Shown: piece after piece, positions 1 to 64,000 of the stretch | Layout of the letters: each line of letters begins with the position of its first letter | Numbering within the stretch: position 1 is the stretch's first letter | Origin: Phaeosaccion multiseriatum | Lineage: Eukaryota > Protista > Ochrophyta, other classes | DNA length: 64,000 nt | Assembly (NCBI GenBank): GCA_965112735.1 | Contig: OZ218957.1 | Coordinates: 1,240,001 to 1,304,000, forward strand | Reading direction: 5' to 3' | Notes under the pieces: model-generated | Seen by the model: only the letters and a program-made list of their open reading frames with translations | Database searches by the model: none | Told to the model about the DNA's origin: nothing | Program-made: the position numbers and the translations under genes

Positions 1-299
1 GCGCGCGGTTCGCCGCCCCCACGCGGGCAGGCAGCCAGACAGGCGCGTCTGCCCATTTTCTGGCCTGAACCGTAGCCTACTACTCCACGGCGCTACCGGA
101 GGCGATGGATGAGCCACGACTTAGCTGCGCAGGGCGGCAGGGTTGTGCCACGGAGGGGTGGTTCCTTTTGCCGGAGTTTCCTCGCGTTGGACCGAGGAGA
201 AAGCGTAGCCAGTGCTTTTCTCCCTACACCCTCGCACGAACACAGCAAAAACAGAACCGACACAAATGGGGCAGGAGAAAATTCTCTTGCTCTCTCCTT

Positions 300-843
300 G
301 CATGCCCCCAAAGGTCCGATTCCTCATTGGTGCGGTTTCTTCTAAAGCTAACGCATTGGGTAGGCCCGTCACGACGCTCGAAAACTCCAAGGCTGGAAGA
401 CCTCGAAACCCTTGGTTTACAAGAGATCCGCCGCCTTCTTTGCACGCATGCCCCTTGTGCAGTGAAAGTAGATCTTCGCGCTTTGAGTCATCGGCACCCC
501 CGAGAACCGATCAACAGGAAACGTACCGGGCTGGAAGGCCCAAGTCTTTGGGTCCACCCATGCCCCGGCCGACAAAACAGACAGCGGGAAAGAGAGGCAT
601 CGGCATGATACCCGCTTGTCCACTCATCGACTTCGCGCACGTCTAGCATGAACGCCTTGCCCTCGGCTCCGATCTCTCTACCCTTTCCCGGATGTCGTCT
701 GGCTGCGCCGCCCCCAGCCGCACGCAAGCGCCCCTACGAATATCCGCGCCCCAGCCCGAGCTGGGGCGGCAACTGGGAGCGAAGACCGTCGTCGATGTAA
801 CTACGAAGGCCGTTGTTGGTGAGAACAAAAATAGCGCCACCAT
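300..843 (-). pseudogene. Plastid-targeted rhodanese/sulfurtransferase-like gene broken by frameshifts and an in-frame stop (pseudogene or sequence errors)
   Basis: Signal peptide MVALFLFSPTTA-FVV (ATG 843). Rhodanese pieces lie in different frames: 'AFMLDVREVDEWTSGYHADA' (ORF 488..727), 'FPLSVL...KIYFHCTRGMRAKKAADLL*TKGF' (ORF 417..623, TAA at 417-419), then 'LEFSSVVTGLP' (ORF 121..390). No intron-sized gaps between pieces. 3' end approximate. Confidence 0.65.
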
Positions 844-1074
844 AGTAGCGGAGGCCCCGCTATGCCATGCAAACGCCCTGCGCCGATCGCGTCCTGCATC
901 TCGATTTTATATCTCTACAGCCGTCCGAACAGTTGCAGCAGCGAATAGCAAAGCAAAGGGGGGAGTGAGACAGAGAGAGGGAGAGAGAGAGGATGAGAGA
1001 GCAGAAAAGATACGTAATACGTGGAAGATACTTTACTTTTAGTTCTTCCCACACACTGTTTGCCTTGTAGTAAG

Positions 1075-4000
1075 ATGGAGGAGCAGATCTCCTTTGAGGC
1101 CGTTCCGGGCTCCAGTCTGTTGGAGACCGAGTTGTTTAACGACGATGCTTTGCTCAGGCTCTTTGCTTTCAGCGGAGGAGGCGCAGACGACTTTGTTGGG
1201 TGGGCACAGAACCTTGGCCAGAAGGTCGAAGTGGAGGTGGTTCGCGTCCGGATACCGGCTCCAGCAGCGGAAGCTGGGCAGGTGCTCGATGGTGTCATCA
1301 AGGACTTGCTCGCGTGCATGAGCAGCTGTCCTTTTTCTTTTTGGGGGCACGGCGAAGAGGGTGCCCACATGGCGCTTGTCGTGGCTGGGGAGCTGCAGGC
1401 TCGGGGGTTGCCGCTCCCTCAGAGACTGATCACGAGCTTTGCAAAGCCCAAGGGGTGTGGCGCTGAACTCGCACCCTTGGCGTGCCCATTGGTTGTCTTT
1501 GGGCTGCAGGAGGATGTCGTGTCAATGCAGGCGTGGGTGGATCAGACTCGCTCTGAGTTTGTGGTGTTGCCCGTCGCTGGTATTACGGAGGACACCATTG
1601 ATGAGGTTCTCAAGATCACGCCCGGTGCCGAGAACCCCTTGCTGGGGCACATGGCGTCTTTGATGGCATCCGACTCGAAAAATAGTCGCGAAGAAAGTGC
1701 CTCTCTCATCGACGCATGGAATTCCTCTAGCATGGCTTATCCGGAGAATGCCTGCCTACAGGATATGTTCCGCGACTCTCTGTCGGGACTGAAGGACCCG
1801 AATGCAACCGCGATATGGGCGGAATCCCGAAAACTGTCGTATGCAGAGGTTGACGCCCTAACAGACCAGTTGGCCAATTGGTTTTATGCTCAAGGTGTCC
1901 GCGTGGGTAGCGTCGTGGGAGTCTTTATGAATCGCAACGCGGAGTACGCACTCTCCGTTTTGGGAGTGTTAAAGGCTGGTGGAGCCTACATGCCTATTGA
2001 AACAGTTTTGCCCGTGGATCTCCTGCGCAGTGTGTTGGAGGAGGTGAAGCCTGTGGTCGTTGTGACGCAAAGCAACCTTCGGACTCGCTTGCCCTTGACC
2101 CAAGCGTGCTTGCTCATGGATGCTACTCCTCCTTCTACTCTGGGGGAAGGAGAATCGTGGCAAGAAAGAGTGGCCTGTGCCCCGGCCCTTCCTCTCTCGC
2201 GAGAGATGCCAACACCGGACTCGCAGGCATATGTCGTCATGTCCTCCGGGACCACTGGAACGCCAAAGGGGATCTGCTGCCCTCACAGAGGGGCTGTACA
2301 CTCGTACTACTACCGCTTGCTCGAGTACCCCTACGAAGAGGACGACAGGGAGGCCTGCAACGTGTTTTTCGTGTGGGAAATGCTTCGCCCCCTTTTGGGA
2401 GGTACCAAGGGAGCGGGAGGCGCCACGCCTGCCCTCTACGTCATCCCGGACGATCACATTTACAATCCCGTCAAGCTAGTGGAATTTCTTGGCAAACATC
2501 GCATCACCAGAATGCTTTTCACCCCAAGTCTCTTGCAGCTAGTCTTGAGCAGCTGCAGCGTCGACCAACTGAAGCAAGGAATGAAGAGCATGAGGATTGT
2601 GTGGCTCTGTGGAGAGGTGGTCAGCATCGATCTTTGCACTCAATTTTGCAAGATTCTTCCGGGATGTCAGCTCGTCAATCTCTACAGCATCAGCGAGTGC
2701 CACGACATTGGATACGCCGATCTCACGTCGGTCGACACGAGGGAGTCTCCCAAGTTTGCGCCATGCGGGAAAGTGATTCCGAATGTGACGGCGTACATTG
2801 TGGACGACAACATGCGTCAGGTAAGCTCCCCACCGGCACACACAGACACGCATATATCTCCTGTGAGAAAGCCCCTAACAGCGCAAACTGCGCTCCCATA
2901 CGTAGGTGCCCGTGGGCGTTCCGGGACGCATGTTCATAGGTGGTCCTTGTCTTGCCTTGGGCTATCTGAACATGCCAGTCAAGACGGCGGAGAGGTTCGT
3001 GGCATGCCCCTTCGTTCCAGCTATTGGCGGTTCGCAGCCCCTCATGTATGACACTGGAGACCGATGCCGGTTCCTGCCAAGCGGGAGCATAGAGGTGGGC
3101 ATCTTTGTGCGCAGACAAACTCGCTCTCTCTTCCCCCCCCTTTTATCTCTCACGCCCTTTTCTTGTCTCGTGTGTATCGTGCTCGCCTAGGTGCTGGGGA
3201 GGTGCGACTTCATGGTGAAGATTCGCGGATATTCGGTGGTCATTGGGGCTGTCGAGACGGCCATTGCGGACCACCCACTCGTCTCTACGGCGTGCGTGCT
3301 GACAGAGGTGAGTTTCCCCCCTTCTCAAATCGGAGTCCAGCAGCCTCAACTGGTTTGTAACGCGCACCACGCACGACGTACATTAGGGCGAGGAGGGCTC
3401 CATGACAAAGAGACTGGTGGCCTACGTCGTGCCGGCCGATTGGGAGCGTCTCCCCTCGGTGCAGAGCATCCAGATCTTCATCAAGACCAAGCTGCCGCCG
3501 TACGCGGTCCCAAGTGTGTTCATCTTGCTGGACGCTATTCCAATCAACATGGCGTCTGGGAAGCTGGACCGCCGGAAGCTTCCAAATTCGGAGAGTGGCA
3601 CAGCGAGAAGGCTTGACGGGGACTGGGCGGGGGATGCAGGTGGTGGAGGAGCGGGGGTTAACTCCGCTGCTGCTCCTGCCGGCGATGAGCCGACTTCGTG
3701 TGATCCCCCGAGCTCAGCCACCGAGAAACGGGTGTCCGAGATCTGGGCTGCCCTTCTTGACATGAGAGTGGCCACAATCGAGCGCAGCCACGACTTCTTT
3801 GACCTCGGGGGACACTCTCTGTTGCTCATCAAGTGCTGCGAAGCGATTGAAAAGGCCTGGAAGGAGGAGCAGGAAGTCGACATCTCTGTCTCCATCGAAG
3901 ACATCCTTTCCCGGCCAACTTTGGCTGACCTCGCCGCCCACATCGACCAGGTGGCGGGCACAGGGGATGGGACGTTCATCCCCCCAGATGGACCGGTTCG

Positions 4001-5597
4001 CCGCCCACGAAGCGCCAGCAAGTAAGATGTCGTGTTGGAACGGGCTTTCTGGCACGGCGCTATCTAACCCTGTTGCTGCTGCTGCTGCTCCCTTTCTTCT
4101 CTCTGTGCGTGACAACAGCACGGCCTCCGACGTGCCCATGACGAGTGGCGCAGACACTGTGGACATTGCAGCCGAAGCCGCTCGCCTTGATCAGTCCATT
4201 TTCCCCGCTCCGACTAGGAAACAGGGCTATGCGCGACTGAGGAGTGCTGACTTCCACAGACCGCCCTTCAGGGTGCTCCTGACGGGCGCTACGGGATACC
4301 TTGGAGTCCACCTGCTCTCTGCCCTCCTTACCGACAGTGAGGCGGAGGTTTTCTGCCTGGTGCGAGCGGCAGATGAGCACGCAGCAATGTTGAGAGTGGA
4401 GAGCGCATTGAGCGAGTTCGGCTTGCTCGGCGCGGGGAGTGCAGAGGACGGGGAAGACAGCGGCGGTCTGCAGCCGGATCACCTGGCGCGAATAGTGCCT
4501 ATTCCCGGCGATCTCTCTCGGCCATTACTTGGCATGACAGATGGAGACTTCAAGCAGCTGGCAGGAGAATTGGATGCCATCATCCACAACGGCGCGGCCG
4601 TCAACCTCGTGCGGTCGTACACGAGCCTGAAAAAGGTCGGTTTGTTTCGTAGTTCGTTAATTCACCGCTCTTGCCCTCCCCGCGTCCGTCTAATCCTCTT
4701 CTCCCCTCTTGCTGCAGGTGAATGTACTGGGCACACAAGAGGTGCTGCGTCTGGCTGTGACCAATGGGATCAGCACCCGGGTCAAGCCCGTCCACTACGT
4801 CAGCACCAATGGCGTCTTTCCCTTCGCAGACTCGGCGCAGTCCGTCTTTCTCGAGGACGCAAACATGGCCGAGGCGTGGCGTCACCTCCACGACGGTTAC
4901 GGCCAGAGCAAGTGGGTGGCCGAGAGCTTTTGCAGGTTGGTTCGTCCACACGTTTCTTCGCATCGCCGTCTGTGTATTAAAAGTCCTAACCCTTTGTCTA
5001 CTTACAACAACCAGGGATGCGCGAGGGCGAGGTCTTCCCGTTTCGATCTACAGACCCGGCAATATGGCGCCGTCCTCGTCTCAGGGAGCGTGGAACCAAA
5101 GCGACTTCATCTACCTGCTCCTGCGGGGCTGTGTGGAGCTCAAGGCCTTCCCAGACGAGGCGTGGAAGCTGGACATGACGCCTGTGGACTTTGCTGCCCG
5201 CGCAATTGTGGACACGGCCGTCCTCAAGCCCGCCAAGGCGCTTGGGAAGGTGCTCCACGTCCAAAACCCAAAACCCAGCGTGCGATTCTCAGACGTCGTA
5301 CAGTGGCTGGAGGCGTCGCTGCAGGTGACCATGGAGGGCCTTCCCTTGGACGCCTTCAGGGAGCGACTGAGCGCGGCCGTCGATGCCATGGACGTGGAGC
5401 GCCGAGACAGCTCAGCCACAGTTCTGCCGCAGCTCCTTGCTGGAATCGGCAGCTTCGGCCAATACCTGGCCTCCGATGCTAGAATGGATTCGAAAGAGCT
5501 ACATAAGCAGCTCAAGGGGACAGGCATTACGTGCCCTCCAGTCGACGCTGCCCTCATTGCCACCTACGCCAAAGGTCTTTTGCACGAGCCACAATAA
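1075..5597 (+). CDS. NRPS-like reductase: degenerate thioesterase - adenylation - PCP - thioester reductase (TE*-A-T-R), ATRR/glycine-betaine-reductase-like A domain
   Basis: Exons 1075-2820, 2906-3094, 3191-3307, 3387-4021, 4119-4635, 4718-4935, 5015-5597 join in frame at GT-AG sites. Motifs: SSGTTGTPKG (A3), YDTGD (A7), GRCDFMVKIRGY (A8), SGKLDRRKL (A10), DFFDLGGHSLL (PCP Ser), VLLTGATGYLG and GYGQSKWVAE (R domain). Confidence 0.92.
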
Positions 5598-5608
5598 AGT
5601 CTTTTCTC

Positions 5609-6423
5609 TCAAGACGGCCTCAAGGAGTCGACTGCCGCCTCGCCATTGGCTTTTCCCTCCTCCGGGTCGCTCGCAAATTTGTGCAGCCAATCGTCTGCCG
5701 ACCAAACAGCTGTGTTGCTCCCGAGCTTATGCGCTGCGGGCCGCGCCTTGTTTACGCGCAACACCCTGACCAGTTTTCAGCGTAGAAGGAGCACAAGAGA
5801 GAGAGAAGAGTTGCATTAGACGTGTAGAAAGCGCAACAGTGCTGCCTCAGGATTGTTTTTTGTGTGTGGTGTGGCTGAGCCTAGCAGGGGAGGAGGGTGT
5901 AAAGTGAAAGGAGGTGACAGGGGCCTCCTTTGGATAGAAGACTACAAGATGACACTTTCCGTATTGAAACTCACTCCCTTTCATTAAGCTCAGGCTGTAC
6001 TCCGAGTGGAGGAGAGGGTTGGGTGGGAAGGTGGTGTGGTGGCGTTGAGGGACCAGCGGCCAGAGAAGAGGAAGAGGAAAGACTCTTGTCCCTCTATCTC
6101 TCCCTCTCAAGTAGGCAGTCACGCTTCGTTTGTTTCTTCTCGCTGAACTGATGAGAGAAGCCACCCCCCCCCTTTCCCCTCTCTTACCTCCCAAAGAGCT
6201 CCGCCCCGTCCATGTTCTCGATTGCGTCGGCCGCATCTGTGTCGTCTTCGAACTCCACGAAGCCAAACCCCCTATTCTTGCCCGTCTCCCAGTCTTTCGG
6301 CACGTGCACTTCCACCAGGTCGCCGAACGGGATGAACGCTGCGTGGAGCGTCTCCTCTTCGATCTTCTCCTCCAGCCCTCCGACATAGAGCGTCCGCTTC
6401 GGTTCCTTCCCTCCTCCAGACAT
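5609..6423 (-). CDS. Stand-alone RRM protein of the cyclophilin E (PPIE/Cyp33) RRM type, no PPIase domain
   Basis: Exon 6423-6188 'KRTLYVGGL...AAFIPFGD...RGFGFVEFE...[12 protein letters not shown]' joins exon 5765-5609 '[10 protein letters not shown]...AVWSADDWL...LRPS*'. Confidence 0.85.
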
Positions 6424-6830
6424 TGGGAAGATGTTTGCTAGGAAGAGAGGGTGGGTATGAGGAACCGGGAGCAGCTCAGCGGAGAGCAGGGAGGAGAGAC
6501 AGGAAGGAGGTGGAGAGGAGGAGGGTTTGAGGGTTTTCAGATAAGATTACGTAACGGAGGGAAAATACAATTATGTCGACCACAGGCGACCGGCAGTGGA
6601 CGGCCGGGCCAACCATCAGCTGCCACCGCCGGCGTGAGCTACTACCGGGTCCTCCAGCACGTAGGGGTCGATCGTTATAGAGGCCTCGATTTACATTTGA
6701 CTACCTATAGGGATGAAGCTCTTTTCTCATCGTATGGGGGCCATGCTAGTACCCCGCGATGGACCGCACCTAAGGAAACCTTCAACTAAACGTACTACAA
6801 GATACGCTTTTTATGGACAACACACAGTCC

Positions 6831-8447
6831 TTACGCCGTGTCCGCCTCCTCCTCCTCCTCCCCTTCCTCCCTCGTCTCTGCCTCCAGCTTGGCTGCTGCC
6901 GCAATGAGCGCTTCCTGCTCCACGGCAGGGTGGAAGGGAGGGGAGGGAGGGAAGGAAGGACGCGCGTAAGGGGCAAAGCGCACTGAAACGAACAAGCTTC
7001 TCTGACTCACCTTCTTTGCCTGCCTCTCTCTCTCTTTAAACTCCGCCCTGTCTGCCTTTGCTTCTTCACATTTTAAGGAAGATAGCACCACGGCACCACC
7101 AACAAGAGAGTCCACTCCTCTTCGGCACTCGGCAACTTGCGACACGGCGTCTCCGACCTTCCCCATAAGCCACGGGAGAAACACCTGCCCAATCTCTCGC
7201 TGCAGGGGGTCGAAAAAGGTGCCATCCTCCTGCGTGGACAAATAAATACACGGGGTGGGGGCATGCAGACGTGTAAGGTGAAAAGCCGCTGCAAGGATAA
7301 AAAGGTGGCCGCACACACCTCCATATCGTCAAACACGTCAGTGGCGAGTGATGCCAGGTAGTTGTGAGCGAAAGACCTCGCCGCAACCTTTTCCAGCAGC
7401 GCTTCTCGAGCCTTTCGGGCCTCCTGCAAGAAAGTAAGCAGCGGAAGGGGGGAGTATTAGTTGCGCGGGGTGCAGAGAGGACAAGCAAGAGTGCTGGCTG
7501 ACCGACCTGTTGCTGCCTCAGTCTCCGTTGCTTCTCGGCGAACTTCCTCTTGGCCTCTGCCTCGACTCTCTGCACTTCTGCCAGCTCCGCATTCCTCTGC
7601 TGGTTGAAGAGCTCCTGCCTCGACCGAATGGCAGCGAGCTCCTCTTCTTCGCACACCTCGAGCACGGAGAGCTCCACAGTCTTGCCCACGAGCACCTCCA
7701 GGATGGGCTCCACCTCGAGATCAAAGTCAAAGAGCTCACCCACTTCCACCTTTGGCACGGCAAGATGCAATTCAAACGAAAGGAGCTCTGCTGTAGAGGA
7801 GGAACTATGGGGGGGGGAGCAGCAGGCGGCTTCTTCTAACCTGTGTATTGGCGTCAACCCCAGTCTTGGTAGGTATGAACATGGGACTAGGCGGTCGATC
7901 TAGGAAAGCATCCGTCTGCGTCTCCATCTCCGCCTCCAGCGGTCGGTCCATGAGCTCCTCTAGGAAGTCGTCCGTCTGAACTTGCAGGTGCACCCTCCCA
8001 TTCACTGCGGGTGGAGTCCGTGGCATCATGGACAGCTCGGCCTCCTGCACGACAGGCGGGGAATTGGTCCAAAACCTTTAATTAGTACGCCACATGCCCG
8101 AGCCGAGATATACGAGCGACGTGAGGATGAGAGTCAAGTACTTGACCGACCTTTCTGCGCCGAAGAGCTTCCTTCCTCAGCGCTTGCTCGTGCTCGGCTC
8201 TCAGGCGCTCCGCCTCTCGAGCAGCGCTTTGTGTAACCACTTGTGCTGCAAACGTATTGCCCCTGATCACCCTTCTGTCGAACATGATGTTGTTGCCGTC
8301 CGATACGCTGTCCTCATCTCCGTACTGCTCTCTGTACTTTGGCTTCTGCATTCGCTTGCTGGGGACTGCCTGCGGCTCTGCAGAGTACACGAAGGCAGTC
8401 TGGGACTCTGCCCCGCCCCGCCCATTTTCTCTCGTGCTGCCCACCAT
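6831..8447 (-). CDS. RSPH3: Radial spoke protein 3 (flagellar)
   Basis: 'NIMFDRRVIRGNTFAAQV', 'QTDDFLEELMDRP...ETQTDAFLDRPPSPMFIPTKTGVDANTQ', 'ELFDFDLEVEPILEVLVGKTVELSVLEVCEEEEL', 'GTFFDPLQREI'; multi-exon. Confidence 0.93.
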
Positions 8448-8790
8448 GGTTGGTGCCCGCCTGGTGAAGACGAGTAGAACTGTAAACTCTTGCTTGTCCC
8501 CAATTGTCGTTACGTTACCATAGAGTGCCATCATTTCAATTTCAATTTCATGGCCGGACTCACAGATGACATATGATCGATTTTTTGATTTTCAATCACG
8601 TGAGGGAGGGTAAAGGTGTGCGTTAGCAGAAGAAAAAGAGACCAGCGGATGACCAGGGCGGAGTGAGGGGAGGATCAGAGAGGGAGAGACAGGAGGAGAT
8701 GCTCCCGCTTCAGCAGCTTGCCTTCTAACCCACTGCAGAGCGAGCTTTGCTTTAGAACAGCACTCAACAGGGGTGTAAAGGAGGTCTGCG

Positions 8791-10738
<1,948 letters not shown>

Positions 10739-10781
10739 TAAATATAGGATTACATACATACAGAATATTTAGACTTGCTAG

Positions 10782-12257
10782 CTAACATGCCGACAAAAGC
10801 CCCTTCGGTGGAGTGGCCTCCGAAACCACTGGATTCGCGCCCAGATGTCTCTTTAAGTCCATCGTGTGGGCTCGCAATCTCGTGTCCGGTAGGCTCTCTG
10901 CACTGCTAAGCCATCGCCTTACTGACTCCGTCTCTTTGGCCGCTCGTCGAACATCCTCGTAGGAGGAACAAGAGGAGGAGATCCTTGCACACTCCCTCCG
11001 GGCCTCAATGGCTTCAATGTCGTTTGCACTACCATTCGCTGCCAGGTCAAGGATGATGGGCAGCACCCCCGTCTCCGCGATTAGCCTCTGGCACTCCGGT
11101 AGATCCGAGAGGTTGGCTATGGCTTTCAAACAAAACGTGCGTGACTGGCAGGGATGCTTGGCCTTTGTCAAGTCGGCAAGGCCTGACACCACCCCCTCCC
11201 AGGCCATGTCACTGCCTGCCATGTCACTGCCTGCTACTGACGATGTCAGTTTGGACAGCAGCTGGGCCCCCATGAGATTCGTGTCCGGGTGGGAGTCAGC
11301 GCTCAACATCTTCGCCAACGACGACACGTACGCACTTTCGCCCACAGTACTACTACTCTCGAGATTGCTGGCGTCTGGCACTGGCAGAGCCTGGCGCAAA
11401 CCAAGCCCACTGTCCTGGGAGTAGCTTCGTCGAATATGCCGTGGAATCATCAACGGCGGTAGCTTGACTTCGAAGCCTGCTTCCCTAACATGGCCGCACA
11501 TCTCCCCAAACAGCCGCCGGAAGTCAGCTCGGTCCCCCTGCCTCAGAGTAATCTCCACGACGAGCCTCTCTGCTGACTGTGCCCCTTTGTAGACCACCGC
11601 CGAAATGCCTACAAAGGAAGAAGCCGAGTACCTCGACCCGCTCCAACTCGAATCGCTACACTGAAAAGCTATGTCCACTCCCTCCTTTCGGAAAGAGGAG
11701 GTGATGCAGTTACAGAGTACATCAAGCTGCCCCGTGACTTCAAAGTAGCAGTTCGGAATAAGCAAGAAGGGGAAAGACGGAAGATCTTTCGCGGCCCACG
11801 CGCCCTTCTCCGTAGGCATTCGCGGAAAGTCGTAGTAGCTCCCATCCTCATCTCCTGGTGCTCCTACTGCTGCTGGCGGTGGTGCTGCTGCTGCTCCTAC
11901 TGCTGCTGCTGCTCCTACTGCTGCTGCTCCTCCCGCCGCTGCTAGTGGCGCACTCCGCACCCTCGGCTCTACGCCCAGCGTGACTGACGCAGGAGGAGGA
12001 GTGGTAACTGCGGGAGAATCCCACTTACCACGTGCCAGTGCTGCAGCAGCAGGGGGAGGGGGAGGTACCACTGCTGCAGAAGCACGAGGAGGTGCTGCCG
12101 ACGCTCCCACTGCGGCTGCTGAGAAATCCCCGGACGAAGCAGCGTCCGTTCCCGTCACTGCTGAGAAATCCACGGGCGAGGCAGCATCCGCAGATGGGCG
12201 TGACGAAGAGCCGCGCTTCTTTTTGCTAAGGGCCCGAAGCTTGTTGAGCTTGTCCAT
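10782..12257 (-). CDS. Intronless 491-aa protein: Ala/Pro-rich N-terminus, KA1-like domain, ARM-like C-terminal repeats
   Basis: Uninterrupted ORF. 'VVYK...LVVEITLRQGDRADFRRLFGEM' resembles the KA1 domain end; 'CLKAIANLS...IAETGVLPIILDLA...ARRECARI' is ARM-like. Confidence 0.6.
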   Translation of the reverse strand: MDKLNKLRALSKKKRGSSSRPSADAASPVDFSAVTGTDAASSGDFSAAAVGASAAPPRASAAVVPPPPPAAAALARGKWDSPAVTTPPPASVTLGVEPRVRSAPLAAAGGAAAVGAAAAVGAAAAPPPAAVGAPGDEDGSYYDFPRMPTEKGAWAAKDLPSFPFLLIPNCYFEVTGQLDVLCNCITSSFRKEGVDIAFQCSDSSWSGSRYSASSFVGISAVVYKGAQSAERLVVEITLRQGDRADFRRLFGEMCGHVREAGFEVKLPPLMIPRHIRRSYSQDSGLGLRQALPVPDASNLESSSTVGESAYVSSLAKMLSADSHPDTNLMGAQLLSKLTSSVAGSDMAGSDMAWEGVVSGLADLTKAKHPCQSRTFCLKAIANLSDLPECQRLIAETGVLPIILDLAANGSANDIEAIEARRECARISSSCSSYEDVRRAAKETESVRRWLSSAESLPDTRLRAHTMDLKRHLGANPVVSEATPPKGLLSAC

Positions 12258-12846
12258 TCTATTCCCCCGTGCTTTCTTCTGCTGCCTCTGCGACTCCGAG
12301 AAGAGGAGCTATAGCACGAGCAAATGAATGGAGGAGGAGGAGGAGGAGGAGGAGGAGGAGAAAGGTGGGATGGGGAGGAGGAGAGTTCGTCATGCAAATG
12401 CTATCGCACTTTGAGAGGAGCGTGACGACACAGAGGGAGAGATGAATGAACCCAGCGCTCCGTGCGAGAGAGGACGCGGCCCACCTCTCAACTCTCATCC
12501 CTCAACCCCCCCCCCCCCCTCACCCGTCACACCCCGCCCCGCTGCCCCGCCCCGCCCCCCCGAGTCGACTCACCAATTTTTGCCGAACGAGAGTTATCGC
12601 CTCTACTACTAGTTGAGCTCACTCTTCTCTTCCCTCGTCTCCCTCTTCCTCCGTGCTTTCTTCTCAAGAGGGGCCTGTTGAAGGGGGCTGTGCCCTGCCG
12701 CCACAACACCCCCGCCCCTCTATGGAATACGGCGCGTTCCTTCTATTGTTAGTATGGAACGCTCTCGAAGCTGAAACTGAAACTGAATCGGGCCTTTGAT
12801 GCTTTTGGCCGACATAGGGCCCAATATCTCGCATTATCTATCTGAT

Positions 12847-14471
12847 ATGGAGCGAGAAGATGGTTGGAATAAAGCTCCTGCCTCGCTAATTACAACTGTG
12901 TCCATTCGCCATAGGCCTCATCCAACCACGGTTCGAAAAACGGATGCTCCGATCCAGGTGGGTGGTGTTTTGCGCTGTGTGGATTGCTCGACCCTCGCCT
13001 CGTAAGTAAGCCGGGTGATTGATGCTTTTATGGATTGGCCACCACTCTACGCCTTTGCCAACCCCTCCCGAGGGGGGTTTGCTCTGTGGGTTGACCATTT
13101 ATGGAACCGCTTTTGTGTTCTCTCTCCCCCCTCTGCCTGTCGCCTTTGCCTCTCGCCTTTGCCCCCTCCCGTTCCGGCCCCTTTAAGGTTTCGCAGGGGG
13201 AGGATGGCGGCGTGCAGATTACGCAGCGGAAGCTGTGCTTGGTTTGCTCCAGGGCCGTTGCACCGTACGTGTGCCCCCGGTGTCGAGTGAGCTACTGCTC
13301 ATCGGCGTGCTACAAGCAGCACGGAGCGGCTTGTACCGAGGCCTTTTACAAGGCAAAGGTGGAGCAAGAGGTTGGGTGGGAGTCGAAAGATGACCACGAT
13401 AGGAACAAGATGCGCTCGCAAATGTCGGCCGTTTTGGATAGGGTAAAGGCGAGTCGGGAGCACGCAGCCGCCCCGCTGTCTCCACCACCTGACGCAAATT
13501 GCCAAGCAGAGACACTTGTCTCACGCATCGCTGCTGCTTTGTATGATGGAGGGGAAGAGGGGGACGTGGATTCCGTGCTTACTGAGCTCACTGCGGAGGA
13601 CCAGCGCCTGCTCGAACGTGTCTTGTCCTCTGGGGGCGGACAAGTTGCCAAGCTCATCAAGCCGTGGCGGCCGTGGTGGGAGAACAAGGGCGGGCTCGCC
13701 ATCGAGGAGGTTCACAGCAGGAGCAGCAGCAGCTCCGTAGGTCCCGTGGAGGCAGAAGGAGAGGCAGAGGGAGCCGGGGTGGAGTCCTGGATGGAGTCCT
13801 GCTGCGGCCTTCACTCCCTTGAGCATCTGAGACAAGAAACGACTTGCGAAAGCCTCCAGTCATTTCGAAGCCTAGCTGGTGCTCGGGAGCCGTCTCGGCT
13901 TGCTGCGCTTTGTCTGGTGGATTTTACTGCTGCTTACGCGTACACTTTGCGGAGATATAATGGCTGTTGGTGCCACGATGTGATGGAGGCTGCGAGTCTC
14001 TTTGTATCGCTCTCCCCTGCTCTCTACAGAGATGCGCGGTACCAGAGCGTTGGCCAAGCGATGAGAGAGAGCAGCTGTGCTATACAGTCCTCCATGTCGA
14101 TAGGCATGAGCTTCCCCGCTTCCCTGTGGAGTGATGTGCATGCCATCATGCTGGACTGTTGCCTGACTGCGTGTGCCCTGGCTGACGGACTAGCATTGGT
14201 CACCGCGGCTGCGGCTCTAACACTGCCCCCCGAACACGAGAAAGGAGGTGGCAAAGACACCCCCAAGACGACGAAAAAGGCCCAGCGAAAAAGGAAAGGG
14301 CAGAAGAGAGCATGGAAGCAGCTGGAGGCACATCGGCGAAAGCTCGAGTTTTTTATGTTGTGGGTGCAACAAGGGGAGGGCAGCAACACGACTGCCTCGG
14401 AGCTGGTAGCAGAAGCGGCGGAGCAAGTGCGAGAAAGTTTTGTCTTGGACTCTTGCCAACTCAAGCTATAG
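12847..14471 (+). CDS. ZNHIT2: Zinc finger HIT domain protein (ZNHIT2-like)
   Basis: CLVC...YVCPRCRVSYCSSACYKQH...CTEAFY HIT finger, 'KPWRPWW', 'AYAYTLRRYNG', 'KLEFFMLW'. Probable first exon 12847-12957 splices in phase 0 to 13188; start uncertain. Confidence 0.8.
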
Positions 14472-14555
14472 AGCCCTCCCTCTACTGCTGGGTTTCGAGA
14501 GCAAACCCACTGGGGGGTGCATAGCAACAGGGTTGGTCAGTCTCAGATTGGCGTG

Positions 14556-17500
14556 CTAGAAGCCCCTCCCACCTCGCGCTCCCCCCCTCCCGCCTCTGCC
14601 GCCGCCGCGGCCTCCGTGAGCGGCTGCTGCTCGCCGAGGAGTGTGCAGCATGGCAATGGTGAGTGCCACGGTGTCCGTGTTTCTGGCGCTTAGGCGCTGC
14701 TGGGGGTTCTGAATGAAGAGCGCAAAGGCTTCATGGAGGCGTGTCCGGAGGACCAGCAGATCCTTGACCACGTTGGGCGCTGCGCGGAATCGGATCCAGT
14801 CGTCGAGCGCCAGCACCACCTCTGCTCCTTCCCCGTCCTCTCCTGCCTCGAGGCCGCTTTCTTCAACTCTCAGGTTGCCACATAGCAGCAGCAAACTCAG
14901 GGCACTGGGCAAGAGGGAGATTAGGGAGTTGCGTGAGTCTTTTTCGGCGAGGCTTTGCGACGCAACGGTGACTAACGAACCTCAAGGGCGTGGTTTGGCT
15001 CATGACGAAGGAGTTGTTCGAGCGGCGCATCTCCCCAAAGGCTATGTACTCAGGGCAGTTGTCCGGCGATACGCACGGCATCGACAGGCGCTGCTGCCTG
15101 CCCGCATTGACCGAGCCCCCGTGCATCTTGGCGGAGTGGCCTGATACAGTCTTGAAGCTGGTGGCGCCATTCCCTCGCTGGGCAATGTTCGGGTACAGTC
15201 CGGCACAGAGCACGCTCGACAGCAAGCGCGTATCAGACGCGTGGGTATTGTTGGGCCTGTCACGGGGCAGGAACACATGATTGAGTAGACTATCCTCTCT
15301 ACTGGGAGAAAGGTGGCATCAAGCGACATACCTGGCGAAGGGACTTGGCAGTCCGATGGTGGTCAACTCTCGCGCCACTTGCGCTATGATGTCGTTAATC
15401 ATGCCTGCGGGGGAGGGAGGGGCGGAGCGGAAACGGGCCACAGGAAGATGATGCTTGGCGTTTCAGACCGCTTGGCGCGGTGAGCTCACTTACCCATGGT
15501 GCTCCCCGACAGAAAGTTGCGGTCGGCGAATGCGTAGGCAGCCCCCTGCCCCTTTTGGAGCGCGAGCTGCCATCCGTTGAGAGCCCCGAGCAGGGCTATC
15601 ATGTCGCTTTCGGAGCCCGCTGCGAGCGCCTACCCGCCATCAACAAGTGCACACGCTATGAGTTGCATATGAAGCAAAGTTGAGACGTATCTCACCCCAC
15701 CTGAGCTTACCTGCTTGGCCTTGTTGGCTTGACTCTTTTGGCCGGCGTCCATGGGGAGAACAAAGGGGTCTTTGTAGCACATGGCACAGGCGATCTGTGC
15801 ACCGAAAATAGAGGGACGCTTTTTAGACACACAGAACTGGTATCGTAGAACATATCCACAGCACTGACCTGTGTGGAAGGTGCCGCTATTCCGAAGAGGT
15901 ATGCCCACATGACCATCTTGCCCACCAGCGGGTCCACAGACAGCCCAGACAGCCTCGTACCCAAATCCGTCAGCTCCTTTGTGTGTGTGGATTGCAGGGC
16001 AGAGTTTTGGAGGTGTGTTACTGTACAAGACCGCTAGAAAACAGCAGCCTTGACAAACTACCGCACCGTACCTCGCTATCATCAATGGCTCCGATGCTCT
16101 CGAGCCTCTCTACGGCATTCCGCACTGCCAGGGGGTGAGGCGCGTCCATGGCTTTGCTCAGGAAGCCGGCCAAACCGTCTGTCAGGGAGTGGGGGGCGGA
16201 CTTTTTTTTAGGGAACAGACGCTGTGCGTGTGATGAAAGCAGGAAACCGCCCAAACCGTACCAGTTCTCGGAGAGGTGAGACCCAGGGCAAGCGTCTGCA
16301 GGCACACCTCCTCCAAGGGAGTGCACAGCAGCTCAGAGTCCCGGTGCTCGCGGAGACTCTCGAATCGACGCGCGCTAAAGAGATGGAAGCACACTCCAGC
16401 CTGCGATGGAGAGATAGAGACCGATTATCAGTGGGGTGGTGGAAGGCTCGCTTCGCGTCGGTGTGATCACCTTGGTTCTGCCCGCTCGGCCCCTTCTTTG
16501 CTTCGCAGACGCTTTGGAGACCCACTGCGCTACCAGCGTCTTGAGCTTCAGATGGGGGTCGTAGCTCTGCTCTTTGGCCCTAAGTAACAAGAACAAAAGG
16601 TTCGGGGCTCAGACTCAGGTTCATCTTGTTGAGGCTCAAAGGGATGCACACGAACCTCCCGCTATCGACAACGAAGGAAACGTCGTCGATAGTGATGGAA
16701 GTCTCGGCAATGTTGGTGGACAAGATGATCTTCCTGCATCCCTTGGGCGGCCGCTTGAACACTTCCCGCTGCTTCTTGGTCGGGATACCCGAATGGAGTG
16801 GATGCACGGCGAACAGGGTCGAGTCCTGCCACAAGGAAGATATACATCCCCCCACCCATTAGATATGAGGCAGATTTCCAACAAAAGACCACCCACAGAG
16901 CTACGTACCGCAAAGAAAGGCGTCCTTTTGAGCAGGCCTTGCAGCCTGGAAATATCGTCCCAGCCGGGCAGGAACACGAGGATGGCCCCTTCCTCGTAGG
17001 CCGAGGTGCAAATGTACTCAAGGAGGCTTGCGATCAGGTCATAGTCCACCTGACAGTGTGTGGGTGTGCGTGGGTGCTATTGGAGAAACAATAAACAAGC
17101 CTTCCCTTGTTTGAGGACCCGCACCTGTTCGTCGTCGAAGGCAAACTGGTACCTGGACAGCAGCCCTTCCGCAAGCTTGTCGGCCTTCCTCATGTTGAAG
17201 GCCCCCTGACCGTCCCACATCACGGAGTCCACAGCAGCCGCTACGATACCCTCCCTGCCAAGTGGCGGCGCGTCCTCGTCGTCCTCATCATCCTCGTCCA
17301 CACCGCCGAGCGATCCTAACGCAGGCAGAGACGGGGGAGGGGCTGTCTTGCTCAGGGACAAGTGCCTTCTCGTTTTGTAGATCACTCTCTCTCTCTCATC
17401 CTCACCGTTACTCTCGACCTCCCCGTCGTCGAGGCGGTCTGCTTCTTCCAGCGCGAGGCCCGGCTGCCCCCCGCTTTGTGCCAGAGCGCTGCTGTCGCCC

Positions 17501-19493
17501 CCCTGGTCCTCCTCGCCGAAGCAGAGTGCAACGTGCGTGCCCAATTCTTCCGCAGCTCTACAGGAGGGAAGGTGGGTGGGGGCGGGGGGTAAATATTGTG
17601 GAGGCTCTGTAGACACTGCAAACGGCGAAGACTCACTTGAAGCCCTTTTTTTTGCACATGGGGCAGTTGTAGGCTTCCTCTTGGGAGAGTGCTCCTTTCT
17701 TTGGATCCGGACACGCCAAGGCCAGAAGACCGGACATGTCTGCTACCCCCTTTCCACGGCCTCCTCCCCCTCCCTTCGGTTGAGAGGCCCCCACCTGTCC
17801 AGAGTCCAGGTACCCTGTCTGCATCAACACGTCCTCCAGAAAGAACTGCAACACGTCATACCCATACACACGGACGAGGGAGTGGAGTCAGCAGATTGAC
17901 AACAAGGTTTGGTGCTGTTCTCTTGTCGTGGACAAGGATCTCCTCTCTCACCTCCTGCACGGGGAAGGTTCGTGCACCGATGGTGACGATGGGACAGTTA
18001 CCAAAGTACGCCGCGTACTTGGATTGCTGCAGAGTCGCTGACATGAGGATGAGGCGGAAGTCGGGTCGAGTGGGTAGCAAGTCCCGTAGGATGATCTGCC
18101 CGCCGTTGCACCAAAAGGGATGGGTGGGGGTGTCCCGTAAGCAAACAAGCACAACGGGAGGGGAGGCAAGAGAGAGGACACTTACGAGAAGGAACTCGCT
18201 GTTCTTGTCCCGCTCGTGCACCTCATCAATGATGATGTGCGTATAGGCGCTGAGGGTGGGGTCGGAGAAGAGCTTTTTGAGCAGTATTCCCGGAGTCATG
18301 AGCAAGAGCTGAGTGTGCTGGCTTGTCGAGCTTTCCAGGCGGATGGTGTAGCCCACCACGTTTCCCTGATGGATATGAAGAGAAAAAATGAAACGTCAGA
18401 GAAGGTTCCTCGCCGGGTCGGTGGGCGTGCGCACAACCAACTCACAGTCTGTTCACAGCGCTCTTCTGCAATCCTCTCCGCCACGGCCACGGCCGATATT
18501 CGCCTCGGCTGGGTGCAGCACATTCGGCAGTGCGGGCCAATCTCGTCGTCGTCCAGCAAGAACTGCGGCACCTGTGTGGACTTTCCACACCCCGTCTCCC
18601 CCGCTACTAGCACCACCTGGTGGCTCTTGACCATGGCCAGGATCGTCTCTCGATAGCTCCAGGCCGGCAGCTTGCGGCGGAAAGCCATACTACTTTTGTA
18701 CGCAGGCATGCCTTCCTTCTGGATCTTGCGCTGCGTATATACCTGATCCACCCTCTTGTCGGTCTGGAGATGGGGCTGGGGAGCTGCTGCAGCAGCTGCT
18801 GCTTTGGCATTCATCTCATTCCGTTGCCGCCTCTTGCTCATGAGCTTCTTCTGCGTGACAAGACCGGCCGCAGCATCAAGCCCTAAAGCATACAATATGG
18901 AACAAGTGAGATTCGTTAGTCACGGCTGCTGCTTGATCGCCCGGCACACGGGGTTGGACTCGCCTTCCGCCATGGCCGCGTTGGCGACACTCTCCATCTC
19001 CGCCGCTTGGACGGAGTGGCGCCCAAAATACTCTGACAGCATCTGCTGGCAGGCAGGAGTAATCAGCGGGCCCAAGAGGGGTATCTCCGATATATCGCTC
19101 CGTTCTTGAGAAGCCGCCCCGGCCATCTTGTACACAGAAATGAAGCGTTTGTCGTCCTTCCCTTTCGACTTGCTTTTTAGGCCCAAGCCACGGCAGATCG
19201 TGTGAAGGAATTTGCGCTCCGTATTGTCCAGAGTATTGGAGAACACCAACGTCGTATTCGCCTACACGACATGCATTCGCTTAAAGGATAAGAACGTTGT
19301 TCACAGGGGCAAGCCACCCACCAAAAAAAAGAAAAACAAAACAAAACAAAAAACACACCTCATCGTCTCTGAACGCCTCCAGCTTCCTCTGAAGAGCGAT
19401 CCGCTTTTCCTCCGCGACCGTAGAAGGTGCCAGCCCCCTCTGGCCACCCGCCGAGCCTGTTTTGGAGGGCTTTGCTTTGCCGTCTCGCGCCAT
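14556..19493 (-). CDS. DEAH/RHA RNA helicase with N-terminal R3H domain (DHX36/YTHDC2-like group) and C-terminal RGG tail
   Basis: R3H '[20 protein letters not shown]', [63 protein letters not shown]2/OB segments, [15 protein letters not shown] end; many introns. Confidence 0.92.
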
Positions 19494-19621
19494 AATTAAC
19501 GACGCCTTGTGCCCCCGAGACATGCGAGGAATCGAGGAACAGACCTTCGCGCGTTGGTGCTCCCCCAAGTCACAGCTGGATTTTTTCGCGCCCGAGCACC
19601 CCAAGAGAAGGCATAAGTTGA

Positions 19622-21181
19622 ATGCCTTCGACCGGGGCCTTGTATGCCCTCGCTCTCGCAGTTCGGCTTTGCTTTGTGGCATGGGGCCATTGGCAAGACA
19701 CGCATTTTGCACACCTCCTGCCTTACACGGATGTGGACTACCATGTGTTCAACGACGCCGCGGGTCATGTCCTGGCCGGGGAGTCTCCGTACTTACGACC
19801 GACGTACCGTTACCCTCCTTTACTTGCCTGGCTTCTCGTTCCAAACTTCTTGCTCCACCCTTGCTTTGGCAAGGTGCTGTTCAGTGTGGCGGACGTGTGG
19901 GTTGGGAGGCTGATTGAGGTCATTTTGAGGATGGGCATTCGCTCTGGAGAGAAGACGACGGCGGTGTCTCCCATGTTCTGCGCCAAACTCTGGCTGTTCA
20001 ATCCACTGGCCGTGAACATTTGTACTCGAGGTAGTGCGGATGCTGTGTCCATGGTGCTCATCCTTCTCGCGCTGTATGGAGCCATGGCTCGCAGGGACTG
20101 CTTGGCAGCAGCGGCCTTTGGAGGAGCGGTGCATCTGCGTGTGTATCCCATCATTTACGGCACTGGCTTTGTTGTATGGTTGGGCACCAGGCAGCAAGTG
20201 CGTCGAAGGGCCAATATGGTGTGGGCGCTGCTTCGGAGTCGGTACGTGTGCTGGTTCGTAGCCCCCAATCCATTTCGCCTCACACACACTCTCTCAACCC
20301 AAACAGGCGGATGTGGCTGTTTTCCCTATCCAGTGCCGCCGTCTTTGGGGCTCTTACAGCTGGTTGTCACTGGCTCTACCCTGGCCCCGCGGGCTTTTTC
20401 CAGAATGCGCTGCGGTATCACGTGGGTCGAACGGATCACAGGCACAATTTCTCTCTCTACTGGTACACGCTGTATCAGAATTTTGGCCAACCAGCCTCCA
20501 GGACGGGAGGTCTGCTGGCTTTCGTACCGCAGGTGGGTGCACATGCTCGTATATTCGTTGTTGTTTGCTGCTTCAACAGCCAAAACCGCGGGCCCCGAAA
20601 CACAATGCAGGTGGTGCTGCTCATCGCCTCGGCGCTGCGCTTCGGAAGGGTGGACTTGAGCTTCTGCTTGTTCCTGCAGACCATGCTCTTCGTCATGCAT
20701 AACAAGGTGAGAGATGGTGACCTGGCTACTGTGCCGAAACTGAAACTCCCCATTAAGCGATGCCACCCTACTCGCTCAGGTGTGCACTGGGCAGTACTTC
20801 GTGTGGTACCTCAGCCTCTTGCCGCTGGTTGCGTCGCGTCTCCGACCACCCTTCACTCCGCTGCTGAGTGCGAGTATCATGTGGCTCCTCACTTTGGGTC
20901 TGTGGCTCTTCTTTGCGCATCGCCTAGAGATGCAGGGGCGAGGCGTATTCTTGCAGGTCCGCCCCCCACCTCCCCCTGTCGTCCTGCCGGGATGCCAGCA
21001 CACGCGGGGCCTCACTGATAACACAAGCGCCCTCCCCTCCTCCCCGCAGGTGCATCTGTCCGGCATAGCCTTCTACGTGGCCAACTTGGGCGTGCTGGCA
21101 GCGGTCCTTCGAAACAGAGGCGTTTGTGTTGGCCTTTCGCTGTCCAAAGACCCAGAGAGACCGAGAGCCGTAGAGAGTTAG
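19622..21181 (+). CDS. PIGM: GPI mannosyltransferase I
   Basis: 'YTDVDYHVFNDAA', 'SPYLRPTYRYPPLLAWLL', 'WLFNP...ICTRGSAD', 'YHVGRTDHRHNFSLYWY', 'FVMHNKVCTGQYFVWY'. Confidence 0.93.
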
Positions 21182-21414
21182 AGGGAGGGGAAAGGAAAGA
21201 GAACAAAAACCAAGATTTCGACACGGTGTGCAGAGATCTATTTACACGAGGTCGGCAGACCAGGGCTTCACGTCTTCGAACGTCTCCCGTTTTCCCGCCA
21301 TCACCCCCTCGCCCTTTCAGTTTTCAATTTTGGACTTTTCGGGGGTTTCCAGACGGACATATGTGATGAAGTGATCTATAAACACATAAACACCAATTAT
21401 TAGTCTCGCGAACG

Positions 21415-22782
21415 ATGGGTGTCACAAGATTCGGAGCGCTCTCGTGTGCTGCAGCAGCAGTACTTCCTCTCGCCACAGCTTTTCTCGTGCCTTTGCCAAT
21501 CCCGCAGCAAAATGCAGGCCTGTCGGGGCCAAGGGCTGGAGGCCATCGCCAACTAAAGGTTGCTTTGTCGGCCGAGCCGGGTAGCGACGAAATAGCAAAG
21601 ATGCTCGGAGCTTCGTCTGACGTGAGTGCGCGGTCCTGCAGCTGATGGTCACGGATGAGCAGATCTGACACACGCCTTGTCCCAAAATTGCAGGGTGCAG
21701 CAGGGCCAGACGGAGGAGCTGGGGGACCATCAGGAGCTGAGACTCTGAAGGTAAAAGGAACGGGACTGTCGGCTGTAGCATCAAGCTTTGTGTTCATTGG
21801 CCGCTGCGTTCTCTTCCTGGCAGATGGGCGGGGGGGACATTGAGTACAAGCGGTACATGGGGGGCGAGAAGGAGGGGGACGACTTCAGCGTGCCGGAGAA
21901 CTACAAGGCGTCGCCCATGCCCACAAGAGAAGAGCTGCTTAGTATGCTGAACCCCTGCGCGAACGTTTCGGGGCTTCCTTTGATCAGAGTAGTGGTACGT
22001 GTTTGAGCGGCAACTCCTGAAGCGACATGTATCACCCTGTCTCACGTGGACGAGATGCGCACCCGCAGGTGCTCGGATGCTCTGCATCGGAGGCAACTTT
22101 AGTAAAGTGGATGGCTAAGCAGGATGAACTCTTCACGGGGATGTACTGCACGTGGGATGAGAGCCAAGGGTGCGTGCCTTTGCCTTCCGGCCTTGCTTGT
22201 ACCCGGTGCTTAATGTCTGTTTGTTTTGGCCTCTCCTGCACAGCCCATTTGAGGAGGGCATCTTGAAGAACCGCTGGACGCAAATGTGTCCTATGAAGGA
22301 AAGCCTGAACCCGGACGAGGTGATGGGTCTGCTTGACTTTATCAACGCGGACCTTGTGGTGGCAGGAGAGTCCTACAAGGTAGGAAGTGGAAGGGGGGGG
22401 GGGGGGGAGCAATGCTTGGAGAGAAGGAAGGAGAAAACGCGCAGCGAAGGCAGACGGGGAAGCAGTTGTTTTGGTCTTGCTTGCTTTGCTTATGGACCCG
22501 TTGTATCGCCCCTCTCGCTTTTGCCTTTCCTCCCTTCCGGGGCAGGACAATGCGGAGTTTTTGGGTGAGTTGGCGGCCAAGGCGGAGGAAAGTGGGATTC
22601 GGTACCTCGGGCCTGAGTTGGCCACGCCGGGCGCAGTGAAGAAGCTTTCTTCGGCGGTACAACTCCTCCAAAAAGAAAAGGAGAAGAAGATTCAGTCAAC
22701 GAAGGCAGAGGCCGCGGAGGAACTGCCGGAAGCAAAGGGTTCGGCTTTGGACAGAAGGATAGGAAGTGGCAAGAGCCTGTGA
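21415..22782 (+). CDS. Plastid-targeted protein with a degenerate GARS_N / pre-ATP-grasp-like domain
   Basis: Bipartite presequence (...LPLATA-FLVP). Spliced product 'RVVVLGCSASEATLVKWMAK...PDEVMGLLDFINADLVVAGES...LAAKAEESGIRYLGPE' aligns by eye to the PurD N-domain pattern. Confidence 0.6.
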
Positions 22783-22796
22783 GGTCCCTGTGTATT

Positions 22797-25700
22797 TCAC
22801 TTAGAGATGGTAGCAGAAGCGGCGGACCCCAGGCCCGGTGGCGGTTTGAGCTTATCCAGAGCGGTGCCCAGCCTCGCCGCCAGCGTGCTTAACTTGTCGA
22901 GGTGCGCCTTGTCCACTGGATCCACCTTGGCCTCTTTGATCCACTCCGCCGTTTGAGCCTGAGCAGCAAAGGAGGGTCGGAAAGGAAGCTGCTTTTAAGT
23001 CTTGTCGCTCTCTCAGGAGCTCCGAGGGAGGCACAAGTTCCCCGCCCACCCACCCACCTTGATAAAGTCCCTGCGCAGGAAGAAGTGAGCACGCACCATC
23101 CCCTCCCAGCCCTTGGGGGGGCGTAACAGCATGTCCAGCATTGCATACTCCACGGTGGCCGCCCTGCATGGCCGCCGCATGATATAAATATCTTATATAA
23201 ATATGTATACACAGCAACCCACCGGTGGGACAGCCCGTTTTGCCAGCAAGTGCTGTACCCTCACCTGATCACCGCATTGTACGCCCGATTCTGTTTGTCG
23301 CCTTGAGGCGTGCCCAGCTGCCGTTCATAGCCCTGCCAAAGCACACACACAGTCAATCAATCAAGGGGTGAGCGAGAGGGAGAGAGTCGGCTTCTTCCTC
23401 CTCCACTAACTACGACGTACCGGCTCGTTGAAGAAGGGCTGCGGCACCAAGATGAGGCTCTGTTGGGGGGGGGGGGACACATCAAGGACAACAAGTCAGT
23501 CTGCTGCACACACTCTGCCGTTGCAACCAAGTGGGGCACCACAGACCTGGATGGAGACGAGCACTTGCAGAATGGTGGACGTGGCTGGGTGCCAAGTCTC
23601 GCCGCCCTTGCCTTCCCATGTGCCCAGCAGGGACAGACACACCTGCGACAAGGGAGGGGAACAGACCATTATGATATCACACACCCCCAACACCCTCTCC
23701 TTTCAACTCCAGTGACCGCGTACCTTTCCGTTATTGTACAGATTCTGGATGGGTAAGGGGGGGGAGAGAAAGAGAGACGAGGGTGGGGGCGGATGTCATG
23801 ATTCAACAAAGAGCCCCCGACTCTACTCGAGCGTGGCCACAAAGAAGCTCACCGGGTTGAAGCGCACAGTACCGTGCCCTGTGGTTTGTAGAGACACCTT
23901 GGGCGCCTCGTATGGGTAGCGCATGGGGAAGTACACATCGAAGAGGAACAGCCCCGCTGAGTAGGGCGTGTCCTCGGGCCCTGAGACGATGCTTTGCATC
24001 TTGTCCATGCAGGTAGAGTGCGCCCGAGCGAAGATGGAGGACGACAGGTTGAGAGGCAAGCTCTTGACCAGGTCTGCGTGCTCCTGGGCAAGGCGCTTGA
24101 CGCGCTCCCTGCTACCCCCTCCTCCTCCCCCTCCTGCAACGGCTGCGGCGGCTGCTTTTGCTGCAGCTGTTGCTGCTGCCGGGTGCTTTGGCTTGGGCAC
24201 TGGTGCCGACGCCATGACGGTGGTTCGGAAGCCCGGTAAGTCATCAATATCATCGTACTGCGATTCCAAACATCGCACGAGCGAGAATGAGGTAACGACC
24301 GGGAAATGAACCAAACCACCTTCCTCGTGTGCTGGAAGGACGACTTACCTGCAGCGGGCCCATCACTGCACTATACTGGCGCAAAGCAGCAGCCTCCTCC
24401 TCCCTCCCCTTGTCCTTGTCCTCCTCCTCCTGGTCACCGTCGGCTGTCTTGGTGTCCCTCCCCTCCAGCCTCTGCAAGGCCTCCTTGTCCACGGCGGCCT
24501 CCACTTCCTCCATCACCTCCAGTACCAGCTCCATGAGGTGGGAGTCCTCTGGGGCTGCGGAGTCGCTTGTAGCTTGCCCAGCCTTGGCTCGTGTGGACAC
24601 GTACACCTGTCTCGGCGGACGCAATCGTGTCAGCCGAAAAGCACGCACACTTCACTCCTCATTGCAACAGAGCTAGTCTTACCTTCGCCAGCTCACTCTG
24701 CTTGCAAAGCAGTCTGTACAGACACTTTCGACTGTCCGACTGACCCCCCAAGGACAAGAGGAGACCCGAAAGCTGGGAAGGGAAAAAAAGAGAGATGTTA
24801 GTCTCTCGTGTTAGTGGGTCGTCTGCGACTCTGGCCCCCGCCCCCACCTGCTTCCACGACGCGAGGCTCCTGACGAGATTGAACACGATGGCGTACAGAG
24901 ACGCGTGTCTGTCCATGTCTAGGAGCGAATCGCACTCCAAGTACTGCTGCAGAAGGGGCACCAGGCAAGACTCCTCCAGCACTTGCATGCCTCCACGCAC
25001 AGCCGCCAGGCGAGCCTCTTCCTTCTCGACGGCCTCTGGATCTAGGCTCTCTTCTTCTTGGTCAATGTCCACGGGGCTGCCTCTGCTGCCATTCCCCTTG
25101 GCAGGCTGCAGGAATTCGCGGATGCGCTGGGAGAGAGAGAGAGAGGGCACCACACACACACATGCCACGCGTTGAGACACGCGCTCTATGTACAGCCCTC
25201 TTGCGCTCTGACGAAGCTTTTCTCACCTGCAAGAGGTCTTCCACCAGCCTGTCCTTCTCCCGCTGGGCAGCCAAGAAGGACTCCACATCCCACGAAGGCT
25301 TTCCCGAATCGCTGTGGCCATAGCCCGTTCCTTTGGCCCAATAATTTCCCTGCTTGCCCCCCTTGACAGCCTGAGGTTGTGCCTCACCTCCTGCCCCCCC
25401 CCCTCCTCCCTTTGCTGCTGCTCCTCCACCAGTCGCAGCCTTTGTCTTTGCGTTGAGCTCATCCACCTTCTGCTGGGACGACGTGTGAGAGGAGGACAGC
25501 GCCGCCGCAGCAGCCCCTGCCGCTAACAATGTCTCTGAGGTGGCGGCTTCGCGGGGCTTCTTGCTGTCTGACCATTTCCTCTTCTTCTCGCTCGAGCTGC
25601 CCTTCCCCTTGGCCTCATCCCCCGTGCTCTGCTCGTTGTTCTTGACAGCAGCCTGTGGGCGGACCTCTGTGATGAGGCCCAGCCGTAGCAGCATGTGCTC

Positions 25701-27178
25701 CAGATCCGTGTAGGACCCCCCGGGATGAAGCTCAATGTCGTTGAGACTATTTTCCACGTCCAGCCTCGCCTGCCGAACAGCAGTGGCAAACAGTTTTGTA
25801 TTTAATTTCTGTTCTTGGACCCTACTACCACCTGCGGTAGTGTCGTGTGTGAGCGAGCCGACTACTCACCCAGCTCTGCAGCGCGTCCCGAATGCCCAGG
25901 AGGACGGACTTCATGCCGTTGACGCTGGACCAATGTGACAGTTGCAGAATCTCGAGGCAGGCGATCCGCCCCATCATGAAACCCTACAGCAAGAGAGCCA
26001 TAGAGATAAGCAAGTAGTTGGTTGTTTGTTTTTGGGTTGACAGGAGGCCGGGAGGAAGGGAGGGAGGGAGGGAAGGACGGAAGGAGGGAGGGAGGAGGGA
26101 GAGAGAGAGAGAGAGAGGGCGACAGGGGTGGAATACGCACCACCAGCACGCGATGAGACAAGGAGGGAGAGGGGGGGGGGGGATAATGGCTTCTGCCACA
26201 AGCAACAAAAAGAGGGGAGATAAGAGACGTGTACCTCAAATCGAGGCCTGACGAGCTTGACTTGTGGAGGGAAGAATGGATATAAATCGATCTTGAAAGA
26301 GAGCTCCATCTCCACATAGTCGTAGCCATAGCGGTCGCGCAGCTTGGCCAGGTCTCTCGACAAACTGGAGGAAGGGTCGAACCCGCTCATCACCACCTGA
26401 AGGGAAGGGGGTGGTACAACACAAACGAATGAGAGGGTGGGTCCCCTCTCGCGGCAGGGAAATTCCCGGCTCAATGCCCTCCTCACCCGCCACTTGTAAA
26501 TGTTGTCCGAAATGGCTTCCACCGAGAGGCCGAGCTCCACCTCCTCCCTCTGCATCTGCAGCAAATCGCTGGTCAAGACGATGCTTGAACCGGCGCTCGT
26601 GAAGATTTGGTCCACCTGATACATCAAAGCAGTAGAGCACGCACCACTTATGCTAAGGACAAGCCCATCCAGCCCAAGTGACAGCTGTTGAAAGAATACG
26701 GGGTGCTGGAGGGAGAGACTATGCCCTCTTCGGAAAGTATCACTCCACATGCCATGTCCACCAATGCCTTCATTTTTCCTGTGCGCAACGCACCCACGCA
26801 CCCACGCACCTTCCCTTTGACGGCAGCGCCCATCTTTCCCTTGCCCTTGCCCTTGCCTGCTGCTGCTCCCGCCTTCTTCAGACTCTCCTCCCGCTCGGCC
26901 TCTTCTAGAGCCATCCTAGCTCTCATTTCCTTCTCCTTCTCCTGCCACCTCTTCTTTTTGTAGTGCTCCTGCAACCACTGGTTCTGCTCTGGCGCCGCGT
27001 CTTCCCCTTCCTCCCCTCCATCGCCTTCGTAGGTGTATTCATATTCACTTCCTTCCTCGCTCTCCTGCTCATCTTCCACGTCACCCTCCCCCCCTCCAGC
27101 GACTCCCTCGTCATCGGATTCTTCCATGGAGACGGCCCCGTCTCCCCTGCGCGGGAGCGAGGCGGAGGAGGAGGACAT
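22797..27178 (-). CDS. Ubiquitin-conjugating enzyme with two E2 domains (N-terminal UBE2Q-like, C-terminal BIRC6/UBE2O-type)
   Basis: Domain 1: 'NIYKWRV..SGFDPSSSLSRDL..YPFFPPQVKLVRPRF..GRIACLEILQLSHWS'. Linker 'YWAKGTGYG'. Domain 2: '[65 protein letters not shown]'. Stop at 22797-22799. Confidence 0.88.
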
Positions 27179-27201
27179 GGGGGGGGGGGGGGCGATGGGG
27201 A

Positions 27202-27293
27202 GGAGGAGGAGGGATGGTGAGGGGGAAGAGGGATGGCGAGAGGGGAGGAGGAGGGATGGTGAGGGGGAAGAGGGATGGCGAGAGGGGAGGAGG
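27202..27293. repeat. 42-bp purine-rich direct repeat, about 2 copies
   Basis: 'gagggatggtgagggggaagagggatggcgagaggggaggag' starts at 27209 and again at 27251, just upstream of the E2 start codon. Confidence 0.8.
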
Positions 27294-28098
27294 CGGGCGA
27301 GGATCGCGGAAGAGGAGCGATGGGAGGAGGAGGGGGGATGGGGAGGATGAGAATGGGACGTAGTGGTTATGGGTTGAAGGCAGTGAAGGGAAGGAGGTGG
27401 GGAGGAGAATGAGACGTAGTGGCCATGGGTTGAAGGCAGGGAAGGGGAGGGGGGCGGGGTTGGCGGAGAGGGAGGGGAGGGGCTTGTCGATGACTGACAG
27501 AGTTATAATGTGTGTCACGGCGGACGAGAGCGAGCGAGAGAGACCACGAAAACCATCCTCCGTCCCACGACTGCGCGGGAGCACGGGGTTACAATCATTG
27601 CGGGGGGCAACAAACATGAGAGCCCATTGTGCCTTCTTTGATGACTCCAGCGCACCTCTTCTTGGCGTCCAGCTCATCCATCCATCCAAAAGGTACCGGG
27701 GAAGGCGGAAATGGTGTGTGTAGCTGGTGCGTGGGTGGGGAGAAGGGGAGAAAAAAAAACTCGACGGAAGGGGATGAAGATTTTGAGTTTCCGCTTCACA
27801 ATTTTTAGGGGGGGGACCCAACCTTGGAAAGGTGTTTTTATTCTCTCTCTCTCTCGATTCATCCCGATCCCCTGCTCCACCATCTCTTCACGCTATCCCT
27901 CTTTTCCTCAATTTGACTGAAGTAGTGTGTGGAGAGCAGAGAGGAAGATCATGGTCGATCTGGAGAGGGGACGGGCTGGATGTTCTCTTCCCTCGAGGGA
28001 ACTCTCTCACCACTCTCAACTGACAGAAAGTCCGTGAGTGTGTTGGCTCGCACCTCTCCCGCAGGCCCAGGCTCACACTGTGGTAGTGGGCGAGACGT

Positions 28099-28818
28099 AT
28101 GGCTTTCTTCGGCGGGGCTTCGCCCATGAACCACTGCCTTAGCGTCAACCAGCTCAGGTCAGGAGCAGCAACCAGCACTCACCATTTCCCTCCCTCCCTC
28201 CACTCACTCACCCACTCACCCACTCACTCACTCACTCACTCTCTTCCTCCCTCGTCTACTCTCTCACTGTCTCATTCACTCGCTCACTTGCCCACTCAAC
28301 CTACGCACTCACTCACTCACCCACACACTATCCTCTCTCCCTCAGGCACCCTCGCTTTCACTCACCAACCCGCTCTGCACCCAAGCGCTCACTCACCTAC
28401 CCACTCACCCACTCAGTCACCCACGCACACACTCACCCACACACTCACTCACCCACACACTCACTCACTCACTCTCACCCACACCCCCACCCACCCACCC
28501 ATCAAAGCTTATCTTCCTTGTGCCCCCCTTTTTCTCCCTCTCTTCGGTACTGCTGCTTCCTACTGGTGCAGAAATCCTCGCCTGAACGAGTACTTTGCCG
28601 TAGTTGGGCTGGGAGATGACGTCACTCCGGTCAGAGACGGAAGTCCGGTTCGGCCGGAGAACTGGGAGGGGCCGGGGGACGGGCCGCCCCACTCTGAAGC
28701 TGTGGATGGGACCAAGTACAGGGCCAAGGTGATCAGCAGATTCCCACTCTACGACCACGAAGACAACCCCTTCCCGTCGAATTTGGCTCTATTCTGTCTA
28801 CCTGGTGCGTCTTGTTGC

Positions 28819-28852
<34 letters not shown>

Positions 28853-31800
28853 ACTGGGGTGTTGGGGCTGGCTTGCTGATACCTTCTCCTCCCTCCCCCC
28901 CCACCGAGAGCAGGAGGGTACCGATTGAGGCGACGGATGGAGCTGCCCACATTCTTTGCCTTTGTCCACACGAGGGCCAATGGGCAGCACATGTTTGGCT
29001 TCGTGCTCACCTTTTTTGAGGTACGATGGTGTGGTCGCAATCTGAAGGTCACGCAAGGAGTGTTGGGGTGTGGTCGTCAAGCTCCTACTGGTGTGTTTGT
29101 GTTCTCGCCTCTAACGACTGCCTGCCTTTCAGCCGCTCACGGACGGGCAGATGGAGCAGCTGAAGCAAATGGAGCAGCTAGGGCAGGAGCAGCGAGGGGA
29201 GGAGCAGCAGAAGCAGGAGCAGGAGCAGGAACAGGAACAGGAGCAGCAAGTGCAAGGCAGTGGAAGAAGTGGGCCGGCGCTGCCGCCCTTGTTCGGACCC
29301 AAGTGTTTGTGTCTGCTGTCGTGCTGGCCTTACTTTACCGGCTACCGTGAGTGGCTCACGAGCTTGTATCGGATATCTCTGTGTCCGACAAAGGTGGGTT
29401 GGAGGCTCTGGTGCTGGGTGTGTTGGTTGTTTCACGGCAATCCCCGAACCTCAGACCCTTAACGAGTCGGCCCGCCCCACCCTACACGCCGCAGATGCCT
29501 TTGGAGCGCTACGTGTGCAACTTCATGCTTGAGGTGCCTCTGCCCATCGCGGGGCAGGTGGAGGTGCAGTACAGCATGGCCGATGGAGGCACCAGGGGCA
29601 AGCAGGGGGGGGGGGGGGGGCAAATGGCAGCGGCGAGAGCAACGGGAGCAACGGCAAGCACGAGAAGAGGGGGAGCGGGGGGGGGCAGGTGGCGGCTGGG
29701 GGCCTGGCGCAGAGCATTTGCTTCAACTGCCCGCCACCCAACAAGCCCATCGCGTGGGACTCGCTGCCCTTCGAGCCGCTTTTCAAGTGCTTGGATGCGA
29801 GGAACATTCTTACTGTGTTTGAGTGCCTCCTCTTGGAGCGAAGTGTCGTCCTTCTGTCTTCGCAGATGCACCTCCTCACCGTCTGTGCGGAGGTAAGGGT
29901 CTTTCTTGCGTGTTTCGGTCCGCCTCTCTCTCCCTCTCTTCTCTCATGCATCCACCACACCCCCCTCCAACCCCTTTCTTTCCAGGTGCTGACCATTCTC
30001 ATGTACCCTCTGAGCTGGGTGCACGTGTACATTCCCGTGCTCCCCGAGGTGCTGCTAGGTGTGCTCAACGCACCCATGCCCTTCCTCGTCGGAATCCACT
30101 CCGACTTCGTCCATGTAAGACGCCTTCTGTTGCACCGGGAGTCCAAGAAGGAGTCTCTAGTCTCTCCCCTTGGCTGGTCCTTCATGCTCCTCGATACCTC
30201 CCTTGTCTCGACTCTCTCCCTCTCTGCCTCGTGGCAACCAACCAACTAACCAGGATGGCGGGGTGGAGATCCCTCTCGACGTGGTGCGAGTGCACTTAGA
30301 CCGGAACGAAGTGGAGCTGTGCGAGTCTCACCCGCTGCCCTCTTTGCCCAACCGCCGGAGACTCAAGCTCATGACCTCGCTCATGGAGTTCGGAGAGCGA
30401 GGACCGGAGACGAGAGGAGAGAGTGAGTAGTAGTGCCCCTCTCTTCCCTCCTTCCCTTCTTCCCTCCTCCTGCTTCGTCTTCGTTTATCTGTCTCTCTAT
30501 CTGTCTGTCTGCCTCTCTATTTGTGTCCTCATGCTCCTATTGCCCCTCCTCCCTTGTCTCTCGCTCTCGTGGACTGGACCACACACACACACGCACACAC
30601 ACACAGTCTTCACCGACGAGTTCTTGGTGCAGGCCGACCTCGCCTTTCCTATGGCCCTGAGGCCCTGCGACTTTGACGATGCACCGGATGGGGAGGCCGA
30701 AGGGGCGGGGCCTTTTTCCCCCAACTGGGACGAGGTGAGGGAGGGGGCTGGGGGGAGGTGGGGGAGTGTCGGGAGGACAGTAGCGTGGCAGGGAGGAGCG
30801 CTGTCAGGGTTCAGTCAAGGAGGAGTTGGGAATATCAATGGCTGAAGGGAGTTGTCTGGTCTTGTTTGTTGCGTCCAGTCAACTTGAAGTCCAACGTGCG
30901 TCTCTCCTTGTCCTCCCCCATTGAAGGTGCGGGAAGCATTCACTCGCTTCTTCGTAGCCTTGCTGAAGGGGTACCGAAGGTTCCTCGTGTACCCCACTCA
31001 TGCCAACCCTGCGCCCAAGAGCATCTTCAACAAGGTAATGCTTTGCTTTGCTTTGGTATCATTGCGGTTGCAGGCACATGTTGCTTCCTCCGCTCTGTGT
31101 CTCACGAAAAACCTTACTGTGCGTGGTGTGTGGTGAACGAAACAAACGCAAATACACACAGGATGGGTTTGTGGAGCATCTCGACCCGGAGTTCCGGCCC
31201 TTTGTGGCGGCACTGACCCGCACGCAGTCCTTCCAGAACTTTGTGGATGCGCGCATCCAGCCCGACCCTGACGACCTCGACATCACCTTCTTCGACGAGA
31301 ACATTGAGGCCAAGAGGAACAGGTCCAAGCTGCACATGGGAAGGAAGAAGGACACGCAGTTTCTCAGGTACGGTAGATCAACAGTTACAATGGTATTGTT
31401 CTGTCTGTGGAGGGCACAAGCCCCACCCCCCTGCAAGACGATAAGAGCTGCTGGTCTGGTCCGGCCCCGCTCCAGCTTGCGCCCTCTCACCTCCAGCCCA
31501 AACGCCCAAACGCCCGTTGCTATCCCTTGGCATCCCGTGGCATCGATGCGCCACGATTCGCCACGCCATGCAGGAGCCACGCCTACGAGAGCGTGCGCAC
31601 AGTCGTGGCTCTCACGCCCGACCCGGGGGGGCTTGAGGCGCACCATGTCCCCGTGGATGCAACGCGCTTCCCCTCCCTCCGAGAGGAGATGTACGCCCCC
31701 CCGCGCATCCTGCCCGCGGCCAACGAGCAGAAGCGGGGCAACTCCAAGCTGTACGAGAACAAGAAGGGGCGCGAGAACAAGGCCTCTGCCTCGCGAATGT

Positions 31801-34800
31801 TCCGTATGATGCACGGGGAGCAGGAGGTGCTCGAGTTGGCTGCCTCCCCTGCCGCCACCATCTTCTCACTGTTTCTCATGGCTTTCGCCTCGTCCGTGGG
31901 GAGAGAGCCTGCTGCCGTCAAGGTAAGTGAGACAAGGGAGAGGAGTGGGGGAGAGTGTTGTGGGCGGAACTGTCTTACATGGGGCTTGGTGCGGTCTGTT
32001 TTTTCACGTCAAGGGGCATCGAGCAGTGGAGCGGGTGGAAGGGCTGTGCTGTGGTTGTCTTGATATGTCTACTCAACTCTACTTCTAAACGACTGGACGA
32101 CCTCCCAACCCCCCCCCCCCCCCGGTAGACGCCGGGCACGGCGGTGGAGGGGATCACGACGGTCCGCGCCGTGAAGGCTGTGCGCGCCGCCAGCGCTCTA
32201 ACTGGGGAGGCCGAGTCCGTGCCTCGCATCCGCAGAGCCCTGTCAGAGGCGACGGTGCAGGGGGCGGGGCTGCATCTGGCGTGCAACGTCAAGATCAACA
32301 CTCTCATCTACGGGAAAAGGTGAGAATGATGATTCAATTCAACCACACCCCCCGGCCACCGCTGCTGCCCCTGTTGCTACCATCCCTGAGCACCCAATGA
32401 TGCGTCGGTCCCCTCCCCTCCCCTCAGATCCTCGGCGCTGTCCACCATCCTAGACAAGAGTTTCACCTCGAATGAGCTGTTGGAGGGCGTGAGTGGAGTC
32501 ATCCTGGCGACGGGAGAGAGATCGTACGAAAGGCCCTTGGCGGGGCGAGAGGGGGAGGCGTCCGGCGATGTATCGGTGGTCCTCTTTTGGGACCGAAAGG
32601 AGGAGAGGCGGTTCGCCATAGACTCAGGTGAGGGCTCTCTCTCGCTCTCTCTCTCTCTTCCTTTTGGCTTTGTTTGCCCCTGGTCCATGGCAATTAGAGC
32701 GTGTCTCACCCGCAAGCCCCCCTCCCCCTCCGACCCTCTCCGCCACCTCGCCCCTCCCACCCTCACCTATCCTGTGCCTTAGCGCTGGGAGTTGCGTTCG
32801 AGACGGTGTCTTTGATGAAGAAGAACGACATGGTAGTGGAGGAGGCTGTGTACAGGACCCTCATGAGCGCCTGCGGGAGGTCGGGCAGCTCACAGAGCGC
32901 GATGAAGGTATGTAGCAGGGTGTGGGTACATTGTATGGCGGCGTGTAGCAGGGTGTGGGTACATTGTATGGCGGGGTGTAGCAGGGTGTGGGTATGGCGG
33001 GGTGTAGCAGGGTGTGGGTACATTGTATGGCGGGGTGTAGCAGGGTGTGGGTATGGCGGGGTGTAGCAGGGTGTGGGCATATTGTATGGCGGGGTGTAGG
33101 AGGGTGTGGGTATATTGTATGGCGGGGTGTAGCAGGGTGTGGGTACATTGTATGGCGGGGTGTGGCAGGGTGTGGGTATATTGTATGGCGGGGTGTAGCA
33201 GGGTGTGGGTATATTGTATGGCGGGGTGTAGCAGGGCGTAGGTGTGGAGTTGTGTGGTCTGGGTGGTATGCAAGAGCCTGACTGCAGCTATGCCTCAGTT
33301 GGGTGGCCGGGTGGCTGAATGGCTGGGCCTTACTGACTTATTGACCTCGTCGTGCCTCGTGTGGCTCATCCTCAGGTGATGGACATGCTGCTCGAGGCGG
33401 GCATCATGCCGGACGCCATGATCTCTCGCTGTCTCGTTGACGCCTTCGCCATGGACGAGGGGGGCGTGGCCAACCCCTTCGACCTGCTGGACTGGAGCAA
33501 GTACAGGGCCAAGGGGGACCAGGCGCTGAAGATCCCCACCTTTCGGGCGGACAACAACCCCTTTTCGAGGTACGGGGGGGCTCAAATTTCGTGTCATTTG
33601 GTTTGGTCGTTCTTGGGGTGTTTGGTGGGGGAGAGGAAAGGCCCTAACACGCTCTCCCCGCCTCACTCGCTCCAACCAGCAGTGGCGGCAGCAAGGCTCT
33701 GTCTTTGTCTCGCTTCACGGGAAGCACCTTTTGTTGAGTTTGTTTCTGCCTTCAATGTAGTTTGGCAAGAAAAAGCCCCCTGACGCTACTACTATGCCCC
33801 CCACCCGCACACGCTCCAACAGTGGCGGCAGCAATGCTCTGTCTCGCTTCATGAACACTCACCTCAACAAGGACGAGGGGGAGGACAAGATGAGCCAAGG
33901 CACGCCCGCCTCCAGCAGCAGCCGCGTTGGGGAGGACGCAGAGCAGGGCATGGGGGCCGATGCACTGCCCATTCCCCAGGTATGTGTTGCCATCATCTGC
34001 CATCTCCAACATCTATCCACCGGCATCCATCCGTCGTGCGTCGTGTGAAAGGGGCGTGTATCAACAATCCCCTCGCCTTCCCCTCTCGCCCCTGCCTGCC
34101 TGCCTGCCCATATGCCCATATGCCCCTATGCCCTTATGCCTGCCCCCGCCTCTCAGGAGTTACAGATGCAAGTGGCCCTCGGCGAGCGCATGCTGCTTGC
34201 CGTGTTCCCTGAGCTCAAGGTGGAGACGGAGGGCGAGACGTGCCCCTTGTGCCACACTAAGCTCTCCAGCGCAGATGTGCGCAAGGGATGGGAGGCGGAC
34301 GTGAACATATACACCACCATGTGCCCGGCTGTCGTGGGCAAGGACGACAAAAAGGTACACGGTGGGCTCAGTCAGAGTTGCTGCTTTCGTCGCTTTTGTC
34401 TCTGTTGTGTGAGTGTCTGTGTATGTGTACGGTACTCACTAACTGCCTAAACCCAAGTTCCTCTCCCTGATATTTTCTTGACTGACCTGACCGATGACAC
34501 CTCTGCTTTCTTGTTTGACATACCGACCGACCGGCCCATGAACGAACAAAACGACACCACATATACGCGATGGGTTGAGAAAGCAGCCTTGTGGGCGCAA
34601 GTTCGTGGCTCGCTTCTCGGTCCACTCCTCCGCCCCGGACTGGGAGGGCTCCACAGGCATCGGCACCGTGCTCTGGTGCGAGTACCTGCCCCCCTGGGTC
34701 CTGCGCAAGGAGCTGCAGACACTGCTCGTGTCCTACGGCATCGAGACTGTGTGCTCTGCCGACTTTCGCCTCAGCAAGGGCTGCTCGGGCACCAACAGCA

Positions 34801-34913
34801 CCCTGTTCTGGAACCTTGTGGTGCACTTCAGACAGTACCAATTGCCGCTCACCTTCCTGCTATCGGGGCCCTTCTCTGCGCAGGTCATCACTCCCGCCCT
34901 GCTCGGGACGTAG
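28099..34913 (+). CDS. DENN-domain Rab GEF with PPR-like repeat and Cys-rich C-terminus (DENND4-like)
   Basis: uDENN 'RLNEYFAVVG..VISRFPLYDHEDNPFPSNLALFCLP'; cDENN 'PKCLCLLSCWPYF', 'LMYPLSWVHVYIPVLP..VLNAPMPFLVGIH'; dDENN 'LTRTQSFQNFVD'; PPR 'EAVYRTLMSACGRSG'; DENND4-like C-terminus 'YLPPWVLRKEL..LFWNLVVHF..LPLTFL'. Confidence 0.88.
28195..28500. repeat. Degenerate (CACT/CACC)n low-complexity tract in DENN intron 1
   Basis: Repeated cactcact/cacccact units visible in the sequence. Confidence 0.75.
32911..33237 (+). repeat. G-rich intronic minisatellite, about 10 copies of a 33-bp unit (two 26-bp variants)
   Basis: Unit TGTAGCAGGGTGTGGGTACATTGTATGGCGGGG; short variant lacks TACATTG; begins right after the splice donor at 32908. 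Confidence 0.95.
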
Positions 34914-35116
34914 CAGGAGTACGCAAGAGCGAGGGAGCGAGCGAGCGGGCGAATGATGGGCCGCGCTGTTGGCTGGGACTTGAGGGTCGGGAGCCTTTGG
35001 AAGCCTGCCGATACCCCATAGTCCCTTCCAGCTGGGCGCATTTTTCTCAAGCGTTAAGTTATTAACTCCTCTATGTTTGATTGTCTATCTATGTGCTATT
35101 GCATATTTCCATCTGT

Positions 35117-38100
35117 CTATCTATGTGCTATTTCACCTCCCCCCCCCGGAGCACAGAAGTCGTACGTCTCTTTGAGCCGCACGCCAATGCGCAGCTGATT
35201 AAGGCCACTCACTCCAACACACACAACTCCACCTCCCTCCCCCCCCCCCCCCACGGCCCTCATGACGGGCAGGTATCTGACTGCTCGTTTCGAAAATTCG
35301 TCCGAGAGCTCTGTAAGGTCCGCCTCATCGGGTATTGAGTAAAAGGCGCGATTCACCACGCTCTTTACTCGCAGAGGCTTGTCCTTCTTGCCCGGCTGCT
35401 GCAGCTGTGCGTCTGCCCGCCTTGCCATAGTGGCTGTTATGTCTCTCAGTGTCACCACGCCGCTGATGCGCAAGCCGCCCTCGGACTTGAGTAGCTCGTC
35501 GGCAGTCCACACGTACACCGCGGCGGGCTTGTCGCTTGCGTCGCTTGCGTCTTTGGGGGTGGGCAGGGCTTGGGAGTCCTCCACAACCAAAGCGAGCTCC
35601 GTGCGCGTGCGAGCAAACTCCTTGAGCAGCAGAGACACAGGCGTACGGGCACTCGTGGAGACGACAAGGGGCAGCAGAGCGGAGGCCACGGACGCGCCTG
35701 TGCAGCCGACGTTACAGAACGAAGTGTGTGGTTAGAGAGAGAGAGAGAGAGAGCCCCACTCCACTCGACTACGCTCACGCCACTTGCCTTCTTTCTTGTT
35801 GGCGACGGCCAACGAGGTCGTCTCCGCTGAGTCCAACGAAGTAGCGCCCCCCTTGGCAGCTGCAGCCGCCGCAGCTTTTCTATCCTCCGATTGCTGCCGC
35901 CGCCGCTGCGCCAGTTCCACCACCAAGGCGCCCAGGCCGGCGGAGGAGAGGAGGGGCAGGATGATGTCGTAGTCCTGTGTCAGCTCAAACAGGAGCAGGC
36001 TGGGGGGAGGGGGAGAGGAGGGGGAGGGGAGGGGCTGTTGAGAAGGCAGGGCCATTCGTTACACTCGAGAGTGGGGGTGATGTATGCATGTATACACACA
36101 CGCACACCTACCTGCCCGTGAGAGGAGCCTTGAACAACGCGGAGAGCACAGACGCCGCCCCCACCATGGCGTAGGCAGGCTCTTGCGCTATCTGGGGAGG
36201 GGGGGGCGTCGCAAGTAAGTCACTTGGGAAGGGGGCGTTCTATGCCACAAAGCAACTGTCTCTTGTTGTTGGACTCACCGCAAAGACTCCTGCGTCCCCA
36301 AAGAGAGCCCCGAAGAAGGGCAAAGGGTGTGAAAGCACAGAGGCCGCCACCTGTGGTCGGCGTGTTTGGTTTGGTCTCGAGTGGTGTAAACGGACTTGAT
36401 AGATCGGCTTTGGCACAACACACAAACACACAAACAACCATAACTACAACCCACCTTTTGGTACGCTGCGCCTGCCGTGGCTCCGAGGAAGAGGCTGGGG
36501 GCGAAGGTACCGCCCACAAGGCCCGAGCTCACACACACCGCAGTGGCCAGGGCCTTGACCACACAGAGGGTCACGAGCTGGATGGTGGCGTACCCACTCG
36601 TGTTGCCCAGCAGCTTGTCCAGCCTGTGTTCGGAACAAGAAGCATTTCAGCCAAAGTGTTCTGAGGCGTAGTATCACTTTTTCCCTCTCCTCTGTCTCTG
36701 TCTCTCTGTCTCTCTCTCGTGCTCTCCGCCCCCTCTCCTTCTTACGTGTCGTAGCCAAAGAACAAGATCTGTGAATGGTGGAGGGAAGGGGGAGGCGGCA
36801 AGTGGGGCGGTTGGTGTGTGTGGCAGCAATAAGAGCAATAAGGGCTTGCCTCTCCACAGGACATGACGTTACCGACCCCATCCACCCACCTGAGGGAACT
36901 TGCAGGCCGCCAGGCCCATGATAGCAGACCCGATGAGGGGCTTGAAGAAGGTAGGGACCTTGCGCATCCACTTGAAGCCGAAGCACTGCGCATGTGTGTG
37001 CGTGCAGGGCAAGGAGACAGGGAGGCAAGGAGGCAATGGGGCAATGGGTGGTGGGGTTCGTTAGGCTGGACACACACACACTCTCTCTACACCGCACCGC
37101 AATGGACAGCTTACCTCTCCTTCGAAGGCCTCGCCGGTCTTCTTCACGAACCACTGGAACATGAGGGCTACCAAGCCGGACAGCAGCCCCAGGCCTTAGG
37201 GGGGGGGGGAGACAAGAATTGTGTGTGTGTGTGAGTGCGTATGTGCAGACAATCACAGAGACAACAGCGCGTAACGGTAACGGGGCGAGCGAGGCGGAGG
37301 AGGGAGAGGAGGTGTGAGCAGCCGAGAGAGAGGCCTGCATTCTACCTTTGCATGGCATTTCCTATCCCTAACGAGCGAAAGAGCAACGTCAAATCAAGTT
37401 TCCTTCCCCCCCCCCCCCCCCCATACGAGCCCCCACCGAGGTAAAGAGGAAGCTCGGCCAGGGGAGACTCGAGTAGGTACGGCGCTGGGCGCAGAGCGTA
37501 CTCCTCGTTTAGGCCGATGCGCGCCACCAAGGAAGACACCGTTGCGCATAGGAGAGTGGCCGCGATGCCGCTCTTGTTTCCAATGCCCGAGGTCTTACTG
37601 AACGACTCCCGCACAACCTCCAGAGAGAAAAAGATGCCCGCGATGGGTGCATTGAACCCGGCCGCCACACCGGCTGCGGCTCCGGCAGCGATGAGGGTGC
37701 GCTGTCTCTCGACAGAGAGGGGCCTGAACAGAGCCCCGGACAAGATACGCGTGAAAGCCACACCCAGCTCCACCGCCGGGCCTTCCGGGCCGAGAGAGTT
37801 GCCCGTCCCCAACGTGGTCACCGCGGCAGCCGACTTGGCCAAGGCGGGCAGCACCTTCACGGGAACCTGTGTGCGGGTAGCGTACAACAACATACATACA
37901 TACATACATACATACATGTCCTGTCATTCGGGACCTGAAGGTAGAGTACCTCCAGCTTGCGAGGCGACGCACCTGTCTATCCACTTCTTTCACAGAGCCT
38001 GCCAGCCCCGGCCCGAAGTCCCCCCCCACGGACGCCCGGAGCAGCACCACTACAACTGCACCCAGCACCGGCACGACGCCTAGGGCCCAAGGACCGAGAG

Positions 38101-38596
38101 ACTGCGGGAAAAGCACAACGAAGGGCCCATACGAGGCCCCCTTGACGGCCTCAATGCCTGTCTTGAAAAGGGTTACTGCGCCGCCAGTGGAAAGGCCAAT
38201 CAGGGTGGAGAGAAGCAGCACCTTGAACTCTTCTCGAAGCCCGATACCCCCGAGTTTGGAAATGAGTCCATCCACAATGGCCAGAGAAGTAGCCCTGAAC
38301 CCTATTCTCTCCTCCTCCTCCTCCTCCTCCTCCTCCTCCTCGTCCCTCTCCTGCTCGAGGTCAATGGAGGGGACACTTGCAGCATCCTCCTCTCTAAGGC
38401 CCAATACTCTTGTTCCTTGGCGTGGCCGCAGAAGCCTCGATGCCAACGTAGGCGCTGGCGGACAAGCAGTAGGCGATGCTAAGCGTTGAGACCGTACGCT
38501 CAGTCTCTGTTTTACATTGCAGGGACTGAGCAACAGGAGCGAGAGAGAGGGGCTAACGAGGAGGATGACGAGGAGCATAAGGAGCAGGGGGGCCAT
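35117..38596 (-). CDS. CLC chloride channel with CBS domains, CLC-e/f (organellar, probably plastid) type
   Basis: 'TLGTGNSLGPEGPAVELG', 'AGAAAGVAAGFNAPIAGIFFSLE', 'SGLVGGTFAPSLFLGA', 'LLLFELTQDYDIILP', C-terminal CBS-like segments; N-terminal hydrophobic signal peptide MAPLLLMLLVILLV (alternative ATG 38629). Confidence 0.9.
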
Positions 38597-38808
38597 CCCC
38601 ACCCTCGATGCCCGCGTGTCCCCCCTCATTTAGCAGAAGCAAAACAAAAATGACACGTTCGTGGCCGAGCGCGCCAAGCGGAACATGTCAACGATCTGTG
38701 AGCTAGTGGAGAACCAACTTGCAAACATAGGAGAGGACTTCCTTTTCTTCCTTTCCTATAGATTGTCTTACCTCCCCCTTCACTTCTGTGGCTGCTACAC
38801 CAAGGGCC

Positions 38809-41800
38809 ATGGCGGCTTTCAAAGCTTCCCCCCTGGTGGGCTTCAAGACCACGGAGAAGGTAGGGCATTGGGGAGCACAAACAAGTGGTGCCTGAAGCAG
38901 AAGCTTATTTCTCTGTCTCACCCGCGCAGGTCAGCAGCATGGCCGTGATTAGCGCAGGAGAGCGTCTGTTCGTGGGGAACGAGAAAGGGGGGCTTGCCGT
39001 CTACGAGTGTCGCAGCGACAGCATTGCTGCCGTAAAGGTTGGTGGACCCCAGAGAGGAGGTACACGACCTGCTTTGGTGCTTTTAACCCGCCTCCTCCCT
39101 CCCGCATGACCCTTAGGCGGGGTCCTTTGAGTGCCACTTGGTGGATACCATATGCAAGGGTGGCGGTACCAACGACAGCAGCAGCAGCGGTGGCGCTTCT
39201 GGCGCTGTCCGGCAATTGCTTGGTGTGGAGGAGTGGAGGGCTCTCTTGGCGTTGGTGGGGGGGCAGCTCAAATGCTATGACCTGCATACCTACCGGCCGC
39301 TGTTCACCGTGGGGGAGAGTCGAGGGGTCACTTGCTTCTGCGTGCACCCCGCAGAGAGAGTGCTGTACGTGGCCGTGAAGAGGCGGTTGCAGGTCTACAC
39401 GTGGCAGGTACCGTATCTTTGGTTTGCATGGGCGAAGGCGCACTCAACGAGGCAAGCGCGGCTCTTCTCAGTGTAGCGCTCCGTCCCAACGTCTCTCCTC
39501 AGGCCGTGTCTGTTCTGCTGAAGCGAGAATTCTTCCTCCCCGACGTGCCGCGAGCCATGTGTGTCTCCCCTTTGTCTCAGGGTAAGGTGCTGCTGTGTGT
39601 TGGGAGTTGGAAATGATTTGTTTCTCAGGCTTCTTTCTCCCATCATTTTCCCAATAGGCACGCAGGGACAAGGAATAGGGCAGGGGCAGGACGGCAACCT
39701 CATTGTGGCCTTTCCAAATGAGTACTCCATCATGGACACTTGCACGGGCAACGTCACCTCACTACTGCGAGTCGGGGAGGGAGGAGGCAAGGACACCAAA
39801 AAGAGTGGGGGAAAGCCCTTTTCCATCACTGGCAGCTTGGTCGGGGGCAGTACTGCGACCGGAGAAGGCGACGACGGAGCGGGGTCCACACCAGTGTTAC
39901 TCCCGGTGAGGGAGGGCTTGCCTTCATTGCCTACCAGAGAGAGGAAGAGAGACCAGGGAATGAACAGTGCACCCCCCCTCTCTCCCTCTCCCTCTCGCCT
40001 CAGATGGCAGCGTCTGCGGTGCGTGGCCCCCGTGTGCTCCTCTCCACGGGCTGTCGTGGGGTGCTGGCGGACGTGTCGGGGAGAGAGCAGCAGGAGCGCC
40101 TGTTGTGGGCCAGCCCCCCCCTCGCAGTGACTGTGTCGGGGCCGTACCTGCTGGCCCTGTTGCCTAACCAGGTGGGTGGTTGTGGGTAGGTGGGCAAGCA
40201 TGGAGCGGCTTGACCCATCTCATCCATCTCCACATCCCTTGACAGGTGGACGTCCACAACCTCTCCACTCTGGCGCCAGTGCAAAGCTTGGAGCTGCCGG
40301 GCAGCACCACCATGGCCAGCTGCCAGGCGGGGGGCAGCAGAGGACAGGTGACCTTCTTGTGCGCCAGCAGGCTCACGCTCCTCAAGATGGTGCCCCTCGA
40401 GTTTCAGGTACACGCACTTGTCTTCTTGTCGTGTCTTGTCTGTGGGGGGGAGGTGAAGGACAGACTACCCACCGTAGAAAGAAAGCGACTCGTAAAAAGC
40501 GGATAGCCTAATTACTCTCCCCCACCCCCCTCCCCTTCCCCTCCGTCACCATCAGGTGGAGACTTTTGTGGAGAAGGGCAAGTACGAGGACGCTCTGAGC
40601 CTGTGCTTTGTGGCCAGGGAGCTGCTCGGCGGGGTGGACGTGCAGAGTATCCACGAGCGGTACGCCTTCGAGCTCTTCTCGTGGGGCGATTACGAGGCCG
40701 CTGTGGAGCACTTCCTGCTAGCGGACGTGCCCATCGCGTGAGTGCGTGCGTGGGTGGGTCGGAGCCATAGGCTCAAAGACACTTTGGCACCTTGTCTTGC
40801 CCTGTCTCTCCATCTGCAGAGGCGGTACTAAGCACACGCTCCTCAGTTTATCAAGCTGACCTTTTACCTTTGTGACTTTTGGTTCCTCTTCCCCCCCTTG
40901 CCATTCTCAGGCATGTGGTGAGTTTGTTTCCCTCTCTCATTCCTCCCAACTGCACCGTCCGAGGCCACGGGGGAGGCGGCGCGGAGGACTCATCTCGGCC
41001 TTTGATTGGAGCCAATTTGAGCAGAGCGGCGAGAGCCTTGGCCAGATACCTGGAGAAGGTGAGGTGGAGGGGGGGGAAAGGGAGGGGGGGAGTGGGGGGC
41101 TTCTCTGCTTGCACACGCGCAAGTCTGACGAAGGAAGTACTGCTGCTACCCGCGGAACAGAGGAGAGCAAGCGTGGTGGAGGCTGCCAACCGACAGGAGA
41201 ACAGCAGCGCTGCGGATAAGAGGGGCTGGGTGGTGGAGGAGGACGAGGACGAGGAAGCGGATGACTCACTCCAGACCGCGCAGCTCTTAGACACGATGTT
41301 GCTGTCGTGCCGTCTGCTTTGCAGGTATGTATGTGTCTCATTGAATTACGATTGCGGATGGATGACGTGTCGAGTGTTGCCGGGGGTGGTGCCTGCGGGG
41401 TATGATATTCACGCAAAGATTACAACTTGTCTCTCTCAACAGTCCCCCTCGCCGTGACGCCTTGGTGGAGCTGCTGAGCGGGGAGGATTGCCGCTGCCTT
41501 GTGGAGTGCTGTGCTCCTCAATTGGCGGCTGGAGGTCGCCCCTTCGTGGAAGCGTTATTGTGGCTGTATAGAGGACGGGGGGACCACAAAGAGTTAAGTC
41601 CGTCTTGGGGTTTGGTTTGGTTTGGCTTGGTTTGTTTTTGCGTTTTTGCGTCTTCCTTACCTAACCCACGCACACACTCACGCGCCAGAGCACTAGGGCT
41701 CTTGACGGAGGAGCGCTGCTGTGGAAGTGCAGCGGAGCGAGCCGACGGGCCCGCAAGGGGGGGGGGCTGGAGCAAGGCCCAGTTCTACCAGTGGACGGCG

Positions 41801-44070
41801 GACTACTTGAGAGATTTGTGGGCTTCGAATGACGCCTCCGCACACCAGCTCGTGCTGGGCGCTGTTCGGCCCGTGCTGGAGGCAGACCCAGCCTTGGGCC
41901 TGAGTGTGTTTCGGCCGAAACCGAAAGCCTCCTCCAGCAGCAGCAGAGAGCCCCCCTCCGCACCGAAAGGGGTGTCTGTAGAAGAAGTCATTGGCCTCCT
42001 CAAGGGCGTTTCTTGCTCCAATTGGCAAGAGGATGTGGGGCGAGAGGGCGGGGACTTGCCCCTAAGCAGCGGCCGGGCCTTGGCGATTGCTTTCTTGGAG
42101 AGCCTGGTGGCCCGAGAGGAGCCCTCCACGCCAACAGGCGTCGGGGAAGGAGAAGAGCAAGAGCAAGAACAAGGAGCAGGCGGTGGAGGAGGCGGGGGGG
42201 GGGGGGGAGCCCGGGGGGGAGGAGGAGGAGGAGGAGGAGGAGGGGCAGAGAGTAGCAGTAAAAGCTCGCAGGTCCACGACGAGCTGGCGTACCTGCTGAT
42301 GGAGGGCTTGCTCGTGGAGCTCGAAGCAGAAGCTGTGCAGCACTCTGAAGAAGACAAGAAGGACAAGAAGGACACCAACAGGAGGAGGGACAACAACGTT
42401 TCACCGCTGAGCCTCGTATACCGCGACAGGCTGCAGGCCTTCTTGCGGACGAGTGAACAATACAACCCTGCCCGCCTTCTCGCGGTGTTACCCAACACGT
42501 TCCTGCAAGAGCACGCCTTGCTCCTCAGCCGCTTGGGTCGGCATGGCGAGGTGTTGAGAATATACGTTCGCCAATTGAAGGACGAGGCGTTGGCAGAGGC
42601 GCACTGCGACAGGATCTGGAGGCAGGCCATGGACCGCAAGGAGCGGCAGGGCTCAAGCAGCATCAACAGCAGCAGCAGCAGCAGCAGCAGCAGTGGTGGC
42701 AAAGGGGCCATGGGGGGCGAAGCGCACATTTTCCCCGATGAGGACGTGTACCTCTGCCTGCTCGATGTGTACTTGTCGGACGTAGTAGACGTGTCAGACC
42801 TGTCGGGCGAGTCTGACAAGGGCGGGGCCGAGGGAGGGGATGGGCTGGCCTCCGCACTGTCCCTGCTCGAGCGCTATCACGACCGCGTGGACGCCACCAT
42901 GGCTCTGAGTCTCTTGCCCGCGGCCCTCCCTCTTGCTCGTGTGGAGCCCTTCCTCCGCAGAGCCTTGCGCCACTGGGACGCCACGCAGCGTCACTCCATG
43001 CTCGTCCACCAGCTGAGTAGAGCGGACTTTGTCAACGCCAAGTACGAGCTCATTAGGCTGGAGAGCAGAGCCAGCATGTTGCCGGAGCTGGCGCTGTCGT
43101 CCGCCGGCCTGGGGAGGCTCTTGAGGAGCTGCCCTCGGGTGAGGGCCTGTCTGTCAGTCTGTCTGTCTATCCATCTGTCCGTCGAGAGTGTCGCTTCCTT
43201 CAGCCTTCAGCATCACAACCACAAGGAGGCTGTTTCCCCCTTCTTTCGCCTTCTTGCTGTGCTTGAGCTTTGACTATGCGCCTGCCTGCCTGCCTGCCTG
43301 TCGGCCTGCCTACCTACCTACCTACCTACCTGCCTGCCTGCCTGCCTGCCTGCGTGCTTGTCTACCTGCCTGCCTGCCTGGCCCCAACGCCTCTACCCCC
43401 TCCCCCCCCCCCCTCCATCCTCTGCAGGTTGAACTGACGGAGCCGTTGAGCGGGGCCGAGTACAGCGTGGGCTGCATCAAGCACATCTTCGCGGCTCACG
43501 TGGTGCTGCAATTCGTAGTCACCAAGTAAGTTGCGTTACGTGTCTTGTGTGCATTTGTGTTTTTGTGTGTTGCGTGTGTTGCGTGTGTGCGTGTGTACGT
43601 ACGTTTGTGTGCGTTCGTGTGTGTCCGCGTGCGTGTGTGCGAAGCTCTACCCACCCGTACCCCATACCCATTCCCCCATGCCCTGCCCCACCCCCCCTGC
43701 CCCATCCCCCGTCCTCCCCTCCCACCCGCTGTCCATCCTTGCAAGCATCCTGCCCGATCAGCGCCTGGTGAATGTCCGCGTGCGTGTAGAGGGCAACGAC
43801 GCCGACCTCTATCTCGTCAAGGCGGAGCGGCCTCTGCCCGCAGTCCCCCCGGGGGGCACCGGGTCCTGCTACTCTGTACTGGAGCGTGCCCTGGGTCCCT
43901 CAGGAGTGGTGCCCGCTTCCTTCCAGTGCGAGTTACGCTTTGAGACCACGCAGGCGCTAGGCCTGACCAGTCCGCAGCAGCAGCGGCGGCAGCAGCGAGA
44001 GGCGGGCTGGGGCAGGGACGTGCCACTGGAGGACCTGGAGCTCTCCTCGCAGGACTTGGTCGGCGAGTAG
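38809..44070 (+). CDS. Vps39/TGFBRAP1-like HOPS/CORVET subunit (CNH + CHCR) with C-terminal gamma-COP appendage-like domain
   Basis: N-terminus 'MAAFKASPLV..ERLFVGNEKGGLAVY'; CNH 'VAVKRRLQVYTW', 'PYLLALLPNQVDVHNL', 'QVETFVEKGKYEDALSL'; CHCR 'RLQAFLRTSEQYNP..LQEHALLLSRLGRHGEVLRIYVRQLKDEALAEAHCD'; tail 'VELTEP..EYSVGCIKHIFAAHVVLQFVVTNILPDQRLVNV..LEDLEL'. Confidence 0.85.
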
Positions 44071-44247
44071 TAGGAACGAGTAGGGACAAGTAGTAGGTGC
44101 GGCGATGAGTATGCCAGACCACCATGGTACATACATATGTAAACACACAGATGTAATAGGATAGACTCTGGTTTTTAAACCCCTCTTATCTATATTATCT
44201 AATCTAAGCTAGAGGGTGAAGCGAGAGGGCGAAGAGGAGGGAGGTTC

Positions 44248-46063
44248 TTACAAGTATTCCACAGACGCGGAGAGCCTTAGCGAGAGCAAGATGCTCTGTA
44301 CAGCACCCCTCAGCTTCCGCCTGGCGTTAAACAGCTGCAGATTCTTGAGATTCTTGTCGAGACTATTCTTGGCCAGGTCCGCGTCCTGGCTACCGAGCAT
44401 CCACGGGTGGATCACGGCCTCCGCCGCGGTGATCCTCTTGCTTGGATCTACCGTGAGGAGGCGACTGATGAGGTCCTTGGCCTCCTTGCTGACTGCATCC
44501 CAATACTCCGCATGGAACTCGAAGGTGCCCGTCTTGATCTTGCGAAACAAACGCGTCTGGTCCTCGTCGTGAAAGGGTGGATACCCCCCCAGAAGGATGT
44601 ACATTATCACTCCCACACTCCACATGTCCACCGAGGCTCCGTAAGGCTCCCCCTTGACAATCTCGGGAGCGACATACCCCGGAGTACCGCACTGTGTTTT
44701 CAGCAAGCCGTTGGTGAGGCTGCGAGCAAAGCCAAAGTCCGCCAGCTTAATATTTGAATTGTCTCCGTCGCTGGCCAGCAAAAGGTTTTCGGGCTTGAGG
44801 TCCCGGTGCACAATGTTTTTATCGTGGCAGTACTTTACAGAGCTCAAGAGGATGGCACAAAGGTTCCTCGCTTCCTGGAGGGGCGCGGGGCGGGGGGGGG
44901 GGGAGGGCGTGCGTCAGCAAACCCCCCCGATAAATGATGCGCGCTCTGTCTCTCTCGGGGCCCCATTCGCTCCCCTCTCCCATCCCCTCCCTCCCCTTAC
45001 GGACCTTCTCATTGTAGCACTCCTGCTTGACGATGCGGTCGAAGAGCTCCCCTCCCTTCATGAACTCCTCAACCACGTAGATGTAATCGTCGTTGTCCTT
45101 GTAGATCTGGTACACACTGATGATGTTGGGGTGATGAAGCGAGCGCAGAATGGCCACCTCTGCGGAACATTTATCGTACAAAGCATTCCACGGCAGTGGT
45201 TGCACGGCAGTGGGGGGTGGAAAAGAGCGAGAGTCACGGGAGGGGGGGGGGGGAGACCGGGGAGGGGAAAACAAAAAAAGAGAGAGGTAGAGACGGAGAC
45301 GCATGGAGAGGCAGATGTAGAGCAAGAGAAGAGGGAAAGAGGGAGAACGAGAGAGGGAAGTGCAGAGTGAGGGACAGTGACAAAAAAGGGGATCGATCGA
45401 GAGAGGAAGAGAGGGAGACGCATAGAGAGGCAGATGTAATGGACGTGAAGAGAGAGGAGAGGGAAGCGCAGAGAGAGAGCGGCAAAAGAGCTGACAGAGA
45501 CAGAAGAGAACGAGACGTTCGAGCCATTTCTTACCTGTAAAGAGGTCCGCTTCATCTTCCTTCGGCAAACCGTCCCGCTTCATACACTTGACCGCGTACT
45601 CTTGGCCTGACAGAGAGAGCAACAGCACAGATTTGCTCAGGACCCTTCCACTCTCGGTGGTCTTTCGGGAAAGCCCCCTCCCCCCCCTATAAGGCCACAA
45701 CACACCAGAGCGGTACCTACCTGACTTTTTGTACACTCCTTTCCGCACGACGGAGTAGCCCCCCTTCCCCAGCTCATCTTCCAAGCGAAAATGCTTTTCA
45801 AAGGATGAGCCCACAAAGTTTGGAAATGGCATCGAAGGGTCTTCAGATGCCCCCGGCTGCCCCCCCGGCCCTTCTGCTTCTGGCGTCAGCTCGTCCCCTC
45901 CGAGCATTGCTTCCTGAGAGCGAGAGATATGGACGAGGGGAGTGGCGAGAAAAGACAAAAATGATGAGACAAAATGGCGGCTCATCCTGGGGCTCCCCCT
46001 CTCTACATGCCATCCTGCTTGCTCAACAAACCAGGGCAGGATGCTTACCAGGCAGGACCCCAT
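44248..46063 (-). CDS. Ca2+/calmodulin-dependent protein kinase (CaMK1-like) with N-terminal MGSC acylation motif
   Basis: ELGKGGYSVV, YAVKCM, GGELFDRIV, HRDLKPENLLL, DFGFA, CGTPGYVAPE, DMWSVG, CaM-binding 'FNARRKLRGAV'; 15-nt first exon 46063-46049. Confidence 0.92.
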
Positions 46064-46831
46064 CGTTGAGCCTCCTCTCCTCCTCTTTGACCTCTTCGAA
46101 ACGCACAAGGCGAGGGGTGCGTGCCAAGCACACAGCGCTCTGCAGCTGCGCGTGTGAGAGGCCCAGCGTATTTTTACTTTTAGGAAGGGATGGCAGTGGA
46201 CGGCGCCATTCCGATTTCTTCCTCCCCTAAAATTGACCCCTGACGCACTTGTGGAGATGCTTGGTATGTTCGAATCCGGATTGCCGCCATTTAGGGAATG
46301 CGCGCCTCATATGAACGGTTTGTCGAAATACACGCACGGAGAGAGGATACGATCCCTGTTCCTGTTCGTTATCTGGGGTGTGTGGCTGGTCCCACATCTT
46401 GGGGGGGTGGTTCAACTATCGCCGGCGTTAGCGGATTGCAAATAGCGTCAGGGGTCGACTAAAAAATCTTAAAACGGGAGAGTTCTCCCGAGGCACTCCC
46501 GTTTCCCCTCTCTTCAGCACACTAAGCTCCACATGCTTCTTAGGAGGGAAGAGGGAAGCACTCCCATGAGCGTATTCAGCGTATCGACAGCTCTCGCCTT
46601 GGACGGAACTTTTTTTTTTTTTTTTTTTTTTTCCTCCCCTCCTTTTTTCTGTCACGTGGTACATGTACATTTGGACAAATTAATTATAAGAGCTATGAAA
46701 AGCTGTATCATCCATCACCGAACCCTTCATCAGAGGGCAGGTGGACAAGAAAACAAAAAAAACACCTCTTGCCAGTCCTCCTCTCCCTCCCCCAGCAGCA
46801 GAAACAAGCAGGCGTACTAGGGTCTTGTCGT

Positions 46832-49274
46832 TTAGCACTGCTCCTCAAGCGCAATGAGCTTGTCCACGCCATCAATCATGGTCTGGATGAGCTCCACCTC
46901 GGAGAAGCCGATGCGCGCCTTGTTGGAGATGTCGAACTCGCCGTTGGGGCCGGGGGGAGAGTGCTCTCCCTTGGCGCCACGAGCCTGACAAGGTTTGGTT
47001 GTGGGAGGAAGCAGACTTTCCGAGTGAGCACATACGCGTGGACTGACTGAGTGACTGAGTGAGTGGGTGGGGGGTGGGTGGGTGAGTGACTGGCTGACTG
47101 ACTGGCTGACTGGCTGACTGGCTGACTGGCTGACTGGCTGACTGGCTGACTGGCTGACTGGCTGACGGACGGACTGACTGCTTTACTGACTGACTATTAA
47201 CTGACTGACTGACTGACTGACTGCTTGACTGATTATTGACTGACTGACTGACTGACTGACTGACTGACTGACTGACTGACTGACTGACTGACTGACTGAC
47301 TGACTGACTGACTGACTGACTGACTGACTGACTGACTGACTGACTGACTGACTGACTGACTGACTGACTGACTGACTGACTGACTGATTGATTCACCTGC
47401 ACTCCGAGGCTGTCGCAGTGCGCCTCGAGCTTGTGCACTCCCCAGGCCTTGTACAGCTTGGGCAGCTTGAGCATCACAGAGGCGCGCAGGCCGGTGCCCC
47501 TGAGAAGAAGGAAGCACGTGCATACACACACAGAGAGAGAGAGGGAGTGAAATGGTGAGTGAGGGGTATTGTGCGGCGAGGCGGCTCTCATTCAATGGGT
47601 GACACGTTCGGGCGGCCGGCAGACGCTGCTCCACGACCATTCACTCGACTCACAGGTTGGAGGGGCAGCACGTGACGTTCCCAAGGTGCTCGTCGTACAT
47701 GTACTCCATGCCCTGCCCCTTGATGGAGCCCTCCACCGCCACAATGGCGGCGGCCCAGCGGGCAAACACCTCCTTCACGTTGCCGCCCTGCTGCATGGAG
47801 ATGACGCGCATGTGATCTTCTTCGTTCACCCACACAAGGAAGTTCTTGGCCTCGTTGTGGAAGATGCCGCGTCCGTCGGGCCAGTCACGGCCGGCGCCGC
47901 AGTTGGCCAGCACGTTGCGGGGGGAGGGTTTCTGGGGTGTAGGAGAACGAAGGAGGGAGGAAGTAAGCGAAGTGCATTACCGTACTTGTGCGGTGCCCCT
48001 TCCTTCTACTGTGCCCCTTCCTCCCCCTCTCGTCTTTTGCCCTTACCTGGAACAGGAAGTGGTCATCACTGAGGAGCAAGAAAGAGAGGGGGGCAGGGAG
48101 GATGGAGGCGGCATGAGAGAGGGTGACAGGCGGGCCAAGAGAAGAAAGGCAGTGTGGCACTCACATGAGCTGCTGCTCCTCCTCGGGGGTCATGGCTACC
48201 AAAGGGTAGTACTTTCCCTTGAGCTCGCCCGTCAGACCGAACAGGCCTGTCCATCATCACATCCGTAGGGGGGGCGGTGAAGCATTTAGCGCTGGTAAGA
48301 AATGGAAGAAGAAAAAAAACCCTGTAGAGAGACTCACCAGTCTTGATGAGCGACTCGACCTTCCTGCGCTGACCGCGGTTGGTGCCGGGGGGAAGGGGCA
48401 GTCCTCGGATAGAACGGCCTGCGCGGATGCGGGTGGACACGACGTACTTGTCGAACTTCTCCGCCTGCTCCGCCGTCATCTTGATGTTGTTGGGGTCAAT
48501 GTCGATCTTGTGCTTGTCCGTGGGCTTGTATCCTGAAAGACAGACCGGAGACACAGAACAAAGGAAACCAAAAGCATCTCGTTAGGAAAGCACCAAAGCC
48601 AGAGACCTGTCTCCCACTCTCTACCATGAGCACCACACACACTCACCGTGCCATCCCTCGATGACCTTGTCGTACACCTCCTTGAAGGCCGCGTAGGACT
48701 CCTCGTCGCCGGCGACGATGCCGACCCCCAGATGAGGGGCATCGATGCCCGCCTGGATGGCCTGGTCGAAGGTGAATCCCCCCGGAGTCTTGACGTTGCA
48801 ATACTTGGAGTACAGCGAGGGGTCGTCTCTCAGCACCTTGGCCATGAGCGACTTGTGCTTGTCGGTGAGAATGGGGAAGTTGGACACAGGGTCCACGGCC
48901 TCCACCTTCTTCTCCTGGACGCCGAGGTCTGCCTCGATACCCTTGACCGTGCTGAGGATGCTCTCGAGCATGCCAGACGTGTTAGTTTCGGCCGAGACCT
49001 TCTTCTTCTGCACAGCAGTCTGTGCAGGAGGAGAGGAGAAAGCAGGAGCGAGCGAGCGAGCGATACAAGGACAGAAGAGTGGGGCGGGGTTAGTTTCGTT
49101 GACTGAGGTCTGATGCAGCCCGTGCCGGGGCAATGTTACTCTGGCACGCAATTTCTCTGCCTCCTTCCCCTCCTCTTGTCGCTTGCTTACCATGGCAGAC
49201 ACGGCTGCGACCGACAGCAAAGCAGCCGAAGCTCCGAACAGAGGCTTAGAGAACGCATTCCTGAAGGCGGCCAT
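46832..49274 (-). CDS. Phosphagen (ATP:guanido) kinase with N-terminal targeting extension
   Basis: 'KHKSLMAK', '[32 protein letters not shown]', '[10 protein letters not shown]', '[26 protein letters not shown]', 'CPSNLGTG', '[19 protein letters not shown]'. Confidence 0.95.
47040..47392. repeat. Long (TGAC)n / (TGGCTGAC)n microsatellite filling the last intron of the phosphagen kinase
   Basis: Near-perfect TGAC array at about 47237-47385, with an 8-bp variant array at about 47087-47165. Confidence 0.97.
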
Positions 49275-49511
49275 GGTTAACAGTAGAAGTGTGGGTTGTG
49301 GAGAAGTGGTTGGTGTGCAGCAGCGCCGCCTGAAATCACAAACAAAACTGCCTTCGTCCGAGATTCGAGATTCCCCGTAAATGAAACGGCACCTACAGCA
49401 AGTGGTTCACCGGCGACGTCGCCAGTGGTGATCCCAACTGCCCTGTTGGGCCCTTCGTAGCTAAATTTTTTGTTTTTCCCCAACCACGATCCCCCTTCCC
49501 ATGGTGCGGCA

Positions 49512-51783
49512 ATGGAGGCTCCAGAAGAGGAAAACCATGGGTTCAGAGAGCGCCTTCGAGAGAAACAGGTACACGCTCCTTGAGGGTGGCTCGCATTGCT
49601 CATTCCGCAATCCCGCACGCCAAACATTCTCTCGGTGGACAAAATAGGGTCCCTTTTTCCTTTGATATCGTCATTTCTCCTGCTCAGGATGAGCTCAAGG
49701 CCCTTCAGCTCAGTGTCCAGAGCAAGTTGGGAATGGAACTAACAGGGCCTCTTGTCATCCCCTCTTCCTCAGGATGAGCTCAAGGCCCTCCAGTTCAGCT
49801 ACGATGAGTTCTTGGCCTCATCTCGGGAGCTGGAGGAGGAGCTGGAGAAGGAGCTTGAGCAGGCGCAGCAGCGCGTATCGGCACTGGCAGACGAGGTAAG
49901 GGTGAAAAGCACATGTAGGGATACAAAGGAGGCTGGGTTTTCCCTTACGACAAACGCGTGCTTTATACCGTGTATCGTACTCTGCAGAACGCCGACTTGA
50001 CGGTGAAGCTTGAGGAGAGCCAGGCCAAGTTCCGCTCACACACCGCAGAGTCGGCGGCTCTCCAGGATGAGACCAGCCGCCTCAAGACGCTCACTCATGG
50101 CCTGGACAAGGATAAGCACCGCCTCGAGCAGGACACCGACCGCCTCGAGGAGAAGGTGCGCATCCTGGAAGCCTCGGAGGATGTGCTGCGGCACCAGCTG
50201 GACGGCGCCATCGAGGAGAAGATCTTCCTTCAGAACGATCTCGAGGACTTGGACGCGAAGCTACAGCACAGCGAACAGGAGCTCCGCAGCCAGGTGGCTG
50301 ACTTGCAGCAGGAGCTTGCCGTCGCGACTCTGACCGCCACCGCCGCTGACGACAAGCGGCAACAGCAGGAGGAGGAGGAGGAGGCTTTGGGAGAACGGCC
50401 CACCATTTCTTTAGTGGCGAACGGATCGCCCGCCGCACTACTGAGCCCCCGCGGTTTTACGAATGAAGCTGAGGAGCTGATTCAGGCCCTGGAGGAGGAG
50501 GTGGAGCTGCTCACGCAGGAGTTGGAGGACGAAAAGAACCTCACCAGAGAACTTACCACCCACAAGCCGGAAGCAGCCGAGGGAGCTGAGCAAGAGCTGA
50601 CAGGCGTAGAGCGAGTTGCCGCCCAGAACCGCAAATTAGAGAAGGAGCTGGAGCAGCTCAGGGAGATGAATGAGGAGATGGAAAAGGCCTGTGATGACGC
50701 TGCGGATGAAGTGATGGAGAAGAACCAGGAGCAGGCTGCAGTGGAGGAGACGCTGCAGGAGAGGGAACAGGAGCTCGAGGTGGCCAGAGCGCTCCTGAAG
50801 ACTCACGAGGACAAGGTAAACCTTCTTGTAGTGTTCTGTTTGTTTGTTTGGTTGGTTGGTTGTTTGTTTGTTTGTTTGTTTGGGGCTCTCACCAACTGCA
50901 ATGTCATTCATGTGTCGATCGAAAGGTTGCACAAGTAGAGGGCCAAAAAGTGGCAGTCGAGGCCATGGTGGAGGACCTTCACGCGGAGCTCAACGAGAAG
51001 AGCGGCAAAGTAGCAGAGCTGCAGGTCAGTGAGTCATTTAGTCAGTCAATGAGTCAGGCAGTGAGTCAAGGCAGTCAGTGACTCAGTGACGCAGTTACTC
51101 AAGTCTGTCCATCGGTCAAAGCAAGCGCCCTCCATCCAACCTCCCACACCTGGTTCTCCTGCCCCCGTGTCACCGCCGTCGTCACCAATCAGTCCTTGGT
51201 GGACGGGCTGCAGTCCAAGCTGACGGCCTCGCAGAGGAGCTTGGAAGAGGCCCGAGACAGCTTGGAAGAGGAGGCAGCCAAGGTAGAGCAACTCACACAC
51301 CTACCATCAGCACTGCCTTCAGTAGCCACGACAGCAGAGGAGGTGCATCAGCATCCGAGCGAAGAGGATCAGCAAGGAGAGGGGCAGCATACCGGAGAGC
51401 TCTCGCCGGACTCTTCGTCGACGGAGTCGTCTTCGCCGTCGTCGAAGCCCGGTGCGGTGTCTCCTCCAATTCCGGTGTCTCCCATTCCTTCGGCCATGCT
51501 GGATCTTCTCCGCTCAGAGGCCGCAGCGCTCAGCAGTGAAGCCGTGGATCTGGACATATCACTGGACGTGGACTCGTCCGTCCTTACAGAGGGGGTAGAG
51601 GGGGAGGGTGGGGAAGAGGCGGATACCGAGGCGTTGCGAGAGGAAGTGAAGCGTCTTCGGAGAATGCACACCGAGCAGCGGACGGCCAATGCGCAGCTCC
51701 TCGTCAAAGTGCAGGTCTGTGTGTGTGTCTCTGTGTGTGTGTGGCATGACTCTCCCAACCAGCATGTTGACAACCTCCAACAC

Positions 51784-51817
<34 letters not shown>

Positions 51818-53801
51818 GTGTGTGTATCTGTCTGTCTCTTTGTGTGCAGGGCCTCCGAGGGAGCATCAACGTCCTATGCCGCATTCGCCCCCCCACCAAG
51901 GGGGAGGTAGAGGCCCAGGCCAAAGTGGCGGTGGAGGCGCTGGGGATGAATGAGGTGAGACTTGCTTGTCTGAGGAGCAAGCAGAGCACACATCGCAAAC
52001 ACCCACGCACAAATCTCACGCTTCACACGCCCCCTTGCACATGCACGGTTCGGCACGGCAGGTGGGTATCTGGGACAAGCATGCCAAGAAGTGGAAGAGT
52101 CTGGTGATGGACAGAGTGTTGGGTCCCGAAGCCCAACAGAGAGACGTGTTTGCCGAGCTGGAGCCTCTGGCGTTGTCGGCAGTGGACTGTCACAGCGCAT
52201 GCATCCTCGCCTACGGGCAGACGGGCAGCGGTAAGTCGGTGAACAAGTGTGTGTAAGGTGAAAGAGGGGTTCACTGCTGAATCAAAGCGCCCCTTCCCCC
52301 TTCCCCTCCCTGTATGAGAGTAGGCAAAACGTACACCATGATGGGTCGGTCCGTGAGCGGGCAGTACGGCATCTCGTACAGGGTGCTCCACAAGCTGTTT
52401 GATGTGTTGAACCTCAAGGCAGCCGAGCAGGCGTACGCGAGTGCGCAGGGCCAGGCGGAGCAATGGCACACATATACAGTGAGGGTGGCGATGATGGAGA
52501 TTTACAACGAGGAGGTGAGGGACCTGCTCGTGCCGAGTGCTAGTACGGGGGGCAACAACAACAACAACAACAACAACAGCAGTAGCAGTAGCAAGAAGCT
52601 GGACATTCGCAAGGGCAACCACGGCATGATGGAAGTGCCCGGCCTGAGCTTCGAGCAGGTCAACGGCTTGCAGGACGTGATGCGGGTGCTGCAGAGGGGG
52701 AGCGACTCGAGAGCAGTGGCCAAGACAGATGTGCACGACGACTCGTCCCGCAGCCATTCCATACTCATGGTGGAGGTGGTGAGAACCACGACACAGATAA
52801 AGAACGCAGCTGAGGCGGGAGGTGCTGGTGCAGGGCAAGGGGAAGAAGGGGGTGAAACAGAGGAGGAAACGGGGCGGCTCTTCCTGGTAGACCTTGCCGG
52901 GTCGGAACGGGTCAAAAAGTCCGGTGTGACTGGTGCCGAGCTGAAAGAAGCTACGCACATAAACACTTCACTGTCGGCGCTGGGGGATGTGATGCAAGCC
53001 CTCGACAGCAAGGCCAAGCACATTCCCTATCGGAATTCAAAGCTCACCTATCTGCTGCAGGACGCGCTGGGCGGGGGCGCTTGTGCGCGAACGGCAATGG
53101 TGGTGACTGTGTGCCCCACCGAGCTGACCTTGGAGGAGAGTACCTTTACGCTGCAGTTCGCCAACAGGGTACGGCACATTGAGTTGGGCAAGGGGGCACA
53201 GCGCAACGTGCAGGACAAGAATTTGGCCGAGGAAGTACAGCGCCTCAAGGCCTTGGCGAGGGAGGTGGCAAGGGAAAAGGAGGTGGCGGAGAGCGGGTTG
53301 GTGAGCTTACAGCGAGAGCACAAGCGCAGTCAAGCCAAGATGAGCTCTCTACTCGACACGCGGAGTAGGAGCGTGCAGGAGCTGCGCAAAACCACGGAGG
53401 GGGAGCGGGCCTCTCTGCGAGCACAGCTGGAGGACGCACAGAGCAAGCTCGTGGCGGAGAGGCAGGGAAAGAGCAAGGTATTGGGCGACAGAGAGGAGAT
53501 GAGTCGGCAGATTAGCAGACTCACACTCAAACTGGAGGTAGCCGACCGTACGAGGGAGGAGGGGCGGCAACGGGTAGCCGAGAAGGACTCAGAGATATCC
53601 CAGCTTCGGGCGGAGTTGCGGGCCACACGCGCCGAGGTCAGGGACGTCAAGAGATCGACTTCGTCTCCGGCGAAGCGGCCTTTGCTCAGCAAGAAGGGGC
53701 CGCCACAGCACCAGCAGCTGCAGGGGAGTAGGCTGAGGCCGGGGGGGAGGATCGGAGGAGGGTTGCCCAGCACCACGAGCGAGGGTGTGGGGGGCGGCCA
53801 G

Positions 53802-53832
<31 letters not shown>

Positions 53833-54008
53833 GAGGAGGAGCAGGAGGAGCAGGTGCAGGAGTAGGGGGGACGGGAGGGACGATACGGAGGCCGTCGGCG
53901 AGTCAGGTGCGGCCGCCCTCTGCAGGGGAGCGGAGACAAGCGGCACTGGACAGGCACCACGAGAGAATGCGGAAGATCCACGAAGCTCGAGCGGACAGGG
54001 AAAAATGA
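49512..54008 (+). CDS. Kinesin-14-type motor with N-terminal NudE/NDEL1-like coiled-coil domain
   Basis: In-frame exons 49512-49568, 49773-49894, 49989-50815, 50926-51024, 51193-51714, 51850-51954, ~52062-52230, ~52324-54008. Neck 'LRGSINVLCRIRP', P-loop AYGQTGSGKTYTM, SSRSH, LVDLAGSER, HIPYRNSKLTYLLQDALGG. Confidence 0.9.
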
Positions 54009-54098
54009 GACAAACGCCTTTAGTTTTTAATTATTTTAATTCATACTTCATTAGTAACAAGTAGTGAGAAGGGGGGGAGGTCAAACAATTGGTAAGGT

Positions 54099-56228
54099 TC
54101 AAAGGAGCTTCTGCTGCACCCCAAGACGCGCCTCAAGCAGCTCGATGGCCTCTTGGTACTTCTCCTTCTTGGCCTGAACACGACACGCACGCAAACACAC
54201 AGCGCAGGGGTTGGTTGGTTGGTGGGTCTTTCACTCAACTTTCTCACCATCTCTCCCTCCCTGCCTTATCCCTGATCGTAGTATATCGTACCTGCAGCTG
54301 CGTGTGCCTTTGGGAGCAGTAGCCGTGCTGGGGGGCGAGCTGGCGTTCTGTGTTGTCCAGAGCCGCTCTCTGCAGGTTGTCGTACGTGGCGTTCCTCCTC
54401 TTGATGGAGAAGTATAAGCTGCTCGAGGGGCGAGGAAGGAGGCAAACAGATTCAGTGAGTGGGTAGGGAAGGGCGAGACGGGACTCCGCTGTGTTGCTCT
54501 CCCCACCGAGAGACCAAGACATCGAGACAATCCTCGACACGAAGAGACTGACTGACTGACTGACTGACGGACTGACTGACCTGCTCCCCACGGTGTAGGT
54601 GAGCATTAAAAAATAGGATGCCGGCTGTGGTGTGGGGCAAGTCAAGTGGGTTGTCAAAGGTCGGCAGGTCAGACAGGGTGTGGAGGTCATTTCGATGGTC
54701 AGAAGGCTTCTCCACGCCCCTCATCTTGTGCCCCCGCCCCTACCCCTACCCGTGCCCCTGCCCCTGCTCGTATGCCTACCCCTGCCCCTGCCCATATGCC
54801 TGGCCCCCCTCTCTCACCTCCATAACGTCCCAGCTGTACACCCCATACACGTAATGGAACAGGATACCAAACTGCGCCAATGTCAAGGCACAAGGAAGAA
54901 GCGGGAGCATGCGTGAGAGCGAGTGAGACAGGGTGCGTTGGGAGTGATCGATATCTGAGCGATCTACCTGTCCGGTCATGAAGACGAGTACGCCTCCTTT
55001 CTTGATGGTGGCGTTTCTGTTTGCCTTGGCGACGACTGCCTCCCTCCGTTCCACCAACGCCTTCTCCTCCTCTTCCCAGCGAGCCAAGTCCGAGCGGAGA
55101 ATGCCAAGGCGAGTCTCCACATTGAGTTTGTCCCTTGAGAGAGGGGAGAGGAGAGATACAGGGAAGGGAGGGGGCTGAGAACGGGTGCTCGGATGGCCAC
55201 GGGTGCAGGGAGGACTTGCGTACGGAGCTCAGAACGACTCACTCGTGCAGCAGACTGGCCATCTCCGCCGTGAAGCCTTCTCCTGCGGGGTTCAGTAGCA
55301 CCACTCGACTGCTGTTATCCTCCCCCTCCAGAGCAGACCCGCCCCCGAACATGCTGGAGCTGTTGCCCAGGCCCTGCTCCACCACAGTTGCCAGCCCCTC
55401 TGACATTAGCGCGCTGAGCCATCTCTCCATCAGGATGGGGTCAGCGCCCATCTCGGTGCAGAGGGCCTCATACTCGTTCTGACTCAGCTTGAGCTTGCCC
55501 ATGTCCACCACGCGCTGCTTGAAAGGCGCATACTTGGAGGGAACCACAAACGCGCTGTCCTCCAGCCTGGGGTTTCGTTCGTCGCGTGATGTTTAGAGAC
55601 TGCGATATTCAATAAGAACGAGCTGGAACCCTTCATCGCACTCACCTTTCTTCATTCAGAACCCTCATTCTCGTTTCTCCAACGCTAATGAGCATCTCCT
55701 GTTGGGCACGGTGGAGAAGGAATGGTCCGGGCCCGTAAGAGACCCCCCACGACAGAGACAGAGCGGCACACAAGGGGACCTACCTTGATGCCCGCGTCTG
55801 TTAAACAGGTGCCGTTGGCCATCCTATGGTCCATTGCGTTGTTCACCACTACGCTATGAATGGAGCCATCCAGTTGGAGCAGCTTCTCTTTCAGCGTCTT
55901 GACGCTGCATGGGAGGCGCAAAAAGTGAGAGAGAGGAAAAGGAAAAGGGGGCTATCTCCTTTTCCATCAAGACTTACGTGGCACCCGCAGGCAAGTTAAT
56001 GGGAGTAAGGCCCTTCACAGAAGGAAGAGGAAGAGTCATGCTAATGCTCCCACTGCCAGACAAGCGCATAGGTACAGTGACATCCGCTGTGGGATTGCTC
56101 TTCGGAATGTGGGGCGTGGTAGTCACGGTGGAGAGTGGACAGTAGGCAGGCGGGAAGTGAAGCCGCCGCTTTGCAGCCTTCCCCACACTCCTCCCCCCAA
56201 ACGACGCGGCTACACGCAGCAGCGCCAT
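54099..56228 (-). CDS. MCU: Mitochondrial calcium uniporter pore subunit
   Basis: Arg/Ser-rich presequence MALLRVAASF..., coiled coil, TM1 'GGVLVFMTGQFGILFHYVY', selectivity filter 'YSWDVMEPASYF' split by an intron, TM2. Confidence 0.88.
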
Positions 56229-56380
56229 CACTCTCAACAAAAAGAATGACAAAAAGACGGAAAAACGTCCCGTTGACATAGTGGTATAGTGGCTGTCCTT
56301 GACATACGCAACGCCACCTTACGGTCCATCGCATTGATTGGGGAGCCGATCAAGGAAGGCCAAGTGGACATGTGGAGACA

Positions 56381-56414
56381 ATGTGTGTGGCTTGGCAGAC
56401 CCCACCTCTGCTTC

Positions 56415-56453
<39 letters not shown>

Positions 56454-57209
56454 TCTACGGCGGACTCCGGATCTTCTCGTCTTCACACCCACCCCAGGGC
56501 TTCCAATATGGAGGCCGCTCGCCGCCAGTGCTGGGGGGTCTCTCCAGCAATAGCAGTAGAGGTGGGCCCGTAGCAGGGAGAGGGAGGGGAAGAGGGAGAG
56601 GTGGCGCAGGGAGGGGAAGAGGCGGCACAAGGCAGCAGAGGCAGATGGCCACGAGAAGACGAATAGAGCAGGCAGGGAAGCGCAGGGAGTGGAAGAGTGT
56701 GCTTTCCATCCTTCAGGAGAGCGAGGATAACAACCTCATCATTTTCAACAGCGCCATTTCTGCCTTGGGGGCGTCACGGAGGTGGAAGGAAGGGCTGCGC
56801 GTCGTGGACACCATGAGAGAGAAAGGGGTGGATCCAGACATTCGGACGTTCAACGCTTGCTTGAATGCCATGGGAAAGGCCGGCGAGTTCTCCTCTGCGC
56901 AGGCGCTAATGATCGAAATGGAAGGGCGGGGGGTGCAGCCAGACGCGTTTTCCTTCTCCGCTCTCATGCAGGCAGCAGTGAAGGCTCGCCTGGGGGAGAA
57001 GGTGGCTTCATCCTTGCTCCAGACGATGCGATGTACTTACGGCATTGCCCCTGGGCAAGTGCACTATGGAGCAGCCATCGCCTCTTGCAGCTCTGGCTCG
57101 AAGTGGGCGCTGCAGCTTCTCGAGGAAATGAAGTCTTGTGGCTTGCCGCTCAACACCATCATCTACACAACAGTGAGTCAGTGAGTCAGCTTTCATGTGT
57201 GTGTATGTG

Positions 57210-57247
<38 letters not shown>

Positions 57248-58651
57248 TGTGTGTGTGGTGTGTGTGTGTGTGTGTTTGTGTGTAGCCCACAAATGTCACC
57301 TACCATTAATTTGCACCCTCCCCCAAACGTGCTCACCACCCCACTCACTTAGCTTATGTCCAAGGTGGAAGCCGGGAGGGCAATCCAGCTGTTTGCTGAA
57401 ATGAAAGACGAGGGAGTGCTGCCCAACGAAGTGACGTATAACGCCGTCATCGGGGCGTGCGCCAAGGCGGCCAGAGCTGACGAGGCCCTTGAGCTGCTGA
57501 TGGAGATGGGTGAGGTGCGTGGTGTTCACACTGTTTCACTACTACTGTTCGACTCCCATTGGGATGGGTACCAACACTTGGTTCCTTTCTCGCACTACCA
57601 CTTTCAATCACACAGGTGGGACTAGGGCGCAACACCTTTACGTACTGCAGCGCAATGGACGCGTGCCGCAAGGCAGGCCGAGCGGAGCGGGCAGTCTCCT
57701 TGTTGCGGGAGATGCGAGCCGAGGGGGTCGCTCCGAACTTGGTGGGTCTGGTCTATTTCCTGCTGTGGTGGTGTGGTATTATGTGAATGGGGCTCTTCAG
57801 TGAACGATCTATCAATTCTTGGTGGTAATTGTTAGTGGGTGTTGTCCTCCTGCTCCTCGTCGTTGCTGTGTAGGCGTGTTACAACTGCGCCATTTCCGCG
57901 CTGGCAAAGGCCAACTTGCGCGAGCAGGCCTTTGGCTTGTTCCGTGAAATGAAAGAGGGAAACCTGCAGCCCGACTCTACTACTTACGGAGCTATGATAG
58001 ACGCGTGCGGGGATAACGCAGCCCTGGCCATCGAGCTGGTGGCGGAGATGCGGGAGAGCAATCTCATAGCTGGGGTGGTGCAGTACTCATCCGCCATTGC
58101 CGCTTGCGCCAAGGAAGGAAGGGTGGACCTGGCCAAAGAGCTTCTGCGAGAAATGAAGGACAAGGGGGTGATGCCCAACGCCTTCTCGTACAGCTCTGCG
58201 ATTACTGCTTGTGCCAACGCGGGGGAGCACGAGGAAGCGATTGCCTTGCTGGAAGCGATGAGCAGGGAGGGTATAGAGCCCAATTTGGTGGCGTATGGCG
58301 CGGCGATTTCGGTACGTAGTGCTGTACCAGCCGACCGTGCCCCCCCCATTCCTCCCACCCTGCCTGTCCAGCGGTCTGAATAGAGCTGCTTGTGCCATGC
58401 CCCCCCCCCCTCCCCCCTCCCCCACCCCCCAGGCCTGCAGCCGGGGTCGCTCTTGGCAGACAGCTTTGGGCTTGCTGGAGGAGATGACCGAGCGCGGACT
58501 TGAACCCGCTTTGCAGCACTACAATGCTGCCGTTGATGCTGTCGCCCGCGCAGGTAGCTTAGTGACCTTTGCGACCTATGACTGACCTCACAGAGGAAGA
58601 AGCGCAACACAGATATGCGCCTCCCTCCCTGCCTGTTTGTCTGACAGTCCC

Positions 58652-58716
<65 letters not shown>

Positions 58717-59668
58717 GCCTCTCTCTCTCTCTCTGTCCTCCAGGCCAGGTGGACGATTGCCGTGCACTCTTGACTCGCATGCACAACGCAGGCGTGAGCC
58801 CCGACATCATTACCCTGAATACGTTCCTGCACGGTTGCCATGTGAGCCTCCGCATCAAGAACAAGAAGCAGCTCCGAGACGGTACAGGAGCCCTGAGCGG
58901 GGGGAGGGCCGGGGAGCAGGCCCACGCCTTGCTCAGCGAAGGAGACCACAGCAGCAGCAGCAGCAGCAACAGCAGTAGCAGCAGCAGCAACAGTAGCAGC
59001 AGCAGTAGTATAAGCAAAAGTAGTAGCAGCAGCAGTGCACCAGAGGTCAAGCTCGTCCTGCAGCTCTTGCAAGTCGTGCAGAAGAACGGCCTTCGCCCGG
59101 ACAAGGTAGGTCGAGGGAGAGAGAGTGGAAGGAGGGAGGGCCGAAAGGACGCAGGGCTGGTGATGGAAGGGACAGTGACGTAAGATGCTACCTCTTTCAA
59201 CCCTTTGACCACCCCCCCCCCCGCCCCGCCCCGGGCTTCTCTCAACTCTCAACCCTCACTGAACCTTCTTGACTTGACGCACATTAGGCCACATACAGCT
59301 CTGCGATCGCCGCTATGGAGGAGGCGGGGGAGACTCTGGAGTGCGACAGACTCTACGCGAAAGCATACGCTGAGGGAGTGCTGCAGCACTGGAAGAAGCA
59401 TGGTCAGCAGGAGAAGAGGTTTATGGATTTGCATTTCTTCTCCGTCGCAACGGGAAGGGCCGCTCTGAGGCACGCTCTCTTGGAAGAGAAGGTGTCAGGG
59501 AGCGTGTATGTGCTGACCGGGAAGGGCAAGCGCAGTCACGGAGGGGTGGGCGTCTTGAAGCCGGCCCTCCTCGCCTACGCCAAGGAGGAGCTGGGGCTGA
59601 GGGCGAGGGAGGACCCGGAGAATGAGGCGCAGTTTATCATGGCCATGCAACCAAGTCCTGATTACTGA
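56381..59668 (+). CDS. Pentatricopeptide repeat protein with C-terminal SMR domain (PPR-SMR)
   Basis: Many 35-aa PPR units (e.g. 'GVMPNAFSYSSAITACANAGEHEEAIALLEAM'); SMR 'MDLHFFS..VYVLTGKGKRS..VLKPALL'. Start codon uncertain. Confidence 0.9.
57196..57282. repeat. (TG)n microsatellite in PPR intron
   Basis: Visible imperfect TG array. Confidence 0.9.
58652..58735. repeat. (TGTC)n + (TC)n microsatellite in PPR intron
   Basis: Visible array preceding the acceptor at 58743. Confidence 0.9.
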
Positions 59669-59732
59669 CTGTATTGATTATGATGGAAGAGCTGTAGAGC
59701 TGTGTGGCCCCAAGCCCCTCGATGTCTACTCT

Positions 59733-62730
59733 CTACATCTCTGCCCTGAGGGGCATGGCCATGAGATCTATGAGCCCCTCTCTGGGGCTGAGGTTCCCCG
59801 TGAGGATGTCCGCCACACCTGCGCCACAGCCGGGCGGGGGAGGGTGACGAGCAAGCGACAGGCAAGGCAAGAGAGAGAGAAGCAAGCGTTTAGCAAGGCA
59901 ACGCCCATCGCCCCCCTTTTTCACCCACGCACGCACGCACGCACGCACCCACCCACCCTCTCTCCTTTCTCAGCAAAGAGCTTCCTGTCCCTCTCAGCAT
60001 CAGTCTCAGTCTCACTGGCACTCACCGAAGATGATGGAGTACTTAAGGTCAATGCGGTAGGAGTTGTCGATGCGGGGGATGAGCTCCGCCAAGGCGAGGC
60101 TCGTGGCGACTCCCTCCGCCACCTCCGTCGTACTGGCCAGAATGTCCTCCATACTCTCGCCCTGAGCGACGCCACGTCACGCCATGTCAGACCGAGAGAG
60201 AGAGAGAAGGCGGGAGGAGGGAGAGAGGGCAAGAGAGCAGAGCGCAGAGAGAGAAGACAGGAGACAGACAGAAGGAGCGAGACAAGAGTGAGGGAGGGAG
60301 AGGAAGAGGGCGAGAGAGGTAAGGGAAAAGGAAGAGAAGAGAGGGGGACAGAGAGGAGAGAGATAGACCCAGCCGTGAGCGCCTTCTGTCAGCCTACAGC
60401 CCCGTGCTGCCCGGTGCTACCTCAACCCCGCTCCTTCGCTCCTTACCTTGCCGAGTCGGATGCCAAAGTTTCGGTTTCGGCTCAGAGGTCCGAAACAAGT
60501 CCCAAACGTGTCCCCCACGCCGCTCAAACCGGACAGCGTTTCTGGACTGTGGAGCGAGCGAGCGAGCGAGCAAAGAGAGGGTGGACATAAGGTCAAAAGC
60601 CAAGAGTCAGAGAACCCTTCACCGCTCGAGGGGATTATCGAGGTACCACACCGATCCGATACTACGCCGCTTTCGCCGCTCCGCCGCCCCTCCACCCTCA
60701 CCCTAACCCTATAAAACTAAAAGTTCATCCCCCCCTCCCTCGCCCTCACCTCCCCCCCATGATCTTGGACAGCCTCCGCATCTCTCCGCAGCCCCGAGTC
60801 ACGAGCGCCGCCATGGCATTGGTACCGAGGCCCAGGCCTTCGCACATACCCGCTGCGAGGGCAATGACGTTCTTGACGGCACCTCCCACCTCCACGCCCA
60901 CAACGTCACTGCTCGTAAAGCACCTATGGAGTGGAGAAGTAAGTAAGTCCGGGGGAGTGGAGAAGAGGTGCGGGGAAAGCAAGCGCCAGCAGGCAAGTCA
61001 GGCTTTAGTGCAAAAGCGATCGCACTCCTCGTACCCTCGAGGTGCAGTTTGGGCTCTTCCTTCCATATTTCTTTCAAAAGCCGACACCACACAGACACCG
61101 CCTCGCCTACCCTCCCCTCCTCTCCCCTTCGCCCAGCCCATCGCAATCCTTCGCTTAGCTCACCTAAAGTTGGGATTGGCCAGCACCTGGGGCCGGGGGT
61201 TGGAAATAGAGAGAGAGCAAAGCAAAGCAGAGCAGAGCAGGGAAGAGTAGAGCGGGCATGTACGAATAAGATGGAAGAAATGAAACAAACATGCGAACCC
61301 CCCACCTCGCACACACCACACGCGCATCGCACCTGACTGAAGTCGTTGGCGAGTATTCTATCGTTGCTCGCCACCACCACCGCTGTGGCAAGGTTGTTGG
61401 CGATTTCTTGCGCGAACGAGGGGCCGCTGAGGAAGGCGTAGCCCCTCTCCGCGCCGCACACGTCCACGAGAATATCCTTCATGAGGCATAGAGAGTCCGT
61501 CTCAATGCCCTGTGCAAGCATTGCGCAAAACAACACAACTCAGAGTGTGGTCTCATTAGTGGTTTCGGCCTTGGCGGCCACAAGCATCAGCATGTGAGCA
61601 CCACCAGCGGGACCCCACTCGCACACGAAGACTACCATAAAAGCCAACACTGCCTGCCTGCTTGCCTACCTTGGACACGGAGAGGATGGGCGCTCCAGGC
61701 GGCATGAAAGTGACCACCTCCTGCAGGAACTTTCGGGAGTACTGCACAGGCACCGCGTGAACGATGTAGGTGGCATCGTTGAGTGCCACGAAGGGGTCTG
61801 TCGTGGCTCGCACGAGGAACGGGAGTTTGATTCCCTGAACATGCAGGGGGCAGGGTCATGGGTAGGGTGAAGGGTCAGGGGTAAGTGGAGAGAAAGGCCG
61901 GCTTCTTGACGACGTGGCGCGCACACGCATTTGCCGCCCCACCACCTACTTGCCTGCAGGTACATGGGATGCTCGTGGTGGATATTGATATGATCGGCCA
62001 CGGCCTGCGTTCGTACAAGGATCATAGATGGGACCTGCAGAGCGAGGGGGGGGGCATTGGGGCGTTGGGGAGTCGTGGTGTGCGTCTGCTCGTCTGCTCG
62101 TGGTGTACGTCCATCCCACACCACGGGCCTCTCGTCCCTCTTGCACATCCCATCTACTCACCCACCCAGCCACCCACCTACCTGGTTCCTCGCCAACACG
62201 AAGCTCATGGCCAGGCCGAAGTTGCCGCCCCCCAAAATAGCCACACGCACGGGGTAGGGCAGAGAGCCCCCTACACCCCACTGCTGCGTGGTTCTCGCTG
62301 CCGAGAGGCGCAGCCCGTCTCGCGTAGCTCGCGCAGGTCTGTGCTGAGCAGAGCTTCTCAGCAGTGGATTCTCTCCCCACGTCGCATTGGTACCACCATC
62401 CTCCCTGGAAGTTGCGTCCTCTCCACTGCAGCCTTTCAACTTGCTTCTGCTACCCCCTCTCCTGCCCCTTCTTCTCCTACTTGTCCAAGCACCATCCCCA
62501 GCGTCTAAACTTCGCGCATTCTGACAATGCCTAGTGGAGCTGCACTTTGCACAGAATCCCTGTGCTGGTGTTCTAGTACTTTTCTTTTTTTCGTTCCTTG
62601 CACCCCCCTCCTTGCTGCTGCTGTACAAGGAGGACGATGATGCAAAAGGCTGCTGCAGGTGGAATGCCGCAACAACATATGTATGAATCAATAGAACGAG
62701 CGCTACGCCTGCTGGGAGCAGCCTCCACAT
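59733..62730 (-). CDS. NAD(P)H-dependent glycerol-3-phosphate dehydrogenase (GpsA type), plastid-targeted
   Basis: Presequence MWRLL...VVAA-FHL; '[10 protein letters not shown]', 'HAVPVQ', 'SVSKGIE', '[10 protein letters not shown]', '[28 protein letters not shown]', '[19 protein letters not shown]'. Confidence 0.93.
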
Positions 62731-63700
62731 CACCTTTCATTCATATAGTAAGGTTGAGGGTGTACGACCCTGTGATATCGCGGCTCACCAACACGCGTAC
62801 CTGCTGACGCACGGTCAAATTCGATCCAAATTCTGAAACCCTCTTTCACGTGATTACGGTCCCGCCAATATGTGTGCTGAGGCAAACGAGAGCAGCAAGC
62901 ACAATCACTTGTTACTTTACCTAGAGATAAATCGTTAGGAGACAGCCTTAAGGCTAATATAGAGACATCCCCACCCCACCCCACCAACCCCCCAAACACT
63001 CCTCTCCACCCTCCAACAATACACATGACCACTTGCGTTGAACGCCTCCGCGGCGAGCGCAACGAGCTCATAGAGCGCGTTCAGCGCATGGCTGGAACGG
63101 GAGGAAACTGAAGCTCGCGAGCGTTCAGCGGCCCAGGACGGACAGATCGAAGCACTGACGGAAACAGTGCGGCAGCTTACTATGCCTCGTCCCCTCGACC
63201 ACAAGAACAAGAAGCGGGGACGATGCGAGCCGGACGCCGACGCCGGGAAGTCTGGCGAAGGAGACGCCTCTCCGTCAAAGGGGGGGGCGGGGAGGGACAA
63301 GAAGCAGACGACGACCAACAACTAGTAGAGGTTCAAGATGAGCGATGATGCCTTGCCTTAGAGCTCCGGCCGGGGCGGGCTTGATTCTATTCTTTTTTAT
63401 ATACATGGCCTTGGGTTGGCTGGACATGTTTTCTCTCTCCCGGGTATTGAGCCGAGCCTTTGACTGGTCGGGGGCGGGTGACAGACAGGTAGCCCGTCGA
63501 CTGACGCCGGCGGTAGCAGGTCGCACGCCGGCTGACTCCGGTCGGTAGCAGGTAGGACGTCAGGGGTCGACTCGGTAAGGCACAGCCAGGAAAAAAAAGA
63601 TGGGAAGAAATAAACTTACTATCGTATGTACTCGTGTGAACCAGAATGAGGTGATGTACGTGGATGAAGTGATATCCTTGATGTGATGTACTCACAACTC

Positions 63701-64000
63701 CTACACCGTGGCGGGCAGCTCGTGCGCCTGAGAGACCCTTAGCAACTCCTTGAAGTTCTTGTACACGACATTGACCAAGAAGTTGTGCAACCTGCGGTCC
63801 CTGGGGCTCAGCCCGTCCACGGTGAGCGCGTCGCCGATGTGAAAGAGCGCTCTTCTGAAGGCGTCAAAGTCCAGCCCTTGCTCGGCATGGTCCGGCAGCA
63901 GCCCAGTGCGACTGGTGCTCGCCCAGAGGATGCTGCAGGCGTCGTAAAGGCCAAAGTTGCTCTGTCCTGGACGATCACCACCACTGCCGCCTCTGCTGTT
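63701..64000 (-). CDS. 3' end of an unknown protein (runs off the window)
   Basis: Open frame of 100 codons to TAG at 63701-63703: '...DACSILWAS...GLDFDAFRRALFHIGDAL...LHNFLVNVVYKNFKELL...', with coding-like codon usage. Confidence 0.65.
   Translation of the reverse strand, partial: NSRGGSGGDRPGQSNFGLYDACSILWASTSRTGLLPDHAEQGLDFDAFRRALFHIGDALTVDGLSPRDRRLHNFLVNVVYKNFKELLRVSQAHELPATV

What the first reader, a model, noticed from the sequence alone, without database searches (positions are those of the whole stretch)
1075..5597. ATRR-like NRPS reductase with one R domain: candidate betaine or DMSP-type osmolyte reductase in an alga
Seen: at the A4 position the A domain has 'DREACNVFFVWEMLRPL' with no amino-binding Asp (canonical FDxS), followed by 'VIPDDHIYNP', 'WLCGEVV' and 'NLYSISECHDI'; then PCP and a single thioester reductase. 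Known (recalled): fungal glycine-betaine reductase ATRR (A-T-R1-R2) has the near-identical 'ACNVFFIWEILRPL' aromatic pocket for a quaternary ammonium and reduces betaine to choline through the aldehyde. Inference: without R2 this enzyme should stop at the aldehyde or need a separate partner. In an alga the substrate could be glycine betaine or a sulfonium analogue (DMSP, dimethylsulfonioacetate), which would be an undescribed osmolyte-recycling route.
Basis: partly seen in the sequence, partly recalled or inferred. Interest (0 to 1): 0.82.

Follow-up and report, generated by a model that had tools for sequence, protein, structure and literature searches.

The report
Betaine-type reductase gene with dead thioesterase
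This is an intact seven-exon algal gene for a single-module enzyme that most likely activates glycine betaine and reduces it to its aldehyde. It belongs to a little-studied family also found in oomycetes, not to the fungal two-reductase enzyme it was compared with.

Summary
Window 1075-5597 (+) is one intact seven-exon gene (GT-AG introns of 79-97 nt) encoding 1,334 aa, and every quoted motif is present. The adenylation domain lacks the amino-binding Asp (V430). It carries the residues published for the fungal glycine betaine reductase ATRR: F431/F432/W434 match F201/F202/W204, W510 matches W270, and D544 stands where ATRR has E304. A carrier domain (Ser828) and one thioester reductase (Y1129/K1133) follow, with no second reductase.

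In trees the gene is not an ATRR that lost R2. It sits in a separate TE-A-T-R clade with ochrophyte algae (Chrysoparadoxa, Discosporangium), sister to oomycetes. That four-domain layout was noted in 2015 as an unusual NRPS of unknown function. The nearest bacterial relatives are TE-A-T loading modules of polyketide synthases.

The most likely function, inferred and not shown, is ATP/NADPH-dependent reduction of glycine betaine to betaine aldehyde, with a separate enzyme needed to reach choline. Nothing supports the DMSP idea. No RNA data were available, and I could not fetch a fungal ATRR sequence. Moderate interest.

The parts
1075..2820 (+). Exon 1 (aa 1-582): start ATG, thioesterase-like domain and most of the adenylation core
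   Evidence: Continuous ORF. The N-terminus aligns with Discosporangium and P0275 from the first residues. The junction is collinear with homologues.
2906..3094 (+). Exon 2 (aa 583-645), A domain including YDTGD (A7)
   Evidence: GT-AG intron of 85 nt; collinear junctions.
3191..3307 (+). Exon 3 (aa 646-684), A8 motif GRCDFMVKIRGY
3387..4021 (+). Exon 4 (aa 685-896, phase 2): end of the A domain (A10 Lys743 at 3561-3563) and the carrier domain
   Evidence: Pfam AMP-binding_C and PP-binding. The 3' junction lies in the variable T-R linker, so it is the least certain splice.
4119..4635 (+). Exon 5 (aa 896-1068): linker and first part of the reductase domain
   Evidence: NAD_binding_4 at 2.3e-27. 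Best solved relative is the MxaA reductase, 1.7e-19.
4718..4935 (+). Exon 6 (aa 1069-1141): reductase, catalytic YGQSK
5015..5597 (+). Exon 7 (aa 1141-1334) and stop TAA 5595-5597: C-terminal part of the reductase; nothing follows it
   Evidence: The T-R region aligns end to end with homologues.
1147..1689 (+). Degenerate type II thioesterase-like domain (aa 25-205)
   Evidence: Pfam PF00975. AlphaFold model pLDDT 88, pTM 0.87. Foldseek top hits RedJ, RifR, TesA and human TE2, E about 1e-9. Lid and His motif are absent.
1345..1365 (+). GHGEEGA (aa 91-97) in place of the nucleophile elbow GHSxGA
   Evidence: Oomycete, ichthyosporean and bacterial homologues keep GHSxG...D...GHF. The algal group has lost it. 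The DNA is confirmed by four runs.
1747..3569 (+). Adenylation domain (aa 225-745; spans exons 1-4, so the range includes introns)
   Evidence: Pfam AMP-binding 1.5e-51. Core motifs SSGTTGTPKG, NLYSISE, YDTGD, GRCDFMVKIRGY and GK743 are intact.
2362..2376 (+). Pocket residues V430 F431 F432 V433 W434 (PheA positions 235-239)
   Evidence: Match AnATRR F201/F202/W204 at a constant offset of 230. Canonical NRPS A domains have D at the V430 column.
2602..2610 (+). W510-L-C512 (PheA positions 299-301)
   Evidence: W510 corresponds to AnATRR W270 by spacing, once the extra residues 444-452 are allowed for. It is W throughout the TE-A-T-R clade.
2704..2709 (+). D544-I545 (PheA positions 330-331), the anionic pocket residue
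   Evidence: It lies 34 residues after W510, as E304 lies 34 after W270 in AnATRR. It is Asp in almost every family member.
3717..3929 (+). Carrier (T/PCP) domain, with phosphopantetheine Ser828 at 3816-3818 (FFDLGGHSLLL)
   Evidence: Pfam PP-binding 4.5e-11; coordinates.
4264..5594 (+). Single thioester reductase domain (aa 945-1334; range includes two introns): TGATGYLG at 4282-4305, Y1129..K1133 at 4898-4912

Best explanation
The gene encodes a 1,334-aa single-module NRPS-like carboxylate reductase. Its domain order is dead thioesterase, adenylation, carrier, thioester reductase. It is the algal orthologue of the TE-A-T-Red protein of oomycetes.

Shown here: the gene is intact, and all catalytic motifs of the A, T and R domains are present. 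The thioesterase-like domain has lost its Ser, its lid and its His. The A-domain pocket lacks the amino-binding Asp and carries the aromatic cage plus acidic residue described for fungal glycine betaine reductase.

Inferred: the A domain adenylates glycine betaine, or a very similar small quaternary-ammonium carboxylate, and loads it on Ser828 as a thioester. The R domain then uses NADPH to release betaine aldehyde. A separate aldehyde reductase elsewhere in the genome would be needed to reach choline. The N-terminal domain is then only a structural remnant in this alga.
For: Gene model and motifs. Domains.

Pocket: the residues equal the published AnATRR F201, F202, W204 and W270, with Asp at the E304 position.

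Phylogeny: the A domain lies in one superfamily (100% SH-aLRT apart from canonical NRPS A domains). That superfamily includes animal proteins that NCBI names glycine betaine reductase ATRR, the Meloidogyne ATRR family and diatom PtNRPS1 homologues. The pocket is nearly invariant across the superfamily.

Reductase: in AnATRR, R1 stops strictly at the aldehyde and an R2-dead enzyme accumulates betaine aldehyde. In three contigs, bacterial A-T-R relatives have a free SDR gene directly downstream. In another lineage they have an APH-type kinase plus an SDR nearby, which fits a two-enzyme route to an alcohol that is then phosphorylated.

Thioesterase remnant.
Against: There is no biochemistry for any TE-A-T-R protein.

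The only characterised algal superfamily member, diatom PtNRPS1, has the same NVFFVW motif. It was nevertheless reported to bind salicylates and to reduce tryptophan to tryptophanol. A pocket-based substrate call is therefore not safe.

The acidic pocket residue is Asp here, not Glu.

I could not fetch a fungal ATRR sequence, so the residue matching rests on published numbers and spacing.

The closest solved reductase is MxaA. From my own knowledge, not checked here, MxaA is a four-electron reductase. Direct alcohol formation is therefore not excluded.

No RNA run holds the gene, so expression is unproven. No partner reductase or betaine/choline gene lies in the window.
Confidence: 0.55

Rival explanations
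1. The enzyme has the same chemistry but a different physiological substrate. Candidates are another onium carboxylate (dimethylsulfonioacetate, DMSP, beta-alanine betaine, gamma-butyrobetaine) or an aromatic acid or amino acid, as claimed for diatom PtNRPS1.
For: AnATRR reduces sulfobetaine about tenfold more slowly than glycine betaine, so the cage tolerates a sulfonium. PtNRPS1, with the same A4 motif, is reported to act on tryptophan and salicylates. The acidic residue is Asp rather than Glu, and the clade is distinct from the ATRR clade.
Against: Among natural betaines, AnATRR turned over only glycine betaine. The pocket of this protein matches the consensus of animal ATRR-type proteins, not a special algal version. 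The diatom clade differs at position 299 (T, I or V instead of W), so PtNRPS1 is a poorer guide than ATRR. Nothing in the window points to sulfur metabolism.
Confidence: 0.25
2. The single R domain carries out both reductions (four electrons) and releases choline directly, so no partner enzyme is needed.
For: The best solved relative of the R domain is the MxaA terminal reductase. From my own knowledge, not tested here, MxaA makes an alcohol. No R2 and no neighbouring SDR are present.
Against: The homologous R1 of AnATRR is strictly a two-electron reductase. Bacterial A-T-R relatives keep a separate SDR next door. Sequence alone cannot separate 2e- from 4e- reductases.
Confidence: 0.15
3. It is an alpha-aminoadipate reductase (Lys2) or a generic carboxylic acid reductase, as database names of its oomycete orthologues suggest.
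For: Orthologues are labelled L-aminoadipate-semialdehyde dehydrogenase large subunit in Phytophthora megakarya and Plasmopara. The A-T-R logic is shared.
Against: Orthologues score 348-444 bits on the NCBIfam Lys2 model against a cutoff of 1030, and 161-210 bits on the CAR model against a cutoff of 1300. The amino-binding Asp is absent. The A domain groups with ATRR-like proteins.
Confidence: 0.02
4. The gene is a decaying, non-functional relic, as its dead thioesterase domain might suggest.
For: The TE domain has lost its Ser, lid and His. There is no RNA evidence.
Against: The frame is open across all seven exons, with canonical splice sites and every A, T and R core motif intact. It is 48-52% identical over its full length to orthologues in several lineages. 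The same TE decay is shared with three other algae that keep the rest of the protein, which indicates long-term retention.
Confidence: 0.05

Closest known systems
Fungal glycine betaine reductase ATRR (Aspergillus nidulans; Hai, Huang and Tang 2019, bioRxiv 10.1101/559534)
   Same: It shares the A-T-R core. The A domain has no Asp235 equivalent. The aromatic cage residues F201/F202/W204/W270 match F431/F432/W434/W510. An acidic residue sits at PheA position 330. The thioester reductase has a catalytic Tyr.
   Different: There is no C-terminal R2 (SDR aldehyde reductase). There is an extra N-terminal thioesterase-like domain. Asp replaces Glu304. The gene lies in a different clade from every ATRR-type (A-T-R1-R2) protein I could include. 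The fungal sequence itself was not obtained.
Oomycete TE-A-T-Red NRPS (PhalNRPS_3 of Plasmopara halstedii, PMC4594904; P0297, P0278 and others)
   Same: Same four-domain order, 48% identity over the full length, sister clade in the A-domain tree, and the same pocket residues.
   Different: Oomycete proteins keep the thioesterase Ser-Asp-His triad and lid, which this protein has lost. Function is unknown in both.
TE-A-T-R proteins of ochrophyte algae (Chrysoparadoxa australica P0186, Discosporangium mesarthrocarpum P0001, Tribonema minus P0274)
   Same: These are the nearest relatives: 65% identity in the A domain to P0001, and 51-52% over the full length to P0186 and P0275. They share loss of the thioesterase lid and His.
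   Different: The way the nucleophile was lost differs (GHGEEGA here, GHGFGA, GHELGS; Ser is kept in Discosporangium and Tribonema). This protein has about nine extra Gly-rich residues after the A4 motif.
Diatom PtNRPS1 (A-T-R1-R2; Nat Commun 2026, PMC13194791)
   Same: Same superfamily and the same NVFFVW motif. That paper also notes diatom homologues without R2.
   Different: It belongs to the ATRR-type clade, judged by its Seminavis homologue P0492. It has R2. Position 299 is not Trp. Its reported substrates are tryptophan and salicylates.
Bacterial A-T-R proteins of about 995 aa (Desulfobacterales and others) and bacterial TE-A-T-KS-AT-DH-KR-ACP hybrids (P0272)
   Same: Same pocket motifs. 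The TE-A-T hybrids are the closest bacterial relatives of the TE-A-T part.
   Different: Positions 301 and 322 differ (N and T or D instead of C and L). The hybrids pass the acyl group to a polyketide module instead of a reductase.
Carboxylic acid reductases and Lys2
   Same: Adenylate, thioesterify, then reduce to an aldehyde.
   Different: Different A-domain lineage, with scores far below the family cutoffs.

Membership tests
ATRR glycine betaine reductase (A-T-R1-R2) | A domain without the alpha-amino-binding Asp, and with the aromatic cage F201/W204/W270 plus an anionic residue (E304) | tested here: met
   V430 sits at the Asp column. F431, W434 and W510 are identical to the cage, and D544 is at the E304 position. 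The matching uses published residue numbers and spacing, because no fungal sequence was in hand.
ATRR glycine betaine reductase (A-T-R1-R2) | Carrier domain with a phosphopantetheine Ser, and an R1 thioester reductase with a catalytic Tyr | tested here: met
   Ser828 in FFDLGGHS; TGATGYLG; Y1129/K1133.
ATRR glycine betaine reductase (A-T-R1-R2) | Fused C-terminal R2 short-chain dehydrogenase that reduces betaine aldehyde | tested here: not met
   There is no adh_short hit, and the protein ends with the R domain. ATRR-type relatives all carry PF00106.
ATRR glycine betaine reductase (A-T-R1-R2) | A domain inside the ATRR-type clade | tested here: not met
   ATRR-type proteins of animals, diatoms, labyrinthulids and cryptophytes form one clade (97%). 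The window gene lies in the TE clade (98%). Fungal ATRR was not included.
ATRR glycine betaine reductase (A-T-R1-R2) | Glycine betaine-dependent ATP and NADPH turnover | not testable with these tools
   This needs enzyme assays.
TE-A-T-Red NRPS-like family (oomycete PhalNRPS_3 type) | Domain order thioesterase, adenylation, carrier, reductase in one polypeptide | tested here: met
   architecture described in PMC4594904.
TE-A-T-Red NRPS-like family (oomycete PhalNRPS_3 type) | Grouping with family members in an A-domain tree and collinear full-length alignment | tested here: met
   The eukaryotic TE-A-T-R clade has 98% SH-aLRT support and oomycetes are the sister group. Full-length identity is 48-52%.
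TE-A-T-Red NRPS-like family (oomycete PhalNRPS_3 type) | Catalytically competent thioesterase (GxSxG, Asp, His) | tested here: not met
   The motif is GHGEEGA, with no lid and no GHF motif. Other ochrophyte algae share the loss of lid and His. Chrysoparadoxa P0186 and P0275 have also lost the Ser, whereas Discosporangium and Tribonema keep it. This is a lineage feature rather than grounds for exclusion.
Lys2 alpha-aminoadipate reductase | Score above the NCBIfam TIGR03443 cutoff; amino acid-type A pocket | tested here: not met
   Orthologues P0186 and P0278 score 348 and 444 bits against a cutoff of 1030. Asp235 is absent. The window protein itself could be scanned only in pieces.
Carboxylic acid reductase (CAR) | Score above the NCBIfam NF041592 cutoff | tested here: not met
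   Orthologues score 161 and 210 bits against a cutoff of 1300.

The most novel reading that the evidence does not exclude
The TE-A-T-R family of ochrophyte algae and oomycetes may be a distinct onium-carboxylate reductase. Its physiological substrate would then not be glycine betaine but another osmolyte, such as dimethylsulfonioacetate, DMSP or beta-alanine betaine. That would be an undescribed route turning an algal osmolyte into a reactive aldehyde.
Probability: 0.1. Interest if true: 0.75.

Novelty: new variant of a known kind. Interest (0 to 1): 0.45.

Why it matters
A conserved but uncharacterised four-domain enzyme is shared by brown-alga-related algae, oomycete plant pathogens and an ichthyosporean. 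It now has a concrete and cheap-to-test substrate prediction: glycine betaine reduced to betaine aldehyde.

If the prediction holds, it adds a second, independently built form of the betaine-to-choline route, beside the fungal and animal ATRR. It would help interpret the atrr-like transcripts seen in marine plankton. It would also correct the database names now attached to these proteins (Lys2, linear gramicidin synthase).

The shared decay of the thioesterase in the algal branch, against its retention in oomycetes and bacteria, offers a natural experiment on what that domain does.

Tried and rejected
1. The exhaustive representative search was swamped by giant multi-module NRPSs, whose several A domains sum to higher scores. 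Only one true relative surfaced (P0186).

2. All three word searches failed to return a fungal ATRR. The length window, then the animal and protist hits, filled the lists. The recalled fungal motif therefore stays unverified.

3. Supplementary files of the ATRR and nematode papers hold the alignments only as images, and the PNAS version is not held.

4. The ESM Atlas look-up gave only generic AMP-binding clusters.

5. The run search found only DNA assemblies from one study. Laying them confirmed the sequence but says nothing about expression or splicing.

6. Neighbouring genes give no metabolic clue. In the window they are radial spoke protein 3, zf-HIT, PIG-M, a kinase and a kinesin. The Phytophthora orthologue lies next to a biotin carboxylase. 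The Chrysoparadoxa orthologue has a DAO-family oxidoreductase about 5 kb upstream.

7. The SDR next to bacterial A-T-R genes is only 32% identical to an ATRR R2 and matches generic SDR models, so it is suggestive and no more. The methyltransferases beside the bacterial TE-A-T-PKS gene are generic class I enzymes.

8. Lys2 and CAR membership was rejected on curated cutoffs.

Full report
**1. What is there**

The stretch 1075-5597 on the + strand is a single eukaryotic gene. I read the splice sites from the sequence and assembled them. There are seven exons: 1075-2820, 2906-3094, 3191-3307, 3387-4021, 4119-4635, 4718-4935 and 5015-5597. The six GT-AG introns are 79-97 nt long. The frame is open for 1,334 codons and ends in TAA.

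Five of the six junctions fall in conserved blocks and align with homologues without gaps. The fourth (4021/4119) lies in the variable linker between carrier and reductase, so homology cannot confirm it. Contigs from four DNA runs of one study cover the gene with no differences. The unusual residues described below are therefore not assembly errors. No RNA run holds the gene, so expression and splicing are not confirmed experimentally.

**2. Domains**

- Pfam finds AMP-binding, AMP-binding_C, PP-binding and NAD_binding_4 split over three exons. It finds no short-chain dehydrogenase.
- The core motifs are intact: SSGTTGTPKG, NLYSISE, YDTGD, GRCDFMVKIRGY, Lys743, the carrier Ser828, TGATGYLG and Y1129/K1133.
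In alignment with ordinary NRPS A domains, the conserved Asp of FDxS corresponds to V430.
These match Pfam Thioesterase just above its cutoff.
- A model of these residues has pLDDT 88. It most resembles the type II thioesterases RedJ, RifR, TesA and human TE2.
- Oomycete, ichthyosporean and bacterial homologues keep GHSxG, the Asp and the GHF His motif. This protein instead reads GHGEEGA and lacks both the lid and the His motif. The domain is a catalytically dead remnant.

**3. Relatives**

Word searches and one hit from the exhaustive search give the following relatives:
- Full-length TE-A-T-R proteins of about 1,300 aa in ochrophyte algae (Chrysoparadoxa, Discosporangium, Tribonema).
- The same in many oomycetes (Phytophthora, Peronospora, Bremia, Plasmopara, Pythium, Lagenidium).
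- One from the EukProt entry Nk52, which I take to be an ichthyosporean (from memory, not checked).
- A few unnamed protist sequences.

Identity over the full length is 51-52% to the algal proteins and 48% to Phytophthora.

A third search returned the ATRR-type proteins (A-T-R1-R2, about 1,290 aa). They come from animals, including entries that NCBI names glycine betaine reductase ATRR in Nematostella and Haliotis. They also come from Meloidogyne incognita, Guillardia, Hondaea and the diatom Seminavis.

The A-domain trees have 61 and 75 rows (IQ-TREE, SH-aLRT support). They separate this whole superfamily from canonical NRPS A domains with 100% support and resolve three groups:
- bacterial A-T-R proteins (99%);
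- ATRR-type eukaryotes (97%);
- a TE group (93%), made of bacterial TE-A-T proteins plus eukaryotic TE-A-T-R proteins (98%).

The window gene sits with the ochrophyte algae (99% together with P0317), and oomycetes are the sister group (100%). This pattern fits vertical descent within stramenopiles. It agrees with other agents' notes that the genome is a stramenopile alga. The T-R half follows the same pattern: 46% identity to the TE clade and about 30-32% to the R1 of ATRR-type proteins. The gene is therefore not an ATRR that lost R2. It is a member of a parallel lineage.

One bacterial cousin is a 2,671-aa TE-A-T-KS-AT-DH-KR-ACP hybrid. The TE-A-T unit also serves as a polyketide loading module.

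**4. Pocket**

Hai et al. name F201, W204 and W270 as an aromatic cage and E304 as the nearby anion. The diatom paper adds F202.
- F431, F432 and W434 match F201, F202 and W204 at a constant offset.
- W510 matches W270 once about nine extra residues (444-452) are counted.
- D544 lies 34 residues after W510, just as E304 lies 34 after W270.
- These columns are PheA positions 236, 239, 299 and 330 in the alignment with canonical domains.

The same table shows the pocket is almost invariant over the whole superfamily. W510 is kept in the TE-A-T-R clade, in most animals and in bacterial A-T-R proteins. It is replaced by I, V or T in diatoms and cryptophytes. I never obtained a fungal sequence, so this match rests on published numbering.

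**5. Function**

The following is shown:
- an intact A-T-R machine;
- an onium-type pocket;
- no R2;
- a dead thioesterase.

The following is inferred:
- The enzyme adenylates glycine betaine, forms the thioester on Ser828 and releases betaine aldehyde with NADPH.
- The inference leans on AnATRR. Of the natural betaines tested, only glycine betaine was turned over. R1 stops at the aldehyde. An R2-dead mutant accumulates betaine aldehyde.
- Weak support comes from bacterial gene neighbourhoods. An SDR gene sits directly after the A-T-R gene in three contigs. In another lineage an APH-type kinase, an SDR and methyl-THF:corrinoid methyltransferase genes lie nearby.

Several points count against certainty:
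- Diatom PtNRPS1 has the same A4 motif but is reported to reduce tryptophan.
- The acidic pocket residue is Asp rather than Glu.
- The nearest solved reductase is MxaA. From my own knowledge it makes an alcohol.
- No partner enzyme and no betaine or choline genes lie in the window.
- The DMSP proposal has no specific support. AnATRR accepts sulfobetaine only poorly, and this pocket is the family consensus.

**6. What was known**

- The TE-A-T-Red layout was described in 2015 for Plasmopara halstedii. It was called an unusual NRPS of unknown function, with homologues in Phytophthora.
- R2-less homologues in diatoms were mentioned in 2026.
- atrr-like transcripts from Dinophyceae, stramenopiles and haptophytes were reported in 2022.
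- My literature searches found no paper that links the TE-A-T-R family to the betaine-type pocket, or that notes the thioesterase decay in algae.
- Lys2 and CAR labels on orthologues fail the curated cutoffs.

**7. Verdict**

The gene is a new variant of a known kind. It is an ATRR-like betaine-type reductase in a distinct four-domain lineage, and here its first domain is dead. Interest is moderate, because the substrate prediction is concrete and testable but rests on analogy.

Noticed in passing
L001:4856-12871: A bacterial metagenome gene encodes TE-A-T-KS-AT-DH-KR-ACP (2,671 aa). Its A domain clusters at 90% identity with P0005, which carries the same betaine-type pocket. An FrhB-like oxidoreductase and two class I SAM methyltransferases follow it. 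If the starter is glycine betaine, one malonyl extension with ketoreduction and dehydration would give a carnitine- or crotonobetaine-like skeleton. This is speculation only.
   Followed up: partly
L002:11090-11989; L005:11026-12147 and 12991-13704: Bacterial A-T-R genes of this superfamily are followed directly by a free SDR in three contigs. In another lineage they are followed by an APH-type kinase, with an SDR and methyl-THF:corrinoid methyltransferase plus B12-binding genes nearby. This resembles a split two-step reduction followed by phosphorylation of the alcohol.
   Followed up: partly
window 2404-2430: About nine extra Gly/Ala-rich residues (TKGAGGATP, aa 444-452) lie between the A4 pocket motif and the IPDD motif. 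They are absent from all homologues aligned, and Discosporangium has a shorter insert at the same spot.
   Followed up: no
window 4070-4090: A short (GCT)n run inside intron 4 also matches unrelated contigs in the DNA runs. This explains the loose ends seen there.
   Followed up: no
P0275 and P0313 (relatives): Two TE-A-T-R relatives carry two carrier domains in tandem, by Pfam PP-binding.
   Followed up: no
L008:2671-4778: In Chrysoparadoxa a DAO-family FAD oxidoreductase lies about 5 kb upstream of the orthologue. This Pfam family includes sarcosine and dimethylglycine oxidases. The proximity may be coincidence.
   Followed up: no
window 7066-7857 (-), 13101-14471 (+), 19622-21018 (+), 44819-46108 (-), 52314-54008 (+): Exons of neighbouring genes encode radial spoke protein 3 (so the organism has a flagellate stage), a zf-HIT protein, PIG-M mannosyltransferase, a protein kinase and a kinesin motor. 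None is related to betaine or choline metabolism.
   Followed up: partly
database annotations of orthologues (P0002, P0278, P0286, P0297): Oomycete orthologues are named L-aminoadipate-semialdehyde dehydrogenase large subunit or linear gramicidin synthase subunit D. Both names look wrong, given the family cutoffs and the pocket.
   Followed up: yes

Follow-up and report, generated by a model that had tools for sequence, protein, structure and literature searches.

The window analyzed here, a 64,000-nucleotide stretch of DNA from Phaeosaccion multiseriatum, carries on its forward strand a gene of eight exons (positions 49512 to 54008) whose introns all have GT-AG borders and whose exons, once spliced, yield a single open frame of 1195 codons plus a stop codon. 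Exon 1 (49512-49568; amino acids 1-19) supplies the start codon, and its join to exon 2 (49773-49895; amino acids 20-60) aligns with the N-termini of orthologous proteins. Exon 2 encodes the first part of a NudE-like coiled coil, corresponding approximately to residues 28-68 of NDEL1, and exon 3 (49988-50815; amino acids 61-336) encodes the second part and then enters a stalk that continues through exon 4 (50926-51024; amino acids 337-369). Exon 5 (51193-51714; amino acids 370-543) specifies coiled coil, a Ser/Pro-rich linker and a conserved pre-neck helix, and is followed by exon 6 (51850-51954; amino acids 544-578), with a kinesin-14-type neck and the start of the motor, and by exon 7 (52062-52230; amino acids 579-634), with more of the motor and the first half of its P-loop. 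The remainder of the motor (to approximately position 53189), a C-terminal coiled coil, a low-complexity tail and the stop codon are encoded by exon 8 (52324-54008; amino acids 635-1195). Introns 1 through 6 are in phase 0, whereas intron 7, a phase 1 intron, interrupts the codons of the P-loop. The 135-nucleotide intron 5 has no in-frame stop, so that exons 5 and 6 lie in one open reading frame (51196-52107) even when unspliced.

An initial annotation of this DNA had claimed that a NudE-like N-terminus is spliced in frame to a complete kinesin motor. The clean frame of 1195 amino acids bears this out: the junctions named at that time (50815>50926>51193>51850) are those of the recovered gene model, and all of the motif strings cited for the N-terminus and the kinesin-14 neck were located in the translated protein. 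The locus is present in four sequencing runs from one sample, all of them as genomic contigs that retain the introns and contain no intron joints, and thus splicing in P. multiseriatum rests on homology, with the window protein and each of four full-length orthologues being collinear over every exon junction. Within intron 1, a direct repeat (49677-49713, forward strand) duplicates, with 89% identity, the acceptor of this intron and the start of exon 2. The duplicated acceptor lies 85 nucleotides upstream of the productive one, and its use would shift the reading frame and lead to a stop at 49775-49777 (open reading frame 49580-49777).

Residues 9-174 of the window protein are homologous to the coiled coil of NudE/NDEL1. 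A skeptic might propose that this resemblance merely reflects coiled-coil composition, and that the gene encodes a long-stalked kinesin-14 of the ordinary kind. Some searches with single exons could be read in this way: Pfam and NCBIfam scans of the individual non-motor exons produced only weak, generic coiled-coil matches (SMC, ATG16, BicD and similar), the ESM Atlas searched with exon 3 returned only generic coiled-coil clusters, and exon 2 alone found no NudE match in the PDB, because this piece is too short. We give this proposal next to no credence, and three kinds of evidence refute it. First, a profile built from the N-termini of the family matches the NDEL1 structure 2v71 along its whole length (E 1.5e-23; profile positions 5-170), whereas the best unrelated coiled coil in the PDB (E 6.9e-6) trails by 17 orders of magnitude. 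Even the first 114 amino acids of exon 3 alone have NDEL1 2v71 as their best PDB match (E 1e-4, collinear), and the exon 3 search also matches 2v66 and the NDE1 structure 7e1t. A homologous-protein search with exon 3 found nothing in the range of 152-483 amino acids. Second, a family-type profile run against 5.8 billion proteins recovered three canonical NudE proteins (P0194-P0196; E 1e-25 to 7.5e-17), together with a single truncated fragment of the family itself, and the three canonical proteins carry the Pfam NUDE_C domain (E 1e-34 to 1e-42), a region that is absent from the query. Third, a model of three canonical NudE proteins from animals gives amino acids 1-190 of the window protein 45.7 bits, as compared with -3.8, 7.5 and -0.9 bits for the other coiled coils of the same protein and a maximum of 5.1 bits among 2000 shuffles. 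The N-terminus is thus NudE-specific by profile, as the initial annotation had expected, rather than a generic coiled coil, and we conclude from these comparisons that it is genuinely homologous to the coiled coil of NudE/NDEL1.

The homology covers only one half of NudE. NUDE_C (Pfam PF04880) was detected neither in the exons of the window at E values up to 1, nor in five full-length orthologues at E values up to 0.01, nor in two orthologue N-termini of 330 amino acids at E values up to 0.1. Members of the family are listed in databases as 'kinesin motor domain-containing' or 'hypothetical' proteins, and several bear the automatic JGI name 'kinesin family protein C2/C3'. The Pfam model of NudE is restricted to the C-terminal half, which is missing from these proteins, and this is probably why the NudE domain has been overlooked. 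A literature search that covered a minority of subscription journals found no description of this architecture, whether in oomycetes, diatoms or other stramenopiles.

Beyond the NudE-like domain, the protein has the features of a kinesin-14. A second family-specific motif, beginning E-A-E-E-L-I-Q-A-L-E-E-E-V-E-L-L (50465-50524, forward strand; amino acids 220-239), lies approximately 45 amino acids past the NudE domain in aligned orthologues and in the family consensus; its central Leu is nearly invariant, and the motif is absent from canonical NudE. The pre-neck coiled-coil helix (amino acids 515-543) is conserved with the orthologues. Directly N-terminal of the motor is the neck, G-L-R-G-S-I-N-V-L-C-R-I-R-P-P (amino acids 544-558), which aligns with the orthologue sequence G-N-I-x-V-x-C-R-x-R-P, with Ser in the window protein where most members have Asn. 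The motor is intact, with a P-loop (G-Q-T-G-S-G-K-T) that straddles the junction of exons 7 and 8, switch I (S-S-R-S-H) at 52743-52760 and switch II (D-L-A-G-S-E) at 52890-52910. Searched with exon 8, Pfam returns PF00225, the kinesin motor, at E 1e-72. The best PDB match of this exon is KIFC3 (E 8.8e-45; 5.9e-82 with the full motor of an orthologue), and KIFC3 and two KCBP chains rank ahead of kinesin-1, -2 and -5 in the PDB searches. By these best matches, the motor groups with kinesin-14. The motor is followed by a 272-amino-acid tail, at the extreme end of which is a basic motif (53931-54005, forward strand), with the sequence A-L-x-x-H-x-x-R-M, that is present in the family consensus and aligns in three of four orthologues (Chrysoparadoxa and two metagenome proteins), the exception being Pythium oligandrum.

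The same layout is found in at least 26 cluster representatives that are at most 50% identical to one another, and 26 of the 46 long representatives carry the NudE domain at approximately amino acids 5-185. Named members come from Chrysoparadoxa australica, Pythium oligandrum, Aphanomyces and Saprolegnia parasitica, and diatom members derive from single MMETSP transcripts of Odontella, Rhizosolenia and Dactyliosolen. The architecture is thus shared by oomycetes, diatoms and Chrysoparadoxa. One Dactyliosolen transcript contig (4275 nucleotides) holds one open reading frame of 1285 amino acids. A search with the full-length family alignment was swamped by CENP-E and unc-104 coiled-coil kinesins, and gained only the Saprolegnia parasitica protein and two other members. 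In a tree of motor domains, all 26 NudE-bearing motors fall into one clade (SH-aLRT 97), of which the named oomycetes form one of two basal branches. The NudE domain is not detectable in one subclade of the family (P0015/P0024), indicating that the module can be lost.

These data also bear on the proposal that the locus comprises two genes, a NudE-like protein of approximately 360 amino acids and a kinesin that starts at a Met codon in exon 4. Reading through intron 3 would indeed give a product of NudE-like length (stop at 50936-50938; open reading frame 49958-50938), and local intergenic spacers are short, with 238 bp between the start ATG and the point where a divergent gene on the minus strand begins, and approximately 90 bp downstream. 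However, exons 4 and 5 align to continuous open reading frames in the orthologues, and large indels are absent from both junctions of exon 4 and from the other junctions concerned. Introns 3 through 5 are short, microsatellite-type sequences with canonical GT-AG borders. Both domains reside on single transcripts in diatoms, and the motor tree places the join as ancestral to the lineage. Two separate genes are therefore very improbable, and the comparative sequence data lead us to conclude that the NudE-kinesin join is real, old and of single origin.

Given that the join is genuine, the question becomes what the NudE module does. In animal NDEL1, residues E48 and E52 are required for dynein binding, and the double mutation E119A/R130A abolishes the pull-down of LIS1 (PMC3101096). 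The corresponding residues in the window protein are E40 and E44, within an S-S-R-E-L-E-E-E-L-E-K-E-L motif (49818-49856, forward strand; amino acids 35-47), and E107 and R118, within a segment that runs from R-L-E-Q to K-V-R-I (50120-50164, forward strand; amino acids 105-119). The latter two are spaced 11 residues apart, as in NDEL1. Two further blocks, A-I-E-E-K-I-F-L at amino acid 134 and D-L-Q-Q-E-L-A-V at amino acids 165-172, follow. Among 21 family representatives, 20 have E at the E48 position, 20 have E or D at the E52 position, 20 have E at the E119 position and 20 have R at the R130 position. When 18 full-length members are aligned, leaving out the window protein, the only invariant columns ahead of the neck other than Met1 correspond to NDEL1 S44, E48, L51, E119 and R130. 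Because the dynein- and LIS1-binding residues of NDEL1 are thus the family-invariant ones, the idea that one polypeptide links LIS1-dynein to a minus-end kinesin is strengthened.

An alternative is that the join is real and the NudE coiled coil has been repurposed, as a dimerizing stalk tip or as a site for some other partner, with LIS1 and dynein binding gone. The missing NUDE_C, the low overall identity to animal NudE, the deletion of 4 or 11 residues between the two binding regions relative to NDEL1, and the loss of the domain in one subclade would all be compatible with such a change. However, a plain stalk would not be expected to fix the positions of E48, E119 and R130 while their surroundings drift to approximately 30% identity. 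Mutant work indicates that these three residues are exposed on the surface and take part in binding, and do not belong to the core of the heptads (PMC3101096). We therefore judge repurposing to be unlikely.

Rather, this gene probably encodes a kinesin-14 that uses the NudE/NDEL1 coiled coil as a tail for holding LIS1 and dynein. The protein would be a homodimer. Its distal N-terminal tail is formed by the NudE/NDEL1 coiled coil, which lacks the regulatory NUDE_C half and is followed by approximately 350 amino acids of stalk and linker, the kinesin-14 neck, the intact motor and then another tail with coiled coil. As in animals, the NudE tail may serve as a two-part scaffold, with the patch around E48/E52 contacting the dynein intermediate chain and E119/R130 contacting LIS1. 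It is relevant that NDEL1 residues 8-192 alone suffice for aster focusing in egg extract, and that cytoplasmic dynein-1 has been kept in diatoms at least (PMC3101096 and PMC2239267, respectively). The NudE module would most likely be the cargo-binding end of the motor, tethering LIS1, cytoplasmic dynein-1 or both to a kinesin that is bound to microtubules and probably minus-end-directed. It could thereby connect both motor systems, for instance at the spindle poles or at other minus-end structures. We infer these partners, the direction in which the motor moves and its role in the cell.

It is possible, if doubtful, that the kinesin-borne module is the main or only NudE of stramenopiles. In that case, a kinesin-14 would deliver LIS1 to cytoplasmic dynein, and a built-in two-motor complex would focus or transport microtubule minus ends, such that dynein activation would be solved differently than in animals and fungi with their free NudE scaffold. 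A profile search that could have recovered a free stramenopile NudE of 182-578 amino acids returned animal NudE proteins and one truncated fragment of the family, which is weak evidence because only 8000 candidates were scored.

Cytoplasmic dynein has NudE and LIS1 among its central regulators, and the spindle's other main minus-end motor is kinesin-14. A conserved natural protein with a LIS1/dynein scaffold joined to a kinesin-14 would show that direct wiring of both systems is possible. To our knowledge, dynein regulation is almost unstudied in diatoms, relatives of brown algae and oomycete pathogens, and the fusion offers a testable entry to mitosis and nuclear positioning in these organisms.

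Three known systems invite comparison. With NudE, NDE1 and NDEL1 (2v71, 2v66 and 7e1t), the family shares a coiled coil of approximately 170 amino acids at the extreme N-terminus, in which the S-R-E-L-E acidic patch (E48/E52), the LIS1 pair E119/R130, and the A-I-E-x-x-x-F-L and D-L-x-x-E-L blocks are kept. The canonical matches are free proteins of approximately 300-350 amino acids, whereas here the domain forms the tail of a kinesin of 1000-1600 amino acids and is not accompanied by NUDE_C, which in animals is regulatory and holds further dynein-binding sites. Kinesin-14 proteins of the KIFC2/KIFC3 and KCBP type are likewise related, in that KIFC3 and KCBP have the closest motors and the neck is N-terminal of the motor. 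Known kinesin-14 tails contain either another region that binds microtubules, as in Ncd and HSET, or MyTH4-FERM or CH domains, as in the plant proteins KCBP and KCH. In the present family, by contrast, a NudE domain makes up the N-terminal tail, and a conserved tail of approximately 270 amino acids, with coiled coil and a basic end, extends past the motor. Finally, non-covalent complexes are formed by kinesin-1 with LIS1/NDEL1/dynein in neurons and by Kip2 with Pac1-dynein in yeast. The fusion family, for which the association is predicted, would have in common with these complexes a kinesin in physical contact with a LIS1/NudE/dynein module. Kinesin-1 and Kip2 are plus-end motors that take dynein outward through separate adaptors, whereas the putative adaptor described here is built into the chain of a kinesin that, as judged from its sequence, belongs to the minus-end class.

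The protein encoded on the plus strand at window positions 49512-54008 is a member of a kinesin-14 subfamily that carries a NudE domain as its tail and that has been kept across stramenopiles. A fusion of a NudE/NDEL1 domain to a kinesin-14 motor had been proposed in the initial annotation from sequence alone, and our analysis supports this reading and indicates that the finding is real. No description of the architecture was found in the literature searched, whose coverage is incomplete, and the subfamily is, as far as we found, both unannotated and undescribed.

The gene model is composed of eight exons whose borders are all canonical GT-AG and which together form a single frame of 1195 codons, and the junctions proposed initially (50815>50926>51193>51850) were recovered identically. 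Introns 1 through 6 are in phase 0, and intron 7 is in phase 1 and lies within the P-loop codons. A divergent minus-strand gene resides on one side and a convergent gene on the other. The divergent neighbour (48624-49274, start at 49274) encodes the N-terminal domain of an ATP:guanido phosphotransferase of the creatine/arginine kinase type (Pfam E 9.5e-24), preceded by a possible targeting peptide. The locus is present in four public runs, as genomic contigs from one sample. At 49677-49798, a 37-nt stretch that contains the acceptor of intron 1 and the opening 26 nt of exon 2 has a second copy 85 nt upstream, with 89% identity between the two. If the upstream copy were used for splicing, the reading frame would change and end in a stop at 49775-49777, and this copy is possibly a decoy or regulatory acceptor. 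Short tandem motifs (TTTG/TTGG, CAGTGA/GTCA-type and GT runs) make up most of introns 3 (50816-50925), 4 (51025-51192) and 5 (51715-51849).

Two separate genes could in principle have been joined in this model. Intron 5 is 135 nt long and lacks an in-frame stop, and so the stalk-coding exon 5 and the neck-coding exon 6 share one open reading frame even when unspliced, which leaves a two-gene reading possible only at junctions 3/4 and 4/5. Because its length is a multiple of three, retention of this intron would place 45 additional residues, rich in Cys and Val, immediately ahead of the neck. When exon 8 was compared with 1.84 billion cluster representatives, the best matches were 1000-1600 aa long and had the motor at the same relative position. 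Among the 46 representatives in which the P-loop is preceded by more than 450 aa, 26 carry a NudE-like domain at approximately aa 5-185. Named members include Chrysoparadoxa australica (CAM9662521.1, the closest, with 50% identity to exon 8), Pythium oligandrum (TMW56683.1), Aphanomyces euteiches, A. cochlioides, Saprolegnia parasitica (SPRG_05262) and, as MMETSP transcriptome proteins, the diatoms Odontella aurita, Rhizosolenia setigera and Dactyliosolen fragilissimus. The window protein is collinear with four full-length orthologues, with conserved blocks flanking every exon junction and no large indels at the junctions in this alignment. Furthermore, the Dactyliosolen member is a single open reading frame of 1285 aa within a 4275-nt transcript contig. 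Both observations favour one polypeptide, as initially claimed.

Single-exon scans against Pfam, NCBIfam and ESM Atlas returned nothing beyond generic coiled-coil noise; the Pfam model covers the C-terminal half of NudE only. In a PDB search with the initial 114 aa of exon 3, NDEL1 (2v71) was the top match (E 1e-4; 98 collinear residues, one gap), and 2v66 and NDE1 (7e1t) were matched as well. A family profile built from 19 orthologue N-termini and two window exons matched 2v71 over its full length at E 1.5e-23, compared with E 6.9e-6 for the best unrelated protein. A similar profile searched against 5.8 billion proteins matched, at E 1e-25 to 7.5e-17, three canonical NudE/NDEL1 proteins from animals, each of which carries Pfam NUDE_C though that region lies outside the query; the fourth match belonged to the family itself, as a truncated fragment. 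As a composition control, a model built from the three canonical N-termini scored 45.7 bits on spliced window aa 1-190, versus -3.8, 7.5 and -0.9 bits on three coiled-coil segments elsewhere in this protein and at most 5.1 on 2000 shuffles, which rules out mere coiled-coil resemblance. Taken together, the orthologue profile, the NUDE_C-bearing matches and this control establish that the homology is specific to NudE.

When 82 motor domains were placed in a maximum-likelihood tree, all 26 NudE-bearing proteins fell within one clade (SH-aLRT 97), the deepest division of which runs between the named oomycetes and all remaining members, the named ochrophytes among them. One supported clade with this early split fits a single fusion predating the oomycete/ochrophyte divergence. 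Most of the other clade members are models that are short or truncated at the N-terminus. Three long members lack a detected NudE domain: the Helicotheca model starts at an internal Met just past the domain, and in two cluster representatives (P0015 and P0024) the domain seems to have been lost or to have diverged past detection.

The motor retains an intact P-loop, switch I and switch II. Among solved structures it is closest to KIFC3 and two KCBP chains, which all belong to kinesin-14, with kinesin-1, -2 and -5 ranking behind them. The neck lies N-terminal of the motor in the kinesin-14 pattern. At the neck-motor junction (51859-51861), the window protein reads G-S-I-N-V, whereas most members read G-N-I-x-V; the equivalent Asn in Ncd matters for direction of movement. 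Two surface-loop inserts, Asn8-Ser5 encoded by AAC/AGC repeats (52554-52592) and a 21-aa Gly/Ala/Glu-rich stretch ahead of switch II (52806-52868), are missing from all four aligned orthologues. Behind the motor come a conserved coiled coil and then a basic region of low complexity, and the protein ends in a short basic motif (A-L-x-x-H-x-x-R-M; 53931-54005), which is present in the family consensus and aligns in all of the four full-length orthologues compared except Pythium. We found no known family matching this motif.

Both the NudE coiled coil and the kinesin-14 stalk are parallel dimers, and thus the geometry of the fusion fits. Two NudE helices would sit at the tip and two motor heads at the base. 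We propose that the tip binds LIS1 and/or the dynein intermediate chain, so that a kinesin-14 on the microtubule would carry the dynein machinery. The sequence data demonstrate the NudE homology, the fusion and the residue conservation, and from these we infer the partner binding, the direction in which the motor moves and its role in the cell. Canonical cytoplasmic dynein-1 is present in diatoms at least (PMC2239267).

Among 18 full-length members (approximately 30% mean identity; window protein left out), five columns ahead of the neck are invariant, initiator Met aside, and they correspond to NDEL1 S44, E48, L51, E119 and R130. In egg extract, aster focusing requires NDEL1 8-192 and this fragment also suffices for it, E48A/E52A abolishes dynein binding and E119A/R130A abolishes LIS1 binding (Zylkiewicz et al., PMC3101096). 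The window protein has E40, E44, E107 and R118 at the positions of E48, E52, E119 and R130. The LIS1 pair appears as E116/R127 in a 2022 review (PMC9041303); the 11-residue spacing and the surrounding sequence indicate that these are the same positions. Such invariance is the pattern expected from selection on binding surfaces, rather than from a domain serving as a stalk only. NUDE_C, the C-terminal half of canonical NudE, was not found anywhere in the family (window exons and orthologues scanned). Approximately 45 aa past the NudE domain in the aligned orthologues lies a second, family-specific motif (I-x-x-L-E-E-E-V-E-L-type; 50465-50524), which distinguishes these proteins from canonical NudE, where it has no counterpart.
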